Source: Oligoflexales bacterium
GTDB lineage: Bacteria; Bdellovibrionota_B; Oligoflexia; Oligoflexales; Bog-1112
Direction of reading: 5' to 3'
DNA length: 64,000 nucleotides
NCBI GenBank assembly: GCA_045106415.1
Contig: JBGCEP010000027.1
Location: 64,001 to 128,000, forward strand
Positions within the stretch are counted from its first letter, which is position 1. Every line of letters starts with the position of its first letter. The translations under genes were made by a program, and so were the position numbers. The notes beneath the pieces are model-generated. The model saw nothing but the letters and a program-made list of their open reading frames with translations, was not told the origin of the DNA and did not search any database. This document shows, piece after piece, positions 1 through 64,000 of this stretch.

Positions 1-1356
1 GCTCTGATTTATAATGTCAGACAATAGTATTTGAGAATGAAAATTCTGAATACAAATTTTTTCTATATCGATAGCATCATTAGGATCATGATTTTCATGA
101 CATAATACAAAAAGATCTTGCTTACTCTGATCTATGTTTTTTAATTCCGTACACCTTGTCTTTAAGCCTAAAGACTGAAGTTGTTTTTCCATAATACTTA
201 ACGCTGAATCTTTCATTCTATATTTCACCTGAATAGAGTCAATATCAAATGAATCCTCAAAATCTTCAAATAAAAAACTAGGTTGAACTGTAAACCAGAA
301 AAGAGAACCTTTTCCTCGACGAGAGCTCATTCCACATTTCCCACCTAAAAGTTCTGCTGTTTTTTTACATCTAATCAAACCCAGACCTGTTCCTCGAAAA
401 GATTCTTTATCATGCTTTATTTGTGAGAATGGATGGAAAAGTTTTTTCTGATTTTCACTAGAAATCCCACACCCGGTATCTTCAACCCCTATATAAAGTT
501 GCTTTGCTTGATTCATATTGACTTCAACCGTAATAAAACCTGATTCTGTGAACTTAGATGCATTACACAATAAATGATGAATATTTTGCTGTACTTTATT
601 ACGATCTATCATCACTGTTTTAGGTACTTTTTTATTCACAATATCTGCACATATAATTTTAGAATCTATGGTTCTAGAAAAATTCATAACCACATTTCTA
701 ATAAAATCTCGAATCAAAACTTGTTCTTCATTCACTTTCACTTCATTTGATTCAATTCTAGAGATTTCAGAAATATTATTCATAATATGTAAAATTCTTT
801 CTGCACCTCCTTGAATCGTTGCTAGCATTTTCCTCTGCTCACAATTTTCAACTCTATCCTCTAATAAACTTGACATACCCGTAATTGCATTTAACGGTGT
901 TCTAATTTCATGACTAAATTGAGCTAAAAACTCGCTCCTTTTTTTCTCTGATGCTTTAATTTCCTTCAACACAGAAGCTCTTTCTATAGCAAAAGAAATC
1001 ACCTTATTTAAAAAATAACTACTATCTAATTCAGATTTTAAGACAAAATCTTGAGCTCCTTCACGGATAGAAATAACCGATAAATGAGATTTACTTTCAT
1101 CACTTAATACGATTATTGGAATGTTTGAGAACTCTCGAAAAATAAGGTTAAAGCATTCTAAACCTTGATTTTTTTCTGTATCTAAATCGCACAAAATGAC
1201 ATCAATATCTTTATAGTCCAGCATAGTCAAAGCATCTCTAACCTTATCTACTTGATAAAGCCTGAAAAGGTCACATAATAAAGATTGCTCAATATTTTTT
1301 ATACTGCGCGCTTGATCGCTGAGCAATAATACATGAGTGCTTTTCTTATTCGCCAC
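1..1356 (-). CDS. Hybrid sensor histidine kinase (N-terminal receiver + HisKA + HATPase), truncated by the left window edge
   Basis: Not in the ORF track. Manual translation from GTG at 1356 (GAGGGG upstream) gives MANKKSTHVLLLSD...DVILCDLD (receiver), FLAQFSHEIRTPLNAITGM (H-box) and G-box GTGLGL near 380; no stop seen in the segments I translated. Confidence 0.9.
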   Translation of the reverse strand, partial: MANKKSTHVLLLSDQARSIKNIEQSLLCDLFRLYQVDKVRDALTMLDYKDIDVILCDLDTEKNQGLECFNLIFREFSNIPIIVLSDESKSHLSVISIREGAQDFVLKSELDSSYFLNKVISFAIERASVLKEIKASEKKRSEFLAQFSHEIRTPLNAITGMSSLLEDRVENCEQRKMLATIQGGAERILHIMNNISEISRIESNEVKVNEEQVLIRDFIRNVVMNFSRTIDSKIICADIVNKKVPKTVMIDRNKVQQNIHHLLCNASKFTESGFITVEVNMNQAKQLYIGVEDTGCGISSENQKKLFHPFSQIKHDKESFRGTGLGLIRCKKTAELLGGKCGMSSRRGKGSLFWFTVQPSFLFEDFEDSFDIDSIQVKYRMKDSALSIMEKQLQSLGLKTRCTELKNIDQSKQDLFVLCHENHDPNDAIDIEKICIQNFHSQILLSDIINQS

Positions 1357-1366
1357 AACAAACCCC

Positions 1367-1720
1367 TCATCGACGCCATTCAGATTGCAACTGAACCTTT
1401 GTTTCTTTAAATACATTCTGTACGTTAAATTCTATTTTATTAGCTTCTCCACTTTCTGCTCCTTGATTTTCAATATCTGCAAAAATACACTGCAGATCAA
1501 CAGCTCCAATATTTGCGCAAAGACCCTTGAGGCGATGAGCATAATATTGGATTTTTCGTTCATCATTCGCAGAAATAGATTGATATAACTCTTGAAAAAG
1601 AGGGGGGCTTGTATCTAAAAAAATATCAATAACTTCATTTAAAAACGAATTTTCTCCATCGTCTTCATCATTAAGTAAAGATAAATTATTAAGTACATTA
1701 TCATCTAAAACATTTTTCAT
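1367..1720 (-). CDS. Hpt histidine phosphotransfer protein
   Basis: 117 aa helical protein with AHRLKGLCANIGA Hpt signature. Confidence 0.9.
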   Translation of the reverse strand: MKNVLDDNVLNNLSLLNDEDDGENSFLNEVIDIFLDTSPPLFQELYQSISANDERKIQYYAHRLKGLCANIGAVDLQCIFADIENQGAESGEANKIEFNVQNVFKETKVQLQSEWRR

Positions 1721-2424
1721 TATCCAACCCCTTCTTCTATTGACAAATAAAGGCCCTTGTTCCTTTGACTATTTAAGACAACTCGACTTCCAGAATCCGC
1801 AAGAATTCTTCTCAATGAGCTCACTTGCCTATCTAAATTATTATCTGTAACATGGTTAATCCCCCATAACTTTTTTCTCAAAAAATCCCTATCAACAAGC
1901 ATGCCTTTTGCTTGCATTAAAGCTTCCAGTAAATTTACTGACATTGGTGACAGTGGTTGAGATTGAGATTGAGAAAAAATAGTCCGACGAGAAACATCCA
2001 ACGTAATATCAAAGAGCTTCACAAGATTTTTTTTCTTTTTTTCTTCTAGTTCTTTTGCTCTAATTTGAAAACGCGTTCTTATCTCTAAAGGGTTTAAAGG
2101 TTTCTTTAAAAAATCATCAGCCCCAAGGCCCAAAGAGTGACTTAAAATTTCAACATCATCACTAGCCGTCATGACTAAAAGAGGAACATATGGCCACCTC
2201 TTTCTTAAATCTGGTATAACATCATACCCTTTCGTGTTACCTGATAAGTGAACATCAATAAAACATCCGAGTGGTTGTAGCATACTTGATTTTTTACAAA
2301 GACCTTCTAGAGAGGAAAATGGCAATGAAGTCACTTGAGTTGATTTTTGTATAATTTTATAGACAAGTGGATCATCATCTAAAGTTATAGTGTATATTTT
2401 TTCCATCATCTTAGGCCCTAACAC
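1720..2424 (-). CDS. OmpR/PhoB-family response regulator (receiver + winged helix)
   Basis: LDDDP...FIDVHL...GADDFLKKP receiver; C-terminal NLDRQVSSLRR...RNKGLYL winged helix. Confidence 0.9.
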   Translation of the reverse strand: MLGPKMMEKIYTITLDDDPLVYKIIQKSTQVTSLPFSSLEGLCKKSSMLQPLGCFIDVHLSGNTKGYDVIPDLRKRWPYVPLLVMTASDDVEILSHSLGLGADDFLKKPLNPLEIRTRFQIRAKELEEKKKKNLVKLFDITLDVSRRTIFSQSQSQPLSPMSVNLLEALMQAKGMLVDRDFLRKKLWGINHVTDNNLDRQVSSLRRILADSGSRVVLNSQRNKGLYLSIEEGVG

Positions 2425-2425
2425 A

Positions 2426-2878
2426 TCAAGAAATTAAAGGATTTTTCGTTAAGTATTTTGAAAGGTTTCCTTTATAATGAGCTGTGTGTTTTTGAACCTC
2501 CCAAACCACAGCTTGATAACCAATCGACTTAGGAAGAAATTTTCTCACACAACTTGGTAGTGCTCTTTTTTTATCTAAATCTGACTCGCTTACAATAATG
2601 ACAGGGAGCTGAAAATCTAGAGCATCAATATAATCTGCAATTTCAATACCGTTGACACAACTCACACCTAAATTGATATCAATAATAGCCCCATCATATT
2701 TTCCTATAGCTCCTACAGATCCAAGATCTTCTAAAGACTGAAACCAATCAAGACTCAACCCTTCTTGCTTTGCAACTCTGTCAATAATTGTTGAATAAAC
2801 AGGATCATCATCGACTAATAAAATTCTTTTCGGTTTTATCTCACTCGTCACATCTAAGCTCTTATCTTCCATGATCAC
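2426..2878 (-). CDS. Single-domain response regulator
   Basis: ILLVDDD, phosphoacceptor D in IIDINLG, VIIVS, FLPK. Confidence 0.85.
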   Translation of the reverse strand: MIMEDKSLDVTSEIKPKRILLVDDDPVYSTIIDRVAKQEGLSLDWFQSLEDLGSVGAIGKYDGAIIDINLGVSCVNGIEIADYIDALDFQLPVIIVSESDLDKKRALPSCVRKFLPKSIGYQAVVWEVQKHTAHYKGNLSKYLTKNPLIS

Positions 2879-2899
2879 CTCCTAAAAAATCACAGCGAC

Positions 2900-3430
2900 C
2901 TAATGCTGATCTGAAACTTTTTTATCAATTTTTTCATGAATTTTAGATATATCAAAAGCTTCAAAAACCGCCTCCAAAACAGCGTACGGCCCTAGATCTT
3001 TATGTACAAACTCTCTAATCATAGTTGGCCATTGTTTTGTTTCTTTTTGTTCAGATTGACTCACTAAAATGACAGGGATATCGATATTTGATAATGACTC
3101 GAGGTAGTGAGCCATTTCAAACCCCGTTACAGAACCCAAATCATAGTCAATCACAGCAACATCAAAATCTTGATCTTTTGGAAATTCTTCTACTGTTGAA
3201 ATATAAGTTAAAAAAACAGAGTTCTGTGATGCAACTCGCTGCATAATGCGTCCATAAACCGGATCATCATCAACAAGTAAGACATGCGGAGCCTCTTTGA
3301 GACGACAGGCCAAATTAAGCTCTTCACGATCACTACTGGATCGGTCACGATAAAAGCTTAAACTCTTCTCTTCCCTCACAGGCTCTGACCCTGCGCCAAT
3401 AAGACTTGCGTAGAAAGATGAACCTTTCAT
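2900..3430 (-). CDS. Single-domain response regulator with N-terminal extension
   Basis: VLLVDDD, AVIDYDLG, VILVS, FVHK; AGGAGG RBS upstream. Confidence 0.85.
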   Translation of the reverse strand: MKGSSFYASLIGAGSEPVREEKSLSFYRDRSSSDREELNLACRLKEAPHVLLVDDDPVYGRIMQRVASQNSVFLTYISTVEEFPKDQDFDVAVIDYDLGSVTGFEMAHYLESLSNIDIPVILVSQSEQKETKQWPTMIREFVHKDLGPYAVLEAVFEAFDISKIHEKIDKKVSDQH

Positions 3431-3951
3431 ATAAAGACCTCCTTGAGATACTGAAAACCAGCTGAAGTCACCGCGACCCAGCAGGCCTTTGATGTTTCGA
3501 CAATTAAAGATATAAAGTTTAGCTAATACAGTGATTTATAAAACAGGACGAAACGTAACAACTATGATAAGTTCTTCAAAAGAAACAAGAAAAAATAAAA
3601 TAAAAAAATAAACCTGAACATATTTTCAGGTTCTTTAGGAAACAAAAAAAAATTCCATGACTCAATATTGGTAGAAATTCATCATTCTTCTAAAAAAATT
3701 CCTCTTCTCCAATGCGCATGACCTCAGATAAGACGATAAAAAATGCAAAAAGATTTCTCAAAAAAAATCCCTGAACAGAAAATGCTTAGACTGTTCTCCA
3801 CTTATAAATAAAATTTACGACAGAAAATACGTCATGAACTCTCTAGCTAAGCATACTCACTCATATGCGATTATTGTAATAAATATGAGAAGATAAATAA
3901 AAAGGATTCAATTTTAAAACACGATGTTTTTAAAATAATTAATTAATTTTT

Positions 3952-5400
3952 TTACTGACTTTCTGGTAAATTTTGTTTAGTTTTTTTCTTAGGTTTCCCG
4001 ATTACTCCGTTCGGAAAAAGTTTATTTAAAGCATTAAATGCTGCAATTTTATAACCTTCTGCTAATGTTGGGTAATTGTAAACCATATTCACCATATCTT
4101 GCGCCACGCCATCTTTAAGCATAAATGCTAAGCCAATATGGATAAGATTACAGGCATCAGCCCCAACAATGTGAATCCCCAGCAAACGGCAAGTTTCTTC
4201 TTCAACAAGTATTTTTAAAAGGCCATGAGAATCACCTCTGATATACCCTCTTGCAATTTCACCGTAAGTTGCCCGACCCACAACATACGAAATGCCTGCT
4301 TGTTTCGCTTCACTTTCCGTCATACCGACCATGGAAAGTTCAGGTATTGTGTAAACACCAACAGGAAAAAGTTTAGGAAAAGTGTCGAGTTTCACACCGA
4401 AAGCATGACAAGCCATATGCCTTCCTTGTTGAAAAGACGTCGCAGCTAAGGCTGGCGGACCAATGGCATCACCAGCGGCGTAAATATTAGGAATTTTTGT
4501 TTGAAAAGCGTCATTCACTTCAATTGCACCACGATTATTCACATCAATTCCAACTTTTTCAAGCCCTAGCCTCTGACTACAAGACACTCGACCCGCTGCA
4601 AAAAACAAAACCTCTGAAGACAATATTTGGTCACCCACGTGGACAATAACCCTAGGGCCTTCAGTATCGACTTTATCCATTGCATGACCAAGAACAAATT
4701 CAATTCCTAATGATTCCATTGTTTTTTGAAGCTCACCCCCAACCTCAACATCCAGATATTGTAAAATTCTCGAGCGTGAATCAATAATAGTTACTTTGGT
4801 TCCAGCAGCAGCAAAAATACATGCATACTCACAACCAACAACTCCTGCACCATAAATCAAAAGCTCTTTAGGGACGGTTTCAAGATGTAAAATTTCATCA
4901 GAATCAACAACTCGCCAGCCATCAAAGGGAATGTCCTCTGGTCGCCTTGGCCTCGACCCTGTAGCTATAAGAGTATATTTCGCTTCAATGACATAAGGTT
5001 CTTCTTTCGATGGGATCACTCGAACACTATGCTGACTTTCAATTAATCCATAACCTTGGAGGATATCAATATTATTATTCTGTAAATGCTTATGAAGTAA
5101 TGATTCTTCTTGGGAAGCAACTTTTGCAGCTCGCCCGAGAAGCTTCGTTGCATTCAAATCCTCAACAATTCTTTGAACCCAAACCTCACCAACATGGCCA
5201 CGGATGCTATGAATTGTCGCAAGAGATTCACGTATGGTTTTTGAAGGCAGAGTTCCTGTATGAACCCAACATCCACCTATTTTTCCTGGCATTTTTTCAA
5301 TGACACAAGACTTTTTACCAAGCTTTGCTGCTTGCACAGCAGCATAAATCCCAGCTGGTCCACTGCCTATAACAACAAGGTCATAACTTTTGTTTTGCAT
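3952..5400 (-). CDS. sthA: Soluble pyridine nucleotide transhydrogenase
   Basis: GSGPAG FAD motif; GGCWVHTGTLPSK (one Cys, no CxxxxC redox pair); GAGVVG; C-terminal YNYPTLAEGYKIAA typical of SthA. Confidence 0.9.
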   Translation of the reverse strand: MQNKSYDLVVIGSGPAGIYAAVQAAKLGKKSCVIEKMPGKIGGCWVHTGTLPSKTIRESLATIHSIRGHVGEVWVQRIVEDLNATKLLGRAAKVASQEESLLHKHLQNNNIDILQGYGLIESQHSVRVIPSKEEPYVIEAKYTLIATGSRPRRPEDIPFDGWRVVDSDEILHLETVPKELLIYGAGVVGCEYACIFAAAGTKVTIIDSRSRILQYLDVEVGGELQKTMESLGIEFVLGHAMDKVDTEGPRVIVHVGDQILSSEVLFFAAGRVSCSQRLGLEKVGIDVNNRGAIEVNDAFQTKIPNIYAAGDAIGPPALAATSFQQGRHMACHAFGVKLDTFPKLFPVGVYTIPELSMVGMTESEAKQAGISYVVGRATYGEIARGYIRGDSHGLLKILVEEETCRLLGIHIVGADACNLIHIGLAFMLKDGVAQDMVNMVYNYPTLAEGYKIAAFNALNKLFPNGVIGKPKKKTKQNLPESQ

Positions 5401-5497
5401 ACAGCCTCCCTTCTTTAGTCATCGACGCAATGAAGGCTTCTCTTAAATTTATGAACAAAAACTGTGCTAGAATGATAAACACACCAACGCAGAGCTA

Positions 5498-6574
5498 ATG
5501 CCTATGAGACTTAGTCACATCTTCCAAAAAGGGCGGTCTCAAACTCCGCCACCTAAAACATACCGCCCTGGCCACCCTCTTTCCCACCGGAGAGAAGCAT
5601 GGCTCGCCGGCCTTCCTGCACATGTTGAGCTCAACCACTCAGTTCACGCCCCAACGATTATTGCTATCGGTGGAGGAAAAGGTGGTGTTGGGAAAAGCAT
5701 CTTAAGCTCAAATCTTGCTGCTCGTCTTGGGCAAGCCGGACACAAAGTTTTACTCACAGACCTTGATATTGGCGGTGCTAACCTGCACACATATTTCGGC
5801 ATTCCTATGCCTCAGAAAACTCTTGCTGATTATATTTTAATGGGCCAAGGCTCTTTATGGGATACCGTCATTCCAACAAACACCCCCAATGTACACCTTG
5901 CTCCTGGAGGGCGAGATGAATCTTGGTCTGACGCTTCAGATTTTGGGGCTGGGGCTTTCTTAGGTTTCTGGGACTCTATACTCAACGCAAAAGAAGAAAA
6001 AAACTTCGATTTCATTATCATTGACCTTGGAGCTGGAACTCAAAAACACACAATCGATTTTTTTACAGCTGCACATCTCGGTATTGTTACAGTTTTACCA
6101 GAGCCAACTTCGATAGAAAATGCCTACTCTTTCTTAAAAGCCACACTCTGGAGACTCATTGAAAATGCAGGTATTCGCATGCATTCATGCGCTGTTGCCG
6201 ATGAGCTCAAAGATCTTCTCTTTTCTCCAAACCCTAAAAATCTCAGTTCAAGTGTTGAACGCCTTAAATCACAAGCTCACAAACACCCAGAGCTCATCAA
6301 ACATATCTTCACAAGCTTAGAAGGTCGCAACATTGGGTTTATCGTAAATCAAATACGCACACAGCGAGATATTGACATAGGCAGATCCATGGAGACAGTC
6401 TGCCATACTTACTTTGGTTTTCAAACGACAGCTCTTGGATATTTAAACTATGACGACGCTGCCTGGAAATCCTTACGCAACCGCCGGTTACTAGTCACAG
6501 ACTTCCCACATGCTATTCTTGCAAGGCGTATCACAGAAGTTTCTGGAAAAGTTCTCTCAACCCTAGGCTATTAA
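5498..6574 (+). CDS. MinD/FlhG/ParA-family P-loop ATPase
   Basis: Deviant Walker A GGKGGVGKS, DLDIGGANL, IIDLGAG, PEPTSIENAY. Confidence 0.9.
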   Translation: MPMRLSHIFQKGRSQTPPPKTYRPGHPLSHRREAWLAGLPAHVELNHSVHAPTIIAIGGGKGGVGKSILSSNLAARLGQAGHKVLLTDLDIGGANLHTYFGIPMPQKTLADYILMGQGSLWDTVIPTNTPNVHLAPGGRDESWSDASDFGAGAFLGFWDSILNAKEEKNFDFIIIDLGAGTQKHTIDFFTAAHLGIVTVLPEPTSIENAYSFLKATLWRLIENAGIRMHSCAVADELKDLLFSPNPKNLSSSVERLKSQAHKHPELIKHIFTSLEGRNIGFIVNQIRTQRDIDIGRSMETVCHTYFGFQTTALGYLNYDDAAWKSLRNRRLLVTDFPHAILARRITEVSGKVLSTLGY

Positions 6575-6588
6575 TATAAAGGGTATTC

Positions 6589-7380
6589 ATGTCAAACGTA
6601 GAAAAAGATTATTACTCCACTCTTGAAGTCGACATCAACGCAACTTTCGATGATATTCAAAAATCTTACCTCAAACTAAAAAACACTTACGTCAGCAGCA
6701 ACCAAGCCTTATATAGCTTGATGTCACCAGAAAGCATTCAAAGTATCGTTGAGCAGATCGATCAGGCCTATGAAGTTCTCAGCAACCCGGCAAGTCGCTC
6801 CAAATACCATGAAACCTTATCGCTTGACGAAGAAAACACACTCGAGCCTCAAGAAATTTGTGAGCAGCACAACACCCTAGATGAAAAGAGTCTCTCTGGC
6901 CCTCATGACATCATCGACTGGCTTCCAGACCCTATGAACGACACCATGAACCTCACAACCTTAAACTCTGAAGATCTCAAAGAGAATAGCAATCATGGCG
7001 TTCACAGCGAGAACTTTTCAACATCTATTTCATTCCCAAGAGAGCTCTTAGCTGTTTCAGAGCAGGCACAAGAAAAAAGCTCAGATATTCAGCGCATTCT
7101 TTCAGGTGAAGACCTCGCAGACGGCCGCACCTACCAAATGATTAGAGAGCAGCTTCTCATTTCGAAACAAGAAATCTTCGAGAAAACTCAAATATCAAAC
7201 TATTACATCAAATGCCTGGAAGAAAATGACTTTGACCTTCTTCCTCAAACAGTGTACCTAAAAGGGTTCTTAAAGGGTTACCTCAGTTATATTGGTATTC
7301 CTGATATTCAGACAACCGTTCATGCTTATCTATCGAGATTTCAAATTTGGTGGGACAACAAAAACGCTCTTGGTTCATAG
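6589..7380 (+). CDS. J-domain-like (no HPD) + RodZ-like HTH protein
   Basis: N-terminal DYYSTLEV...AYEVLSNPASRSKY; C-terminal TQISNYYIKCLEENDFDLLPQTVYLKGFLKGY (HTH_25-like). Confidence 0.75.
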   Translation: MSNVEKDYYSTLEVDINATFDDIQKSYLKLKNTYVSSNQALYSLMSPESIQSIVEQIDQAYEVLSNPASRSKYHETLSLDEENTLEPQEICEQHNTLDEKSLSGPHDIIDWLPDPMNDTMNLTTLNSEDLKENSNHGVHSENFSTSISFPRELLAVSEQAQEKSSDIQRILSGEDLADGRTYQMIREQLLISKQEIFEKTQISNYYIKCLEENDFDLLPQTVYLKGFLKGYLSYIGIPDIQTTVHAYLSRFQIWWDNKNALGS

Positions 7381-8327
7381 AAACATACTCGGGACCCCCA
7401 GAACGCTGTGATCAATGGTTAACAAAACACACTGGTCATCGACGAAGTTTTGTTCAGCGGTGGTTTCTTTCCCCCGGCGTATATGTCAATCAAAAACGCG
7501 TAAAAGCATCACATAAGCTTCAAGGTGGTTCTCAAGTTGAAATTTTCACTCAACCCAAGCTAGAAGAAACAGCTCTTCACCTTGAACCCATTCCAATGGG
7601 TCTTGATATTCTATTTGAAGACGAGCACCTTATTGTAGTCAACAAACCTTCTGGGTTATCTGTACACCCAGGAGCAGGTGCTCCAGTTCCCACACTTTTG
7701 CACGGGCTTCTTGCTCATGGGCTTCAAGGTGGAGATAGTAGCCGCCCAGGTATCGTCCACCGTCTTGACAAAGACACAACTGGAGCCATTGTTGCTGCTA
7801 AAAATGTAGACGCTCACGCCAAACTTTCCATACAGTTTGCTGAAAAGACAAACCAAAGACAATACCTCGCATTACTCGATGGAACTCTCCCCACTGATCA
7901 TATTTGCGTCGAAAACCACCTTTATAGAGACCCAAAAAATCGCCTAAAATTTTGCTGCGCTCCTGAAACAGATAAAGGCAAATGGTCTTCTTCATTTTTC
8001 CAAGTGAAGAAAACATATGCACATACGCTCAGTCTTGTTGAAGTCACTTTAAAAACAGGCAGAACTCACCAAATCCGTGTACACAGCGAACACCTAAAAG
8101 CACCCATCATCGGAGACCCTTTATATGGTCAAAGTAGAGATTATCCTCACAGTCTCCCCCAAAACCTCCGTGCACTTTTAAAACCAAACCGTCAAATGCT
8201 GCATGCTCGCACTCTCGGCTTTCAACATCCCGCAACTGGCGAGACCTTAATCTTTCACGCCGATCTCCCAAAAGACTTCAAACATCTCCTTGATCGACTT
8301 AAGCCTTTTCAGTCTGATACTGAATAA
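7347..8327 (+). CDS. rluD: RluA-family 23S rRNA pseudouridine synthase
   Basis: S4-like N-terminus, VVNKPSG, HRLDKDTTG, TGRTHQIRVH, GDPLYG, QMLHA. Confidence 0.9.
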   Translation: MVGQQKRSWFIETYSGPPERCDQWLTKHTGHRRSFVQRWFLSPGVYVNQKRVKASHKLQGGSQVEIFTQPKLEETALHLEPIPMGLDILFEDEHLIVVNKPSGLSVHPGAGAPVPTLLHGLLAHGLQGGDSSRPGIVHRLDKDTTGAIVAAKNVDAHAKLSIQFAEKTNQRQYLALLDGTLPTDHICVENHLYRDPKNRLKFCCAPETDKGKWSSSFFQVKKTYAHTLSLVEVTLKTGRTHQIRVHSEHLKAPIIGDPLYGQSRDYPHSLPQNLRALLKPNRQMLHARTLGFQHPATGETLIFHADLPKDFKHLLDRLKPFQSDTE

Positions 8328-8343
8328 GGTATGAATAGAGGAC

Positions 8344-9345
8344 ATGTATCTAAAAATTAGAATTCATAGGCGAGTTATGCTGAAGTCTCCAGAAACCTCT
8401 ACACACTCAAACAAAATTATTTTTGGTCTTTTTCTTATTTTTAACCACACAGCATCGTTCGTATGCGCTGAAAGCAGCATAAAAAAATCAGAATCCACCC
8501 AATACGAAGAATCCTTTCTTTTTATAAATATCGACAAATCCCAACGCAGTGCAACCATTCAAACTCTTCCTTCTCCTGAAAATCCAAGTCACCAAGCAAC
8601 ACTGCATTCATTTACAGTATCGTTTGGCAAGTCCCAAGGAGACAAACAAAAAGAAGGTGATAATAAGACCCCTGAGGGATTATATTTTGCCCGCCCTCAT
8701 ATTTCAGGAAAAAATCTCCTCCAATCTAAATACGGGCCCCAAGCCATTCCTCTCAACTTTCCAAATCCTATTGATAAATTTCAGAAAAAAACAGGACACG
8801 GAATCTGGTTACACGGAGCTGGTGATGATCGAAGAATGGATAAAATTTTTGTCACAGAAGGGTGTGTCGCTTTCTACAATAAAGACATGATAGAAGTTAG
8901 CCAATTTATCAAACCATACCAGACCCTTGTCAGCATCAGCAAAACAGCCTCCACTGTAAACACCCAAAAAAGCATTGCCGCATTACATCAAAAAACCCTC
9001 TCTTGGCTGCATGCGTGGCGCACCCGAGATCTTGAGTCTTACTTTTCTTTTTATCACCCTGATTTCAATGGAAAAGGAAAAAATCTAAAAAAATACAAAG
9101 TTTACAAGTCTCGTGTTTTCAGATCTTACAAAAAAATAGCATTAAATATTGAAGATTTACATATCATTACACATGAAAAATACGCTATGAGTATTATGAA
9201 CCAAGACTTTCGTGGTGACCAACGCTTTACATCTGAAGGCCGAAAAGTTTTATACTGGCTGAAGACCAATGGAGTATGGCAGATTATCAGAGAGTCTTTT
9301 AATCATCGACGGTTTATACCCACTCGGTTAGAAACGTCGATATAA
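8344..9345 (+). CDS. L,D-transpeptidase-fold carboxypeptidase with C-terminal NTF2-like domain (Csd6/Pgp2/Bd1075 type)
   Basis: GDKQKEGDNKTPEG, GIWLHG...TEGCV catalytic His/Cys; C-terminal W..AW...DLESYFSFY...KVLYW....WQIIRE. Confidence 0.8.
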   Translation: MYLKIRIHRRVMLKSPETSTHSNKIIFGLFLIFNHTASFVCAESSIKKSESTQYEESFLFINIDKSQRSATIQTLPSPENPSHQATLHSFTVSFGKSQGDKQKEGDNKTPEGLYFARPHISGKNLLQSKYGPQAIPLNFPNPIDKFQKKTGHGIWLHGAGDDRRMDKIFVTEGCVAFYNKDMIEVSQFIKPYQTLVSISKTASTVNTQKSIAALHQKTLSWLHAWRTRDLESYFSFYHPDFNGKGKNLKKYKVYKSRVFRSYKKIALNIEDLHIITHEKYAMSIMNQDFRGDQRFTSEGRKVLYWLKTNGVWQIIRESFNHRRFIPTRLETSI

Positions 9346-9386
9346 CCCATCGTTCCAGAGTTGATAAACACAAGAAGGAGAACCTA

Positions 9387-10364
9387 GTGACAGTTCAAAA
9401 AAAGTGGATCAGCCTTATAGTGCTAGGACTCACGTCCTTTGCTTATGGAAAAACTCTCTACCGCCACAACGGCGATAGTGTCACCCTTGAAAGCCTCAAC
9501 CCATCTCTGCAACAAGCTTACTATGAAGCAGAAAAAGCACACTATGACGCTTTAAGTGAAATCGCAGAGCGAGATGCATATGACCGCTACCTCAAAGACC
9601 TCTCTAAAAAGAAAAACAAAACAGTTGAGCAGGTAGAAACAGAACTTTTCGCAGCATCAGCAAGTGATGCTGATGCTAAGGCATGGTTTGATGAAAACAA
9701 ACACCGCCTAGGTGGGCGCGATTTTGATAAAATCAAAGGTGAAATCAAAACTTTTTTATCCTACCGCTTAAAAGAAGACGGTAGACATAAAATCATTGAA
9801 GATTTAAAAGAAAAAAAACAATTCTCAATGGCTTTAACAGCACCACAAAGACCTACTTTTAAAATCACAACAGATGGTTTTCCAAGCCGTGGCCCAGCAA
9901 ACGCAAAGGTCAAAATTGTCGAGTTCGCTGACTACCAGTGCCCACATTGCCAAAGAGCCGCTGAAGCTGTCAAAGACACTCTTAAAAAATTCCCTAAAAA
10001 TGTTAGTATGACTTTCTTGGACTACCCCATCAATCACTCTGGAATTTCTCGCCTTGTCGCTGAAGGTGCTGCATGTGCTCAACCTCAAGGAAAGTTCTGG
10101 GAATACCATGAGGAAGCTTTTGATAGCCAAAAAACCCTCTCAAAAGACTCACCTCTTGAAATTGCAAAAAAAGTGTCATTAGATGAGAAAAAATGGCAGC
10201 AATGCATGGATAGCGGTGAGGGTCGAAAAGTTGTCGAAGCTGGAGAAAAAGAAGCCGAACGCCTAGGCATCAGCGGAACTCCTACCATTTACATTAACGG
10301 TATTAAAATCGCAGGCTATGATCCCAAAGTGCTAGAAGAAGAGATCAGCAAAGCTTTAAAGTAA
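9387..10364 (+). CDS. DsbA/DsbG-like thioredoxin-fold protein with helical N-terminal domain, exported
   Basis: Signal peptide; EFADYQCPHC; GISGTPTIYING cis-Pro loop. Confidence 0.9.
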   Translation: MTVQKKWISLIVLGLTSFAYGKTLYRHNGDSVTLESLNPSLQQAYYEAEKAHYDALSEIAERDAYDRYLKDLSKKKNKTVEQVETELFAASASDADAKAWFDENKHRLGGRDFDKIKGEIKTFLSYRLKEDGRHKIIEDLKEKKQFSMALTAPQRPTFKITTDGFPSRGPANAKVKIVEFADYQCPHCQRAAEAVKDTLKKFPKNVSMTFLDYPINHSGISRLVAEGAACAQPQGKFWEYHEEAFDSQKTLSKDSPLEIAKKVSLDEKKWQQCMDSGEGRKVVEAGEKEAERLGISGTPTIYINGIKIAGYDPKVLEEEISKALK

Positions 10365-10388
10365 AAATTTTCTCCACACCACCTTTAT

Positions 10389-10421
10389 AGCCTCCGGCCA
10401 CAGCTGCCTGGAGGCTTTTTT
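10389..10421 (+). terminator. Rho-independent terminator
   Basis: AGCCTCCGG...CTGGAGGCT stem followed by a T-run, just after the DsbA stop. Confidence 0.75.
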
Positions 10422-10464
10422 ATATGCCTTAGGCAAAAACGTTCTATCAGCCTTTTCCTTATCG

Positions 10465-10472
10465 ACCGATAA
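10465..10472 (+). promoter_or_regulatory. Putative sigma28 (FliA)-type -10 box
   Basis: ACCGATAA (consensus GCCGATAA) upstream of the FliF-FliG-like gene; favours ATG 10501 over GTG 10480 as the start. Confidence 0.45.
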
Positions 10473-10500
10473 GAATGACGTGGAACTCGAAAGGCATAGA

Positions 10501-12687
10501 ATGAGACTTCGACGTTATAACAGCATAGCTATATGGCTCTTCTTAATTGCTATTTCTTCCAGCCGTTTGTTTGGTGCTGGAACAAAGCAAGAAGATCAGC
10601 AAATTCGACAAGAAAGTATTGCTGAAATCACAAAAACAGTCACACCACTCCTACGAAAGTATTGTAGCGATGCATGCCAACTCATTCGAGTCGATGTTGC
10701 AATCGACCACGCTCTACAAGAATCAAACGAACTTGGATTTGAAGGAGAGCAATCTCCTGAGAGTCTAGCTTATGTTGAGAAGGTTACTGTTTCCATTCAG
10801 GTAGACAGTAGAGTCACAAATTCTAACAGAGAAAGACTCGGAAAAATTCTCAATCATCACATAGAAAGCACAGGCCTACCAGCTGAAGTCAGCTGGGTTC
10901 AAATCGAACTTCCGCAAATTGGAGAATCTGCCGAGCTTGCTCAGAAACTCATCAATAAACTCCGCGCTCGAATCTCACGCTCAGTAGAAAACGTCATACA
11001 AAGCTACTGCCCTGAACAGTGCCTCTTATCAAATGTTGATGTTGATGGCCACCTTATTTCGCCAGACGAGGCCTCTGGCTTGAACCCCAGGGAAGTGATT
11101 CGCTCATCCTCAGGAAGAGGGTTTCTAAAAATTGACAGATCCAATGTTCTTATTACTATGGATAGGACACTCGGTGGAGCTGGGCGAGAACGGATTTTAA
11201 ACCTCATACAAGCTCGGACTCGATTTGTAAGCAATCTAGAAGTTGATACAAACATAACAGACTTTCCAGAGTCTCACACTGCTCGTCAAGAACGTATCAA
11301 CTCAGAAGCTGATGACCCTTATGGGCTGGAAAAACTTCGACGAGTTCTTACTTTATTCAGAGACCTTGCGGGCACGCGAGAAATTATTTCTTCTGCTAGC
11401 CATGAAAGTGAAACTGAATCCTGGATGGCTTGGCTGGGACTTCTCAGCGCAATAGCCTTAATTGGCGGCATTACCTACCAGCTCAACAATGCGAAACGTG
11501 ACGCTGCTGCGCTACTTGCTGAACCACAGACTGGGAAAAGCGAAACAGAAAACTCAGAAGTCGGTGATGAAATCCGCAAAGAGCTCAACCTAAGAATAAG
11601 AAACCAAGAAGTTCGAAAAGAACTCATAGATCTTTTCACCGAAGCCCCACGAGTTGCAAAAGAAACTTTTTCAAGGCTTCTGCAAGAAGATGGGGTGGAA
11701 GAGACTGCAAAATATGTCCACATCTTTGGAAAAATGGTCATTATGGACCTCTTGAACGATCCGAACCTACAAAGAGATCTTTATGAATTAACCGAGTATT
11801 ATCACAAATCCGATTTCGTTTTTACACTTGAAGAAGAGTGGAAGCTCTTGTCCTCGTTAAAAACACGAGTCACAGCTAGTGAAATACGTGTTCTCGCAAA
11901 AAACACAATGGATCAATTTGAATTTTTAAATCGATTAGATGCAAGTCAAATTTACAACCTTGTCGCGGATGAAAAACCGCAAGTCCAAGGTATCGTACTC
12001 ACACAAGTCGACCATAAACAACGCCGAACCGTATTCGACATGTTTAAAGGTGATGAAAAAGTTGCTCTTATGAAAGAGCTCTGTCGAGCAGATGCGATCC
12101 CTAAAGAATACCTTCAGAATGTCGCAAAAGCTCTTGGCCGAAAAGTCTTATCCAAACCAGAATTCGACACACAAAACTTAAGATCGAGTGACGTCTTACT
12201 AGATCTACTTGAAAAAGCATCTTTAAAAGAACAACGAGCCCTGATGACCAATCTCACTGAAACAAATCCTGATGCCGCACGAGCGATCAAATTAAAACTT
12301 GTTACCATCGAGATGTTACCTTTCTTAAAAGATGGACATCTCCTTGAGGTCATTATGGGCCTTGAACGTGAAGATCTCTTAACCTTCCTCAAAGGCGCAG
12401 ATGAGCACATTCTGGAGCTTCTTCTCTCACACGTACCGCAAGAACTTGCTGACAGCTGGCTAGAAGACTTAGAAAGCATTGCTTCTGTCGACGACAGTAA
12501 ATACCGCCTCGTCGAAATGATGGTCCTTGGGCGAGTCAGAAACCTCGCATCAAATGGCGCATTTAACTTGCTTGATATTAATGAGATGCTGTTCGCCGAA
12601 GCAAATGATAATTCAAATCAAGGCCCTTCACAACAGGGCCCTGATGATATGAATCTCGGCTTGAGTCCTATGAACCTTATTGCCTAA
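10501..12687 (+). CDS. FliF-like (2x RBM3-like, TM, FliF-C) fused to complete FliG-like domains
   Basis: N-terminal signal/TM; two periplasmic repeats (LLRKYCSDAC...VEKVTVSIQVD; VIQSYCPEQC...IDRSNVLITMD); TM WMAWLGLLSAIALIGG; FliG-M FEFL...DEKPQ; FliG-C LKGA...LEDL...VRNLASNG. Confidence 0.75.
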   Translation: MRLRRYNSIAIWLFLIAISSSRLFGAGTKQEDQQIRQESIAEITKTVTPLLRKYCSDACQLIRVDVAIDHALQESNELGFEGEQSPESLAYVEKVTVSIQVDSRVTNSNRERLGKILNHHIESTGLPAEVSWVQIELPQIGESAELAQKLINKLRARISRSVENVIQSYCPEQCLLSNVDVDGHLISPDEASGLNPREVIRSSSGRGFLKIDRSNVLITMDRTLGGAGRERILNLIQARTRFVSNLEVDTNITDFPESHTARQERINSEADDPYGLEKLRRVLTLFRDLAGTREIISSASHESETESWMAWLGLLSAIALIGGITYQLNNAKRDAAALLAEPQTGKSETENSEVGDEIRKELNLRIRNQEVRKELIDLFTEAPRVAKETFSRLLQEDGVEETAKYVHIFGKMVIMDLLNDPNLQRDLYELTEYYHKSDFVFTLEEEWKLLSSLKTRVTASEIRVLAKNTMDQFEFLNRLDASQIYNLVADEKPQVQGIVLTQVDHKQRRTVFDMFKGDEKVALMKELCRADAIPKEYLQNVAKALGRKVLSKPEFDTQNLRSSDVLLDLLEKASLKEQRALMTNLTETNPDAARAIKLKLVTIEMLPFLKDGHLLEVIMGLEREDLLTFLKGADEHILELLLSHVPQELADSWLEDLESIASVDDSKYRLVEMMVLGRVRNLASNGAFNLLDINEMLFAEANDNSNQGPSQQGPDDMNLGLSPMNLIA

Positions 12688-13591
12688 GGCTCACGTCACT
12701 TTTTCGAGTTCCTTCCACAGCAATATGTGAAGGAACTTTTTGATTTTCAGTCATCTCTGTTGTATTCACATGAGACATCGCTTCTTGCAGCTGAAAATTC
12801 ACAAGAGAGCGCGGCGCCCAAAAAACTTGCGATAGCTCTTGCGCCAAGTCTCTCCTAGGATTGACATCAACAAGAGACTGCATCAATTGCGGCATAGGTA
12901 CCAATAAAGCTGCTGTAAAGAGCATTTTTTCATACTCCAACATCTCACGGTCCAATTCACCCAATTCAGGAAATTGTGAGCGCTCCGCTTCAAATACAAT
13001 TCGAGCTAAATCTCGAACCATGCTCATACGAGCATGAGCCCTGATATCTCCTTTACGGACCTGCAAAGTGTAGTGCCCCGGTTTGGTTCTTAAAACTCTC
13101 GTCAAACGATCAAAAATATCGGCCGTTTGCGTTTGAATAAAAGAAAAATAACGGAACACTTCAGGCAAGTACAAAGGCGGCGTCTGCGCTTCAGCTCTGC
13201 CTAAAAGATCATGCACAAAATTCAAAACTCTCGTCCGAGTCGGCTGTAGCTGTGAATCCACACACTCCAGAACTTTCTTTCGAATCTGTTTTTGCGCACT
13301 CAACTCTGTGTACTCATACCACGCTTCATCTAAAGTGATATGCCCCACTGCCAAGTCATGAATCAAGCCAATATCTGTGACAAGCCCATGAGCTAATTTT
13401 TCGAGAGCGAAAATAGAACGGACATTCTTTTCCCCTCGTTTCCAGTGACTACAGTCTGAGGGCGAAAAACCTAAAATCTGCCCTACTTCTTGATCATGAA
13501 CTTTGCGATCAGATCTCAAGACGAGAACCTTATGGCAAAACTTAAACAACTGCATAGAACTAGGGAACTTAACCGAACCCGTACGCCTCAT
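12677..13591 (-). CDS. XRE-type HTH fused to degenerate ImmA/IrrE-like domain
   Basis: DQEVGQILGFSPSDCSHWKRG HTH; C-terminal ARMSMVRDLAR (HExxH position degenerate) and EYEKMLFTAALLVP. Confidence 0.65.
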   Translation of the reverse strand: MRRTGSVKFPSSMQLFKFCHKVLVLRSDRKVHDQEVGQILGFSPSDCSHWKRGEKNVRSIFALEKLAHGLVTDIGLIHDLAVGHITLDEAWYEYTELSAQKQIRKKVLECVDSQLQPTRTRVLNFVHDLLGRAEAQTPPLYLPEVFRYFSFIQTQTADIFDRLTRVLRTKPGHYTLQVRKGDIRAHARMSMVRDLARIVFEAERSQFPELGELDREMLEYEKMLFTAALLVPMPQLMQSLVDVNPRRDLAQELSQVFWAPRSLVNFQLQEAMSHVNTTEMTENQKVPSHIAVEGTRKSDVSLRQ

Positions 13592-13656
13592 GATCCCTCC
13601 AGAAGTGGATGAAGCAACTGCTCAACAAATACTCTAAAAATGAGAACTTACCGATC

Positions 13657-13685
13657 ACTATAACGACCGAGACGGTATGGGTCAA
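13657..13685 (-). promoter_or_regulatory. sigma70-type promoter
   Basis: TTGACC-17 bp-TATAGT on the minus strand, upstream of 13591. Confidence 0.6.
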
Positions 13686-13784
13686 GTCCGAGGGGTGACA
13701 TTTCTAACTCTTATAACTCACTGTCTTTTTATAATAATTTTCTAAATCACTAAATACGAGATGGAAGGTAAGGCTTTCTAAAGT

Positions 13785-14312
13785 CTACCGACGCTTCAAC
13801 AGTAACTTAGAAAGAGGGGTTCCAACCGTTGTATAAAAAACAAGATAATAAAAAAAATAGCTCCCTCCCCCTAAAAAAATAATATGGCCCCATGAAGACA
13901 AGTCCCATAAAAAGGCTATTTTATCTTTTATGACATGATGGTCAAAACCAGTAAAAACCCCGACCAAAAGGGTGCAAGCCCACGCTAAAAAACCTAGAAA
14001 AGCTATGAAAAAAGTATCAGTAAATAGCAAAGACAGTACATAAAAAAATCTCATTTTTTTATGTACATCTGGATCTTCATCACGAATTTTTGATTTTTTT
14101 TTGTGTAACGTTATATCTTTATCTTGCCGGCCTACAGGCTCTTCTAAAAGCTCTGGAAGTTGAAGTGATGGCTTCTGTACAGTCTGACATTGTGCAGATT
14201 TTGAGATTAAAGCAGCTCGCCCTAAACCCACGCCGGGGGACAAGGCCTTTAAGTCTTTGAGCTGCAAGGTATCCGCTCTTTGTAAGCATGATTTTTTCAA
14301 AAGACTGTTCAT
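13785..14312 (-). CDS. Membrane protein, two TM segments (weakly RDD-like C-terminus)
   Basis: Hydrophobic segments FFYVLSLLFTD...; YFFYYLVFYTTVGTPLSK. Confidence 0.55.
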   Translation of the reverse strand: MNSLLKKSCLQRADTLQLKDLKALSPGVGLGRAALISKSAQCQTVQKPSLQLPELLEEPVGRQDKDITLHKKKSKIRDEDPDVHKKMRFFYVLSLLFTDTFFIAFLGFLAWACTLLVGVFTGFDHHVIKDKIAFLWDLSSWGHIIFLGGGSYFFYYLVFYTTVGTPLSKLLLKRR

Positions 14313-14325
14313 ACATTCGATTATA

Positions 14326-14652
14326 CTACGAAATCATCATAGAGTCCGTGTCGAATTCTTCAGCACTCAACTCTTGTGTCGAACGATACAGTTCTTGCTG
14401 CCTTTGGCGTGTACGCTTTTGGTCTTCTTTTGTGGGTCTTTCTTCAACACGATACGAAGAAACAACTCCCTCGATTGCTTTCATCGCAGCGTCGAAGCAC
14501 TCATCTGAAAGCTTATGCAAATCTCGTCGAAGCATTAATATTTGGGCGTTTCGAACAGATAAACGTCCCATTTCAACCCGTGTTTGCTCCACCCGATCAA
14601 AATACCAACTCAACTCATGGATGGTCGCTTTATTTTCAAAATTCGCGTACAT
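14326..14652 (-). CDS. Hypothetical protein
   Basis: 108 aa ORF with AAGGAG RBS, co-oriented with and 13 bp from the next gene. Confidence 0.6.
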   Translation of the reverse strand: MYANFENKATIHELSWYFDRVEQTRVEMGRLSVRNAQILMLRRDLHKLSDECFDAAMKAIEGVVSSYRVEERPTKEDQKRTRQRQQELYRSTQELSAEEFDTDSMMIS

Positions 14653-14849
14653 GAAAGCTCCTTAATGATCCCTTCGGAACATGTCTTTGAGTTTCAATAG
14701 ATATTTTTTTCTTGTTAAGTTCTGTAAAAAAGGAAACTGTACATCTCAATTTTTTCAATTTTCTAGACTTGTTGTACAAAAGAGGCTATGTCAGAGTCCA
14801 GGCGTTCTTTTTCAAGGACTTTAATCTTCAGACCAACTTAGGAAAGAAT

Positions 14850-16286
14850 ATGCGAACTCTTTTCGTCCGAAACTCCCTCAGTGGCAAACGAGAACAAATC
14901 GTACCCATTCAACCTGGACATATTGGACTCTACGCCTGCGGCGTAACCGTCTATGACGATTGCCACATTGGGCATGCCATGCAAGCGATTTTCTTCGATG
15001 TGATGCGCCATTATCTTGAGTTCGCAGGCTATAAAGTCACCTATGTACGTAACTATACTGATGTCGATGATAAAATCATCCAACGCGCTCAAGAACGTAA
15101 CATGTCGCCAAAAGATCTCGCTGAAACCATGATCAAGTCCAGCGAAAACGACATGCTTGCATTAGGGGTTACTCCTCCAACCCACGCACCAAAAGTCTCT
15201 GAAAGCATTAACGACATTATTGAGCTCATTGAGACGCTCATTCAAAAAGACGCAGCTTATTCTGTTCAGGGTGACGTATATTACAGGGTTCGTTCTAAAA
15301 AAGACTACGGAAAACTCTCGAACCGTCACATTGATGATTTGCGGTCTGGAGCTAGAATTGCTCAAGGCGACATTAAAGAAGACCCTTTAGACTTTGCATT
15401 ATGGAAAGCTGACACAACAAAAGACGCGAGCTGGAAAAGTCCTTGGGGCCAAGGACGGCCAGGGTGGCACATTGAGTGCTCAGCAATGTCTCATAAAATT
15501 CTTGGCCCACAGTTTGATCTACACGGTGGTGGGCGAGACCTTATTTTTCCACATCATGAAAATGAAATCGCGCAATCAGAATCTGCGCATGGTTGCCAGT
15601 ACGCTAAATACTGGCTTCATTCTGGGCTTTTAACCATCCAGCATCAAAAAATGTCTAAAAGCCTTGGGAACTCAATCACAATTCAAAAATTCCTAGAACA
15701 ATGGCCCGCTGAAGTTCTAAGAATTGCTTATCTTCATAATCACTACGCTTCTAATGTTGACCTGAGTAATGAAGTCTTTTCAAGATGCTTACGAAAACTC
15801 ATTTACGCATATGAAACTCTTTGTCGCCTTCACGTATCTCTTAAAGACACCCCTAAGTCAGAAGGGTTGGCTGACACCGAAGAAGAGTTTCACAAATGCA
15901 TGAGCGATGACTTTAATACACCTGTCGCCATGAGCATTGTGAACCAATCTCTAAAATTAATAAATCGTTTACTCGCTAAAAAACCAACTCCAGAAAATAT
16001 CAAAATTCTCAGCCAGCACGCACACACCTTAAAAAGTATAGGCCAAGTTCTTGGGCTTTTCCAAGCCGAGCCACAAAGCTTTTTAAAAACCTTAAGAGCA
16101 AGGCTACTCTCTGAAATCGGCCTCCAAGAGGCTGAAATTCAAAATAAAATTTCAGAAAGAAATCAAGCGCGATCTGATAAAAATTGGGCTGAAAGCGATC
16201 GTATTCGCGATGAACTTCTTAAACACGGAATCCTTATCTGTGACCACCAAACAGGCACAACCTGGAGTGTCCAACCAGAAGAATAA
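14850..16286 (+). CDS. cysS: Cysteine-tRNA ligase
   Basis: [42 protein letters not shown]; start moved to ATG 14850. Confidence 0.97.
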
Positions 16287-16289
16287 AAC

Positions 16290-16346
16290 TAGATGAGTCA
16301 TAAAAAAAGCCAGATGTTAAATCTGGATTTTTTTATGACTCATCTA
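16290..16346. terminator. Bidirectional terminator between convergent cysS and greA
   Basis: Long inverted repeat TAGATGAGTCATAAAAAAAGCCAGAT / ATCTGGATTTTTTTATGACTCATCTA. Confidence 0.85.
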
Positions 16347-16357
16347 AATCGTTAAAT

Positions 16358-16840
16358 TTAATAGTGTATAGAAACCACTTCAAATTCTCGAAGACCTTTC
16401 GGTGCTTTAAACTCAATAGGATCACCAATCATTCGACCCAACAGCGCTTTTGCAAGTGGAGAACTAATAGAAAGTAAGTTTCTTTCAATATCAGCCTCTA
16501 AATCACCAACAATACGATACTCTTTCTCTTCTCCTGAATCGACATCTTCTAACTTGACGTAAGCCCCAAAACGCACTTTATCGCTATTGTGCTCACCGTC
16601 AGAGTTTTCAATAACTTGCGCACGTGCAAGTTTATCTTCAAGCTCTGCAATGCGTGCCTCAATAAGCCCTTGGCGCTCACGAGCAGCATGATACTCAGCG
16701 TTTTCTTTTAAATCGCCATGTGAACGCGCTTCAGCAATAGACTCAATAACAGATGGACGATCTTCAACTTTTAACCGTTTCAACTCGACAGTCAAAACAT
16801 TATGACCCTCGCGAGTTAACGGGACAGATTCAACACTCAT
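16358..16840 (-). CDS. greA: Transcription elongation factor GreA
   Basis: EARSHGDLKENAEYHAA, SISSPLAKALLG. Confidence 0.97.
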   Translation of the reverse strand: MSVESVPLTREGHNVLTVELKRLKVEDRPSVIESIAEARSHGDLKENAEYHAARERQGLIEARIAELEDKLARAQVIENSDGEHNSDKVRFGAYVKLEDVDSGEEKEYRIVGDLEADIERNLLSISSPLAKALLGRMIGDPIEFKAPKGLREFEVVSIHY

Positions 16841-16871
16841 TTTTTAAACCTCTTCAACTTTACAGCGCCCC

Positions 16872-18275
16872 TTAAAAACTATGAGTCGCAGAAAAAGCAA
16901 ATGTTGAAGAAACAGCTTCAATATCTTGAATCACTGAATCTCCAAGTTTCTGTGCCTTTCCGCTTCCTTGTTGGAACACTACACCAGCACCAATTTGACT
17001 ATTCGGTTGCACCCACGATGCAAAAAGAGAGGCACCGCTATAATCAACATGATCATTTTGACCTGCATATTGCTCACTCACTTCCGGTCTCGCATCATTA
17101 TTTGTAAAGATACCGACTCGTACCGGAACCGCTGGCACCACATAGTACTCCATACCTGCCGCTGCATTCAAGACCTGATTTCGTTCGTAGTAATAACGAT
17201 CCTTAGCAGCACCCCCATCTTGAACAGCAGCAAAGACTCCTTCTTTCTCTCCTTTAGACGCTGTTGTGAGAATAACATCTGTCGTCACAAGCAACCTTGT
17301 GGAACCAAACCATGCCACACCAGCTCTTAATTCATCTGGATATTTCGACCCTAAAGGATTGCTAGACTCTGATTCAATAAGGGTTCTTTGAATACCAGCT
17401 GTACTCTTCGTAGGTATCATTCCACCATTTGCTTCTTCAACAGACGTATTATCAGCGGAAACTAGCTGGAGATTAAGGCCCTCTGTCGCCACATCATACA
17501 GTTGACTGACATAGGCTCCTCCGATTTTTGCAGTCAAACCGAGGGCAACATCTCCAAAAACATACTGAGCACCAAAAACAGGTTGGATTGCCATAGCACT
17601 TAAGGATTCTCGTACATTCAAAGCGCGACGCGTGTAATTATTTGTACATGATTCTGACTGGCTCACATCCTGATAAACCTGTGTCAACTCATCAATCCCA
17701 TAATAGTTCAACCCAAAACCTAAAGAGAAATTATTCGAAATTCTATAACCAGCTCCAGCCGCATACAATGAGGTTGTCGCTTTTTGGTTCACAACTCGAT
17801 GATACCGGTGAAGAAGGTTTGAACCACTTGTACCATCATCACAGGTTCTTGAGCTCAACACCTGAGCCTCATTCTCTTTAATCAGATCGTTCTGCTCTTT
17901 TTGCTCCCCATCAAGAGTCATAATCCCAAAAGCAAACACAAGACCTTTTTCAATATGATCCAACTTATTCAACCCTCCAAAGAAAGACGGCAGGCTCCCT
18001 CCGCTTTCTTCGACAAAGTCTTTACCTGCAATTGTGCCCTTATATGTGACTGTTCTGCTGTAGAGTGCGTTAGCAGAACCTGAAATATCGTTTGAAAGTG
18101 CAAAAGCCAAGCCTGCTGGGTTATAAAAAACACCAGAGGCATCATCAGAAACACCAACAAACGCGCCTCCTAGGCCAATCGCTCTATCTCCAATCAAAAC
18201 ATTTGAATAGTGGTATTGATCAGCCAGGGCCTGAACAGGAACACTCAATAACAGCATCAATAAAACATGGTGCAT
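16872..18275 (-). CDS. FadL/OmpP1-like outer-membrane beta-barrel
   Basis: Signal peptide, GDRAIGLGGAFVG..DDASGVFYNPAGL, C-terminal Phe. Confidence 0.8.
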   Translation of the reverse strand: MHHVLLMLLLSVPVQALADQYHYSNVLIGDRAIGLGGAFVGVSDDASGVFYNPAGLAFALSNDISGSANALYSRTVTYKGTIAGKDFVEESGGSLPSFFGGLNKLDHIEKGLVFAFGIMTLDGEQKEQNDLIKENEAQVLSSRTCDDGTSGSNLLHRYHRVVNQKATTSLYAAGAGYRISNNFSLGFGLNYYGIDELTQVYQDVSQSESCTNNYTRRALNVRESLSAMAIQPVFGAQYVFGDVALGLTAKIGGAYVSQLYDVATEGLNLQLVSADNTSVEEANGGMIPTKSTAGIQRTLIESESSNPLGSKYPDELRAGVAWFGSTRLLVTTDVILTTASKGEKEGVFAAVQDGGAAKDRYYYERNQVLNAAAGMEYYVVPAVPVRVGIFTNNDARPEVSEQYAGQNDHVDYSGASLFASWVQPNSQIGAGVVFQQGSGKAQKLGDSVIQDIEAVSSTFAFSATHSF

Positions 18276-18302
18276 AGCTCTTCTCCGTATGGTTGTTTGA
18301 AA

Positions 18303-19286
18303 TTATATTTTTGTGTTCTTTCTAGATTGAGGAAGAACTTTATAAAACTGTTGATATCTTTCTTTACCAATCGCACCCACCATTTGATGAGCTTTCATGC
18401 TTCGCAGTAGTTTTACAATTTTACGTTGTCGATTGATCACTGTGGGATGAGTTTTCTCAAGAGTTTTAAGTTTCGTATGTTTTTTACCTTGCTCTAAGCG
18501 CTGTAAAAAATGCAACATTCCTTTTGGCTCATAACCCGCTCGAATAGCATACTTGACCCCTAGCTGATCGGCCTCATACTCTAATTTTTGATCAAGCCCT
18601 TTTTCCAGAATAACTGACATACCCGCAGAGGCTGCTTGAAGTAAGCTAAGACCTGTTCCAGAGGAGCCTGAAAGATATCGAGCGAGCTTATCACCTGTTG
18701 CTGACTTTTCAGCATCAGGACGTTTGCGAACACGCATCGAGTATGGCTTTCCTTTTTCATTTTTCTTTCTGCTATCTAATTCTTTTGCTTGATCTGTTCT
18801 TTCCTTTTCATCCATTGACCGCAAAGTATCAAACATATGACGACGGCCAACATGGGCAACCTCATGCCCCAGAATCGCTGCTAATTCAGCTTCTGTTTTA
18901 ATCTTTTTCAACGCTCCAAGAGTAATTAAAATATACCCTCCTGGGCATGCAAAAGCGTTCACAGCTTCCGTATCCAAAATAGCAAACATATAGCGACGCT
19001 CAGGAGCATCACTGTAAGTGCCTATGTAGTTTCCTACTTTATTTAAGTATTCAACTGTCGAACGATCACCATAAGTTCCATAATACGTAAGGAGACGGCC
19101 AGCCATATTACGACCAATTTCAACCTCTGCTTGATATTCTTCTACTTTTTTCTGCAACGCTTTCTTTTGGCTAGAAAGTTTCACTTCAGAAGCACATCCT
19201 GCTCCCAAAGTTGCTACCAAAGCAGCAATGCAAAAAATATAAAGATCGTTTTTTTTGAACCGAAACCGCATGCAAGCCTCATTCAT
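18303..19286 (-). CDS. M48-family zinc metalloprotease, probable lipoprotein
   Basis: LGAGC lipobox; VNAFACPGG, HEVAH, EYEAD, THP. Confidence 0.9.
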   Translation of the reverse strand: MNEACMRFRFKKNDLYIFCIAALVATLGAGCASEVKLSSQKKALQKKVEEYQAEVEIGRNMAGRLLTYYGTYGDRSTVEYLNKVGNYIGTYSDAPERRYMFAILDTEAVNAFACPGGYILITLGALKKIKTEAELAAILGHEVAHVGRRHMFDTLRSMDEKERTDQAKELDSRKKNEKGKPYSMRVRKRPDAEKSATGDKLARYLSGSSGTGLSLLQAASAGMSVILEKGLDQKLEYEADQLGVKYAIRAGYEPKGMLHFLQRLEQGKKHTKLKTLEKTHPTVINRQRKIVKLLRSMKAHQMVGAIGKERYQQFYKVLPQSRKNTKI

Positions 19287-19433
19287 CTCAAATAGCTATA
19301 TAGAGATATTGTATTGCGTGGCTTTCAAAGGGTGTGAGGCAAAAAGTAGTCACTTTTAATCGCTGAACTTATTAAATCCAAAACAAATGCACTGTCAAAA
19401 ATAACCTTCGCCACCGCACACTAGGTTTTCACA

Positions 19434-19468
19434 AAAAAACCAGTAACCTCAATTGTTACTGGTTTTTT
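19434..19468. terminator. Rho-independent terminator after the SH3 gene
   Basis: AAAAAACCAGTAAC-loop-GTTACTGGTTTTTT. Confidence 0.8.
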
Positions 19469-19497
19469 AAAAATCGTTTATTTATTGGATAATGCCG

Positions 19498-20007
19498 TCA
19501 CTTAGCTCTTTTCTCAAGTTCTGCAAAAACCATATTTTCATGTTTTTTTATGTCCTTACGAGAAAGAACGACATCTTCCATATTATAAACATGTCTGAGA
19601 TTCGGCTTAACATTTCCAGCAAATGCTGTTTCCTCACTCTCATCCAAACCTCTCACACCCATCACAGCAGATCTTTGTCGATTGTTACCAGCATCATTTT
19701 CATCACGGCCTTGTTTCACAGCCTCACGAATCGCCCCAGCAAGACCATCCTCTTCTTTAGAGACCTTATGCGTCACTTTCGTGATAGATATATAAGCAAT
19801 TGCACCCTTCACTTTAACTTGCCAATACATCCCCTCTCTTTCAACACTATCTAAAGTGTCGCCCTTTTTAAGGGTCTGTACCACAGGCGATTTTTTGCTT
19901 GGCTTTGAATACACCAAAGCTTTTTTCTTCTTAACTACAACAGTACCGGCATACAACGGACTGACCATCCAAAACGCTAAAAAGCTTAAAGTTATCAAAT
20001 TTTTCAT
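19498..20007 (-). CDS. Exported bacterial SH3-domain protein
   Basis: Signal peptide; ALVYSKPS..SPVVQTLKKGD...MYWQVKV...YI; AVMGVRGL motif. Confidence 0.8.
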   Translation of the reverse strand: MKNLITLSFLAFWMVSPLYAGTVVVKKKKALVYSKPSKKSPVVQTLKKGDTLDSVEREGMYWQVKVKGAIAYISITKVTHKVSKEEDGLAGAIREAVKQGRDENDAGNNRQRSAVMGVRGLDESEETAFAGNVKPNLRHVYNMEDVVLSRKDIKKHENMVFAELEKRAK

Positions 20008-20211
20008 AATAAGCCTCCTTCAGACTTCATAAGCCACTTCGACCTCACACAGCAAAGCCTTGAGCCTTATGTCTTCACACCTAAAAAACAGCATGAATTC
20101 AAAGAGTTCTTCATTGAGTATCATGAATGATTCAAAGGTGAGAATATAGAGACTCAGAAGAACCTCAAATTCCATGAGGCCTTCTAAAAAGAAAAAACAT
20201 ATGAATTTCAA

Positions 20212-21417
20212 TTAAGTAGGGGGCATAAGCCGAACAAAGGTTTTTTTCCCTTTTCGAACAACCACACCTCGCTCGGTAAGATTCACCTGGCTATTTGGGT
20301 CGGTTTGCTTTTCACCATCAAGGTGTATCCCTCCTTGTTGAACAAGCCTTCGCCCTTCCCCTTTTGATGGGACCAACTTGGCTTCAACAAGAAGGTCCAG
20401 CAAAACACCTGACGTCACTGAAACAGTAAACTCAGGAGCACTCTCCCCATCTTTTTTGCTAAAAAGCTCACGTGCTTTCTTAGCCAGGTCACTAGCAATC
20501 TCAGCACCATGAACAAAACTAGTGACAGCTTCCGCCAAAGATTCTTTTGCTTTGTTAAGAGTTGCGCCACCCTCTTTTGTAAGGTCTTCAACAGTCTCCA
20601 GTGAGAGATCTGTTAACCATAACAAACACTTCCGCACAACCTCATCTTCAACATTTCGCCAGTACTGGTAAAAATCCCATGGAGATGTAAGCTCTGGGTC
20701 CAGCCAAACAGTTCCTTTTTCTGTTTTTCCCATTTTGCGGCCATCAGAGGTTGTTAAGAGAGGCACAGTCAATACAAAGCTCTGTTTTTGATCCATTCTC
20801 CTTATAAGATCAACACCTGCCAGCATATTGCTCCATTGGTCATCGCCACCCATTTGGACTGTAAGATCATACTGGCGGTTCAACTCGCGAAAGTCATACG
20901 CCTGCAAAAGCATATATCCCATTTCAAAAAACGTCAGCCCACTTCCGAGACGAGCTTTAAAAGCTTCAGCTGCTAACATTTTGGAGACTGGAAAGTGGCT
21001 CCCAACTTCTCTCATAAATTCTAAAAAGTTGAGTCCTGACAACCACTCAGAATTATTTACAAATTGACCTTGCCCTTCCCCTAGCTGCAGCACACGAAGA
21101 AACTGTGCCGTTTGGCATGCGATATGCTCCTGCACCTTGGCATCGTCTAACAACTGTCGCATTTCAGTTTTCCCTGAAGGATCACCAATACGCCCTGTAC
21201 CACCACCTAGAAGGACAACAACTTTATGTCCGCTTTGCTTCCATCGTTTCAGAGCCATCAAAGGCAACAAATGCCCAGCAGTTAAACTCGGTGCTGTGGG
21301 GTCAAAGCCAATATAAGCACTACGAGGTTGTTCCTTCATATGCTTTTGAAGTTCTTCTCGATGACTTATTTGAGCCACCATTTCTCTTGCTTCCATTAAC
21401 TCAATAAAATCAGTCAT
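20212..21417 (-). CDS. tyrS: Tyrosine-tRNA ligase
   Basis: YIGFDPTAPSLTAGH, LLQAYDF, GGDDQWSN, KMGKT, C-terminal S4. Confidence 0.97.
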   Translation of the reverse strand: MTDFIELMEAREMVAQISHREELQKHMKEQPRSAYIGFDPTAPSLTAGHLLPLMALKRWKQSGHKVVVLLGGGTGRIGDPSGKTEMRQLLDDAKVQEHIACQTAQFLRVLQLGEGQGQFVNNSEWLSGLNFLEFMREVGSHFPVSKMLAAEAFKARLGSGLTFFEMGYMLLQAYDFRELNRQYDLTVQMGGDDQWSNMLAGVDLIRRMDQKQSFVLTVPLLTTSDGRKMGKTEKGTVWLDPELTSPWDFYQYWRNVEDEVVRKCLLWLTDLSLETVEDLTKEGGATLNKAKESLAEAVTSFVHGAEIASDLAKKARELFSKKDGESAPEFTVSVTSGVLLDLLVEAKLVPSKGEGRRLVQQGGIHLDGEKQTDPNSQVNLTERGVVVRKGKKTFVRLMPPT

Positions 21418-21507
21418 GCCTACCTCGTATACTTGCGTTCACACGAGGCTGCTACATACCATATTTAAGAAGCAAACGCTGCAATCTATACTTCATCGGA
21501 GAAATTC

Positions 21508-22062
21508 ATGCCTCTTCTCACCGAGCTCCCTAAGCCTGTCCTCTTTATAGGAGCTGCTCATTCAGGGAAATCCATTTCCGCTATGGACACTATGAAAAAA
21601 ACACAAGGAGCTGATATTATAGGAACTTGTGACCCCGCAGACCCTTTCTTCACAGAAAAAATCACCAATCTAAAAAAATTTCGTCCCTCGACTTGGTCGA
21701 GTCACGACTCTGCCACAAACCTTCTTCAACAACTTTCTCAATGCCAGCATTCACAAATCCTCATTGACTCAGCATCTCAATGGTTAGCTCACATCGCACT
21801 TTCAAGTACAAAAGAACACTATGAAGCCATTGATCAAGAGATAAAAGAGCACGGCCTTCAACTCGCACAAACCATCGTTGACATGTCCGACGCAAAAAAC
21901 ATAACAATAACAACAGCTGAAGCTGGCTACGATTTTTCACCACAGAACCCTGTTTCTCGAATATTGAGAAATAGAATTTGCGAACTCAATAAAGAACTTG
22001 CACGAATTTCACGTTCCGTTGTCCACGTAGTTGCAGGTATCCCCCATGTCATTAAAAAATGA
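21508..22062 (+). CDS. cobU: Divergent CobU/CobP-like adenosylcobinamide kinase/guanylyltransferase homolog
   Basis: IGAAHSGKS P-loop, RP..W, ILIDS..QWL, AEAG, N.ELA....V..VVAGIP. Confidence 0.65.
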   Translation: MPLLTELPKPVLFIGAAHSGKSISAMDTMKKTQGADIIGTCDPADPFFTEKITNLKKFRPSTWSSHDSATNLLQQLSQCQHSQILIDSASQWLAHIALSSTKEHYEAIDQEIKEHGLQLAQTIVDMSDAKNITITTAEAGYDFSPQNPVSRILRNRICELNKELARISRSVVHVVAGIPHVIKK

Positions 22063-22139
22063 TTCGGCAAAACATTCACCTCCAGAGAGGTGGCACACAA
22101 CCGATAGGTCTACCGTATGGATAGAACAAAGAGCTTCCA

Positions 22140-22988
22140 ATGTTAGCCAAGGTATTTCAAAACTTATGCACCGCCTTCTTTCTCGTTGGTTGCACCTATT
22201 CCAATGCTCCAAAAATACAAGTTTCAGTCGACAACCTCCGAGAAAAAAAACAAATTCAACGCGTTCTTGTGCTCCGCAACCCATTTCTACCTGAACACAT
22301 TACCCATGAGCAACTTGTCGATCACGCCGACAGGACTTGGCCAGAAAGAAATGTCAAAAATTCTCTACAGATTGAAATCTTATCTGAAATTCACATGAGT
22401 CAATTTGCACAAATTATGCCATTAGAATGGTATCGAGAATTAAAAAACAACCCTTCTGAATGGGAGGATTCTCAACAAGAACAATATCAATCAATACATA
22501 CACCAGATCCTTTACTACTCAAAAGACAGCACAAAACTCAAGGAAACGCACAGATTCAAGATCCAAGAATTCTGGTCCAAGGTGTAAAAAATGAACATGA
22601 AATACTTTATCATTTAAACTCTTCCTTTGAAGAAAAAAACTCTGAAAAGATATTTCAAATTTTCGATCAAGAAAAAAAATTTTTTGCAAATATCGCTCGT
22701 TTAAATACATGGATGTTTCAAAAACTCGATGTGGATTATTTAGTTCTTATTGATATTAACGGTGACGAAAAAGACTACAATGCAGGCAAAAAAGTTTTAT
22801 TTCGAGTGACTGTCATCGATTCAACGACAGGGTGGATCCGGGCTTCATTGACTTTACCTATACGCCAAGGGACACTTGAAATGCCGTTTCCTTCACGACT
22901 TGCTCTTGTTTCAACTAGAGCCTTTGACGAACTTCGCGACTTCGAGGATTTGATAGAACTTCCAGAGATAACCTCAGCTGAACCCTAA
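22140..22988 (+). CDS. Hypothetical lipoprotein
   Basis: FFLVGC lipobox; 282 aa. Confidence 0.65.
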   Translation: MLAKVFQNLCTAFFLVGCTYSNAPKIQVSVDNLREKKQIQRVLVLRNPFLPEHITHEQLVDHADRTWPERNVKNSLQIEILSEIHMSQFAQIMPLEWYRELKNNPSEWEDSQQEQYQSIHTPDPLLLKRQHKTQGNAQIQDPRILVQGVKNEHEILYHLNSSFEEKNSEKIFQIFDQEKKFFANIARLNTWMFQKLDVDYLVLIDINGDEKDYNAGKKVLFRVTVIDSTTGWIRASLTLPIRQGTLEMPFPSRLALVSTRAFDELRDFEDLIELPEITSAEP

Positions 22989-23199
22989 GCCTTCAAGCGA
23001 TAATTAACAAAAATGACATAATTCTAATCCTACAATATTACAAAATGCACTATCTTTGATTCCTAAAAACAAACTTTAGGACAAATTTTTAGTAAAACCA
23101 ATATCTCTATTTTTAAACAGGCTTCAGCCAAAGACTTGCTCATTCTTGACGATTTGAGTTAGAAGAGTTTATGGTGTTTTTACAAAATCTGAGGCTGTT

Positions 23200-24177
23200 A
23201 TGAAACGATTCTTGACTCTTGTATGGATTTTATTTTCAACTTCTTTATTCGCAAAATCCAAACAAGAAAAATACAAACTTGAACAAATCAACACTCTCAT
23301 TCAACCACTCCCTCATCATCAAATTTTTTACCATTGGACTCGGCCAAACAAAGCAAAACGACTTGTTTCGCTTGGCTATCTTTCAATCCCTCGCTTTCAG
23401 GTCACTATGCACGTTGGAACGAAGCTTGATAATTTAACACTCCACGCTGGTCGAGGGATGTATATCTCTGAGCGTTACGACAATTGTTCAAAATATGGGG
23501 ACACCCTCATCGAAGTTCATGCAGTAGCTGGCACGCCTTACCTAGATCTCACACACCCTCAAACAAAAAAAAATATGCAAAGACTAAACATCAAACGCCG
23601 TGATGTCTTTACGCTAAACCCAAATGCACTCATTCGTTTTGACGAGACTCATCAATGGTGGGTCATAAAAACACGTGAAGGAATTTCTTTTGCAAATTTC
23701 CATGAACCTGATGTTTTTCGGCTTTTACGAAGTTATCGAAAATTCGTAAAAAAAGGAGACACCCCCGAAAATTACTCTCAAATACTTCCCATTTTAAGAA
23801 GAAACGTTGTCACCCAACGTGAGGGAATTCGAAAACTCACAGAACAAGAAGCTCAACCCTCTCTTCAACCTTCACCGCCCCAGAGCCTTTACCTTTGGCG
23901 AGCAGACGCTAGTTGTGGCTGGTATACAAAAAACTATCATCTCGTACAAGATGACATCTCTGATGATTTTTGCCGAGATCAACGCCAACCGACATACTCA
24001 TGGCACAAGGGCAATTGTCGCGAAACCGTAAGAGGTTATCCTCAAATCATAATTAAAGAAAGCGTAGACTCAAGACATTGCCCGATAAGATTTAGGCATA
24101 AAGGACGTTGCGCAAAACTTCGTGGAAATGAAATTCGTTATATCAAAGAATCTTATTGCCAAAATGCAGGTCTCTAA
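23200..24177 (+). CDS. Exported protein: putative ADP-ribosyltransferase-like N-domain + Cys-rich C-terminal repeats
   Basis: Signal peptide MKRFLTLVWILFSTSLFA; FYHWT, AGRGMYIS...SKYG; three Cys-paired repeats at the C-terminus. Confidence 0.5.
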   Translation: MKRFLTLVWILFSTSLFAKSKQEKYKLEQINTLIQPLPHHQIFYHWTRPNKAKRLVSLGYLSIPRFQVTMHVGTKLDNLTLHAGRGMYISERYDNCSKYGDTLIEVHAVAGTPYLDLTHPQTKKNMQRLNIKRRDVFTLNPNALIRFDETHQWWVIKTREGISFANFHEPDVFRLLRSYRKFVKKGDTPENYSQILPILRRNVVTQREGIRKLTEQEAQPSLQPSPPQSLYLWRADASCGWYTKNYHLVQDDISDDFCRDQRQPTYSWHKGNCRETVRGYPQIIIKESVDSRHCPIRFRHKGRCAKLRGNEIRYIKESYCQNAGL

Positions 24178-24191
24178 AAAAAGGCACAATT

Positions 24192-25403
24192 ATGAAATAC
24201 TTTTTTTCACTACTCACTTCCATCATTGCTCATAATTCATTCTCCTGCCCAGAAGTTTTTGAAAAATGGCCATTGGAGTGTGAGATTCACGACCGCTACC
24301 AAGCCGTAAAAGAAAACTTTGACCACGAGTTTGATTTAGACGTTAGGTTTCTCACTGAATATAGAACAATTCGCCTCATTCCAAGAGCTCTTATAAGCCA
24401 AGTGAAACCGACCTCCGTCCAAAATCCATGGGATTATTATCAAGATCCTCTCTCTTGGCAGTATTGGGAAAAAGGTTCACATTTTATGGAGTCACTCGCG
24501 ACAGAATTGTCGAATTCAAATCAAAACTTCAAACTGATGCATCTTCAACACCTTCATAAAAAGCTCATTGATAAAAAAAGAATAATCATGGGAAAGAGCC
24601 GATACATCCCAGGAGCCAAGCCAGGAAAACTTCGCGCTTGGCACAGTATTTTCCCTAGTGTCATCGCTTTTGCACGAGATCAATTTGATAGCCCACTATC
24701 ACCAAAACAATACGCATATCTCAATAACTATGATATCAAAGATCAAAATGACCGATCTGTTCTTCGTTTACGCTCAGGACTCAGCACTCAAGAAGGACAA
24801 CTCGCTGTTCTCTATTATTTAGAAGCTCATCGCATAGAAGGTGTGCTCCGTCATAAAATTAAAGAATTTAATAAATCATGGCGTGCTTTAAAAGCCAACG
24901 ATACGACACAAAATATTTCACCCATTGAACTCGCAGCGACTTTTCAAAAAACTCTTATTTCTATACATCCATTCCATGAGGGGAACGGCCGCGTCACACG
25001 TTTAGTTGAAGATACAATCTTGACCTCTTTCGGGCTCCCTTATGTACCAAGCGGTGACCTCACTGATGATTTACTCGATCCTATCGAACAATACGCAGCA
25101 AAAACACGTACAGCTCTCCTTAATCTCGTCCAATCCTTAGAAAACTGCCTTAAGCATCACCGAAGATCAAAACTTACACAACAACCCGTCCCACCCATGT
25201 GTAGAACACTTTATCACTCGAATCCTTTTGATACAGCTCAGGAACAAAAAGAAAGGCGCCTTATGCGCCTACGTGTCTTAAAAGCTCTACCTAAAGATCA
25301 AGAACATCCTCTTGGGACCACGGGCCAGAAAAAAGAGTCTTGGAAAAATTTTATAATCAAAAAATGGAAATCACAGCCTTCTTTCTCAATTTTAAAAAGT
25401 TAA
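24192..25403 (+). CDS. Fic-domain protein with signal-peptide-like N-terminus
   Basis: IHPFHEGNGRVTR canonical Fic motif; start moved to ATG 24192 (MKYFFSLLTSIIAHNSFS). Confidence 0.85.
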   Translation: MKYFFSLLTSIIAHNSFSCPEVFEKWPLECEIHDRYQAVKENFDHEFDLDVRFLTEYRTIRLIPRALISQVKPTSVQNPWDYYQDPLSWQYWEKGSHFMESLATELSNSNQNFKLMHLQHLHKKLIDKKRIIMGKSRYIPGAKPGKLRAWHSIFPSVIAFARDQFDSPLSPKQYAYLNNYDIKDQNDRSVLRLRSGLSTQEGQLAVLYYLEAHRIEGVLRHKIKEFNKSWRALKANDTTQNISPIELAATFQKTLISIHPFHEGNGRVTRLVEDTILTSFGLPYVPSGDLTDDLLDPIEQYAAKTRTALLNLVQSLENCLKHHRRSKLTQQPVPPMCRTLYHSNPFDTAQEQKERRLMRLRVLKALPKDQEHPLGTTGQKKESWKNFIIKKWKSQPSFSILKS

Positions 25404-25430
25404 AAACAGAGGAAGAGGGCCACAATAAAA

Positions 25431-26114
25431 CTAGCGATTTGCAATCACAAGTCTGCAAGCTCCAAATAAAAAAGAAACCTGCTCAACACTCTGAAAACCT
25501 GCCTCTCGAAGTTTCAATTCAAGAGCATCCGCAGAATTAAAATCTTCTACACTTTTAGGCAAATAACGGTAAGCACTGCTATCACTCAGAGCACCACCAA
25601 TACGCGGCAGAATTTGATGAAAATAAAACTGAAAGAAACGACTCAGCATCCCTGATTTTGGCAAGAAAAACTCTAATATCAATAAACGCCCACTTGATGT
25701 CAACACTCGGTGAAACTCACGAATTGCTTTTTTCTGATCAACCACATTACGCAAGCCAAACGATATAGTCACACAATCAAAGCTATGTGGTGCAAAAGCT
25801 AAGGCTTCTGCGCTCATCGTTTGTAAATCAGCAACAATATTATGTTTTTTCAGCTTCCGCTCACCGAGAGCTAACATTCCTTTTGAAATATCAACTCCTT
25901 GCAAATGCGACGTTTGATTCGATGCTGCAATCAAAACATCAGCAGTACCTGTTGCCACATCTAATAGTCGTGCATTTTTGGGAATGTTTCGTATAAGGTG
26001 ACGACGCCATCGGCGATCTTGTCCAGCACTCAAAATTAAATTTAACATATCATAGCGAGGAGCAATTTTATCGAACATGCCCGCAATTACCTGCTCACTT
26101 TGAGGCTTTACCAT
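25431..26114 (-). CDS. ubiE: Ubiquinone/menaquinone C-methyltransferase
   Basis: MFDKIAPRYD, LDVATGTAD, ISFGLRNV, AYRYLPKSV. Confidence 0.93.
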   Translation of the reverse strand: MVKPQSEQVIAGMFDKIAPRYDMLNLILSAGQDRRWRRHLIRNIPKNARLLDVATGTADVLIAASNQTSHLQGVDISKGMLALGERKLKKHNIVADLQTMSAEALAFAPHSFDCVTISFGLRNVVDQKKAIREFHRVLTSSGRLLILEFFLPKSGMLSRFFQFYFHQILPRIGGALSDSSAYRYLPKSVEDFNSADALELKLREAGFQSVEQVSFLFGACRLVIANR

Positions 26115-26211
26115 GCGTGTACCCTTTCAAAAAATCATAGAAAACAGCATATGTAGGATATGCGGAAATAGACCTGTTTGAAAGAAGTGTTTTGCATTTC
26201 ACTTATAAAAA

Positions 26212-26472
26212 CTAACTTGCACCTTGATCAGTAACTTTTTCTAATTGTTTACGAATCAAATTTTGGCAAAAATCTGCAAGAACCACAGGATCCTCACCAT
26301 GACAGATCAAAGACCCAAGACGATGGGCCATTAAACCTGAAATTTCATGAGGCTGAGTTCCTGCCATCACACAGTCTAATATCCATTCGTCAAGCTGATC
26401 AGCAAAATTTTTCATCCTAAGAACATCTTCAGCTTGTCGTCGATCTTGCGGAAACTGAATCACATCACCCAT
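26212..26472 (-). CDS. Small hypothetical protein
   Basis: ATG 26472 (MGDVIQFP) preceded by GGAGGTGA RBS. Confidence 0.6.
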   Translation of the reverse strand: MGDVIQFPQDRRQAEDVLRMKNFADQLDEWILDCVMAGTQPHEISGLMAHRLGSLICHGEDPVVLADFCQNLIRKQLEKVTDQGAS

Positions 26473-26500
26473 CACTTCACCTCCTGTCTTTGACACAGCC

Positions 26501-26508
26501 TTATCGGC
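26501..26508 (-). promoter_or_regulatory. Putative sigma28-type -10 box
   Basis: Exact GCCGATAA on the minus strand, about 30 nt upstream of ATG 26472. Confidence 0.5.
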
Positions 26509-26558
26509 TCTTTCAAGAAAAAGATAAAACTTAACAAATAGTGATTAATAACAGAGCC

Positions 26559-27851
26559 CTACATAAGGGAGTTTGGATTCAGTAAAGCGTCTCTCATCGC
26601 AGCTAAAAACTTAGCTCCACCCTCTCCATCCACTGCTCGATGATCAAACGTCACACCCATTTGACAAGTCGGGTGTATAACAATTTGATTATCCACAACT
26701 ACAGGCTTCTGCGTAATCGTCCCAATACTCAAAATACCAACTTGCGGCTGATTCAATATAGGCTGTGAATGTAAGCTTCCAAACATACCCGGGTTTGTCA
26801 CAGTAAAAGTCCCTCCTTGAGTTTCATGAGACTTGAGCCCACCGTCACGCGCTCTTTGCGCAAGGTCATTTAATGTCTGCGACATCTCTTCCAGGGTCAA
26901 TTCATCTGCTTTTTGAATAACGGGAACCACAAGCCCTTGAGGTGTTGCAACCGCACATCCAAGGCGAATTTCATCGTAATATAAAATATCCGTGCCATCG
27001 ACAGCCGCATTTAAGTCCTCTCGCTTTTTCAGCGCTACGGCTGCTGCTTTTAAAAACCAAGCCGTCCACGTCACTTTTATTGGAGATTTCGACCTTTGAA
27101 TACGAACAGCTTCCAAATCCATCTCAAACGTTGTCGTGACATGAGGAGCAATTTTTTCAGAATGCACCATGTGCTCTGCTGTCAAACGGCGCACTCGGCT
27201 CATTTCCTCCCGGCGGATCTTGACACCATTTAAATACTCATCCCCATCAATACGATCTACTTTTAGCCGCTCGACTTCAGCACGATACAGCTGAGGCCCT
27301 CCTGAAGAAGAGTCTTGGAGGTGGAGAAGAATATCATCGCGCACAATACGCCCTTCTGGGCCACTACCAATGATATCGCTCAGTGCCACTCCCTCGTCTT
27401 TCGCCAATCGGCGAGCAAGAGGCGTTGCTCTAACAGGACCTGCATATGAACCAGGTATTCTTACAGACGATGCAATACGGCCGACATCACGGGAGGAAGG
27501 TTCTTTTTTATTCTTCCTCCCGGCACCAGTCGCAGGCTGAGAATGGTGAAGGTTGGAAGGTTGAGGAGGATGATCATCACTCATAACGTCAGCAATCCAC
27601 GCCACTGCATCACCCACTTGAATCGTCTGTTCAGGATGGACGTATTGAGCAACAAGATACCCACCCTGGGTCGCTGATATCTCTGTATCAACTTTATCGG
27701 TCGAGACATCTAAGATAGCCTCTCCTTGCACAACTTTATCACCCACAGATTTTAACCAACGTGAAACCACTGCTTCTTGAACACCTTCTCCCATTGAAGG
27801 AAGGCGAGTTGCTTGCCCTTCTATTTCCATAGTTCTGCCCTCAGTTTTCAC
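26559..27851 (-). CDS. 2-oxoacid dehydrogenase E2 (dihydrolipoamide acyltransferase)
   Basis: Lipoyl domain STDKVDTEI, E3-binding ATPLARRLA...GSGPEGRI, catalytic TFDHRAVDG. Confidence 0.93.
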   Translation of the reverse strand: MKTEGRTMEIEGQATRLPSMGEGVQEAVVSRWLKSVGDKVVQGEAILDVSTDKVDTEISATQGGYLVAQYVHPEQTIQVGDAVAWIADVMSDDHPPQPSNLHHSQPATGAGRKNKKEPSSRDVGRIASSVRIPGSYAGPVRATPLARRLAKDEGVALSDIIGSGPEGRIVRDDILLHLQDSSSGGPQLYRAEVERLKVDRIDGDEYLNGVKIRREEMSRVRRLTAEHMVHSEKIAPHVTTTFEMDLEAVRIQRSKSPIKVTWTAWFLKAAAVALKKREDLNAAVDGTDILYYDEIRLGCAVATPQGLVVPVIQKADELTLEEMSQTLNDLAQRARDGGLKSHETQGGTFTVTNPGMFGSLHSQPILNQPQVGILSIGTITQKPVVVDNQIVIHPTCQMGVTFDHRAVDGEGGAKFLAAMRDALLNPNSLM

Positions 27852-29218
27852 AGGTGAATAGCCCCCCCTAAACCAGCATGAGCGGCTTCTTGAATTGTTT
27901 CACTCAATGTAGGGTGCGGGTGAATAGCTTGCCCAATCTCTTCGAGTGTTGTTTCAAGCACTTTTCCTAAAACAAACTCAGAAATCATCTCCGTCGCTTT
28001 AGTCCCGACAATATGGACCCCCAAGAGCTCTCCATGTACAGGCTCTGAGAGTATTTTAATAAATCCTACAGTCGCTCCATCAATTTTCGCTTTTGCCATG
28101 GGTGCAAATGGAAATTGAGTCTTTTTGTACTCAACACCCAACTCTACAAGTTGTTTCTCAGTTCGTCCTACACTCGCGACCTCAGGATACGTATAAACAG
28201 CTGAAGGATTCGTATCGTAGTTGATACATTTCGGTTGATGCCCAGCCATAACTTCTACAGCATGCAAGGCCTCTGAAGAAGCTGTATGAGCCAATGCAGG
28301 CGTTGCAATGACATCACCAACAGCAAAAACTCCTGAGCAAGTTGTTCTATAACTTCGATCGACAGGAATAAATCCTCGCTCGGTATGTACACCTATCTTT
28401 TTTAAGTTCAATTCCTCAGTCACTGGTTCCCGCCCTATGGAAACCAAAACCTTATTGTATTGTGAGGTTTCCCCATCTTTTAATTTCAATTCACAACCGG
28501 TGTCATGTTCTCTCACAGCTTCAACTTGAACACCTGTTTTAATTTGGACACCTTGTTTTTTAAGCTGCCGAACAAGCTCTTTCGCGCATTCTTCATCTTC
28601 ACTAGGAATCACCTGTTCGCCCATCTCAAGAACATCAACAGCAGAGCCAAAGCGAGCGAAGATAGAAGCAAACTCTAAACCAACAACACCACCGCCAATC
28701 ACAGCCATTTTTTCAGGCACATGATCTAAAGACAAAATAGAATCTGACGTTAAAATATGTTTTCCCGTCGATATTGCAAAGGGTAATTCTCGAACTTTTG
28801 AGCCTGTGGCAATTAAAGTCTTCTCAGCCTTTAAAGTCTCTTCCCCAACTTGGATTGTTTTTGAATCCAAGAAAGAAGCGGCACCTTCAAAGACATCGAT
28901 TTTATTTTTCTTCATCAAAAAACGAAGGCCTTTTCGCTGTGCATCCACAACACCTTGTTTTTTATCCATAATTCTTTGCCAATCATACGCTGGAGTCCCA
29001 ATATCAAAACCTTCTTTTTCAATATCTTTTAACTTGCTCCACACTCTCGCTGATTCAACCAATGCCTTCGTCGGAATGCACCCTACATTTAAGCACGTTC
29101 CCCCTAAATGAGCTCTTTTCTCGATTAAAGCGACTTTCATTCCACATTGTGCAGCTCGAATAGCCCCAACTTCTCCAGCAGGCCCAGCACCAATCACAAC
29201 CAAATCATATATTTTCAT
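27848..29218 (-). CDS. lpdA: Dihydrolipoamide dehydrogenase
   Basis: GAGPAG, GGTCLNVGCIPTK, HPHPTLSE; start moved to ATG 29218. Confidence 0.96.
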   Translation of the reverse strand: MKIYDLVVIGAGPAGEVGAIRAAQCGMKVALIEKRAHLGGTCLNVGCIPTKALVESARVWSKLKDIEKEGFDIGTPAYDWQRIMDKKQGVVDAQRKGLRFLMKKNKIDVFEGAASFLDSKTIQVGEETLKAEKTLIATGSKVRELPFAISTGKHILTSDSILSLDHVPEKMAVIGGGVVGLEFASIFARFGSAVDVLEMGEQVIPSEDEECAKELVRQLKKQGVQIKTGVQVEAVREHDTGCELKLKDGETSQYNKVLVSIGREPVTEELNLKKIGVHTERGFIPVDRSYRTTCSGVFAVGDVIATPALAHTASSEALHAVEVMAGHQPKCINYDTNPSAVYTYPEVASVGRTEKQLVELGVEYKKTQFPFAPMAKAKIDGATVGFIKILSEPVHGELLGVHIVGTKATEMISEFVLGKVLETTLEEIGQAIHPHPTLSETIQEAAHAGLGGAIHL

Positions 29219-29466
29219 CTTTATTCTCCAGCGAGTACAGCATGTGTGCATAAAGAGGTTACCATCGTCACGCTGATTTAAAAAAGAAAACAACCCTCAT
29301 TTTCCACATCAGTCTCAAAAAAACCTATCAAAACAAAAACTTAAACAGACACTAGCTTTTGAGAAAGCTTTCTCAGAAAGATGAAATATAAACTCATGAG
29401 TCACTTTCTTGAGTTTTGTTTTCAAAGCTCCGATCCGTAGATGGAGATATAAAAGGAGAAAAAAAG

Positions 29467-40307: not shown

Positions 40308-41009
40308 ATGTTGCCGCACCACCTCACGACACTCATCCTTTCTTGCTTCTTTTCTTCAATAGGATTTAGCAACGTTCGGTTTTCAAGCACACCGTGGATC
40401 ATTCATCATCCTTCCGCACTACCAGAACAGGTCTCGCAAAACTTCTCAGAAAAAATTGAGAAGACCAGACAAGACCTTAAAAGACTTGGCTTTGAGGCCA
40501 TAACAACAAGCGGCGAACTCATAAAAACTCCGTCACAATCTTTTTTAGTTTTAGAGGCTGACGAATGCACAGATCAAATATTTACAGAAGCTTACAATGA
40601 ACAAAGCTCTCTTTCCATTATGACAAGCTTATTGAGCATCGGCTTCTGTCAAAAAAACTTAGCCAGCATGCTTCTCCAAACCTCAACAACCCTTACAGTT
40701 GGCTGCCTCGTTGCACGCGGCGTGAACATCTTAGCTTTACCGTTTATGAAAAAACGCTACCTCCCACATCGCATTCTCATCCATAGAGCCACATACACTC
40801 CCGACCCTGAGAACCTTTCTCTCACTTATGGCTCAAGTATTGAAATTCCGGATGTCTTGCGCCTTTATGAAGAACGCCACGACCATATGGACACGATTCA
40901 AGATCGTATGAACATTCTCAACAACTGCAATTTATTCGCCACAGTAGCTGCATTCCTCACCATCCCCCACATCACTCCTTGGCTTCAGAGACTTTACTCA
41001 TTTTTTTAA
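40308..41009 (+). CDS. Hypothetical exported/membrane protein
   Basis: Hydrophobic N-terminus plus further hydrophobic segments. Confidence 0.55.
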   Translation: MLPHHLTTLILSCFFSSIGFSNVRFSSTPWIIHHPSALPEQVSQNFSEKIEKTRQDLKRLGFEAITTSGELIKTPSQSFLVLEADECTDQIFTEAYNEQSSLSIMTSLLSIGFCQKNLASMLLQTSTTLTVGCLVARGVNILALPFMKKRYLPHRILIHRATYTPDPENLSLTYGSSIEIPDVLRLYEERHDHMDTIQDRMNILNNCNLFATVAAFLTIPHITPWLQRLYSFF

Positions 41010-41921
41010 TCTCAGCTGTTTTTGAAAAGCTTCGTTCGCTTTAGAGGGTTTTTTCGCATGCTCTTGAATCCTCACAAAAAAACTTTCCGTACAAGCCTGC
41101 AAACGATAATTCTCTACCATCTGAAAAAGCAAACGACTCTCAACCCCTGTGACAACCTTAAGCGCCAACAATTGATGATAAGACAATATTGCGACTAACC
41201 CTCCTGTAGCATCCTGAATACGACAGCCATGCCTACACGAAAAGACACCTTTCGCCTCAATATAATCATCAAAAACCTTTAACGTTTTACGGGCGTGATC
41301 TTGTCTTTTTTTCTTATTTAACAGAATCGATTCTTTAAGGACATCCACTGTCGGAAAAGTTTCTTTTTCACACAAGATCATTCTAGACACCATGTCAAAA
41401 CCAATTCTTTCTATCATATGCTCAAGACCTTCTCTATAATACGGAAGACCAATACGCAGGTATGGAAGCATCATAAGAGATTGTGAATGCGTTACTTTTA
41501 ACTCCGTACAGCTTAAAGCAAGCTCCATTCCTGCCCCTAAAAGGTGACCATCAACAACACAAACAATCATTATTTTCTTAGCAATCAAACGAAGTAGCGT
41601 CATCACTCGCACAAAAAGATAATCTTCAGACAAGACATCTTCACCGAGATTTTTAGAGCTACAATGCTCAGCAAATTCTTTGAGATGAAGACCAGAACAA
41701 GATATTTTTTTATGACTTGCCACAAGATGAATTTCAAAACGTGAAATCTCTTCAAACTCAATACGTTCTAAAACACCTTTTAAAAGAGTCAAAACATCTT
41801 CAGATAAAGCGTTATGTGTTTTTTGATCATGAAAAAACACACATAAAGTAGAATTTTTATACTCATACAAAAAACCCGGAGAGAACCTTTTGAACACATT
41901 AAGTTTTTCAGTAATTTTCAT
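40998..41921 (-). CDS. Divergent crotonase/enoyl-CoA hydratase superfamily protein
   Basis: HNALS, CSGLHL, VDGHLLGAGMELALSC, LPYLRIGLPY. Confidence 0.7.
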   Translation of the reverse strand: MKITEKLNVFKRFSPGFLYEYKNSTLCVFFHDQKTHNALSEDVLTLLKGVLERIEFEEISRFEIHLVASHKKISCSGLHLKEFAEHCSSKNLGEDVLSEDYLFVRVMTLLRLIAKKIMIVCVVDGHLLGAGMELALSCTELKVTHSQSLMMLPYLRIGLPYYREGLEHMIERIGFDMVSRMILCEKETFPTVDVLKESILLNKKKRQDHARKTLKVFDDYIEAKGVFSCRHGCRIQDATGGLVAILSYHQLLALKVVTGVESRLLFQMVENYRLQACTESFFVRIQEHAKKPSKANEAFQKQLRLKK

Positions 41922-42054
41922 AAAATCCTCTCGATAATAATTTCGCTATACATCATAGTCTTATTGCCACTGCACACTGTCTAAAAATCTCTAAGACTTG
42001 TTTTCATCAACCTCAATTCACTGTAAAATAACTTCAAACCGAAATGAGGATATT

Positions 42055-43458
42055 ATGCAAGAAGACCAAACAATATCTATTCAAGAGCTCTTCCAAAAAC
42101 AAACTCCTTCCAAAGCAGGTTTTTTTCAGAATCCCTCCTATCAACACCGAATACAAAATTTAAAAAAACTCGAAGTATCTTTACACCAATATGAAGATAA
42201 GTTTCTCACAGCTCTCAAACAAGACTTAGACAAACATTCTATTGAAGCCTACTGCACCGAGATACTCCCTTTACATAAAGAACTGCAGACCTGTTTACGC
42301 TCTCTAAAAAAGTGGATGAAACCTTCTTCTCAGCGACTCCCTATTCTTTTACAACCTGGAAATGCTCAAGTTCATGCTCGCCCCAAAGGGCAAGTTCTCA
42401 TCATAGGTCCCTTCAACTACCCAGTAAACCTCACCATAAAACCTTTAATCGGTGCTCTCGCCGCTGGCAATAGAGTTATACTAAAACCCTCCGAGCATAC
42501 TCAACACGTTACGGAAGTCTTATTAAGCTTAATCAAAAACACATTCCCCGCAGAAGAGGTCGCAGTCGTCACAGGTGGAAAAAAGGCCGTCACAACCCTT
42601 CTTGATCTTCCTTTTGATCATTTTTTCTTCACAGGTTCTCAAGCCGTTGGACAAATTGTATATCAAAAAGCAGCACAACACATGTCTAGCGCGACACTTG
42701 AGCTAGGTGGAAAATCTCCTACAATCGTTTGGGAAGATGCTGACATTGAAACAGCAGCTCGAAAAATAGTCTGGGGAAAGTTTTTAAACTTCGGGCAAAC
42801 CTGCGTTGCTCCTGACTACATTCTTGCTCACGCTAAGATTTTTGAAAAGCTCATCCTAGCCATTAAAAATCAAATAAAAGAACAGTTTTCTGATAAAAAA
42901 AACAAACCATGTTGCTCAATATTTTACGGCAAATGTATCTCTCAAACCAAACAACAGCAGCTTTTGAATAGCGTTGAAAGTTTACACATTCTCACAGGAG
43001 GAGTCATTTGTAACGACTGCAAAAAACTCGCTCCCACCCTTGTGACTAAAGTCCCTAAAAACCACGATCTATTAACAAAAGAAATTTTTGGCCCCGTCTT
43101 GCCGATCCTCTCCATTCAGACAGAAGACCAGCTTTTCGACGCATTGTCCAAAAACCCTTACCCACTTGCAAGCTACCTTTACAGTCGGCACAAGTCCTTA
43201 GAGAAAAAATTATCCAACTGGCACACCGGAGCACTCGTTATCAACGACAATGTCATACACGCTGGCCTCCCTCTTCCTTTCGGCGGTATCAAAACATCTG
43301 GGTTAGGCCAATACCACGGGCATGAGTCTTTTAAAACTTTCTCAGAATTCTGCCCTGTGATTACAAACTCATCAACCTGGGATGCTAGCATGCGCTACTC
43401 CCCATATAAATTTTCGATGCGTGTGATCAAAAAATCACTACCAGCACTTTTCTCATAA
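42055..43458 (+). CDS. Aldehyde dehydrogenase (class 3-like)
   Basis: PFNYP, LKPSE, FFTGS, TLELGGKSP, GQTCVAPDY, EIFGP, PFGG. Confidence 0.95.
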   Translation: MQEDQTISIQELFQKQTPSKAGFFQNPSYQHRIQNLKKLEVSLHQYEDKFLTALKQDLDKHSIEAYCTEILPLHKELQTCLRSLKKWMKPSSQRLPILLQPGNAQVHARPKGQVLIIGPFNYPVNLTIKPLIGALAAGNRVILKPSEHTQHVTEVLLSLIKNTFPAEEVAVVTGGKKAVTTLLDLPFDHFFFTGSQAVGQIVYQKAAQHMSSATLELGGKSPTIVWEDADIETAARKIVWGKFLNFGQTCVAPDYILAHAKIFEKLILAIKNQIKEQFSDKKNKPCCSIFYGKCISQTKQQQLLNSVESLHILTGGVICNDCKKLAPTLVTKVPKNHDLLTKEIFGPVLPILSIQTEDQLFDALSKNPYPLASYLYSRHKSLEKKLSNWHTGALVINDNVIHAGLPLPFGGIKTSGLGQYHGHESFKTFSEFCPVITNSSTWDASMRYSPYKFSMRVIKKSLPALFS

Positions 43459-45174
43459 TTAAGAGTTCAGAAGATTTTGAATATCAGAAATAGTGTCTCC
43501 AATTGAAACCATTTCTTGCTCTAATGATTTACACATCACATCTAAACCATTTGCTTGCTCAGATCCAACCCCTACATCTTTTTGGATACTGCTCACAGCA
43601 TGGTTTACTTCTGTAATACCTCGTGATTGCTCTTCGGTACTTATTGAAATATCTTTTGATTGCTGCAAAAGGATTTCAGCAGACCCTAACACATCACTAA
43701 ATAAAGCCGACGTACGAGAAGCTCTTTGTTGCCCATTCGATACTTTTTCTGCTGTGTTTTTCCTCACTTGCTCAGCAAGTTTAAGGCTCCCTCCGACAAT
43801 GTTAGATATCTCCAGAGCTGCAACACCGCTCATTTGAGCGAGGCTATTGACTTCTTGCGCAACAACTGCAAATCCTCTTCCGTGTTCACCCGCTCTTTCA
43901 GCTTCAACAGAGGCGTTAAAGGACAGAAGTTTTGTTTGAAACACAATATCATCAATAACTTTTGTCTTATCACCGATCTGCCCTATAACATCGGCAAGTT
44001 GTTCAATTTCATCATTTCCTCGCGCGATATCTTCAATTGTCTTTAAAAGCTCTTGCATAGCAGCATCTGAATTCTGCGCCGTAAGCCGCACTTCTTCTGA
44101 TACAGATGTCGATTTTTGTGCTTGAGATGCATTTGATTGAACAGTGCTTTCAACCTCTTGTATAGCAGACGCAGTCTGATTGAGAGCTGAAACTTGATTT
44201 TGAGCAACATTCACAAGATTTCGACTTCTACCGCTTACTTCTGAAGCAATATGATTCAGTTGGGTATAATTTATACTAAGTGCTTTTTCTACTTTTCTTA
44301 GCTTATGGCTAATGACACTTAAAATAATGGATGAATTTAAAATCAAAACAATGACCCCAAATACATTTAAAACCAGAACTAAAAACTCAGACTTTTTCTC
44401 CAGATGAAAGGCCTCCACCCCAGCCATCAACGTGAAGTCTTCAATATCAAGAAGAAGAGACTCAACAACATGATTTAAATGGTCCTCCTCACCCTCTAAA
44501 ACCTCAATTTCATTCAATGTGGGTTCTTGACCTTGATTCAACCTTTCAAAAAGCTGGGAAATATGTGAATCAAATTCATAATGCTCATTTTTTATCGCTT
44601 GAATGCTTTTTTCAACTTCCTGAAATTTCTCTAAACTCTTAGGATAAGCAGCCACCTCTACTCCATGGTGAGCAATCTTAAAAGCTCGATCAAGCGCCAG
44701 CTCCACCTTTTTCGCATAATAAACCACCTTTTCTTCAGCATGATATAATTTTTCACCGCTCTTTTTCAAAGAAAAGAGCATCGCTCTTTCAAACCAAGTG
44801 CTTTGATGCATCTGAGCCACTTCCACTTGTGATATCGCTTTTGTTAAAGCGATATCTTCTTTCACAATTTCTTCAATTTTAACTCCAAGCTTTTTCATGT
44901 AAAGCTCTGTGATAACACCAACAATTGATGATGTTATAATTGTACCCACCACCAACACCATCAAATTAAATTTAAGAGATTTACGACTCAAAATCCTTGA
45001 TATATATTTGCGACACAAAAAAATTAGGATCATGAACGCCGACAGGCCAACCACAAGAGGTATGTTTTCTGTAAAGAGACGATAAAAACCAAATTCTAAT
45101 TTTTGGACCTCTTCAAGGTTCATACTTACTAGCTTCTGCTCCTGCCCATTAACAGCTGCCACCCTGACTCCCAC
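43459..45174 (-). CDS. Methyl-accepting chemotaxis protein
   Basis: TM segments; [30 protein letters not shown] signalling domain. Confidence 0.95.
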
Positions 45175-45511
45175 AAAAAATTAAAACACATCGACCGTAC
45201 TTATCTATATCGGCCATGCTTCACGAGCCATCATCACACTCCTGAATACCATCAAAATAATGCATTGATTTTACTGGGGAAAACATATCATCTGTACTCA
45301 CATTCATCATAAAGCGATCTCTCCGAGCATAAAAGAGATCCGCCTTTCCAATAAAACCAATGATTTCACTTGTTGGTTATGAAAAAAAATTATATACAGT
45401 TTACCTCTGGCGCTTAAAGCTCGACCATATGCTGTGTCGAAAAGCGTCATTTCAGTGAAGTTCAAGACATTAGCCTCGTGGCTATATACAAGCTGGTTGG
45501 AGAATCGGACA

Positions 45512-45679
45512 ATGGCAAAGTCAACAAGAAGAGAAAAAGTAAAATTGGTATCAACAGCAGGAACAGGGTTCTACTACACCTTGAATAAGCTCAAAGGCCA
45601 AGATAAACTTCTACTGAAAAAATACGATCCTAAAGTTCGTAAGCACGTTGAATTCAAAGAGGCTCGACTTACAAAGTAA
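45512..45679 (+). CDS. rpmG: 50S ribosomal protein L33 (Cys-free type)
   Basis: [22 protein letters not shown]...[15 protein letters not shown]. Confidence 0.95.
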
Positions 45680-45713
45680 GCCGTATTTCTTCATAAAAGA
45701 ATTCTCATACATG

Positions 45714-45746
45714 AGAGCCTACAAGATTTCGCACTTGTGGGCTTTC
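45714..45746 (+). terminator. Probable terminator after rpmG
   Basis: AGAGCCTACAAG-loop-CTTGTGGGCTTT. Confidence 0.6.
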
Positions 45747-45830
45747 TGTGTTTAAAAACATCTGAGAGCCATCTTGTTATACACATACAGACAAAGAAAG
45801 CTCACGAACTTCAACGCATCTGAGGTTTTC

Positions 45831-48212
45831 ATGAAATGGCTGCGCTGCGTCATCGTTACGCTTTGTCAAATCACATGCCATTCAGCATATTGCACAAGCG
45901 ACATCCAACTCCTTCCTCACCAACAGAAGGTCTTCGACTATCTCGAGGAATACCCTGAGCTCAAAGGGCTTATTCTTTATCATGCTCTCGGCTCTGGAAA
46001 AACAGTCACATCCCTCTACTACGCAAAACACCAATCCAAAAACATTAAAATCTTAGTTCCCAACTACTTAAAGGCTCAATGGGTCCAAGAAATAAAAAAA
46101 ATCGGCATCGACCCACAAAAAATTGAAATTTACAGCTACAACAAACCTGGCGACACAAGCAACCTTGAAAAAATTGACTTCTCAGAGAGCCTGGTCATTA
46201 TTGATGAAATTCAAAAACTTGTTGAGCGTGTTCGCTATTCATCAAATCCCTCAGATTTAAAGGTGTACTGGAATCTAGGGAAGTCAAAAAAAATACTTCT
46301 CCTCACTGGAACCCCTATCTTCAATGACGCAGCAGATATTGGCTACATAGGGAATCTTATTAAGGGCGGCTCTTTTTTTCCTTTTCATCCTGATGAGTTC
46401 AAAAGAAAGTATATGGAAATCAATCTTGCTCCATCACTTTTCAGAGGTCACCTCACAGAAAGCAAACTCTTCTCTATTGGCCTCCCTATTTATGGCAGCC
46501 TTCTAGCAACATCACTCAGTTCCATCGCTGGGACCAGCTTTGCTGTACCAGCAATTGCTATGCTAAGCAGCTCCGCTTTAAACGTCACAAATCAACAGTT
46601 TCCAATTCAACAAGTTCACTTTCGAAGATTCAACGCTTCTCGATTTTCAGGCTTTGCAAATCGCTATATCTCTTTTTATGAAACAGCCCACAACGACCTA
46701 TCCGACTACCCAAGCAAGACTATCCACAAACGCGAAGTTGAATACACAGCAGCACAAGTTGATTTTTACATGGACTTCATAGACGGGGTTCTCCCACACG
46801 ACAGACTTGAAAGAATCGTCCACGACGAAACTCGGTCATACACAAAAGCAGAACTCAGAGTTCGCAGCGCACAGATTCAGCAAAACATACTCAAGCGTCA
46901 CGACGCAGGTCGCGAAATTGGAAACCTGAGTCTAACAGGCCCAAAAGGGTTCGAGGTTTCAAAAAAGTTTATCGAAGTAGAAAAAATCATTTCTTCTAAA
47001 CCTGGCCAAGTTGCTATTTATTCCTCCTATTACCACAACGGCCTTGTGCTTTTTGCAGATTTCCTAAAATCTAAGGGACACTCATTTGACGTCCTTCATT
47101 CGGACGACACACCTGAAAAAATGAAAGCAATCCTTGACCGATTTCATACAGAAACAAACCGAATTCTGTTGATCCACCCAGATATCACAGAGGGGATATC
47201 ACTCAAAGGTGTCGAACAGTTCCATTTACTTGAACCAGTAAAAAACCTTGCCCTAGAGAAACAAATCATAGGAAGAAGCGTAAGATACCTTTCTCATCAA
47301 CATCTCCCAAAAGAGCGTCGACACGTCGACATTTACGTTTGGTGCTCAACCGTGACATACGAGCGATTTTTCTTATTTCCCACAGACGCTGGCATTGTCC
47401 GTAGAGACCACTGGCTCAAACGATTTCAGGAAGTAAACCCTAATCTATGGAGCACAGGAATCGCTCAATTGGATTTAAAGTACTTTGAAAAAGACTACAC
47501 TCCCGACCATCATGTCGAAAAAAACAAACTCCGCATAGCCACCGACATGCAAGCTTTCCAACAAGCTTGCCGCACATCCTCCCTTGAACACGGGGTGCAA
47601 ACCCCAGAAAACTTCCTCGCCCACAAAAAAGACACCTCCACCCCCCTTTATCAGAGGCCACTTGTCTCCTTTGAGCTGGGCCTTTATCCTCTTTCCTACG
47701 AACTCACTGACACAAAAACAAAAGAAAAGCGTTTTGAGTTCACACAAAGAAGCGACCTTGGCTTCATCAACGAACTCCCCTACTCCTCACATATCAACGT
47801 CGGCTTTGGAATGAGGTTTAGCTCGGGCATGAGCACACCCTACATCAACAACAAAAAAGCCAACAACCTTACAGAAGCTCTAGCCGACATCAGCATCTCT
47901 TTAATGAACCGCTTTCACGTCGAACCTTTTTCAGAGGAAACGTCGTCTTTTTTCTGGAAACAAGAATATGGCATGAGTGTCTTTTGGGCTTCTCCTTTTT
48001 ACGGCTTAAGCCCTAGTTTTCGACAATCTATAGGCTGGGATCAAAGACTTCTCTCTCACCTTAGTATCTCAGCAGAATTGGGGGCTGAGGCACGAGCTTT
48101 CTTCAGAACAACGACTGTTAAAGACGTCACAGACCTGGAGCCTAAAAACTACAACACGATGAAAAGCTTCCAACCTTTCATCGTGCTGAGCATGACATCT
48201 ACCTACTTTTAA
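45831..48212 (+). CDS. SF2 helicase/ATPase (D6/D11-like motifs) with signal-like N-terminus and beta-barrel-like C-terminal domain
   Basis: [48 protein letters not shown] 45831 after GAGG; last ~190 aa amphipathic strands ending TYF. Confidence 0.75.
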
Positions 48213-49606
48213 GGATGAATCATATCCTCTGCTCGCACGTACTTGTCATAATCTTCAGCTGAAAGAAGCCCCGTTTTCACAGCCGCTTCCTTTAAAGTTA
48301 ATCCTTCTTTATACGCTGTCTTTGCAATCACAGCAGCATGATCATAGCCGATTACAGGATTTAACGCGGTAACAAGCATCAATGAACGGTTCAAATTTTC
48401 ACTGATACGCTCTTTATTCGCCTCTAATCCTTCAACACAGTTCTCAGAAAAGCTTTGCGCCGCATCTGCAAGAAGACTCGCAGACTCTAAAAAATTATGA
48501 ATCATGACTGGCTTAAACACGTTCAACTCAAAATGACCTTGACTCCCTGCAATTCCGACCGCTGCATCTTGCCCCATCACATGAACCGCTACCATAGTTA
48601 GAGCCTCACACTGCGTTGGATTCACTTTACCTGGCATAATTGAACTACCGGGCTCATTTGCCGGCAGAATCAATTCTGCCAACCCACTTCTTGGCCCACT
48701 ACCAAGCATACGCACATCATGAGCTATTTTCATCAGAACAACTGCAACTCTTCTCAAGGCACTACTTGCACTCACAACAGCATCATGCCCTGCAAGAGCA
48801 GCAAACTTATTAGGCGCAGTCACAAAAGGCTTCCCTGTCAAAGCAGCCAAATGTCCCGCAACTCTTTCCCCGTATTCTGGATGAGAGTTTAAACCCGTCC
48901 CAACTGCCGTCCCCCCTAAGGCGATTTCATAAAGACCATCACGACTGCGCTTTACTTCTTCACACGCCTGCAGCAATTGATGGTGATAACCAGAGAACTC
49001 TTGCGCCAACGTTAAAGGGGTTGCATCCATCAAATGTGTTCGACCAATTTTCACAATGCCATCAAACCTATACATACAGCCTTTAAGGCTTTTTAGTAAC
49101 AGGTTCAATTTTGGGATTAACTCTTCATCAATACAATCAATCGCCGCCACATGCATAAACGACGGGAAAGTATCATTGGAGGATTGGGATTTGTTAACAT
49201 CATCGTTCGGATGAACAGGATATTTCGAACCCATTTCACCACCTGAGATTTCAATTGCTCGGTTTGAAATCACTTCATTACCATTCATATTTGTTTGAGT
49301 TCCAGACCCAGTCTGCCACACAACTAAAGGAAAATGATCATCTAAACGCCCTGCTATCACTTCATCACAAGCTTGAGAAATCAAAGATTTCTTGTCTTCA
49401 GAAAGCTTACCTAGGTCAAAATTCGTAAGCGCAGCAGCCTTTTTCACAAGCCCAATCGCGCGAATAAAAACACTAGGGAAACGGTGTCCACCAATCTTAA
49501 AGTTTCCTAAAGACCTTTGTGTTTGCGCTCCCCAATAACGATCGGAAGGAACTTGGATTTCACCCATACTATCTATTTCTGTGCGCTCTGACATCTGACA
49601 CCTCAA
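48209..49606 (-). CDS. fumC: Class II fumarate hydratase
   Basis: [32 protein letters not shown]. Confidence 0.98.
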
Positions 49607-49719
49607 TAAAAAAATCTCACAGCAAGATAATATATGAAAATTCTTAGCTTTTCGACATTTTCACTTTATCTCACGAAACAAACTTCCGATAACGCTCAGG
49701 AATTTTAGGAGGTCGCTCT

Positions 49720-50001
49720 ATGCGCATTGTAGCAAATATTCCCATCAGAAGATTTGTACACATGACAATCACCAAAGAGTCATCCATTCATAGCATTATT
49801 GATTCATGGAGCATAGAAAGAGAAAACATCATTAAAGTCATTACCGAACATTTCATCGACATGGGAATCTTTGAGGTGTCCCCTGTCACCGACACTGAGC
49901 AAATTAGAGACTCTATCATTCACGCCCTGCACTACCACCCCGATTTCAAGGCTATGCTCATAAAAATTCATCAATCAAGAACAGCAAACACAAGAAAATA
50001 A
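49720..50001 (+). CDS. Small hypothetical protein
   Basis: AGGAGG RBS; TCCGATAA box at 49685-49692. Confidence 0.6.
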   Translation: MRIVANIPIRRFVHMTITKESSIHSIIDSWSIERENIIKVITEHFIDMGIFEVSPVTDTEQIRDSIIHALHYHPDFKAMLIKIHQSRTANTRK

Positions 50002-50019
50002 GCACCCTCCAGACTGTGA

Positions 50020-50135
50020 TATGGATGAGTTATAGAAACGCAGTATTTCTTAAATTTTTCTCGCGCCTTGATATTAGTAAAATGCCAAGTAATCTTTACT
50101 TGCACACCATTTCATTGCTCAACCTCACTTTTAAA
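50020..50135 (-). pseudogene. IS630-family 3' fragment (inverted relative to the copy at 50800-51973)
   Basis: Reverse complement of 50041-50118 aligns ungapped to 51861-51938 (61/78 identical); reads KITWHFTNIKAREKF. Confidence 0.7.
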
Positions 50136-50139
50136 AATT

Positions 50140-50800
50140 CGCTCCCCTATCATACTGTGAAGAACAATTCGTACATCCCCAAAGTCTTTGGGACAGTTGA
50201 ATGTCATCTCAAGTGAAATACTTCGAGCACAATTTTGTTGGAGGAAAAAAGCAGCCTATAATCATGATCTAATACCTTTTCATCTTCGCTTTGTATTCGA
50301 GTTGTCTTCAAAACCCATATCCGCTATAGACCTTGCCAATCTTGAGTCCTTCATCATACCTTTAACGTGAAGGTCCTCAATAGCAATACAACCACAAACC
50401 TCAACACAAAGACACGTAAGCTTATGGAGAGTGTCTTGGCGTATACGAGCAACACGAACATGATATCTTTGCGCAGTTTCTCTTTGACCTTTTACCTATT
50501 GAAAGAGACTTTTTTGTTGCGACTACAGATACGCTGAAGTCTTTGCATTTTTTTTAATCTGCTCGATACGGCCGAAGAGGCATAAAAAACTCACCACTAG
50601 AGTAGCGTAGCTAAAATCGAAATTCCTAAATCAACACCAGCAACATTCCTTTGGTTTTCAGATTTGTATTTGCATGTCGATTCCAGGTGTTTTTACGCTT
50701 AAGCTTATAAACCACCTTCCTGCAATAAGACTCACTGCTCCAGATTTGATCTCTTTTGATGGAGATTAAAAACTTTGGACCTATCCACAGAAGGCTTTCA
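50140..50800 (-). pseudogene. tnpB: Decayed IS200/IS605-family tnpB remnant
   Basis: Fragments across frames: AGRWFISLSV, NVAGVDLGI (RuvC-I), IAIEDLHVKGMMK...ARSIADMGF (RuvC-II), RQLEYKA, PPTKLCS, CTNC...DRE; frameshifts and stops; boundaries approximate. Confidence 0.8.
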
Positions 50801-51973
50801 TCCGAACTTAATTCCTCTAGATTTTTCTTCTACCCGCCCTTCATGAGTTCGTCCGAGTATTCTCATTCTTTCATCTTGGGGATTTACGCCAGGAAATCGT
50901 AGATTAAAAGAAGCACAACAACCTATTCTCGTTATCAGAAATCGACACATCAGTGGTGAGCTTAAACGGACAGCGCAGGATCAACCGAGGTTCAGATCTC
51001 TGAATAAAACTAAGGAAAAACACAGAGAAAAATTGACCACTCTGACCCGCATTGGTGCTCCGACAGAATATGCAAAATAGAGTTTACTACGACCTGCCGA
51101 CAATGCTACTGAAGTGGGCATTGTTGGTAAGTAGGGTAAAACAAAATCTTATTTACACACTCACATCCACCAAATATCGCTTTAAAAGATGGGCTTATTA
51201 ACTTCTTAAAACTCTTAATACGTAAATAAAATCATCTCATAGGATTATCTCACAACCAATTGGTTTTCATTCTAAAAAAGCACGGTTAAGCCTCACCTGA
51301 AACGACAATTTGCCTCAGCACGATTCAAATTTTGTGTGAAAAATGGAGAACACCCTTGAAATTTATGGCCAGAAATATGACCCAGCATTTCCCGTTATTT
51401 GCTTCAATGAACACCCATATCAACTAACTAAAGATATCGTTACACCAGCAAAAACAGAACCTGTAGAGAGAAAAATGAAGATTATGACTACAAGAGGAAA
51501 ACAGCACATACATTGTTTGAATGACTATTAAGCCGCTCACGTGAAAAACAATCGTCGATGCCACTATGCGGAAAACGAAGGTAGATCATAGCAATTTCAT
51601 GAAAAAAGTTTCTGCCGCCTGCCTGAGTGATAAAAAATCATTTTCTTCAGGATAATCTCAACACTCATAATCCATATTCTTTTTATGAAAACATGCCAGC
51701 GCAAGAGGCTTTGAGCTCACCACTCGCTTTGATACGAAGCACCCACTCAAGCGCGTGAGTTAGCTTAATATGAAAGAAATAGAATGTTCGGCACTTTCAA
51801 ACAATGTCTTGATAGACAAAAATTTAACAAACTTAAAAGTGAAGTCAGACAATAGACTAAGCAACGAAACGACGCACAAATAAAGATTCGTTGACAGTTT
51901 ACTAATACCAAGGCACGAAAAAAATTTGAGAAACACTACAATTATATCACCAGCTAATATGACAGCACACTAG
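50800..51973 (+). mobile_element. Decayed IS630-family element (transposase pseudogene)
   Basis: KMENTLEIYGQKYDPAFPVICFNEHPYQL, QDNLNTH...FYE, degenerate SWLNM region; ends CACACTAG; many stops; left boundary approximate. Confidence 0.8.
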
Positions 51974-52025
51974 CCTCCACAACAAAACTCTGCTATCACA
52001 TGACAGAATATGGAGACACATCATA

Positions 52026-52403
52026 ATGAAAAATCTTTATGAAAAAATCGGAAGCAAAAAACTAGAAGATATTATTCGACACTTTTACGACAACGCATTC
52101 GAAGATGTCATGATAGGATATTTTTTCACTGGAAAAGATAAAGAAAAACTCATCCGCCATCAAATCGAGTTCACAAGCCAGCTTCTTGGGTGCACAGATA
52201 TAAACTATCAAGGCCAGCCTTTACCTCAAGTCCACAATAAACTTGCCGGGCTGAGAAAACCTCATTTTGATCGCAGACATCTCCTCCTCAAAGAGGCTAT
52301 GTCTGCATTTCAACTTCCAAACGAGATCACAGAAGAGTGGCTAACCCTCGAGCGCCGCTTGCTCCCCTTGATCCTCGGCAGACGTACGCCCACGAAACAA
52401 TAA
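52026..52403 (+). CDS. Group I truncated hemoglobin
   Basis: LYEKIG...FY, IGYFF, HQIEF, YQG..L..VH, HFD. Confidence 0.85.
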   Translation: MKNLYEKIGSKKLEDIIRHFYDNAFEDVMIGYFFTGKDKEKLIRHQIEFTSQLLGCTDINYQGQPLPQVHNKLAGLRKPHFDRRHLLLKEAMSAFQLPNEITEEWLTLERRLLPLILGRRTPTKQ

Positions 52404-53732
52404 AGAAACAGGCACGGATTCAAAACCCAATTCACGCCTCAAACCGCGCCACATGTAACGCTGGTAAGACTCACTTAACGCATTTGGAAAGTTACACTTC
52501 ACAACAAAAGTTGGTGGGCTACACCGTACTTGAGTCGCGTAATAAAACTTCATTCGAGCGTGCTTTTGCCTTACCAAGTGAGGGGAGTGCTTCTTTAGAA
52601 GCATCTGCAACGCTTCATTCACACGACTCGTTGGAGCTCTTTTTGCACTTTCTTCCAAGAGGTGAACAACCTGATCCATAATTTTTGGAACACGAAGATT
52701 TTCTTTCGCAGAAACAAACAGCACAGGAAGGTAGTTCAAATCTTTAAACTTACATCGCAAGTTTTCTGTATATTGCTTTGCAGTTGAATGATCTTTCTCA
52801 ATCAAATCCCACTTATTTACCACAACAAGCACTGGCTTAAACTGATGAATAGCCATATTCACAAGCCGCACATCCTGATCAGCCATTCCATCAACAGCAT
52901 CAATCACTGTCACCACGCAATCGGCTCGCTGGATACCACGCAGACTTCGAATCACACTTGCCGACTCAAGCTCATCGTGGATCTTTGTACGTCGACGCAC
53001 ACCAGCCGTATCAACAATGACATATGGTTTTTTATGAAAGAACAAAGTCGAGTCCACTTGATCACGCGTGGTCCCTGCAACAGGGCTCACAACCGAACGC
53101 TCCGTACCAAGCAAGCGATTCAAAATCGACGATTTTCCAACATTAGGCTTCCCTAACAAGGCAATCCGAGGCGCATCAGGGTGGTCGGCCTGGACTTTTA
53201 AAGACGAGATATTTTCTAAACGATCTTGAACCATATAGCGAAGCGTACCAATCCCTCGACTATGCTTTGCACACAGTGGGTGCAACTCTTCTTCCCCAAG
53301 CCCCAAGGCGTGAAATTCCCATAGAGCTCCTTGATGTTCAATACCGTCAATTTTATTGACAACACATATCATCGGGCGACCAGTTTTTTGGACCTCACGA
53401 ACAAGATCATGATCTCGCGGGTGAATACCTTCACGACCATCAAGCATCAGCACCACTAAGTCCGCATCAAGAACAGCGTTCATCGTGTGACGCCACACGA
53501 CTCCCCCCTCAAACGGTTGGAACATATCTTGAGGGCCCTCTAGACCACCTGTATCAACGATCGTAAAACCATCACGACCATCTTTTTCATAACGAGCGAC
53601 ACCGTACAGGCAGTCTCTCGTGACTCCCGGCTGATCTCGAATAATAGATTGATTCTGCCCTGTTAAACGATTAAATAACGTCGATTTTCCAACGTTGGGT
53701 CTGCCCACAAGAGCTACAATACCACGGATCAT
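52341..53732 (-). CDS. der: Ribosome biogenesis GTPase Der
   Basis: Two G-domains (GRPNVGKS/DTGG/NKID; GKPNVGKS/DTAG/NKWD) and KH-like YYATQ...PPTF. Confidence 0.97.
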   Translation of the reverse strand: MIRGIVALVGRPNVGKSTLFNRLTGQNQSIIRDQPGVTRDCLYGVARYEKDGRDGFTIVDTGGLEGPQDMFQPFEGGVVWRHTMNAVLDADLVVLMLDGREGIHPRDHDLVREVQKTGRPMICVVNKIDGIEHQGALWEFHALGLGEEELHPLCAKHSRGIGTLRYMVQDRLENISSLKVQADHPDAPRIALLGKPNVGKSSILNRLLGTERSVVSPVAGTTRDQVDSTLFFHKKPYVIVDTAGVRRRTKIHDELESASVIRSLRGIQRADCVVTVIDAVDGMADQDVRLVNMAIHQFKPVLVVVNKWDLIEKDHSTAKQYTENLRCKFKDLNYLPVLFVSAKENLRVPKIMDQVVHLLEESAKRAPTSRVNEALQMLLKKHSPHLVRQKHARMKFYYATQVRCSPPTFVVKCNFPNALSESYQRYMWRGLRRELGFESVPVSLLFRGRTSAEDQGEQAALEG

Positions 53733-54493
53733 ATCAACCTCTTACCATTTTCCAGGCTTTTCAAAGCCTTTTCAGCCGCCTGCTGAGAGGCTTCTTTTTT
53801 TGTTTTCGATACTGCTTGCGCGACTTTGACATCGCCAAGCATCACAGCCATCTCAAACTGTGGGGCGTGAGAAGGGCCGACCTGCGATAGCAGCGTGTAG
53901 GAAGGTGTCTGACCGTAGTCTTTCTGTGCCCATTCCTGCAAACAAGTTTTGCTATCACGAACTTGAATATCTTTTTGCATTTGTACATGATCTTGCCAGC
54001 GGCGATAAACACATTGAATCCAACACGAGGTTTTTTCATAACCCGCATCAAGAAACATCGCACCAATGACAGCTTCAAACATATTGGCCAGCAAAGAATC
54101 TTGCTCATCGGCTCTCTGGCGCTTTTCACCCATCCCAAGGGCTAAACACGGCCCAAGGTCTAAAAAACGGGATAAAGACGCTAGAGCTCTGCGACTTACT
54201 AAATTTGAGCGCTTAGAAGACAGTTCCCCTTCTGTCCATTCTTCTTCACCATTCCAAAGCAAAGACGAAACAGAAAGACCAAGAACACTATCTCCTAAAA
54301 ACTCTAACCGTTCATTCCAAGGAGCATCAACTTTTGTGCACTCCGTAGAAGCAGATCTATGAACAAAGGCTTCATAATAAAAACAAAACCGATCCTCTAA
54401 AACTCCTTCACGACTTAGAAAAGTTTTCACTTTTTGGTGAGCATCTGAATGACACAGCCAAAAGGTCTCCCAATCAAGCGTTTTAGATTTCAT
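53729..54493 (-). CDS. rnc: Ribonuclease III
   Basis: NERLEFLGDSVL, FEAVIGAMFLD, dsRBD DSKTCLQE...KKEASQQAA. Confidence 0.96.
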   Translation of the reverse strand: MKSKTLDWETFWLCHSDAHQKVKTFLSREGVLEDRFCFYYEAFVHRSASTECTKVDAPWNERLEFLGDSVLGLSVSSLLWNGEEEWTEGELSSKRSNLVSRRALASLSRFLDLGPCLALGMGEKRQRADEQDSLLANMFEAVIGAMFLDAGYEKTSCWIQCVYRRWQDHVQMQKDIQVRDSKTCLQEWAQKDYGQTPSYTLLSQVGPSHAPQFEMAVMLGDVKVAQAVSKTKKEASQQAAEKALKSLENGKRLI

Positions 54494-54684
54494 ATTTGTC
54501 TGACCCCAGCACTAGGCATGACACTGCTATCACAACACGAGTCAACGCACAAAAAATACGGCTTAACTATACATAAAAACAAAACACTTTCCAATATTTT
54601 TCATAATAGCCAACCTCTTGAAATCGCTACATCCTCTAGAAAATATGTTAATGTCAAAAGGCTTGTTGATTGCTGGAAGAATAA

Positions 54685-55779
54685 ATGACCACCCGAGTAA
54701 CATTACTAAAAAAGCCAAAACTTCTTTATCAAGCTTTCTTCATCACCTTTATGATAGGCCTCGTTTTAGGGGGTTGGTTTTTCTACTCCCACAAAAGCAT
54801 GACACTCAACACCCCACAAGACATTACTCTAAGCCCGGGTCAATCCGTTCGTCACTTTGCTCAGCAATTAGAATCTCAAGGAGTCATACACTCGGCATTT
54901 ACGTTTGAATTAACAGCTAGGAGCTTAGGAATAAGCGGCTCTTTTCAAGCAGGGACTTATCGTTTCACTGGTGACATTTCCTCTCTAGATATTATGCACG
55001 CTGTCCAAAAAGGCAAAACTTATAACCCTCTTACCTTAAAAATCACATTTCCAGAAGGCAGCAATCTCAAAGAGGTTTCAACCATTTTATGGCGACATCG
55101 TTTGATCTCTAAAAACTCTCTTTGGAAAGGATTTAAAGACACTCGATGGCTTCGCTCTCTTAACATTCATACTCGAACGCCTGAAGGATACATATACCCT
55201 TCAACATACATGTTTTATGGAAAAAAACCATCAGCAAAAGCCGTTATTAAACGTGCTGTCCAAGAGTTTTTCAACACTCTTCCTAAAAATTATGAAGAGC
55301 AAGTTCAAGCAAACGGTCTCTCTCTACACGATGCTATTACGTTCGCATCTCTCATTGAAAAAGAAACCGCCCTCACCAAAGAAATGCCTTTGGTTTCTGA
55401 GGTCATTTGGGCGCGATTAAAAAACAAAGAAGCTCTTGGTATTGACGCAGCTTTGATTTACGGCATCAAAAACTACAAGGGCAACATTACCTGGAAACAT
55501 CTACGTGACCGTAAAAATCCATACAACACAAGAATACACAAAGGCCTACCTCCAACACCTATTGCGTCACCGTCGATTCAAGCACTTGGTGCTGTGTTAA
55601 CTCCAAGCGCAAAAGGTTATTACTTCTACGTTCTCAAACCCAACAGTAAAGAGCATCATTTTTCAAAAACCGCAAAAGAACATCAAAAACATGTCCGCTA
55701 CCTTGTTCAAGCAAGCCGCCAACAAAAAGGGAAACAGCATGCCAAAGAAAAAAGCAAAAACAAAGACTCAAAACACTGA
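54685..55779 (+). CDS. mltG: Endolytic transglycosylase MltG
   Basis: N-terminal TM, TFPEG, EGYIYPSTY, ASLIEKET, PYNT...GLPPTPI. Confidence 0.95.
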   Translation: MTTRVTLLKKPKLLYQAFFITFMIGLVLGGWFFYSHKSMTLNTPQDITLSPGQSVRHFAQQLESQGVIHSAFTFELTARSLGISGSFQAGTYRFTGDISSLDIMHAVQKGKTYNPLTLKITFPEGSNLKEVSTILWRHRLISKNSLWKGFKDTRWLRSLNIHTRTPEGYIYPSTYMFYGKKPSAKAVIKRAVQEFFNTLPKNYEEQVQANGLSLHDAITFASLIEKETALTKEMPLVSEVIWARLKNKEALGIDAALIYGIKNYKGNITWKHLRDRKNPYNTRIHKGLPPTPIASPSIQALGAVLTPSAKGYYFYVLKPNSKEHHFSKTAKEHQKHVRYLVQASRQQKGKQHAKEKSKNKDSKH

Positions 55780-56143
55780 GTCCGGAGCAGTCCGCCGTAC
55801 AGGAGAACGTATTCCAGTACAGCTTCTCGTCGACTACCGTTCTGATGGCCACTATTTATTTGATTTTTGCAAAGATCTCGGTGAAGGCGGTGTTTTTATT
55901 CAAACTAAAAAACCAAAGCCTCAAGGCACTATCTTGAACCTCACATTCACACTTCCTGACAGCAGTGAGACACTTCAAACCTGTGGGACTGTCATATGGG
56001 CACAAGAACCCATAGAAGGCCGAGTCGACCTCACCCCAGGCATGGGTATTCAGTTTGACTCTTTTTCTACTGAGAATCGTCGAATTCTTGAAAAATTCGT
56101 TGATCGTTATAGCCAAGACGAAAAAACAGGCTCTTCAAACTAA
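55739..56143 (+). CDS. PilZ-domain protein (TIGR02266-like)
   Basis: RRTGERIP RxxxR, DLGEGGVFI, PGMGIQF. Confidence 0.85.
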   Translation: MPKKKAKTKTQNTESGAVRRTGERIPVQLLVDYRSDGHYLFDFCKDLGEGGVFIQTKKPKPQGTILNLTFTLPDSSETLQTCGTVIWAQEPIEGRVDLTPGMGIQFDSFSTENRRILEKFVDRYSQDEKTGSSN

Positions 56144-56220
56144 AAAGCCGCTGGGATTCCTCTTCAGGATTATGATACACAGCTCTTATCACTGGAGTGT
56201 TCAAACATAGGGAGAAGATC

Positions 56221-56619
56221 ATGCCTGATACTAAAATCATTTGGAAGCGCCCTGACGGTTTTCATGGGGCCAGCCCTGAAGATTACAGAACATTTGAACT
56301 TAATAACGGCACAAAACTCTGGCTGCATCGCTCTGACAAAGAAAACTACCCTTTCCGCATCGCAGGTGGTTGGCAAGATGAAGTCTCTAGCAAACGCATT
56401 AATACTCTACTGAACCTTTTAGGAGCAGAAAAATCAGATTGGAAAAACACTCTCAACTCAGATTATCAGCAATCAGGCCTGGAACATTTTTCTGAATACA
56501 TTGAGAGCACCCTCAAGTGGATTGATTCCTTGCAACAAAAACTCAAAGGGGACACTTGGGAGCAAGACATTATGGCTTCAGCTCTTACAGAGGTTTGCAA
56601 CTCCCTCAAAGAACTCTAG
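56221..56619 (+). CDS. Hypothetical protein
   Basis: ATG 56221 after GGGAG RBS. Confidence 0.6.
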   Translation: MPDTKIIWKRPDGFHGASPEDYRTFELNNGTKLWLHRSDKENYPFRIAGGWQDEVSSKRINTLLNLLGAEKSDWKNTLNSDYQQSGLEHFSEYIESTLKWIDSLQQKLKGDTWEQDIMASALTEVCNSLKEL

Positions 56620-57457
56620 CTTTTCCCTCTAAGGTCACAGTTGCATGACCCTCAAGACTTAAAGGGTCGTGATCTTTTTGCAGTTGTGATTTCAGCCAAC
56701 TCCACCTTTTATTCGCGACCTGTAAATCAAAGTCGTTCACAAGTGGGTGAGCACCTGTATATAAGAACAGTGAACAATTCCAATTATGATGTGAACAAAA
56801 ATCATGCATTTTATCTAAATTTCTGACTTCATCATCAACAAATACAAGGTGCCTTAGTGGGTATTCCATACTTTTTAACACAGCGTCAAGAGCCATTCCC
56901 TTATGCTGACCAGAGGTATAAATCACCCCTTCGTCCAGAGAGATCGCTCGAACCAGATCAGGGTGCTTCAAAATTCTTTCTTTTTGTTCTTCAAATCGAT
57001 CAGCGAACCGCATCTGATTATCCCTTAAGTGCAAATGCGTTGCATGAGAGAGCTCAAGCCCTCGTGCGGTAAGGCCTATAATATCAACATTTTTTTCTCT
57101 TAAAGCCTCAAGAAAACGAGCCGTATGAGGTTCCGCAGGTTGAAACTTCACCAAGTTATAAACAGCTAAAAGGTCCACCACTGCCATTCGAAAAGCTGTA
57201 TGCGAGTTATGACCCTCTTTCAAGTAATGTTCAATCCTTGTGTAAGACCACTGCGGCATGCCAATTTGGTGATCAGGAACCAGCAGCGTTAAATCAACAT
57301 CGAAAGCCACGAGACTTTCATCTTTTATTGCACTTTGAACATCTTGAATTTTATCTATTTTTTGGTACATCACACTTTTTTCCTGTTTCATTTCCGTGCA
57401 CGAAGCCTCGAAAAACATAAGACTAATTATTCCTAATAACACAGGCCAATTCACCAC
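56606..57457 (-). CDS. HAD-superfamily protein (DUF2608-like), exported
   Basis: FDVDLTL, GLTAR, HKG, FVDD...N. Confidence 0.75.
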   Translation of the reverse strand: MVNWPVLLGIISLMFFEASCTEMKQEKSVMYQKIDKIQDVQSAIKDESLVAFDVDLTLLVPDHQIGMPQWSYTRIEHYLKEGHNSHTAFRMAVVDLLAVYNLVKFQPAEPHTARFLEALREKNVDIIGLTARGLELSHATHLHLRDNQMRFADRFEEQKERILKHPDLVRAISLDEGVIYTSGQHKGMALDAVLKSMEYPLRHLVFVDDEVRNLDKMHDFCSHHNWNCSLFLYTGAHPLVNDFDLQVANKRWSWLKSQLQKDHDPLSLEGHATVTLEGKARVL

Positions 57458-57599
57458 AACTCCACCTACCTACCAACAACAGCCATCAACTTCTTGTGAT
57501 GGCAAGATGAATACAACGCGGCCATTCTTGAAATTTAAATATCATATCAACTACAATCATGGCACTATTATTGAAAGAGAATATGCAAAGGAAATCAAT

Positions 57600-58655
57600 G
57601 TGTCTATAGACTTCCTACAAAAAAAATGGTCTGAGGCATCCTACGGATCTCAAAGCTCTGAAAATGAATGGGTGAGATTTGCTGGAATGATCACAGCAGC
57701 CACTCTTCTGCCATGGTTATGTATTCCTTTCATCATGTCGATACAACCGAGCGCTCCAAGCTTAACGACACTTTTCTCTCTTTTTGTTTTCATTGGCGGG
57801 ACAGCACACGTTGGGGCTTCAAGTTTTTTTCTTTACACGCCTGAATTCCGAGATCACCGCACACAAAGAGCAAAAACATATTGGATTGGGCCTCTGGCGC
57901 TCACTTTTTTTCTTGCAACTGGTTTTACATGGGGGCCTGATAGCTTTCAAAAAAATGCCATCCTCATTTACTTTATTTGGCAAACATGGCATTACCAGAG
58001 ACAAAATTTCGGCCTCCTTTCCATGGCTGGAATCTCAACACAAACAGGCCCAGTCACAAAATGGGAAAGGGTTGCTCTCGACGTTGGTGTTCTTGCTGGT
58101 ATCGGTGGTTTGTTCTTCAAAATGAACATTGCTCAAGGAACACTTCTAGAGCCATTCGCACAAGGCCTTTATACGGCTGGCTCCCTACTCATCTGCGTGA
58201 ACCCTATTCTCGTTGTTTATGTCTTCATAAAAAATCCTCATTTTTTAGAAAAACCTACACGACCTTTTTTCTTTTTACTGGGCGCGTTTTTTTATCTTCC
58301 AACATTTTTATTTAAAAGCCCTGAGGCTTCTATTTTAAGCTATGCACTCGCACACGGATGGCAATACCTTGTTTTCATGACCTACGTCGCTCAAAGAAAA
58401 CCACAACATCAGCGCCAAAACATGAAACTCTTCCTTTACTGTTGTTTTGGTGGAGGAATTATACTCTCTTTGCTTGGAGATCAGAGCTTGTGGGGCTCTT
58501 GGGGACCTGGGGTATTTGGGGCTTATCTAGGGCTCATTATTTGGCACTTCATCACTGATGCTGATATTTGGCGATTACGAGAGCCATTTCAACGACAATA
58601 CATGAATGCCGCGTTTCCTTTCCTTAACCCTAAAGCCAATAAGGCCGCACCATGA
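57600..58655 (+). CDS. Polytopic membrane protein with four His motifs
   Basis: Many TM segments; AHVGAS, WHYQRQNFG, AHGWQY, WHFITD; probable GTG start at 57600 after AAGGA. Confidence 0.65.
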   Translation: MSIDFLQKKWSEASYGSQSSENEWVRFAGMITAATLLPWLCIPFIMSIQPSAPSLTTLFSLFVFIGGTAHVGASSFFLYTPEFRDHRTQRAKTYWIGPLALTFFLATGFTWGPDSFQKNAILIYFIWQTWHYQRQNFGLLSMAGISTQTGPVTKWERVALDVGVLAGIGGLFFKMNIAQGTLLEPFAQGLYTAGSLLICVNPILVVYVFIKNPHFLEKPTRPFFFLLGAFFYLPTFLFKSPEASILSYALAHGWQYLVFMTYVAQRKPQHQRQNMKLFLYCCFGGGIILSLLGDQSLWGSWGPGVFGAYLGLIIWHFITDADIWRLREPFQRQYMNAAFPFLNPKANKAAP

Positions 58656-59128
58656 TACTTCCACAAGGTCGCTTCATTTCTTTCTTCTTCGCTTTCTGCT
58701 CCCTCGCTCTTACATGGGCTCTTCAAAATAAAGCCTTACCTCTTCCATATCAACTCGATTGGAAAACACCCTCTATTCTCCTCACGTCTTTTCACCAACC
58801 TGAACCCTGGGGTGTTTGGACACAAGGACTTGAGTCTGAAATCATATTCAAAAGGCCTCTGCCTAAAAAAATTCGACTTGAAATAAAAGCAAAAGGTTTT
58901 GCTCAAAACACCAAAGAAATCACAACCATTCTCTGCGGCACAACAAAGCACCAAGTCTATTTCTCTGCACAGGGAAACACACACACTATGGACTGCCTAG
59001 ATATGGATCAAACACCTCGAATCTACATTCAACTTCTTTCTGCGAAATCTCCAGCAGAAATAAGCCCAAGCCAAGACCATCGGGTTTTAGGCATTGGAAT
59101 TGAAAAATTAAAAATTCACGCGTTATAA
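58652..59128 (+). CDS. Exported beta-sandwich protein
   Basis: Signal peptide; EPWGVWT, SPAE...DHRVLGIG; 4-bp overlap with the upstream gene. Confidence 0.65.
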   Translation: MILPQGRFISFFFAFCSLALTWALQNKALPLPYQLDWKTPSILLTSFHQPEPWGVWTQGLESEIIFKRPLPKKIRLEIKAKGFAQNTKEITTILCGTTKHQVYFSAQGNTHTMDCLDMDQTPRIYIQLLSAKSPAEISPSQDHRVLGIGIEKLKIHAL

Positions 59129-59188
59129 ACACTACGAATAACAGCTTTGCTTCTCAAGCACTCGACAGCGCTTGAAATATTCAAGCTT

Positions 59189-59614
59189 TCACTCTGGCGC
59201 ACCACATTGCAGCCACACCAAAATTCTTGCGATATCATCTTTTTCAATATCACGCCCTGGAGGCATTGCTCTTGGTGATTGGTTCAACTGCTCTAATATC
59301 TTGGCTCGATAAATCATAATTTCACGATGTGTGTCAAAATTCACAAGCACAGGAGCACCAAATCTTTCATCACCAGACCAGTATGAACTGTGACAATCTT
59401 GGCAATAATTTAAGAAAAACCCCTTCGCAAAATGCTCATAAGTGTCATTAGGAGATTGATTACAAAAAACACTAGAAGGCACTATAGAGCCTCGAACATT
59501 TGGAATTTTAACCTGATTTGAATCTTCAACCGTTCCAGGCTGCGCACCACATTTTACAAGAAAAAAACAAACAGCAATAAAAAACACTCTCACCTCAGAC
59601 TCCTTCAAAATCAA
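59189..59614 (-). CDS. Monoheme cytochrome c lipoprotein
   Basis: Lipobox-like FFLVKC; CQDCH; RFGAP..VNFD; AMPP; WLQCGAP. Confidence 0.8.
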   Translation of the reverse strand: MILKESEVRVFFIAVCFFLVKCGAQPGTVEDSNQVKIPNVRGSIVPSSVFCNQSPNDTYEHFAKGFFLNYCQDCHSSYWSGDERFGAPVLVNFDTHREIMIYRAKILEQLNQSPRAMPPGRDIEKDDIARILVWLQCGAPE

Positions 59615-60809
59615 TCAAAAAAGAAGCTGGACTCACGTTCTTCATAAGAGGATTTTGAGGCCCAATCCATCGTAAAAACAACGCCGCAAAAATATTTTTC
59701 ATTTGCAACGAAACACCATATGTTTCATCGATAGAACCTAAAAGAAAATTCAGAGGTTGTTCTAAACAGTTTTCAGTTACACCACCAAAACTCTGCCCTC
59801 CCCGCAAGCTCTCTCCCCACAGTAAACATGACGTCACCGGCCAATGTGATCGGCTTCCAAGAGAATTTAAAACTGGGTTCCGCCCCATTTCACTCTTTAC
59901 AACAACAATCATTCTTTTTAACAGATCAAGGCTATCTGCATATTGAAAAAGACTTACAAGATCTTGAAATAAACTCTCAAAATTCACAGCTTGTTGAGCA
60001 TCATGATCTGCATGAATGTCCCAACTTCTGTGGTCTTCTATAGAAGCTGCAATGGTGCGATTTTCAGAAAACATGTCACACGCAAGTTTTGCTCTTTTTA
60101 AAAACAGAGAATCTGAAGCAAGAAAATCTTGAGATTCTCGTATAAGTTTAAACTCAGCTTCTGCTTTCCGAGCTTTTTGGACAATTTTCATTTTTTCGGT
60201 CGACAAGCCATGGTTAGAATATTGGCTTAAAAGGTTTGAATAATTTTTTCTTGTATATAAATCAATCAAACTCAATTCTTGTTCAGAAAAAGCTGTGTTC
60301 TGAGAAGGTGTTTCAAATAAATCATCAGACCACAGCTGTGTATAACCAGATAAATGGCCAGGCATCATTTGTGAACCAAAAACAACGTGCGGCAATACAA
60401 AAGATGGAGCTGCGCGATACGCATAAAAAGCAGGCCAACTCACCCAGCGTTTTGAATCAGAATGAAGAACCCCATCAGAAAAGCGCCTTGCTTCTTCTTG
60501 CTGTAAACTTGGACAGTGAATTCCGTTCACAACACAAGCATTTTGCCCCCACCGCGAAAAGAACTGATCAACCGAAGGCCTCGATGAATGCTTTACATAT
60601 GGGAGAATAGAGGTATCAATTTGTTGACCAGGCTCAAGCTCTCTTAGAGGACTTTGCGTCGTTTCAAACACCATAGATGAGTCCCAACCACCCGAACAAT
60701 GAACCACCATAAGAAACGGAGGTTGTGTCGGTTGAGCAAACCCCTTTGGGATCAAAGACTGAGCACCGAGTGCTCCAATATTTTTCAAGCATTGCCTTCT
60801 TGTGATCAT
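59595..60809 (-). CDS. DUF1501-family protein with Tat signal
   Basis: MITRRQCLK, GGWD, WDIH, SEMGRNP..N...RSHW. Confidence 0.8.
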   Translation of the reverse strand: MITRRQCLKNIGALGAQSLIPKGFAQPTQPPFLMVVHCSGGWDSSMVFETTQSPLRELEPGQQIDTSILPYVKHSSRPSVDQFFSRWGQNACVVNGIHCPSLQQEEARRFSDGVLHSDSKRWVSWPAFYAYRAAPSFVLPHVVFGSQMMPGHLSGYTQLWSDDLFETPSQNTAFSEQELSLIDLYTRKNYSNLLSQYSNHGLSTEKMKIVQKARKAEAEFKLIRESQDFLASDSLFLKRAKLACDMFSENRTIAASIEDHRSWDIHADHDAQQAVNFESLFQDLVSLFQYADSLDLLKRMIVVVKSEMGRNPVLNSLGSRSHWPVTSCLLWGESLRGGQSFGGVTENCLEQPLNFLLGSIDETYGVSLQMKNIFAALFLRWIGPQNPLMKNVSPASFLIDFEGV

Positions 60810-62426
60810 TTACACTCCAATGAATTCATAGGAAAGAAACACCCCTACCAAAATACACACCCAACGTCGTCGCGATTGAACAGAAAGATCTGAAGAAAGA
60901 TCTGAAGAAAGAGCCGCAGCATTATTTCCCAAGCTCATAAGTCTATCAACCGTTTGATCCGTGGTTAGAATCTGTAGTCCTGTCATACGCTCCCATAAAG
61001 AGACGATTTGTAATCGAATCACCTCATCAGAGTCACTCGACCCGGCACCGCCTGGCAACATGACAAAAACCTTACGCGATTGAACCTGGACATGATCGGC
61101 AAGTTCTATTTCAACGATTTTTTCAGCAAGTTGAAAAACAAAAGTTTTCAAACTACGCAAATATCTTCCTGATGGAAGCTGGTACTCTCGATCTGCTCTT
61201 TCATCTAAACTGGGAGATAAACTGATCGGAGGAAGCGGTGCATGATCTACTCCAACAAGTTGTTTCGCCATATGATCCCACTGCCATCGATCTAAAAGGC
61301 GAAAGCCTTGATTATTATTTGTGTCTACATTGCCAAAAAAAGGCTCCTTCAAACTCACCGCTTGATAAACGTCATGAAACGACTGTGCATATGGTTTCAG
61401 TTCAAGAGTTTGAAATACTTTTTCCATTAATTTTTTATCTTCCGATAGGACAAGAGGACGCCCAAGAAGAGAAGCCATAACGACGCGGACACCACAACTA
61501 TTCAAACGAGGATCTTTTATAAGAGCATGATTTAGCTCCTCTCTATTTGAATATTCTTCTCCACCATAAAACCCATCTCCACTCCATTCTCCTGCCACAT
61601 CCCACCAACCTTGTGGGCTTGCAGTTTGCAGCATTCCGCCCAGCGCATCGGTCACATCTTGAGAACGTCTATGACATGAAATACATGCTTTATTTTGTTG
61701 TTGTGTCGTTTCTATATTAAAAATTTCTTCCGAACTTAATGCAGAAAAGTCATGATCTGTCGATAGCGGCAAACAAAACACACGACTTAAAACATCTCTC
61801 ATTCGTGAATATTCATCATGATGTTCAGGAAAATGCCCTAAAAATCCCGGAGATGACAAGACTCCCCAATCTGCATTATTTTGATGATAATCAACCCAAT
61901 AGTAGGATCCACTTGTATCTGCAGCACGCCCCGTCAAACCCAAAGAGTTCATAAAATCTGCATTTAAAACCGTTTGTGAACCAATAAAAGAAAACCCTGG
62001 ATGCAAATCTTTCGATAATATCGAACCCACATGATAAAGAACTCCATCTGCCATATGTGTTAAAAAAGACTCATCAACGGTAGAAGATGAGGAAGCAAGA
62101 AATTTAAAATGAGACCGACTGAGCCCCCAAGATTGTCGATATCTCTGAGCAAGTCGAAAAGAAAATCTTTGATCATGAATCAGCTGCTCAAAAATAGACT
62201 CCACAGAAACATCCCCTGATTTCACCCACTCAATAACCTCAATTCCTGGGAGCTCTCCAAGCGTATCTAAATACACTTGCCTCAAGCGCCTTAAACTGTC
62301 ATCTTGAGGGCTCACCACTTCTACCGCTGGTGTTTCAGGGCCTGCCCCAGGAGAAGATCCTCCTGAACCTTCAGACTGGGTCTGAGAGCATCCAAAAACA
62401 AAAATTAAGATCATAACAAAAATCAT
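60810..62426 (-). CDS. DUF1585/DUF1588-like heme lipoprotein (DUF1501 partner)
   Basis: FVFGC lipobox, RRLRQVYLDTLGELP, GVLSSPGFL, CISCH. Confidence 0.65.
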   Translation of the reverse strand: MIFVMILIFVFGCSQTQSEGSGGSSPGAGPETPAVEVVSPQDDSLRRLRQVYLDTLGELPGIEVIEWVKSGDVSVESIFEQLIHDQRFSFRLAQRYRQSWGLSRSHFKFLASSSSTVDESFLTHMADGVLYHVGSILSKDLHPGFSFIGSQTVLNADFMNSLGLTGRAADTSGSYYWVDYHQNNADWGVLSSPGFLGHFPEHHDEYSRMRDVLSRVFCLPLSTDHDFSALSSEEIFNIETTQQQNKACISCHRRSQDVTDALGGMLQTASPQGWWDVAGEWSGDGFYGGEEYSNREELNHALIKDPRLNSCGVRVVMASLLGRPLVLSEDKKLMEKVFQTLELKPYAQSFHDVYQAVSLKEPFFGNVDTNNNQGFRLLDRWQWDHMAKQLVGVDHAPLPPISLSPSLDERADREYQLPSGRYLRSLKTFVFQLAEKIVEIELADHVQVQSRKVFVMLPGGAGSSDSDEVIRLQIVSLWERMTGLQILTTDQTVDRLMSLGNNAAALSSDLSSDLSVQSRRRWVCILVGVFLSYEFIGV

Positions 62427-62546
62427 ACGGTTGACTCCTATCAGACCTATCGACCACTTATAAAGGATGTCAGACAGGCAAAAACTCCCTATGACTCGAA
62501 GAGCTCTGCCGTGTTATGGTAGCGCTGCGAAATGAAAGGATACAAT

Positions 62547-64000: not shown

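Follow-up and report, generated by a model that had tools for sequence, protein, structure and literature searches.

A natural FliF-like/FliG fusion protein of Oligoflexales, co-inherited with its own MotAB paralog, as a candidate rotor for a second motor of flagellar origin

Does a gene that joins a FliF-like membrane protein to FliG in one chain belong to the ordinary flagellum, or does it encode the rotor of a different machine? The question is raised by P0001, encoded in the window (here the whole 64,000-nt stretch analysed, positions 64,001–128,000 of contig JBGCEP010000027.1, from an Oligoflexales bacterium, GenBank GCA_045106415.1). The gene (10501..12687, + strand; ORF list and translation) starts with an ATG at 10501, with AAAGG 7–8 nt upstream, and encodes a 728-aa single-chain FliF-like/FliG fusion, in the order signal/TM helix, two periplasmic domains, second TM helix, two further helices and FliG N, M and C domains. 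The initial annotation had described a protein of FliF topology joined to a full FliG, and Pfam searches, an AlphaFold2 model and structure alignments all bear this out. None of the 52 ORFs of the window scanned, other than the fusion, was recognised as a flagellar structural gene, as that annotation had also stated; one MCP and one PilZ protein are encoded in the same window.

The fusion has 153 full-length relatives (40–78% identity, 400–1274 aa), and FliG_M and FliG_C are present on all 13 relatives of at least 682 aa among the 20 scanned. It is single-copy per genome and kept at full length in Oligoflexales and a sister lineage. When the N-terminal half alone was searched against 1.84 billion proteins, 104 clusters were matched and canonical FliF was absent from them. 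The genome has three FliG_C genes in total: the fusion, a canonical FliG of 331 aa and one further FliG paralog. It also encodes a canonical 537-aa FliF, in a flgC-fliE-fliF-fliH-fliI cluster. With these canonical copies elsewhere, the fusion is not the genome's ordinary FliF/FliG, a point on which the initial annotation had asked for a check. Some sources name relatives ‘flagellar motor switch protein FliG’, as might be expected if an ordinary FliF and FliG had been wrongly fused during assembly or gene calling, or if this were a decaying paralog. The prospect of either is negligible, both being refuted by the same architecture in 153 single-copy proteins from many assemblies, all free of internal stops, by the canonical copies elsewhere, and by the many residues invariant along the entire length of the alignment. 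Carriers include two cultured organisms, Oligoflexus tunisiensis Shr3 (locus L021) and, judged by a MAG labelled as that species, Pseudobacteriovorax antillogorgiicola (L027), which opens the system to experiment.

The N-terminus (residues 1–25; 10501..10575, +) is a predicted signal peptide or first membrane anchor (hydrophobic helix 3–25 in the model), in which a lipobox Cys is absent. Periplasmic domain 1 (residues 29–135; 10585..10905, +), RBM-like with an alpha-beta-beta-alpha-beta order in the AlphaFold2 model, is followed by domain 2 (residues 142–253; 10924..11259, +), a repeat of domain 1 that is RBM3-like by hhalign and structure match. Both are modelled as helix-strand-loop-strand-helix-strand (mean pLDDT of the model 88.2), and their profiles match with an hhalign E of 1.1e-17 over 109 columns (reversed control, E 0.044 over 5 columns), a value low enough to identify them as true repeats. 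Each carries a CxxxC, the first (C55, C59; 10663..10677, +) at the end of helix 1 and start of strand 1, the second (C170, C174; 11008..11022, +) in domain 2, and all four cysteines are invariant in 32/32 aligned family members. Two repeats with one C-x3-C pair apiece had been proposed at the outset, and both features hold.

FliF gives the best structural matches of both periplasmic domains (Z 11.1 and 10.2). Domain 2 aligns with FliF RBM3 (8z5v_A) at Z 11.1 (rmsd 2.2, 98 aligned), first among 48,161 chains, domain 1 with RBM3 of 8z4d_1 at Z 9.8, and the top 11 Foldseek matches of the N-terminal model are all FliF. C-terminal domains of metal transporters (CDF transporters) score Z 9–10, a tie with the FliF RBM matches, and other RBM proteins reach Z 7–8.3 (PrgK 8.1–8.3, SpoIIIAF 8.1, EscJ 7.7, SpoIIIAG 7.0). 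When the two domains are aligned together, domain 1 is placed over RBM2 of FliF and domain 2 over its RBM3, so that the initial claim that RBM1 and RBM2 are both absent is half right, failing for RBM2. At the sequence level, no Pfam match to YscJ_FliF (PF01514) or YscJ_FliF_C (PF08345) was found in the fusion, its family profile matched a 23-sequence FliF alignment with an hhalign probability of only 0.18, and per-domain profiles gave no significant link to FliF (E 0.2 and 0.11). Both per-domain matches landed on FliF 359–406, which is suggestive only. The beta-collar insertion is absent from the model, where just 17 and 21 residues form the strand 1–strand 2 loops, and oligomer prediction with three copies of residues 28–295 returned a median score of 0.33 (mark 0.42; controls 0.00–0.04), which speaks neither for nor against a ring; FliF itself builds one from about 34 subunits. 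Going by the model, the periplasmic domains would be RBM-like, with FliF supplying the best structural matches, although a generic fold scores equally well. Conservation in the periplasmic part is highest in the motif DPYGLEKLR..L..FRDLAGT[KR]EII (11314..11388, +), which lies in a pair of helices preceding a variable linker rich in Ser and Glu (model helices 259–271 and 276–291 hold this region), with D272, P273, G275, L276, L283, F286, T292 and E294 invariant in 60 sequences.

The second transmembrane helix (residues 308–328; 11422..11484, +) corresponds to a hydrophobic stretch within model helix 308–339, in agreement with the initial annotation. Model and hydrophobic stretches together give the topology of FliF (TM, periplasmic RBM-like domains, TM, cytoplasmic tail), with the tail passing directly into FliG-N in the structure alignment. 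Two cytoplasmic helices before FliG-N (residues 352–395; 11554..11685, +; pLDDT 90–95) carry the motif P[KR]VAKETF.R.L.E, kept in 32/32 family members. P[KR]VAKETF resembles the FliF C-terminus (EPKRTTEAIR.LL) by eye alone; hhalign of the FliF C-terminus against fusion residues 345–475 gave E 0.097, aligned elsewhere, and restriction to residues 350–397 gave E 0.89. The label ‘FliF-C-like’ for this stretch is thus kept for its position and short motif likeness and dropped as regards statistical support.

The remainder of the protein is FliG. A shortened FliG-N-like domain (residues 396–470; 11686..11910, +), about 23 residues shorter than its canonical counterpart, was recognised from alignment of the model, FliG_N (PF14842) having no Pfam match at E<=1. 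It is followed by the middle domain (residues 482–551; 11944..12153, +; PF14841, E 5.7e-10, 39.7 bits, cut-off 25), with EKPQ for EHPQ, and the C-terminal domain (residues 584–690; 12250..12570, +; PF01706, E 3.5e-12, 47 bits, cut-off 23.3). Fusion residues 396–696 (model 71–371) align to FliG 4–327 (8umd_B) with Z 14.4 over 291 aligned positions, while the best non-FliG chain against the C-terminal model reaches Z 4.7, and all 13 Foldseek matches of that model at E<=0.001 are FliG. Separately, the FliG_M region matches 4fq0_C (Z 13.6, rmsd 1.4) and the FliG_C region 1qc7_B (Z 13.8, rmsd 1.8) and the FliG of a MotAB-FliG complex (8ucs_H, Z 12.6). The start of FliG-N at GVEETAKYV, the FliG-M and FliG-C assignments and the EKPQ replacement, all noted from the sequence beforehand, were confirmed by these alignments. 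The score against the fliG equivalog model TIGR00207 is 67.4 bits, below its cut-off of 226.7.

Departures from canonical FliG are concentrated in functional motifs. In EHPQR, which we take to be the FliM-binding motif, E125 is kept in 22/22 fusions, H126 in 0/22 and Q128 in 8/22, and the R160 equivalent is basic in 1/22. The Gly-Gly stretch is replaced by LRSSD and MFVF by LVTIEML; the Gly-Gly hinge and MFxF are presumed here to serve switching. In the alignment, the FliM-binding and switching motifs are gone. The torque-helix region, PQELADSWLEDLESIASVDD (12436..12495, +), has an all-acidic charge pattern in the alignment of 22 fusions: position 281 (E. coli numbering), R in both ordinary FliGs, is E/D in 22/22, position 288 is acidic in 20/22 and position 289 in 17/22, and position 297 (R297 in E. 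coli) is basic in none of the 22.

Upstream of the fusion lies a DsbA-like thioredoxin-fold gene (9387..10364, +; PF13462 and PF01323), which adjoins the fusion in 26/42 related loci and had been proposed to form its disulfides. Orthologs are present in 131/131 genomes, fusion carriers and non-carriers alike, and a terminator-like hairpin (7-bp GC-rich stem, 12-nt loop, T6; 10389..10421, +), read from the sequence and missed by the automated scan because of its loop-size limit, separates the two genes; both results weaken that proposal. The DsbA-like neighbour is therefore a general housekeeping oxidase next door and no dedicated partner of the fusion. A longer upstream block (ParA-like, DnaJ/HTH_25, RluD, YkuD/Csd6-like and DsbA-like) adjoins the fusion in 24–29 of 42 loci, and, given that the one member profiled (DsbA-like) occurs in 131/131 genomes, this synteny was treated as housekeeping rather than as a functional link. 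A sigma-28-type promoter was also considered, CCGATAA lying 35 nt upstream of the fusion start, and was dropped in the absence of the two-part consensus there (in the form that we assume for it). That consensus is missing within 200 nt upstream of 7/8 flagellin genes of this genome, the eighth having only a loose match at -164, and the half-site is present in 10/41 related upstream regions.

Partners were instead found by phylogenetic profiling of 131 related genomes; a phylum-level genome search added nothing beyond the class set (104 genomes at >=85% completeness). The search for stator genes suggested in the initial annotation yielded a dedicated MotA/MotB paralog: the fusion and the C4 MotA paralog occur together in 74 genomes and are both missing from 50, with 4 carrying the fusion only and 3 this MotA only, and all seven discordant genomes are 53–90% complete. 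P0334, a putative outer-membrane protein, matches the fusion equally well (76 genomes with both, 2 with the fusion only, 3 with P0334 only, 50 with neither). As controls, canonical MotA (113/131) and FliF (114/131) are also found in lineages without the fusion. Two other candidates were rejected as partners, canonical MotA, which follows the flagellum and not the fusion, and the C70 MotA paralog, present in 43/131 genomes including aflagellate families. The profile match strongly supports the reading of the fusion as a rotor.

Gene order points the same way. Of the 19 family f19 genomes that have both genes, 16 carry motA on the same contig and strand as the fusion, 0.8–1.4 kb upstream, and at four sister-lineage loci read fully the operon runs thioredoxin-fold gene, unknown, P0334-like, TPR lipoprotein, motA, motB, fusion, with the motB stop overlapping the fusion start by 4 nt (three loci from sequence, the fourth from ORF coordinates). 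The fusion is also tied genetically to the TPR lipoprotein. The thioredoxin-fold gene that opens this operon has no significant match to the DsbA of the window, and the 225-aa gene preceding P0334 shows no homology to the ‘fam5’ gene of the sister operon. In the genome studied here the partners map to two loci apart from that of the fusion, the three loci being unlinked. The terms ‘orphan’ and ‘stand-alone’, applied earlier to the fusion, do not survive this combination of partners at two other loci and a shared operon in the sister lineage. P0334 carries a signal peptide and ends in Phe; from these two features and its language-model look-alikes only, it looks like an outer-membrane barrel with an LpoB/CsgG-like domain.

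The partner MotAB (G000:C4:94764-96240) matches PF01618 (MotA_ExbB, E 2.3e-23), MotB_plug (E 3e-12) and OmpA (E 1e-9), and scores below the cut-offs of NCBIfam PomA/MotA models (124.9 vs 341). MotB retains the channel Asp (D32 column, D in 8/8 sequences). To judge from its plug, OmpA-like peptidoglycan anchor and channel Asp, the partner stator is of flagellar type. Known rotor-stator contacts, as given in PMC12505986 and PMC7564593, are R90-D288/D289 and E98-R281. In the partner MotA, R90 is kept in 5/5 sequences and the E98 position is V or A in 5/5; set beside the fusion, the two sides of the interface appear to have changed together, R281 and E98 being lost and D288/D289 and R90 kept, with exceptions at position 289 (non-acidic in 5/22 fusions) and position 288 (2/22).

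This interface bears on whether the fusion turns at all. It might instead be a non-rotating, FliG-type docking platform for one stator type, storing or regulating stators or sensing ion-motive force or envelope state, with the periplasmic domains as sensor or anchor. Loss of the switch motifs and of the R281 equivalent, the shortened FliG-N, the lack of axial or export genes linked to the fusion and the still hypothetical ring would all suit such a platform. We nevertheless consider it improbable: strong conservation of the FliG-C torque helix, MotA R90 and MotB D32 suggests a working torque interface, and co-inheritance with outer-membrane partners fits force transmission better than storage.

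In the 131-genome set the fusion system occurs only in flagellated genomes: 77 of the 78 carriers have FliF, the 78th (G019) has canonical FliG, and no fusion turned up in the 15 genomes lacking flagellar FliG, a result that makes the earlier suggestion of a ‘possibly non-flagellar’ ring doubtful. This aflagellate set includes contrasts within one genus (G007 vs G005/G006/G008; G012 vs G011). The fusion is also missing from two flagellated genera (g44, 0/7; g55, 0/13, 12 of these flagellated), and the flagellum does not, therefore, need the system.

These distributions are what might be expected if the fusion served the ordinary flagellar motor as an accessory, forming an extra ring at the flagellar base that recruits an additional stator set, with the barrel and TPR lipoprotein acting like the disks or collars of Vibrio, Campylobacter or spirochaete motors. 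Confinement to genomes with flagellar genes, absence from all 15 aflagellate genomes (same-genus contrasts included) and the flagellar type of the partner stator, with plug and OmpA domain, fit this well, and flagellar accessory rings commonly include TPR proteins and proteins of the outer membrane. Against it, the sister-lineage operon contains no flagellar gene, flagellated g44 and g55 do without the system, the canonical FliF/FliG pair is intact, and the fusion has its own FliG, an altered stator contact and no FliM-binding motif, for which a separate rotor is a better fit than a scaffold. On balance an accessory role seems rather unlikely, if still a serious contender.

We give an even chance to the fusion serving as rotor subunit in a second motor, one that descends from the flagellar motor but is distinct from the ordinary basal body. 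Contacts between RBM-like domains would hold copies of the fusion together in an inner-membrane ring, bringing ring and FliG torque surface into a fixed 1:1 ratio. Dedicated MotA5B2-type units, anchored to the cell wall and powered by ion flow, would push on the FliG-C domains via the retained R90-D288/D289 type contact. Such a machine would probably be unable to switch direction or bind FliM, because the EHPQR motif, Gly-Gly hinge and MFxF motif are lost, and force may cross the periplasm to the outer-membrane partners with no rod or filament; possible outputs are surface movement, rotation of the envelope or a sheath, or a role beside the flagellum. Several observations weigh against a second motor: the periplasmic domains and pre-FliG helices have no sequence-profile link to FliF, their fold ties with metal-transporter domains and the beta-collar is missing; a flagellum-independent machine would be expected in some aflagellates, yet it is found in 0/15; the three loci are unlinked in this genome; position 289 is non-acidic in 5/22 fusions and position 288 in 2/22; and the putative outer-membrane nature of P0334 is read from a signal peptide, C-terminal Phe and look-alikes only.

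The wider proposal, held tentatively and at somewhat less than even chances, is an undescribed class of rotary machine in which MS ring and FliG rotor are one protein with a private MotAB, an outer-membrane barrel and TPR lipoprotein stand in for rod, hook and filament, secretion gate and switch are absent, and the work done is on the envelope rather than filament-driven swimming. In the literature outside subscription journals, neither a natural FliF-FliG fusion nor this system was found to be described, and to our knowledge the flagellar rotor-stator pair occurs only as part of a flagellum. What is new here is a FliF-FliG that forms a single chain in nature and comes with a stator of its own, a re-tuned charge contact and putative outer-membrane partners. 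If a separate motor is correct, evolution has put the part of the flagellum that generates torque to a different use, and the system would provide a stripped-down natural model for rotor-stator coupling, for fixed 1:1 FliF:FliG stoichiometry and for motor origin; if it is an accessory ring instead, it would still add a novel type of embellishment to the flagellar motor, in a phylum that has received little study.

Among known systems, the nearest are FliF and FliG themselves (MS ring and top of the C-ring), which the fusion resembles in its FliF topology, its best structural matches (RBM2/RBM3), its FliG N-M-C fold, its MotAB-type partner and the kept R90-D288/D289 type contact. It differs from FliF in having no sequence-level likeness to it, a periplasmic part of just two domains, duplicates of one another with a CxxxC in each, and no beta-collar, and from FliG in the shortened FliG-N, the loss of EHPQR, Gly-Gly and MFxF and the reversed charge at 281; unlike either, it has its own stator paralog and no linked export-gate, rod, FliM or FliN genes. 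Extra FliG paralogs are known, such as FliG1/FliG2 of spirochaetes, and more than one FliG per genome is likewise seen here (three FliG_C genes), but the known paralogs are soluble and of FliG size, whereas the fusion is joined to a membrane ring-like protein with its own stator. Engineered FliF-FliG fusions form rings, according to PMC10941966; the laboratory Vibrio fusion (PDB 8z4d/8z4g) is of this engineered kind, whereas P0001 is natural. Tandem RBM-type periplasmic domains beside a TM helix are shared with ring proteins of type III secretion and sporulation (SctJ/PrgK/EscJ, SctD/PrgH, SpoIIIAF/AG), which score below FliF and none of which is fused to FliG or coupled to MotAB. GldLM (gliding/T9SS), AglRQS-Glt (gliding), ExbBD-TonB and TolQR-Pal are 5:2 ion-powered motors. 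To these the likeness is one of function only, in delivering ion-driven force to outer-membrane proteins or lipoproteins; they lack a FliG-type rotor, whereas the fusion system has a flagellar-type stator with plug and OmpA domains whose partner is a FliG ring protein.

The fusion, a single-chain FliF-like/FliG protein, is encoded by an ORF of 728 residues with an ATG start (10501–12687, +), preceded by AAAGG 7–8 nt 5′ of the ATG and, at 10389–10421, between the DsbA-like gene and the fusion, by a GC-rich hairpin followed by six Ts. Its relatives comprise 153 proteins of 400–1274 aa with full-length matches (40–78% identity), with source names Oligoflexales, Pseudobacteriovorax, Oligoflexus or Bdellovibrionota. 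The N-terminal 340 residues matched only 104 clusters among the 1.84 billion representatives searched, and canonical FliF was absent from these 104. Twenty of the N-terminal-half matches were scanned: all 13 proteins of at least 682 aa carry both FliG_M and FliG_C, and the other seven, of at most 585 aa, look like fragments. Species-representative genomes contain 42 fusion loci; the fusion is a family, not an accident.

Architecture was seen correctly in the initial annotation. Pfam FliG_M (residues 482–551, E 5.7e-10) and FliG_C (584–690, E 3.5e-12) both match, whereas the score for the NCBI fliG equivalog model, 67.4 bits, falls short of the 226.7-bit cut-off; among solved structures, FliG proteins are closest in sequence (3hjl, E 2.7e-11). 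The protein was folded as two halves, using an alignment of 59 family members. The C-terminal-half model is all-helical (pLDDT 85.4), and each of its 13 Foldseek hits at E ≤ 0.001 is a FliG. Model residues 71–371 (protein 396–696) align with Salmonella FliG 4–327 (8umd_B, Z 14.4, 291 aligned), with rmsd to known structures of 1.4 for the M and 1.8 for the C domain, while the top non-FliG chain reaches Z 4.7. From this alignment and the M and C fits, all three FliG domains appear to be present; FliG-N is ~23 residues shorter than usual, and the start first proposed for it agrees with the model alignment to FliG from residue 4.

The N-terminal-half model (mean pLDDT 88.2) consists of a helix (3–25), two helix-strand-loop-strand-helix-strand domains (domain 1, 29–135; domain 2, 142–253), two short helices (259–291), a disordered Ser/Glu-rich linker and a long helix (308–339) containing a hydrophobic stretch (308–328). 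By profile-profile comparison the two domains are duplicates of each other (E 1.1e-17 over 109 columns; reversed control E 0.044), each with a CxxxC at a helix-strand junction, and the four Cys are invariant in 32/32 aligned members. MS-ring chains of FliF take the first 11 places in the Foldseek search (E 6.6e-8 to 2.5e-4); their TM-scores are low, since the domains are arranged differently. Domain 2 fits FliF RBM3 (8z5v_A, Z 11.1, rmsd 2.2, 98 aligned), and in two-domain alignments domain 1 falls on RBM2 and domain 2 on RBM3. In a Foldseek-independent search of 48,161 representative chains FliF ranked first and second, above PrgK, SpoIIIAF, EscJ and SpoIIIAG (Z 7–8.3). Thus FliF is the best structural match for the repeats originally called FliF-like, but that likeness is absent at the level of Pfam FliF domains (no match in the fusion) and of profiles (no match between the fusion family and 23 same-clade FliFs). 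C-terminal domains of cation-diffusion transporters also fit domain 1 at Z 9–10, so that the fold, taken alone, is generic; with this caveat, the models suggest that the outer half is FliF-like by structure. The beta-collar of FliF is missing. For the stretch designated FliF-C-like, profile comparison with FliF was not significant. The family does have a motif, P[KR]VAKETF.R.L.E, that looks similar by eye to the FliF C-terminal EPKRTTEAIR.LL and occupies the very position expected from joining fliF to fliG; this possible likeness serves as a lead rather than a result.

That the fusion might be the genome's sole FliF/FliG does not hold for the source genome (2.95 Mb, 93.8% complete). One canonical FliF lies outside the window in a flgC-fliE-fliF-fliH-fliI cluster (G000:C30:56000-60000; L049:2409-11418) lacking fliG between fliF and fliH. 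Canonical fliG (331 aa, L048:8909-9904) stands alone between tRNA methyltransferase and fructose-bisphosphate aldolase genes, and a second FliG paralog (336 aa; G000:C27:146228-147238, L047:9228-10238) lies ~18 kb past the window end. The latter, soluble and flanked by an SNF2 helicase and an uncharacterised gene, has FliG_N, M and C all over cut-off with weaker scores than canonical FliG. It is widespread in the class: most genomes have it, and those that lack the fusion are among them. The genome also has one FliM, eight flagellin-type genes and eight MotA/ExbB-family genes, four of MotA/PomA type. As initially reported, no other flagellar structural gene was found among the 52 window ORFs scanned; the only other motility-related genes are a small PilZ-domain protein (55691–56143, +) and a methyl-accepting chemotaxis protein (43459–45174, −).

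Upstream of the fusion are genes for ParA/MinD-like, DnaJ plus HTH_25, RluD, YkuD with a Csd6-type domain, and DsbA-like proteins, a block adjoining the fusion in 24–29 of the 42 loci. As the DsbA-like gene has orthologs in 131/131 genomes and is followed by the terminator-like hairpin, the block is read as conserved housekeeping synteny. The suggestion that this DsbA forms the disulfides of the fusion is weakened: it is not a dedicated partner, although oxidation of the four periplasmic Cys by a DsbA of general function is quite plausible. The YkuD (L,D-transpeptidase-fold) gene (8344–9345, +) ends in an NTF2-like domain of Csd6 type (E 1.7e-18), an arrangement similar to that of Csd6, the L,D-carboxypeptidase involved in Helicobacter cell shape. 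Elsewhere in the window, four consecutive genes with response-regulator receiver domains (1–3430, −) encode one hybrid histidine kinase, one OmpR-type regulator and two single-domain receivers. A 467-aa protein (16872–18275, −) has no Pfam match and an N-terminus weakly matching PorV/PorQ-family type IX secretion outer-membrane proteins (E 1.3e-8, under cut-off). A 269-aa protein (38969–39778, −) matches Pfam Zf_WRKY19 (E 2.2e-19 for the whole protein, although no individual stretch passes). Such a match is odd for a bacterial protein, and a Cys-rich repeat is its probable cause.

Contrary to the first view, the fusion is not an orphan: phylogenetic profiling across 131 genomes of the class supplied partner genes, including the co-occurring stator for which this check had been proposed. 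The N-terminal half detected the fusion in 78/131 genomes, and a MotA paralog on contig C4 (G000:C4:94764-95537; 77/131) tracks it (both 74, fusion only 4, MotA only 3, neither 50). All seven discordant genomes are 53–90% complete, and agreement extends within genera (in g40, both genes are in the same 7/14 genomes). FliF was found in 114 genomes and FliG_C, usually in three copies, in 118. Canonical MotA (113/131), which occurs in lineages without the fusion, and a MotA paralog on contig C70 (43/131), which occurs in aflagellate families, were rejected as partners. The C70 MotA/MotB-like pair (G000:C70:9635-11076, L059), present in all four genomes of one aflagellate family, is a flagellar-type stator look-alike retained without a flagellum.

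In a sister-lineage family, 16/19 genomes with both genes have MotA on the strand and contig of the fusion, 0.8–1.4 kb upstream of it. Four of these loci share the order thioredoxin-fold protein, unknown, P0334-like, TPR lipoprotein, MotA, MotB, fusion, with a 4-nt overlap of motB stop and fusion start (three by sequence, the fourth by ORF coordinates). The thioredoxin-fold gene (Redoxin E 2.2e-8 in 1/4 loci, weaker matches in two more) keeps alive a redox idea for the fusion. Homologs of the two genes preceding motA are adjacent in the source genome: P0334 (G000:C10:16330-17553) and P0335 (C10:17513-18292; lipobox, weak TPR matches). P0334, in 79/131 genomes, also tracks the fusion (both 76, fusion only 2, P0334 only 3, neither 50). 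It has a signal peptide and a C-terminal Phe, and its protein-language-model look-alikes are LpoB/CsgG/TolB_N-bearing and outer-membrane-barrel clusters; these likenesses are leads only. Just upstream (G000:C10:14098-15439, L067:2099-3440) is a MbnB/TglH/ChrH-type RiPP-modifying enzyme (E 3.2e-78) and DUF2063 pair.

The fusion was found in none of the 15 genomes without flagellar FliG (13 have no FliG_C match; G018 and G044 have a weak match only). G019, the sole carrier in which FliF was not matched, has canonical FliG. Within the window's own family the fusion occurs in 0/5 aflagellate versus 9/11 flagellated genomes, including two same-genus contrasts. Such a distribution speaks for the main rival reading, in which the fusion forms an accessory ring on the ordinary flagellar motor and which we regard as possible but rather unlikely. 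Aflagellate genomes are small (1.8–3.2 Mb) and related genomes are not independent, so joint loss with a motile lifestyle and physical dependence are equally possible. Conversely, the fusion system is dispensable for the flagellum, being missing from whole flagellated genera (g44, 0/7 genomes; g55, 0/13, 12 of them flagellated).

The best explanation, to which we give an even chance, is that the fusion serves as the rotor subunit in a machine derived from the flagellar motor, one that has a stator and outer-membrane partners of its own. Its copies would assemble into a ring that would rotate, contact these partners physically and drive the output of the machine. The literature searched yielded no account of a naturally occurring FliF-FliG fusion, nor of the fusion/stator/outer-membrane gene set.

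Compared with the ordinary motor, the fusion has lost the EHPQR signature, which binds FliM (H126 in 0/22), and other sequences replace the Gly-Gly hinge and the MFxF motif. In the partner MotB the channel Asp is retained, and plug and OmpA domains are present. In E. coli, MotA R90 touches FliG D288/D289 and MotA E98 touches FliG R281 (PMC12505986; PMC7564593). Aligned with E. coli FliG and MotA (NC_000913.3), fusions have E/D at 281 in 22/22, where both ordinary FliGs of the source genome have R, acidic residues at 288 in 20/22 and at 289 in 17/22, and a basic residue at 297 in 0/22. The partner MotA keeps R90 and has V/A at E98 in 5/5 sequences; the two ordinary MotA/PomA genes keep both residues. 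Thus, relative to the E. coli torque interface, one contact pair (288/289 with R90) appears to be kept and the other (281 with E98) dropped, on both sides.

Follow-up and report, generated by a model that had tools for sequence, protein, structure and literature searches.

A helicase of giant-virus type joined to a predicted outer-membrane barrel in an Oligoflexales genome

Can a helicase-type motor have its place in the bacterial envelope? The question is raised by one gene in the 64,000-nucleotide stretch of Oligoflexales DNA analyzed here (hereafter the window). A first-pass annotation had described this gene as a virus-derived helicase with a signal-like N-terminus, an internal hydrophobic insert, and a C-terminal outer-membrane barrel, either displayed on the cell surface or delivered in the manner of an autotransporter. 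As judged from its sequence, the gene is a helicase fused to a dedicated, predicted outer-membrane partner. Overall, we lean modestly towards an exported ATPase of the NPH-I lineage for which a small OmpA-like barrel serves as the tether to the outer membrane.

The reading frame and its helicase core

The gene is a single unbroken open reading frame on the plus strand (45831..48212; 793 codons plus stop), with an ATG at 45831, a stop codon at 48210-48212, and a 793-aa product ending in ...MTSTYF; all of its features given below lie on the same strand. A Shine-Dalgarno-like GAGG stands 5 nt before the ATG (45822..45825), while a possible alternative TTG start at 45774, which would yield a longer protein, is without a GAGG-like site. 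All protein strings quoted for this frame at first reading were located in the translation. Upstream lies a small ORF that looks like ribosomal protein L33, and downstream follows fumC, encoded on the minus strand (Lyase_1 and FumaraseC_C matches). No tRNA was found within the window and no Rfam family within 45000-53000, and no RNA holders were listed for the gene.

The source genome is a MAG in 89 contigs (93.8% complete), and a relative in G009 carries an in-frame TGA, both of which could point to an assembly or frameshift artefact or to a decaying gene. However, a Logan contig of run X1, possibly the source sample and hence not independent support, covers 45700-48300 with one substitution and no indels; run X2 provided fragments only, none bridging 47527-47613. 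The fused architecture of ~790 aa was also found in seven further assemblies, and a second copy in the source genome, a paralogue with 46% identity, has the same architecture. Because the X1 contig spans the gene without an indel and the architecture recurs in other assemblies and in the paralogue, the single-ORF fusion noted by the first-pass annotation stands; with the catalytic motifs invariant as well, an artefact or a decaying gene can be set aside as a practically negligible explanation.

The helicase core opens with a RecA-like lobe 1 (residues 25-185, 45903..46385, starting LLPHQQ), delineated by Pfam SNF2-rel_dom/ResIII, invariant columns, and alignment to NPH-I residues 25-204. Within it we read the Walker A motif GSGKT (residues 54-58, 45990-46004), motif II DEIQ (residues 125-128, 46203-46214), and motif III TGTP (residues 159-162, 46305-46316). 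RecA-like lobe 2 (residues 379-502, 46965..47336; Pfam Helicase_C at 379-486, alignment to NPH-I residues 360-502) holds motif IV (47010-47030), motif V TEGISL (residues 453-458, 47187-47204), the motif containing QIIGRSVRY (residues 478-486, 47262-47288), and a 12-residue stretch at residues 491-502 (47301-47336). In the alignment, the helicase module closes with a C-terminal tail that is likewise conserved (residues 503-588, 47337..47594, pattern ...TPD...S-L/I-E), at the end of which (residue ~588 here) relatives of ~600 aa terminate. Three Pfam families matched above their cut-offs, namely Helicase_C with 39.3 bits (cut-off 23.5), SNF2-rel_dom with 32 (24.9), and ResIII with 26.8 (22.5), and the presence of motifs I, II, III, V, and VI in two RecA-like lobes identifies an SF2/SNF2-type ATPase. 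Walker A, the DE of motif II, the T and P of motif III, the TEG of motif V, and the Q, R, and R of motif VI were invariant in all 26 aligned members, and the ATPase core is predicted to be catalytically intact.

Kinship with giant-virus helicases

In a profile search of the PDB, matches ranked in the order NPH-I (5.6e-29, both lobes), VETF-S (4.1e-11), and Rad54 (2.8e-10). The best solved relative was vaccinia NPH-I (D11; PDB 6rfl chain Y), which aligned over both lobes, the motif VI region, and the subsequent “H..P.ERR.V”, followed by the small subunit of vaccinia VETF (D6; PDB 7amv chain W), for which the match lay in lobe 1. NPH-I is a cytoplasmic protein that cooperates with the viral RNA polymerase. 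Unlike the bacterial protein, it is without a signal peptide, hydrophobic insert, or barrel, and it has the NPHI_C domain (PF08469), which gave no match at E<=1 in the 793-aa protein, so that the latter does not class as NPH-I proper; PF08469 is present in the remote relative P0065.

Trees built from a MAFFT alignment of trimmed helicase cores placed the bacterial family with NCLDV helicases, apart from the SNF2 proteins of the source genome. In the tree made with most care, from 45 rows and 437 columns, support was 100/98 for the bacterial helicase family, 98/95 for five virus-like sister sequences, 100/100 for these two together, and 100/99 for the main NCLDV clade, with an identical topology in quick trees. 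The Atlas neighbors of the helicase were viral in 10/10 feature matches and in 9/10 structure rows. PDB search, trees, and Atlas thus agree with the initial view of the helicase as NCLDV D6/D11 type and not ordinary bacterial SNF2. The claim that it is “virus-derived” fared differently: the bacterial family is sister to the virus-like clade, not nested within it, and transfer may have gone in either direction.

This sister clade comprises giant-virus L034-type helicases (P0062, P0226-P0231), which carry an insert at the same site, and the best matches of the L034 protein beyond its own clade are members of the bacterial helicase family. L034-type loci have eukaryote-like neighbor genes (RING, UCH, Xlink, and WLM). 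Unlike the bacterial family, however, the viral forms are not associated with a signal or a barrel: none of six L034-type proteins has a signal-like N-terminus, and a barrel HMM found no match in 80 viral loci. Two weak matches were obtained among 50,697 records of a phage collection, and none in a plasmid collection. The passages of Yutin and Koonin (2012; PMC3493329) dealing with D6/D11 homologues treat these as a monophyletic NCLDV family. While that family is viral, the bacterial helicase is predicted to be exported and paired with a barrel.

The signal-like N-terminus, the insert, and the predicted barrel partner

The protein begins with a signal-peptide-like N-terminus (residues 1-21, 45831..45893; MKWLR, then a hydrophobic stretch with Cys residues), recognized from the sequence and by signal rules. 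Throughout the family, this stretch keeps its place directly ahead of the first helicase motif. Signal-like N-termini were flagged in 54 (lax rule) or 48 (strict rule) of 59 bacterial family members and in 0/16 remote or viral relatives under either rule, the rules being home-made and crude and also flagging 45% (lax) or 25.5% (strict) of the 1233 long ORFs of the source genome. A lipobox-like Cys occurs in 16-18 of the signal-bearing members, and the source genome encodes both LspA and Omp85/BamA. What had been noticed in one protein is thus a trait of the bacterial family, and the helicase may be exported from the cytoplasm.

The hydrophobic insert remarked on at first reading proved conserved as well: alignment and Kyte-Doolittle analysis delimit a Gly/Ser/Pro-rich segment between the lobes (residues 213-245, 46467..46565) that is common to the bacterial family and the virus-like sister clade. 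Its 19-residue Kyte-Doolittle mean is 1.51 here, against a median of 1.99 in the bacterial family and 2.1-2.6 in the sister clade. It is a possible membrane hairpin, and could also serve as a stop-transfer segment, altering the topology.

The C-terminal domain (residues 602-793, 47634..48209, ending STYF) resembles an outer-membrane barrel according to hhalign, the barrel HMM, an Atlas model, and dyad alternation. It aligned over 189 columns with the neighbor proteins of unfused relatives (hhalign probability 98.7%, E 3.9e-16) and scored 168 bits against the barrel HMM. An Atlas model of residues 602-792, of moderate quality (pTM 0.51, pLDDT 0.65), reached a TM of 0.64-0.77 to OMP_b-brl-type clusters, and the matching barrels are 178-220 aa long, compared to ~190 aa here. 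Windows of alternating hydrophobicity covered 46% of columns versus 20 +/- 8% in shuffled sequences, a level reached by 0/500 shuffles, and 57 of the 60 best stand-alone barrel members end in an aromatic residue. Model, alternation, and aromatic ends are consistent with the barrel proposed by the first-pass annotation, and we infer its fold, orientation, and strand number by likeness to 8-stranded OmpA-type barrels. In fold, alternation, and terminal aromatic the family resembles the small OmpA-type barrels (OMP_b-brl PF13505, clan MBB), yet none of 61 stand-alone members passed any Pfam cut-off (10 sub-threshold matches to OMP_b-brl, DUF2715, and OmpA_like). The C-terminal domain alone matched no Pfam family, with PF13505 only sub-threshold, a word search with it returned no shorter homologue, and no sequence relative of the barrel family was found in the PDB. 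The family is small, i.e., 184 representatives among 1.84 billion, and Helicase_C is its sole fusion partner found, occurring in all four longer representatives that join the barrel to another Pfam family.

Of the 28 distinct helicase loci, 22 had a barrel partner, fused in 6 and adjacent in 16. Where separate, it is encoded beside helicases of ~600 aa and carries its own signal peptide and terminal aromatic residue. Fusions also occur in L023 and in L024/L027, independently and outside the clade of the window gene, and within the source genome the barrel HMM matched only the two fused genes. Apart from the barrel, no neighbor gene was common to the helicase loci, and no substrate, nuclease, or uptake gene was conserved. 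The helicase family is present in 7/15 genomes of the source organism's family, and multiple copies occur (2 loci in G000, 2 in G001, and 4 in the Glo_16 MAG).

Location, energy supply, and possible roles

How might these parts act together? In the arrangement we lean towards, the helicase would be made with a Sec-type signal and leave the cytoplasm, and the C-terminal OmpA-like beta-barrel would anchor it to the outer membrane, with the hydrophobic insert as a putative second membrane contact. Unfused relatives, with a helicase and an adjacent signal-bearing barrel, would represent a dedicated two-part module of which the window gene is the fused form. If the barrel behaves like other 8-stranded ones, its two ends would face the periplasm, placing the motor there, beneath the outer membrane.

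The order of signal peptide, N-terminal passenger, and C-terminal barrel with a Phe end is also that of classical autotransporters (type Va), and display or release of this kind would have the barrel carry the helicase across the outer membrane onto host or prey nucleic acids, e.g., as a nucleomodulin-type effector. Such a route would suit an organism that appears host- or prey-dependent, since ATP and nucleic acids are abundant outside, and lipoprotein forms could also be surface-exposed. However, an autotransporter barrel measures about 270 aa (PF03797 beta-domain about 250-300 aa) and is joined to its passenger, whereas the ~190 aa here are too small for a 12-strand pore and linker helix, PF03797 did not match the C-terminal domain, and 16 of the 22 partnered loci encode the barrel separately, with a signal peptide of its own, which the classical mechanism does not allow. 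We therefore regard surface display or autotransport as unlikely, and this part of the first-pass annotation is not retained. A membrane-anchored helicase facing the cytoplasm, with an uncleaved N-terminal anchor, a hairpin insert, and a C-terminal domain that is no outer-membrane barrel, would make ATP supply unproblematic, and the viral sister clade, with an insert and no signal, indicates that such a form probably exists in the wider family. Here it is quite unlikely: the short hydrophobic regions lead into lipobox Cys or Ala-x-Ala-like sites, the separate partner has a signal peptide and terminal aromatic of its own, independent fusions are known, and the modelled domain fold matches outer-membrane barrels.

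Regarding its role, the tethered motor might instead belong to an envelope conflict system that intercepts or expels incoming DNA, from phages or other foreign sources, within the periplasm, or counters co-infecting giant viruses. The patchy occurrence, the multi-copy genomes, and the absence of fixed chromosomal surroundings beyond the barrel would fit such a system, as would weak partial matches to SNF2 proteins of the DISARM, Dpd, Zorya, and Pbe systems. Yet these matches are confined to lobe 1, with 13-41 bits where the NCBIfam cut-offs are 500-950, the nearby genes include no conserved defense partner such as a nuclease or methylase, and the barrel had no PADLOC match, which makes a conflict role improbable. 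Identity with the anti-phage proteins DrmD, DpdE, ZorD, or PbeA was rejected, there being no full-length match and lobe-1 scores of 17-41 bits, far under the cut-offs.

For the periplasmic, barrel-tethered ATPase, energy is a difficulty. The periplasm is regarded as ATP-free, and an ATPase exported into it would have to draw on an unusual ATP source, which may be influx from host or prey, or release via the cell's own TLC carriers. The source genome holds three full TLC nucleotide carrier genes, and TLC was found in 15/15 genomes of the organism's family and in 9 of 14 helicase-holding genomes outside it; since the other five (G141-G145) gave no match, TLC is no general requirement. In the 93.8%-complete source genome, neither PurH nor PyrF was found by a search that detected them in 12 and 14, respectively, of 14 control genomes. 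The bacterium seems to live off the nucleotides of other cells, in dependence on a host or prey. The likeliest function, though with odds well below even, would be that of an envelope-located translocase or remodeller of nucleic acids, driven by ATP and grasping foreign DNA or RNA for scavenging by a nucleotide auxotroph. More broadly, and tentatively, at something short of an even chance, bacteria dwelling on or in other cells may run a periplasmic SNF2 DNA/RNA motor on a dedicated outer-membrane barrel with ATP from host, prey, or TLC, the motor having been exchanged with giant viruses that share their eukaryotic hosts.

None of about 8.4 million full texts contained the exact phrases periplasmic, secreted, exported, or extracellular helicase. 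The literature searched offers no account of an exported or periplasmic helicase, in line with the first-pass statement that no precedent was known. If true, such a motor would be the first of helicase type known to act beyond the cytoplasm of a bacterium, and would amount to a new envelope machine that handles foreign nucleic acid. Should the location hold, it would go against the view that ATP-driven machines are absent from the periplasm, tie the question of periplasmic ATP to nucleotide parasitism via TLC carriers, and provide a clear instance in which giant viruses and bacteria, perhaps of the same hosts, share a gene. Helicase and barrel together are compact, taking up two genes or, as in the window, one.

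A helicase fused to a barrel-like domain

The window protein is encoded by an uninterrupted 793-aa ORF on the forward strand (ATG at 45831, stop at 48210–48212), with GAGG 5 nt 5′ of the ATG and a hairpin plus T-run 3′ of the small gene preceding it. Helicase_C, SNF2-rel_dom, and ResIII exceeded Pfam cut-offs, and each sequence string cited for the protein in the first-pass annotation was found at its given place. The fusion proposed there is real and not an artifact: a Logan contig from run X1, possibly the source sample, spans 45700–48300 with one substitution and no indels, while run X2 from the same study yielded fragments only, none bridging 47527–47613. More telling than this read support were full-length relatives. 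Among 76 relatives detected at E ≤ 1e-3 (8000 candidates scored), eight shared the architecture, being 790–809 aa long with 97–100% query coverage; one (P0004) lies on a different contig of the window's own genome as a paralogue with 46% identity, and seven belong to other assemblies.

The main new point is the C-terminal domain (residues 602–793) and its relation to neighbor proteins. Relatives of ~600 aa stop where residue ~590 of the window protein falls, and adjoin a gene, divergent upstream or directly downstream, for a 210–270-aa protein with its own signal peptide and a C-terminal end of K-T-T-Y/F-L/F. In hhalign comparisons, window-type C-terminal domains and these neighbor proteins were homologous (98.7%, E 3.9e-16, 189 columns); the domain also matched a second neighbor group (92.7%, 4e-7), and the two neighbor groups matched each other (97.8%, 8e-13). 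With an HMM of the barrel domain, 22 of the 28 distinct helicase loci proved to have a partner, fused in 6 and adjacent in 16 (one weakly, 1e-5). Four of the six partnerless loci are truncated by a contig end or represented by a gene fragment only; at the other two, L007 and L029, the HMM found no partner despite ≥1.3 kb on either side. The helicase at L007 (G009:C51) contains an in-frame TGA, and the surrounding 1.4 kb lack a barrel gene; this may be a decaying copy.

Searched against 1.84 billion representatives, the barrel profile retrieved only 184 proteins (74 at 1e-10), and all four longer matches with another Pfam family carry Helicase_C. In the window's own genome the HMM matched the two fused genes only, and it had no match in 80 viral loci. 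None of 61 stand-alone members passed a Pfam cut-off, 10 having sub-threshold matches to OMP_b-brl, DUF2715, or OmpA_like. The terminal residue was aromatic in 57 of the 60 top members, an Atlas model of residues 602–792 scored TM 0.64–0.77 to small outer-membrane barrel clusters, and hydrophobicity alternated in 46% of columns versus 20 ± 8% in shuffles, a pattern suggesting about eight strands.

In a tree of helicase cores, the window-type fused sequences formed one clade (100) that sits within the unfused forms; L023, L024, and L027 are fused yet fall outside it, so that independent fusions seem to have occurred. One gammaproteobacterial MAG holds four helicase loci, two fused and two unfused with a downstream barrel gene (L024, L026, L027, L031), which suggests repeated duplication and fusion.

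Kinship of the helicase core

The description of the helicase as "giant-virus-style" was borne out by PDB ranking, trees, and Atlas neighbors. Across a 26-sequence alignment (A1), Walker A residues, motif II DE, motif III T/P, motif V TEG, and motif VI Q/R/R were invariant; the ATPase is therefore under selection. Against all PDB sequences, the alignment profile ranked vaccinia NPH-I (D11) top, across both lobes (E 5.6e-29), followed by the VETF small subunit (D6, 4.1e-11), Rad54 (2.8e-10), and further SNF2 enzymes. Published work treats the D6/D11 helicases as one monophyletic family of the NCLDV (PMC3493329). At least 520 relatives were found in IMG/VR, many on contigs named GVMAG, and ESM Atlas neighbors of residues 1–594 fell in viral clusters in 10/10 cases by features and 9/10 by structure.

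Helicase-core trees were built from 154 sequences, reduced to 98 by a k-mer redundancy filter, excluding two fragments (P0031, P0061) and the weakest matches (P0076, P0077), with two SNF2 proteins from the window's own genome as outgroup. The bacterial family formed a single clade (SH-aLRT 99). A second tree of 45 hand-picked rows (LG+C20+F+G4, 1000 ultrafast bootstraps; bootstrap/SH-aLRT) recovered the bacterial family (100/98), five virus-like sister sequences (L034, L069, P0062, P0070, P0073; 98/95), both jointly (100/100), and the main NCLDV clade (100/99), in which NPHI_C-bearing proteins fall. Branches were long for P0073 and L069, and several rows had odd composition. Genes neighboring the helicase on the L034 and L069 contigs are eukaryote-like or NCLDV-like (RING, UCH, Xlink, WLM; patatin, D5-type DUF5906), and a reverse search from the L034 protein returned six close relatives first and bacterial members next. 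With the bacterial family placed as sister to the virus-like clade and not inside it, the tree gives no transfer direction.

At motif II (window 46203–46214), the 10 fused ~790-aa rows of A1 (nine distinct proteins, since P0004 fills two rows) all have DE-x-Q, and the 16 unfused or remote rows all have DE-x-H.

Signal-like N-termini, hydrophobic insert, and carriers

Nearly all bacterial members have a short basic-then-hydrophobic stretch directly preceding the first helicase motif, frequently followed by Ala-x-Ala or a lipobox-like Cys. The signal-like N-terminus noted earlier is thus a family trait, scored in 54/59 (lax rule) or 48/59 (strict rule) bacterial members, although these crude home-made rules also flag 45% and 25.5%, respectively, of 1233 long ORFs in the window genome. 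By the same rules, 16–18 bacterial members have lipobox-like N-termini. Of the five lax-rule failures, P0034 nonetheless looks signal-like, and four have short N-termini lacking a hydrophobic stretch, possibly miscalled starts. None of 16 remote or viral relatives scored positive, and six L034-type viral proteins lacked a hydrophobic N-terminus. Every family member carries a Gly/Ser/Pro-rich hydrophobic insert of ~40 residues between the lobes (19-residue Kyte–Doolittle mean: median 1.99, range 1.25–2.43; window protein 1.51). It is common to the virus-like sister clade (1.8–2.6), while the main NCLDV clade is without it (≤ ~1.5), and is therefore older than the bacterial signal.

Labeled carriers are all MAGs, assigned to Oligoflexales, Oligoflexia, Bdellovibrionia, Pseudobdellovibrionaceae, "Myxococcales", a gammaproteobacterial MAG (four loci), and Rickettsiales. 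Within the window's phylum, the gene occurs only in its own family (7/15 genomes plus the window's own; 0/115 other genomes at E ≤ 1e-30). This family looks like nucleotide parasites throughout: ATP/ADP-translocase-family (TLC) genes occur in 15/15 genomes (2–9 matches each), compared to weak partial matches in 7/25 other genomes of the order. The window genome holds three full-length copies outside the window (G000:C83:9695–11140; C10:71538–73013; C10:35617–37059), and searches of this 93.8%-complete genome found neither PurH nor PyrF. Flagella and chemotaxis genes are still present in the family. Outside it, TLC was found in 9/14 holder genomes (one partial) and in none of the other five, G136 being left out as the same genome as G001.

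Possible envelope role and genomic surroundings

The protein combines an intact D6/D11-type ATPase, a family-wide signal-like N-terminus, and a dedicated barrel-like partner, here fused. By our reading, Sec would export it and BAM would insert the barrel into the outer membrane, leaving the motor in the periplasm beneath, by analogy with OmpA-type barrels, with the hydrophobic insert as a putative second membrane contact; the window genome encodes Omp85/BamA and LspA. A periplasmic ATPase would require ATP, which might enter through porins from host or prey cytoplasm, fitting the nucleotide-parasite gene set. Conjecturally, the cell's own TLC carriers could deliver it instead, although the five TLC-less holders make these unlikely as a general requirement.

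With low confidence, we consider the likeliest role to be gripping or remodeling of foreign DNA/RNA at the envelope for scavenging. Alternatively, the helicase might be displayed or released as an effector, or be a cytoplasm-facing, membrane-anchored form, or the fusion might serve in envelope defense; NCBIfam and PADLOC gave weak lobe-1 matches only (DpdE, DrmD, HsdR, PbeA, ZorD), far under NCBIfam cut-offs. The phrases "periplasmic", "secreted", "exported", or "extracellular helicase" occurred in no paper searched in full text, and titles and abstract openings from related searches held nothing pertinent.

The gene lies in ordinary chromosome (cysS, greA, tyrS, tig, clpPX, lon, der, rnc, lipA, fumC), with no island detected by GC content. 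Past fumC, 106-nt inverted-repeat arms (50014–50119 and 51860–51965, 74% complementary) flank a 1.7-kb ORF-poor stretch, possibly what is left of a small mobile element; contig C28 bears an 82% copy of the arm. Elsewhere in the window, the last ~250 residues of a 735-aa protein (10480–12684, +) match the middle and C-terminal domains of FliG, with no family found for its long N-terminal part. A 269-aa protein (38972–39778, −) has two matches to the WRKY19 zinc finger (PF24906, E 2.2e-19), a plant-type domain. The window also encodes a Fic-domain protein (24156–25400, +) and a DUF2608 protein (56609–57457, −), both from families common among host-associated bacteria.
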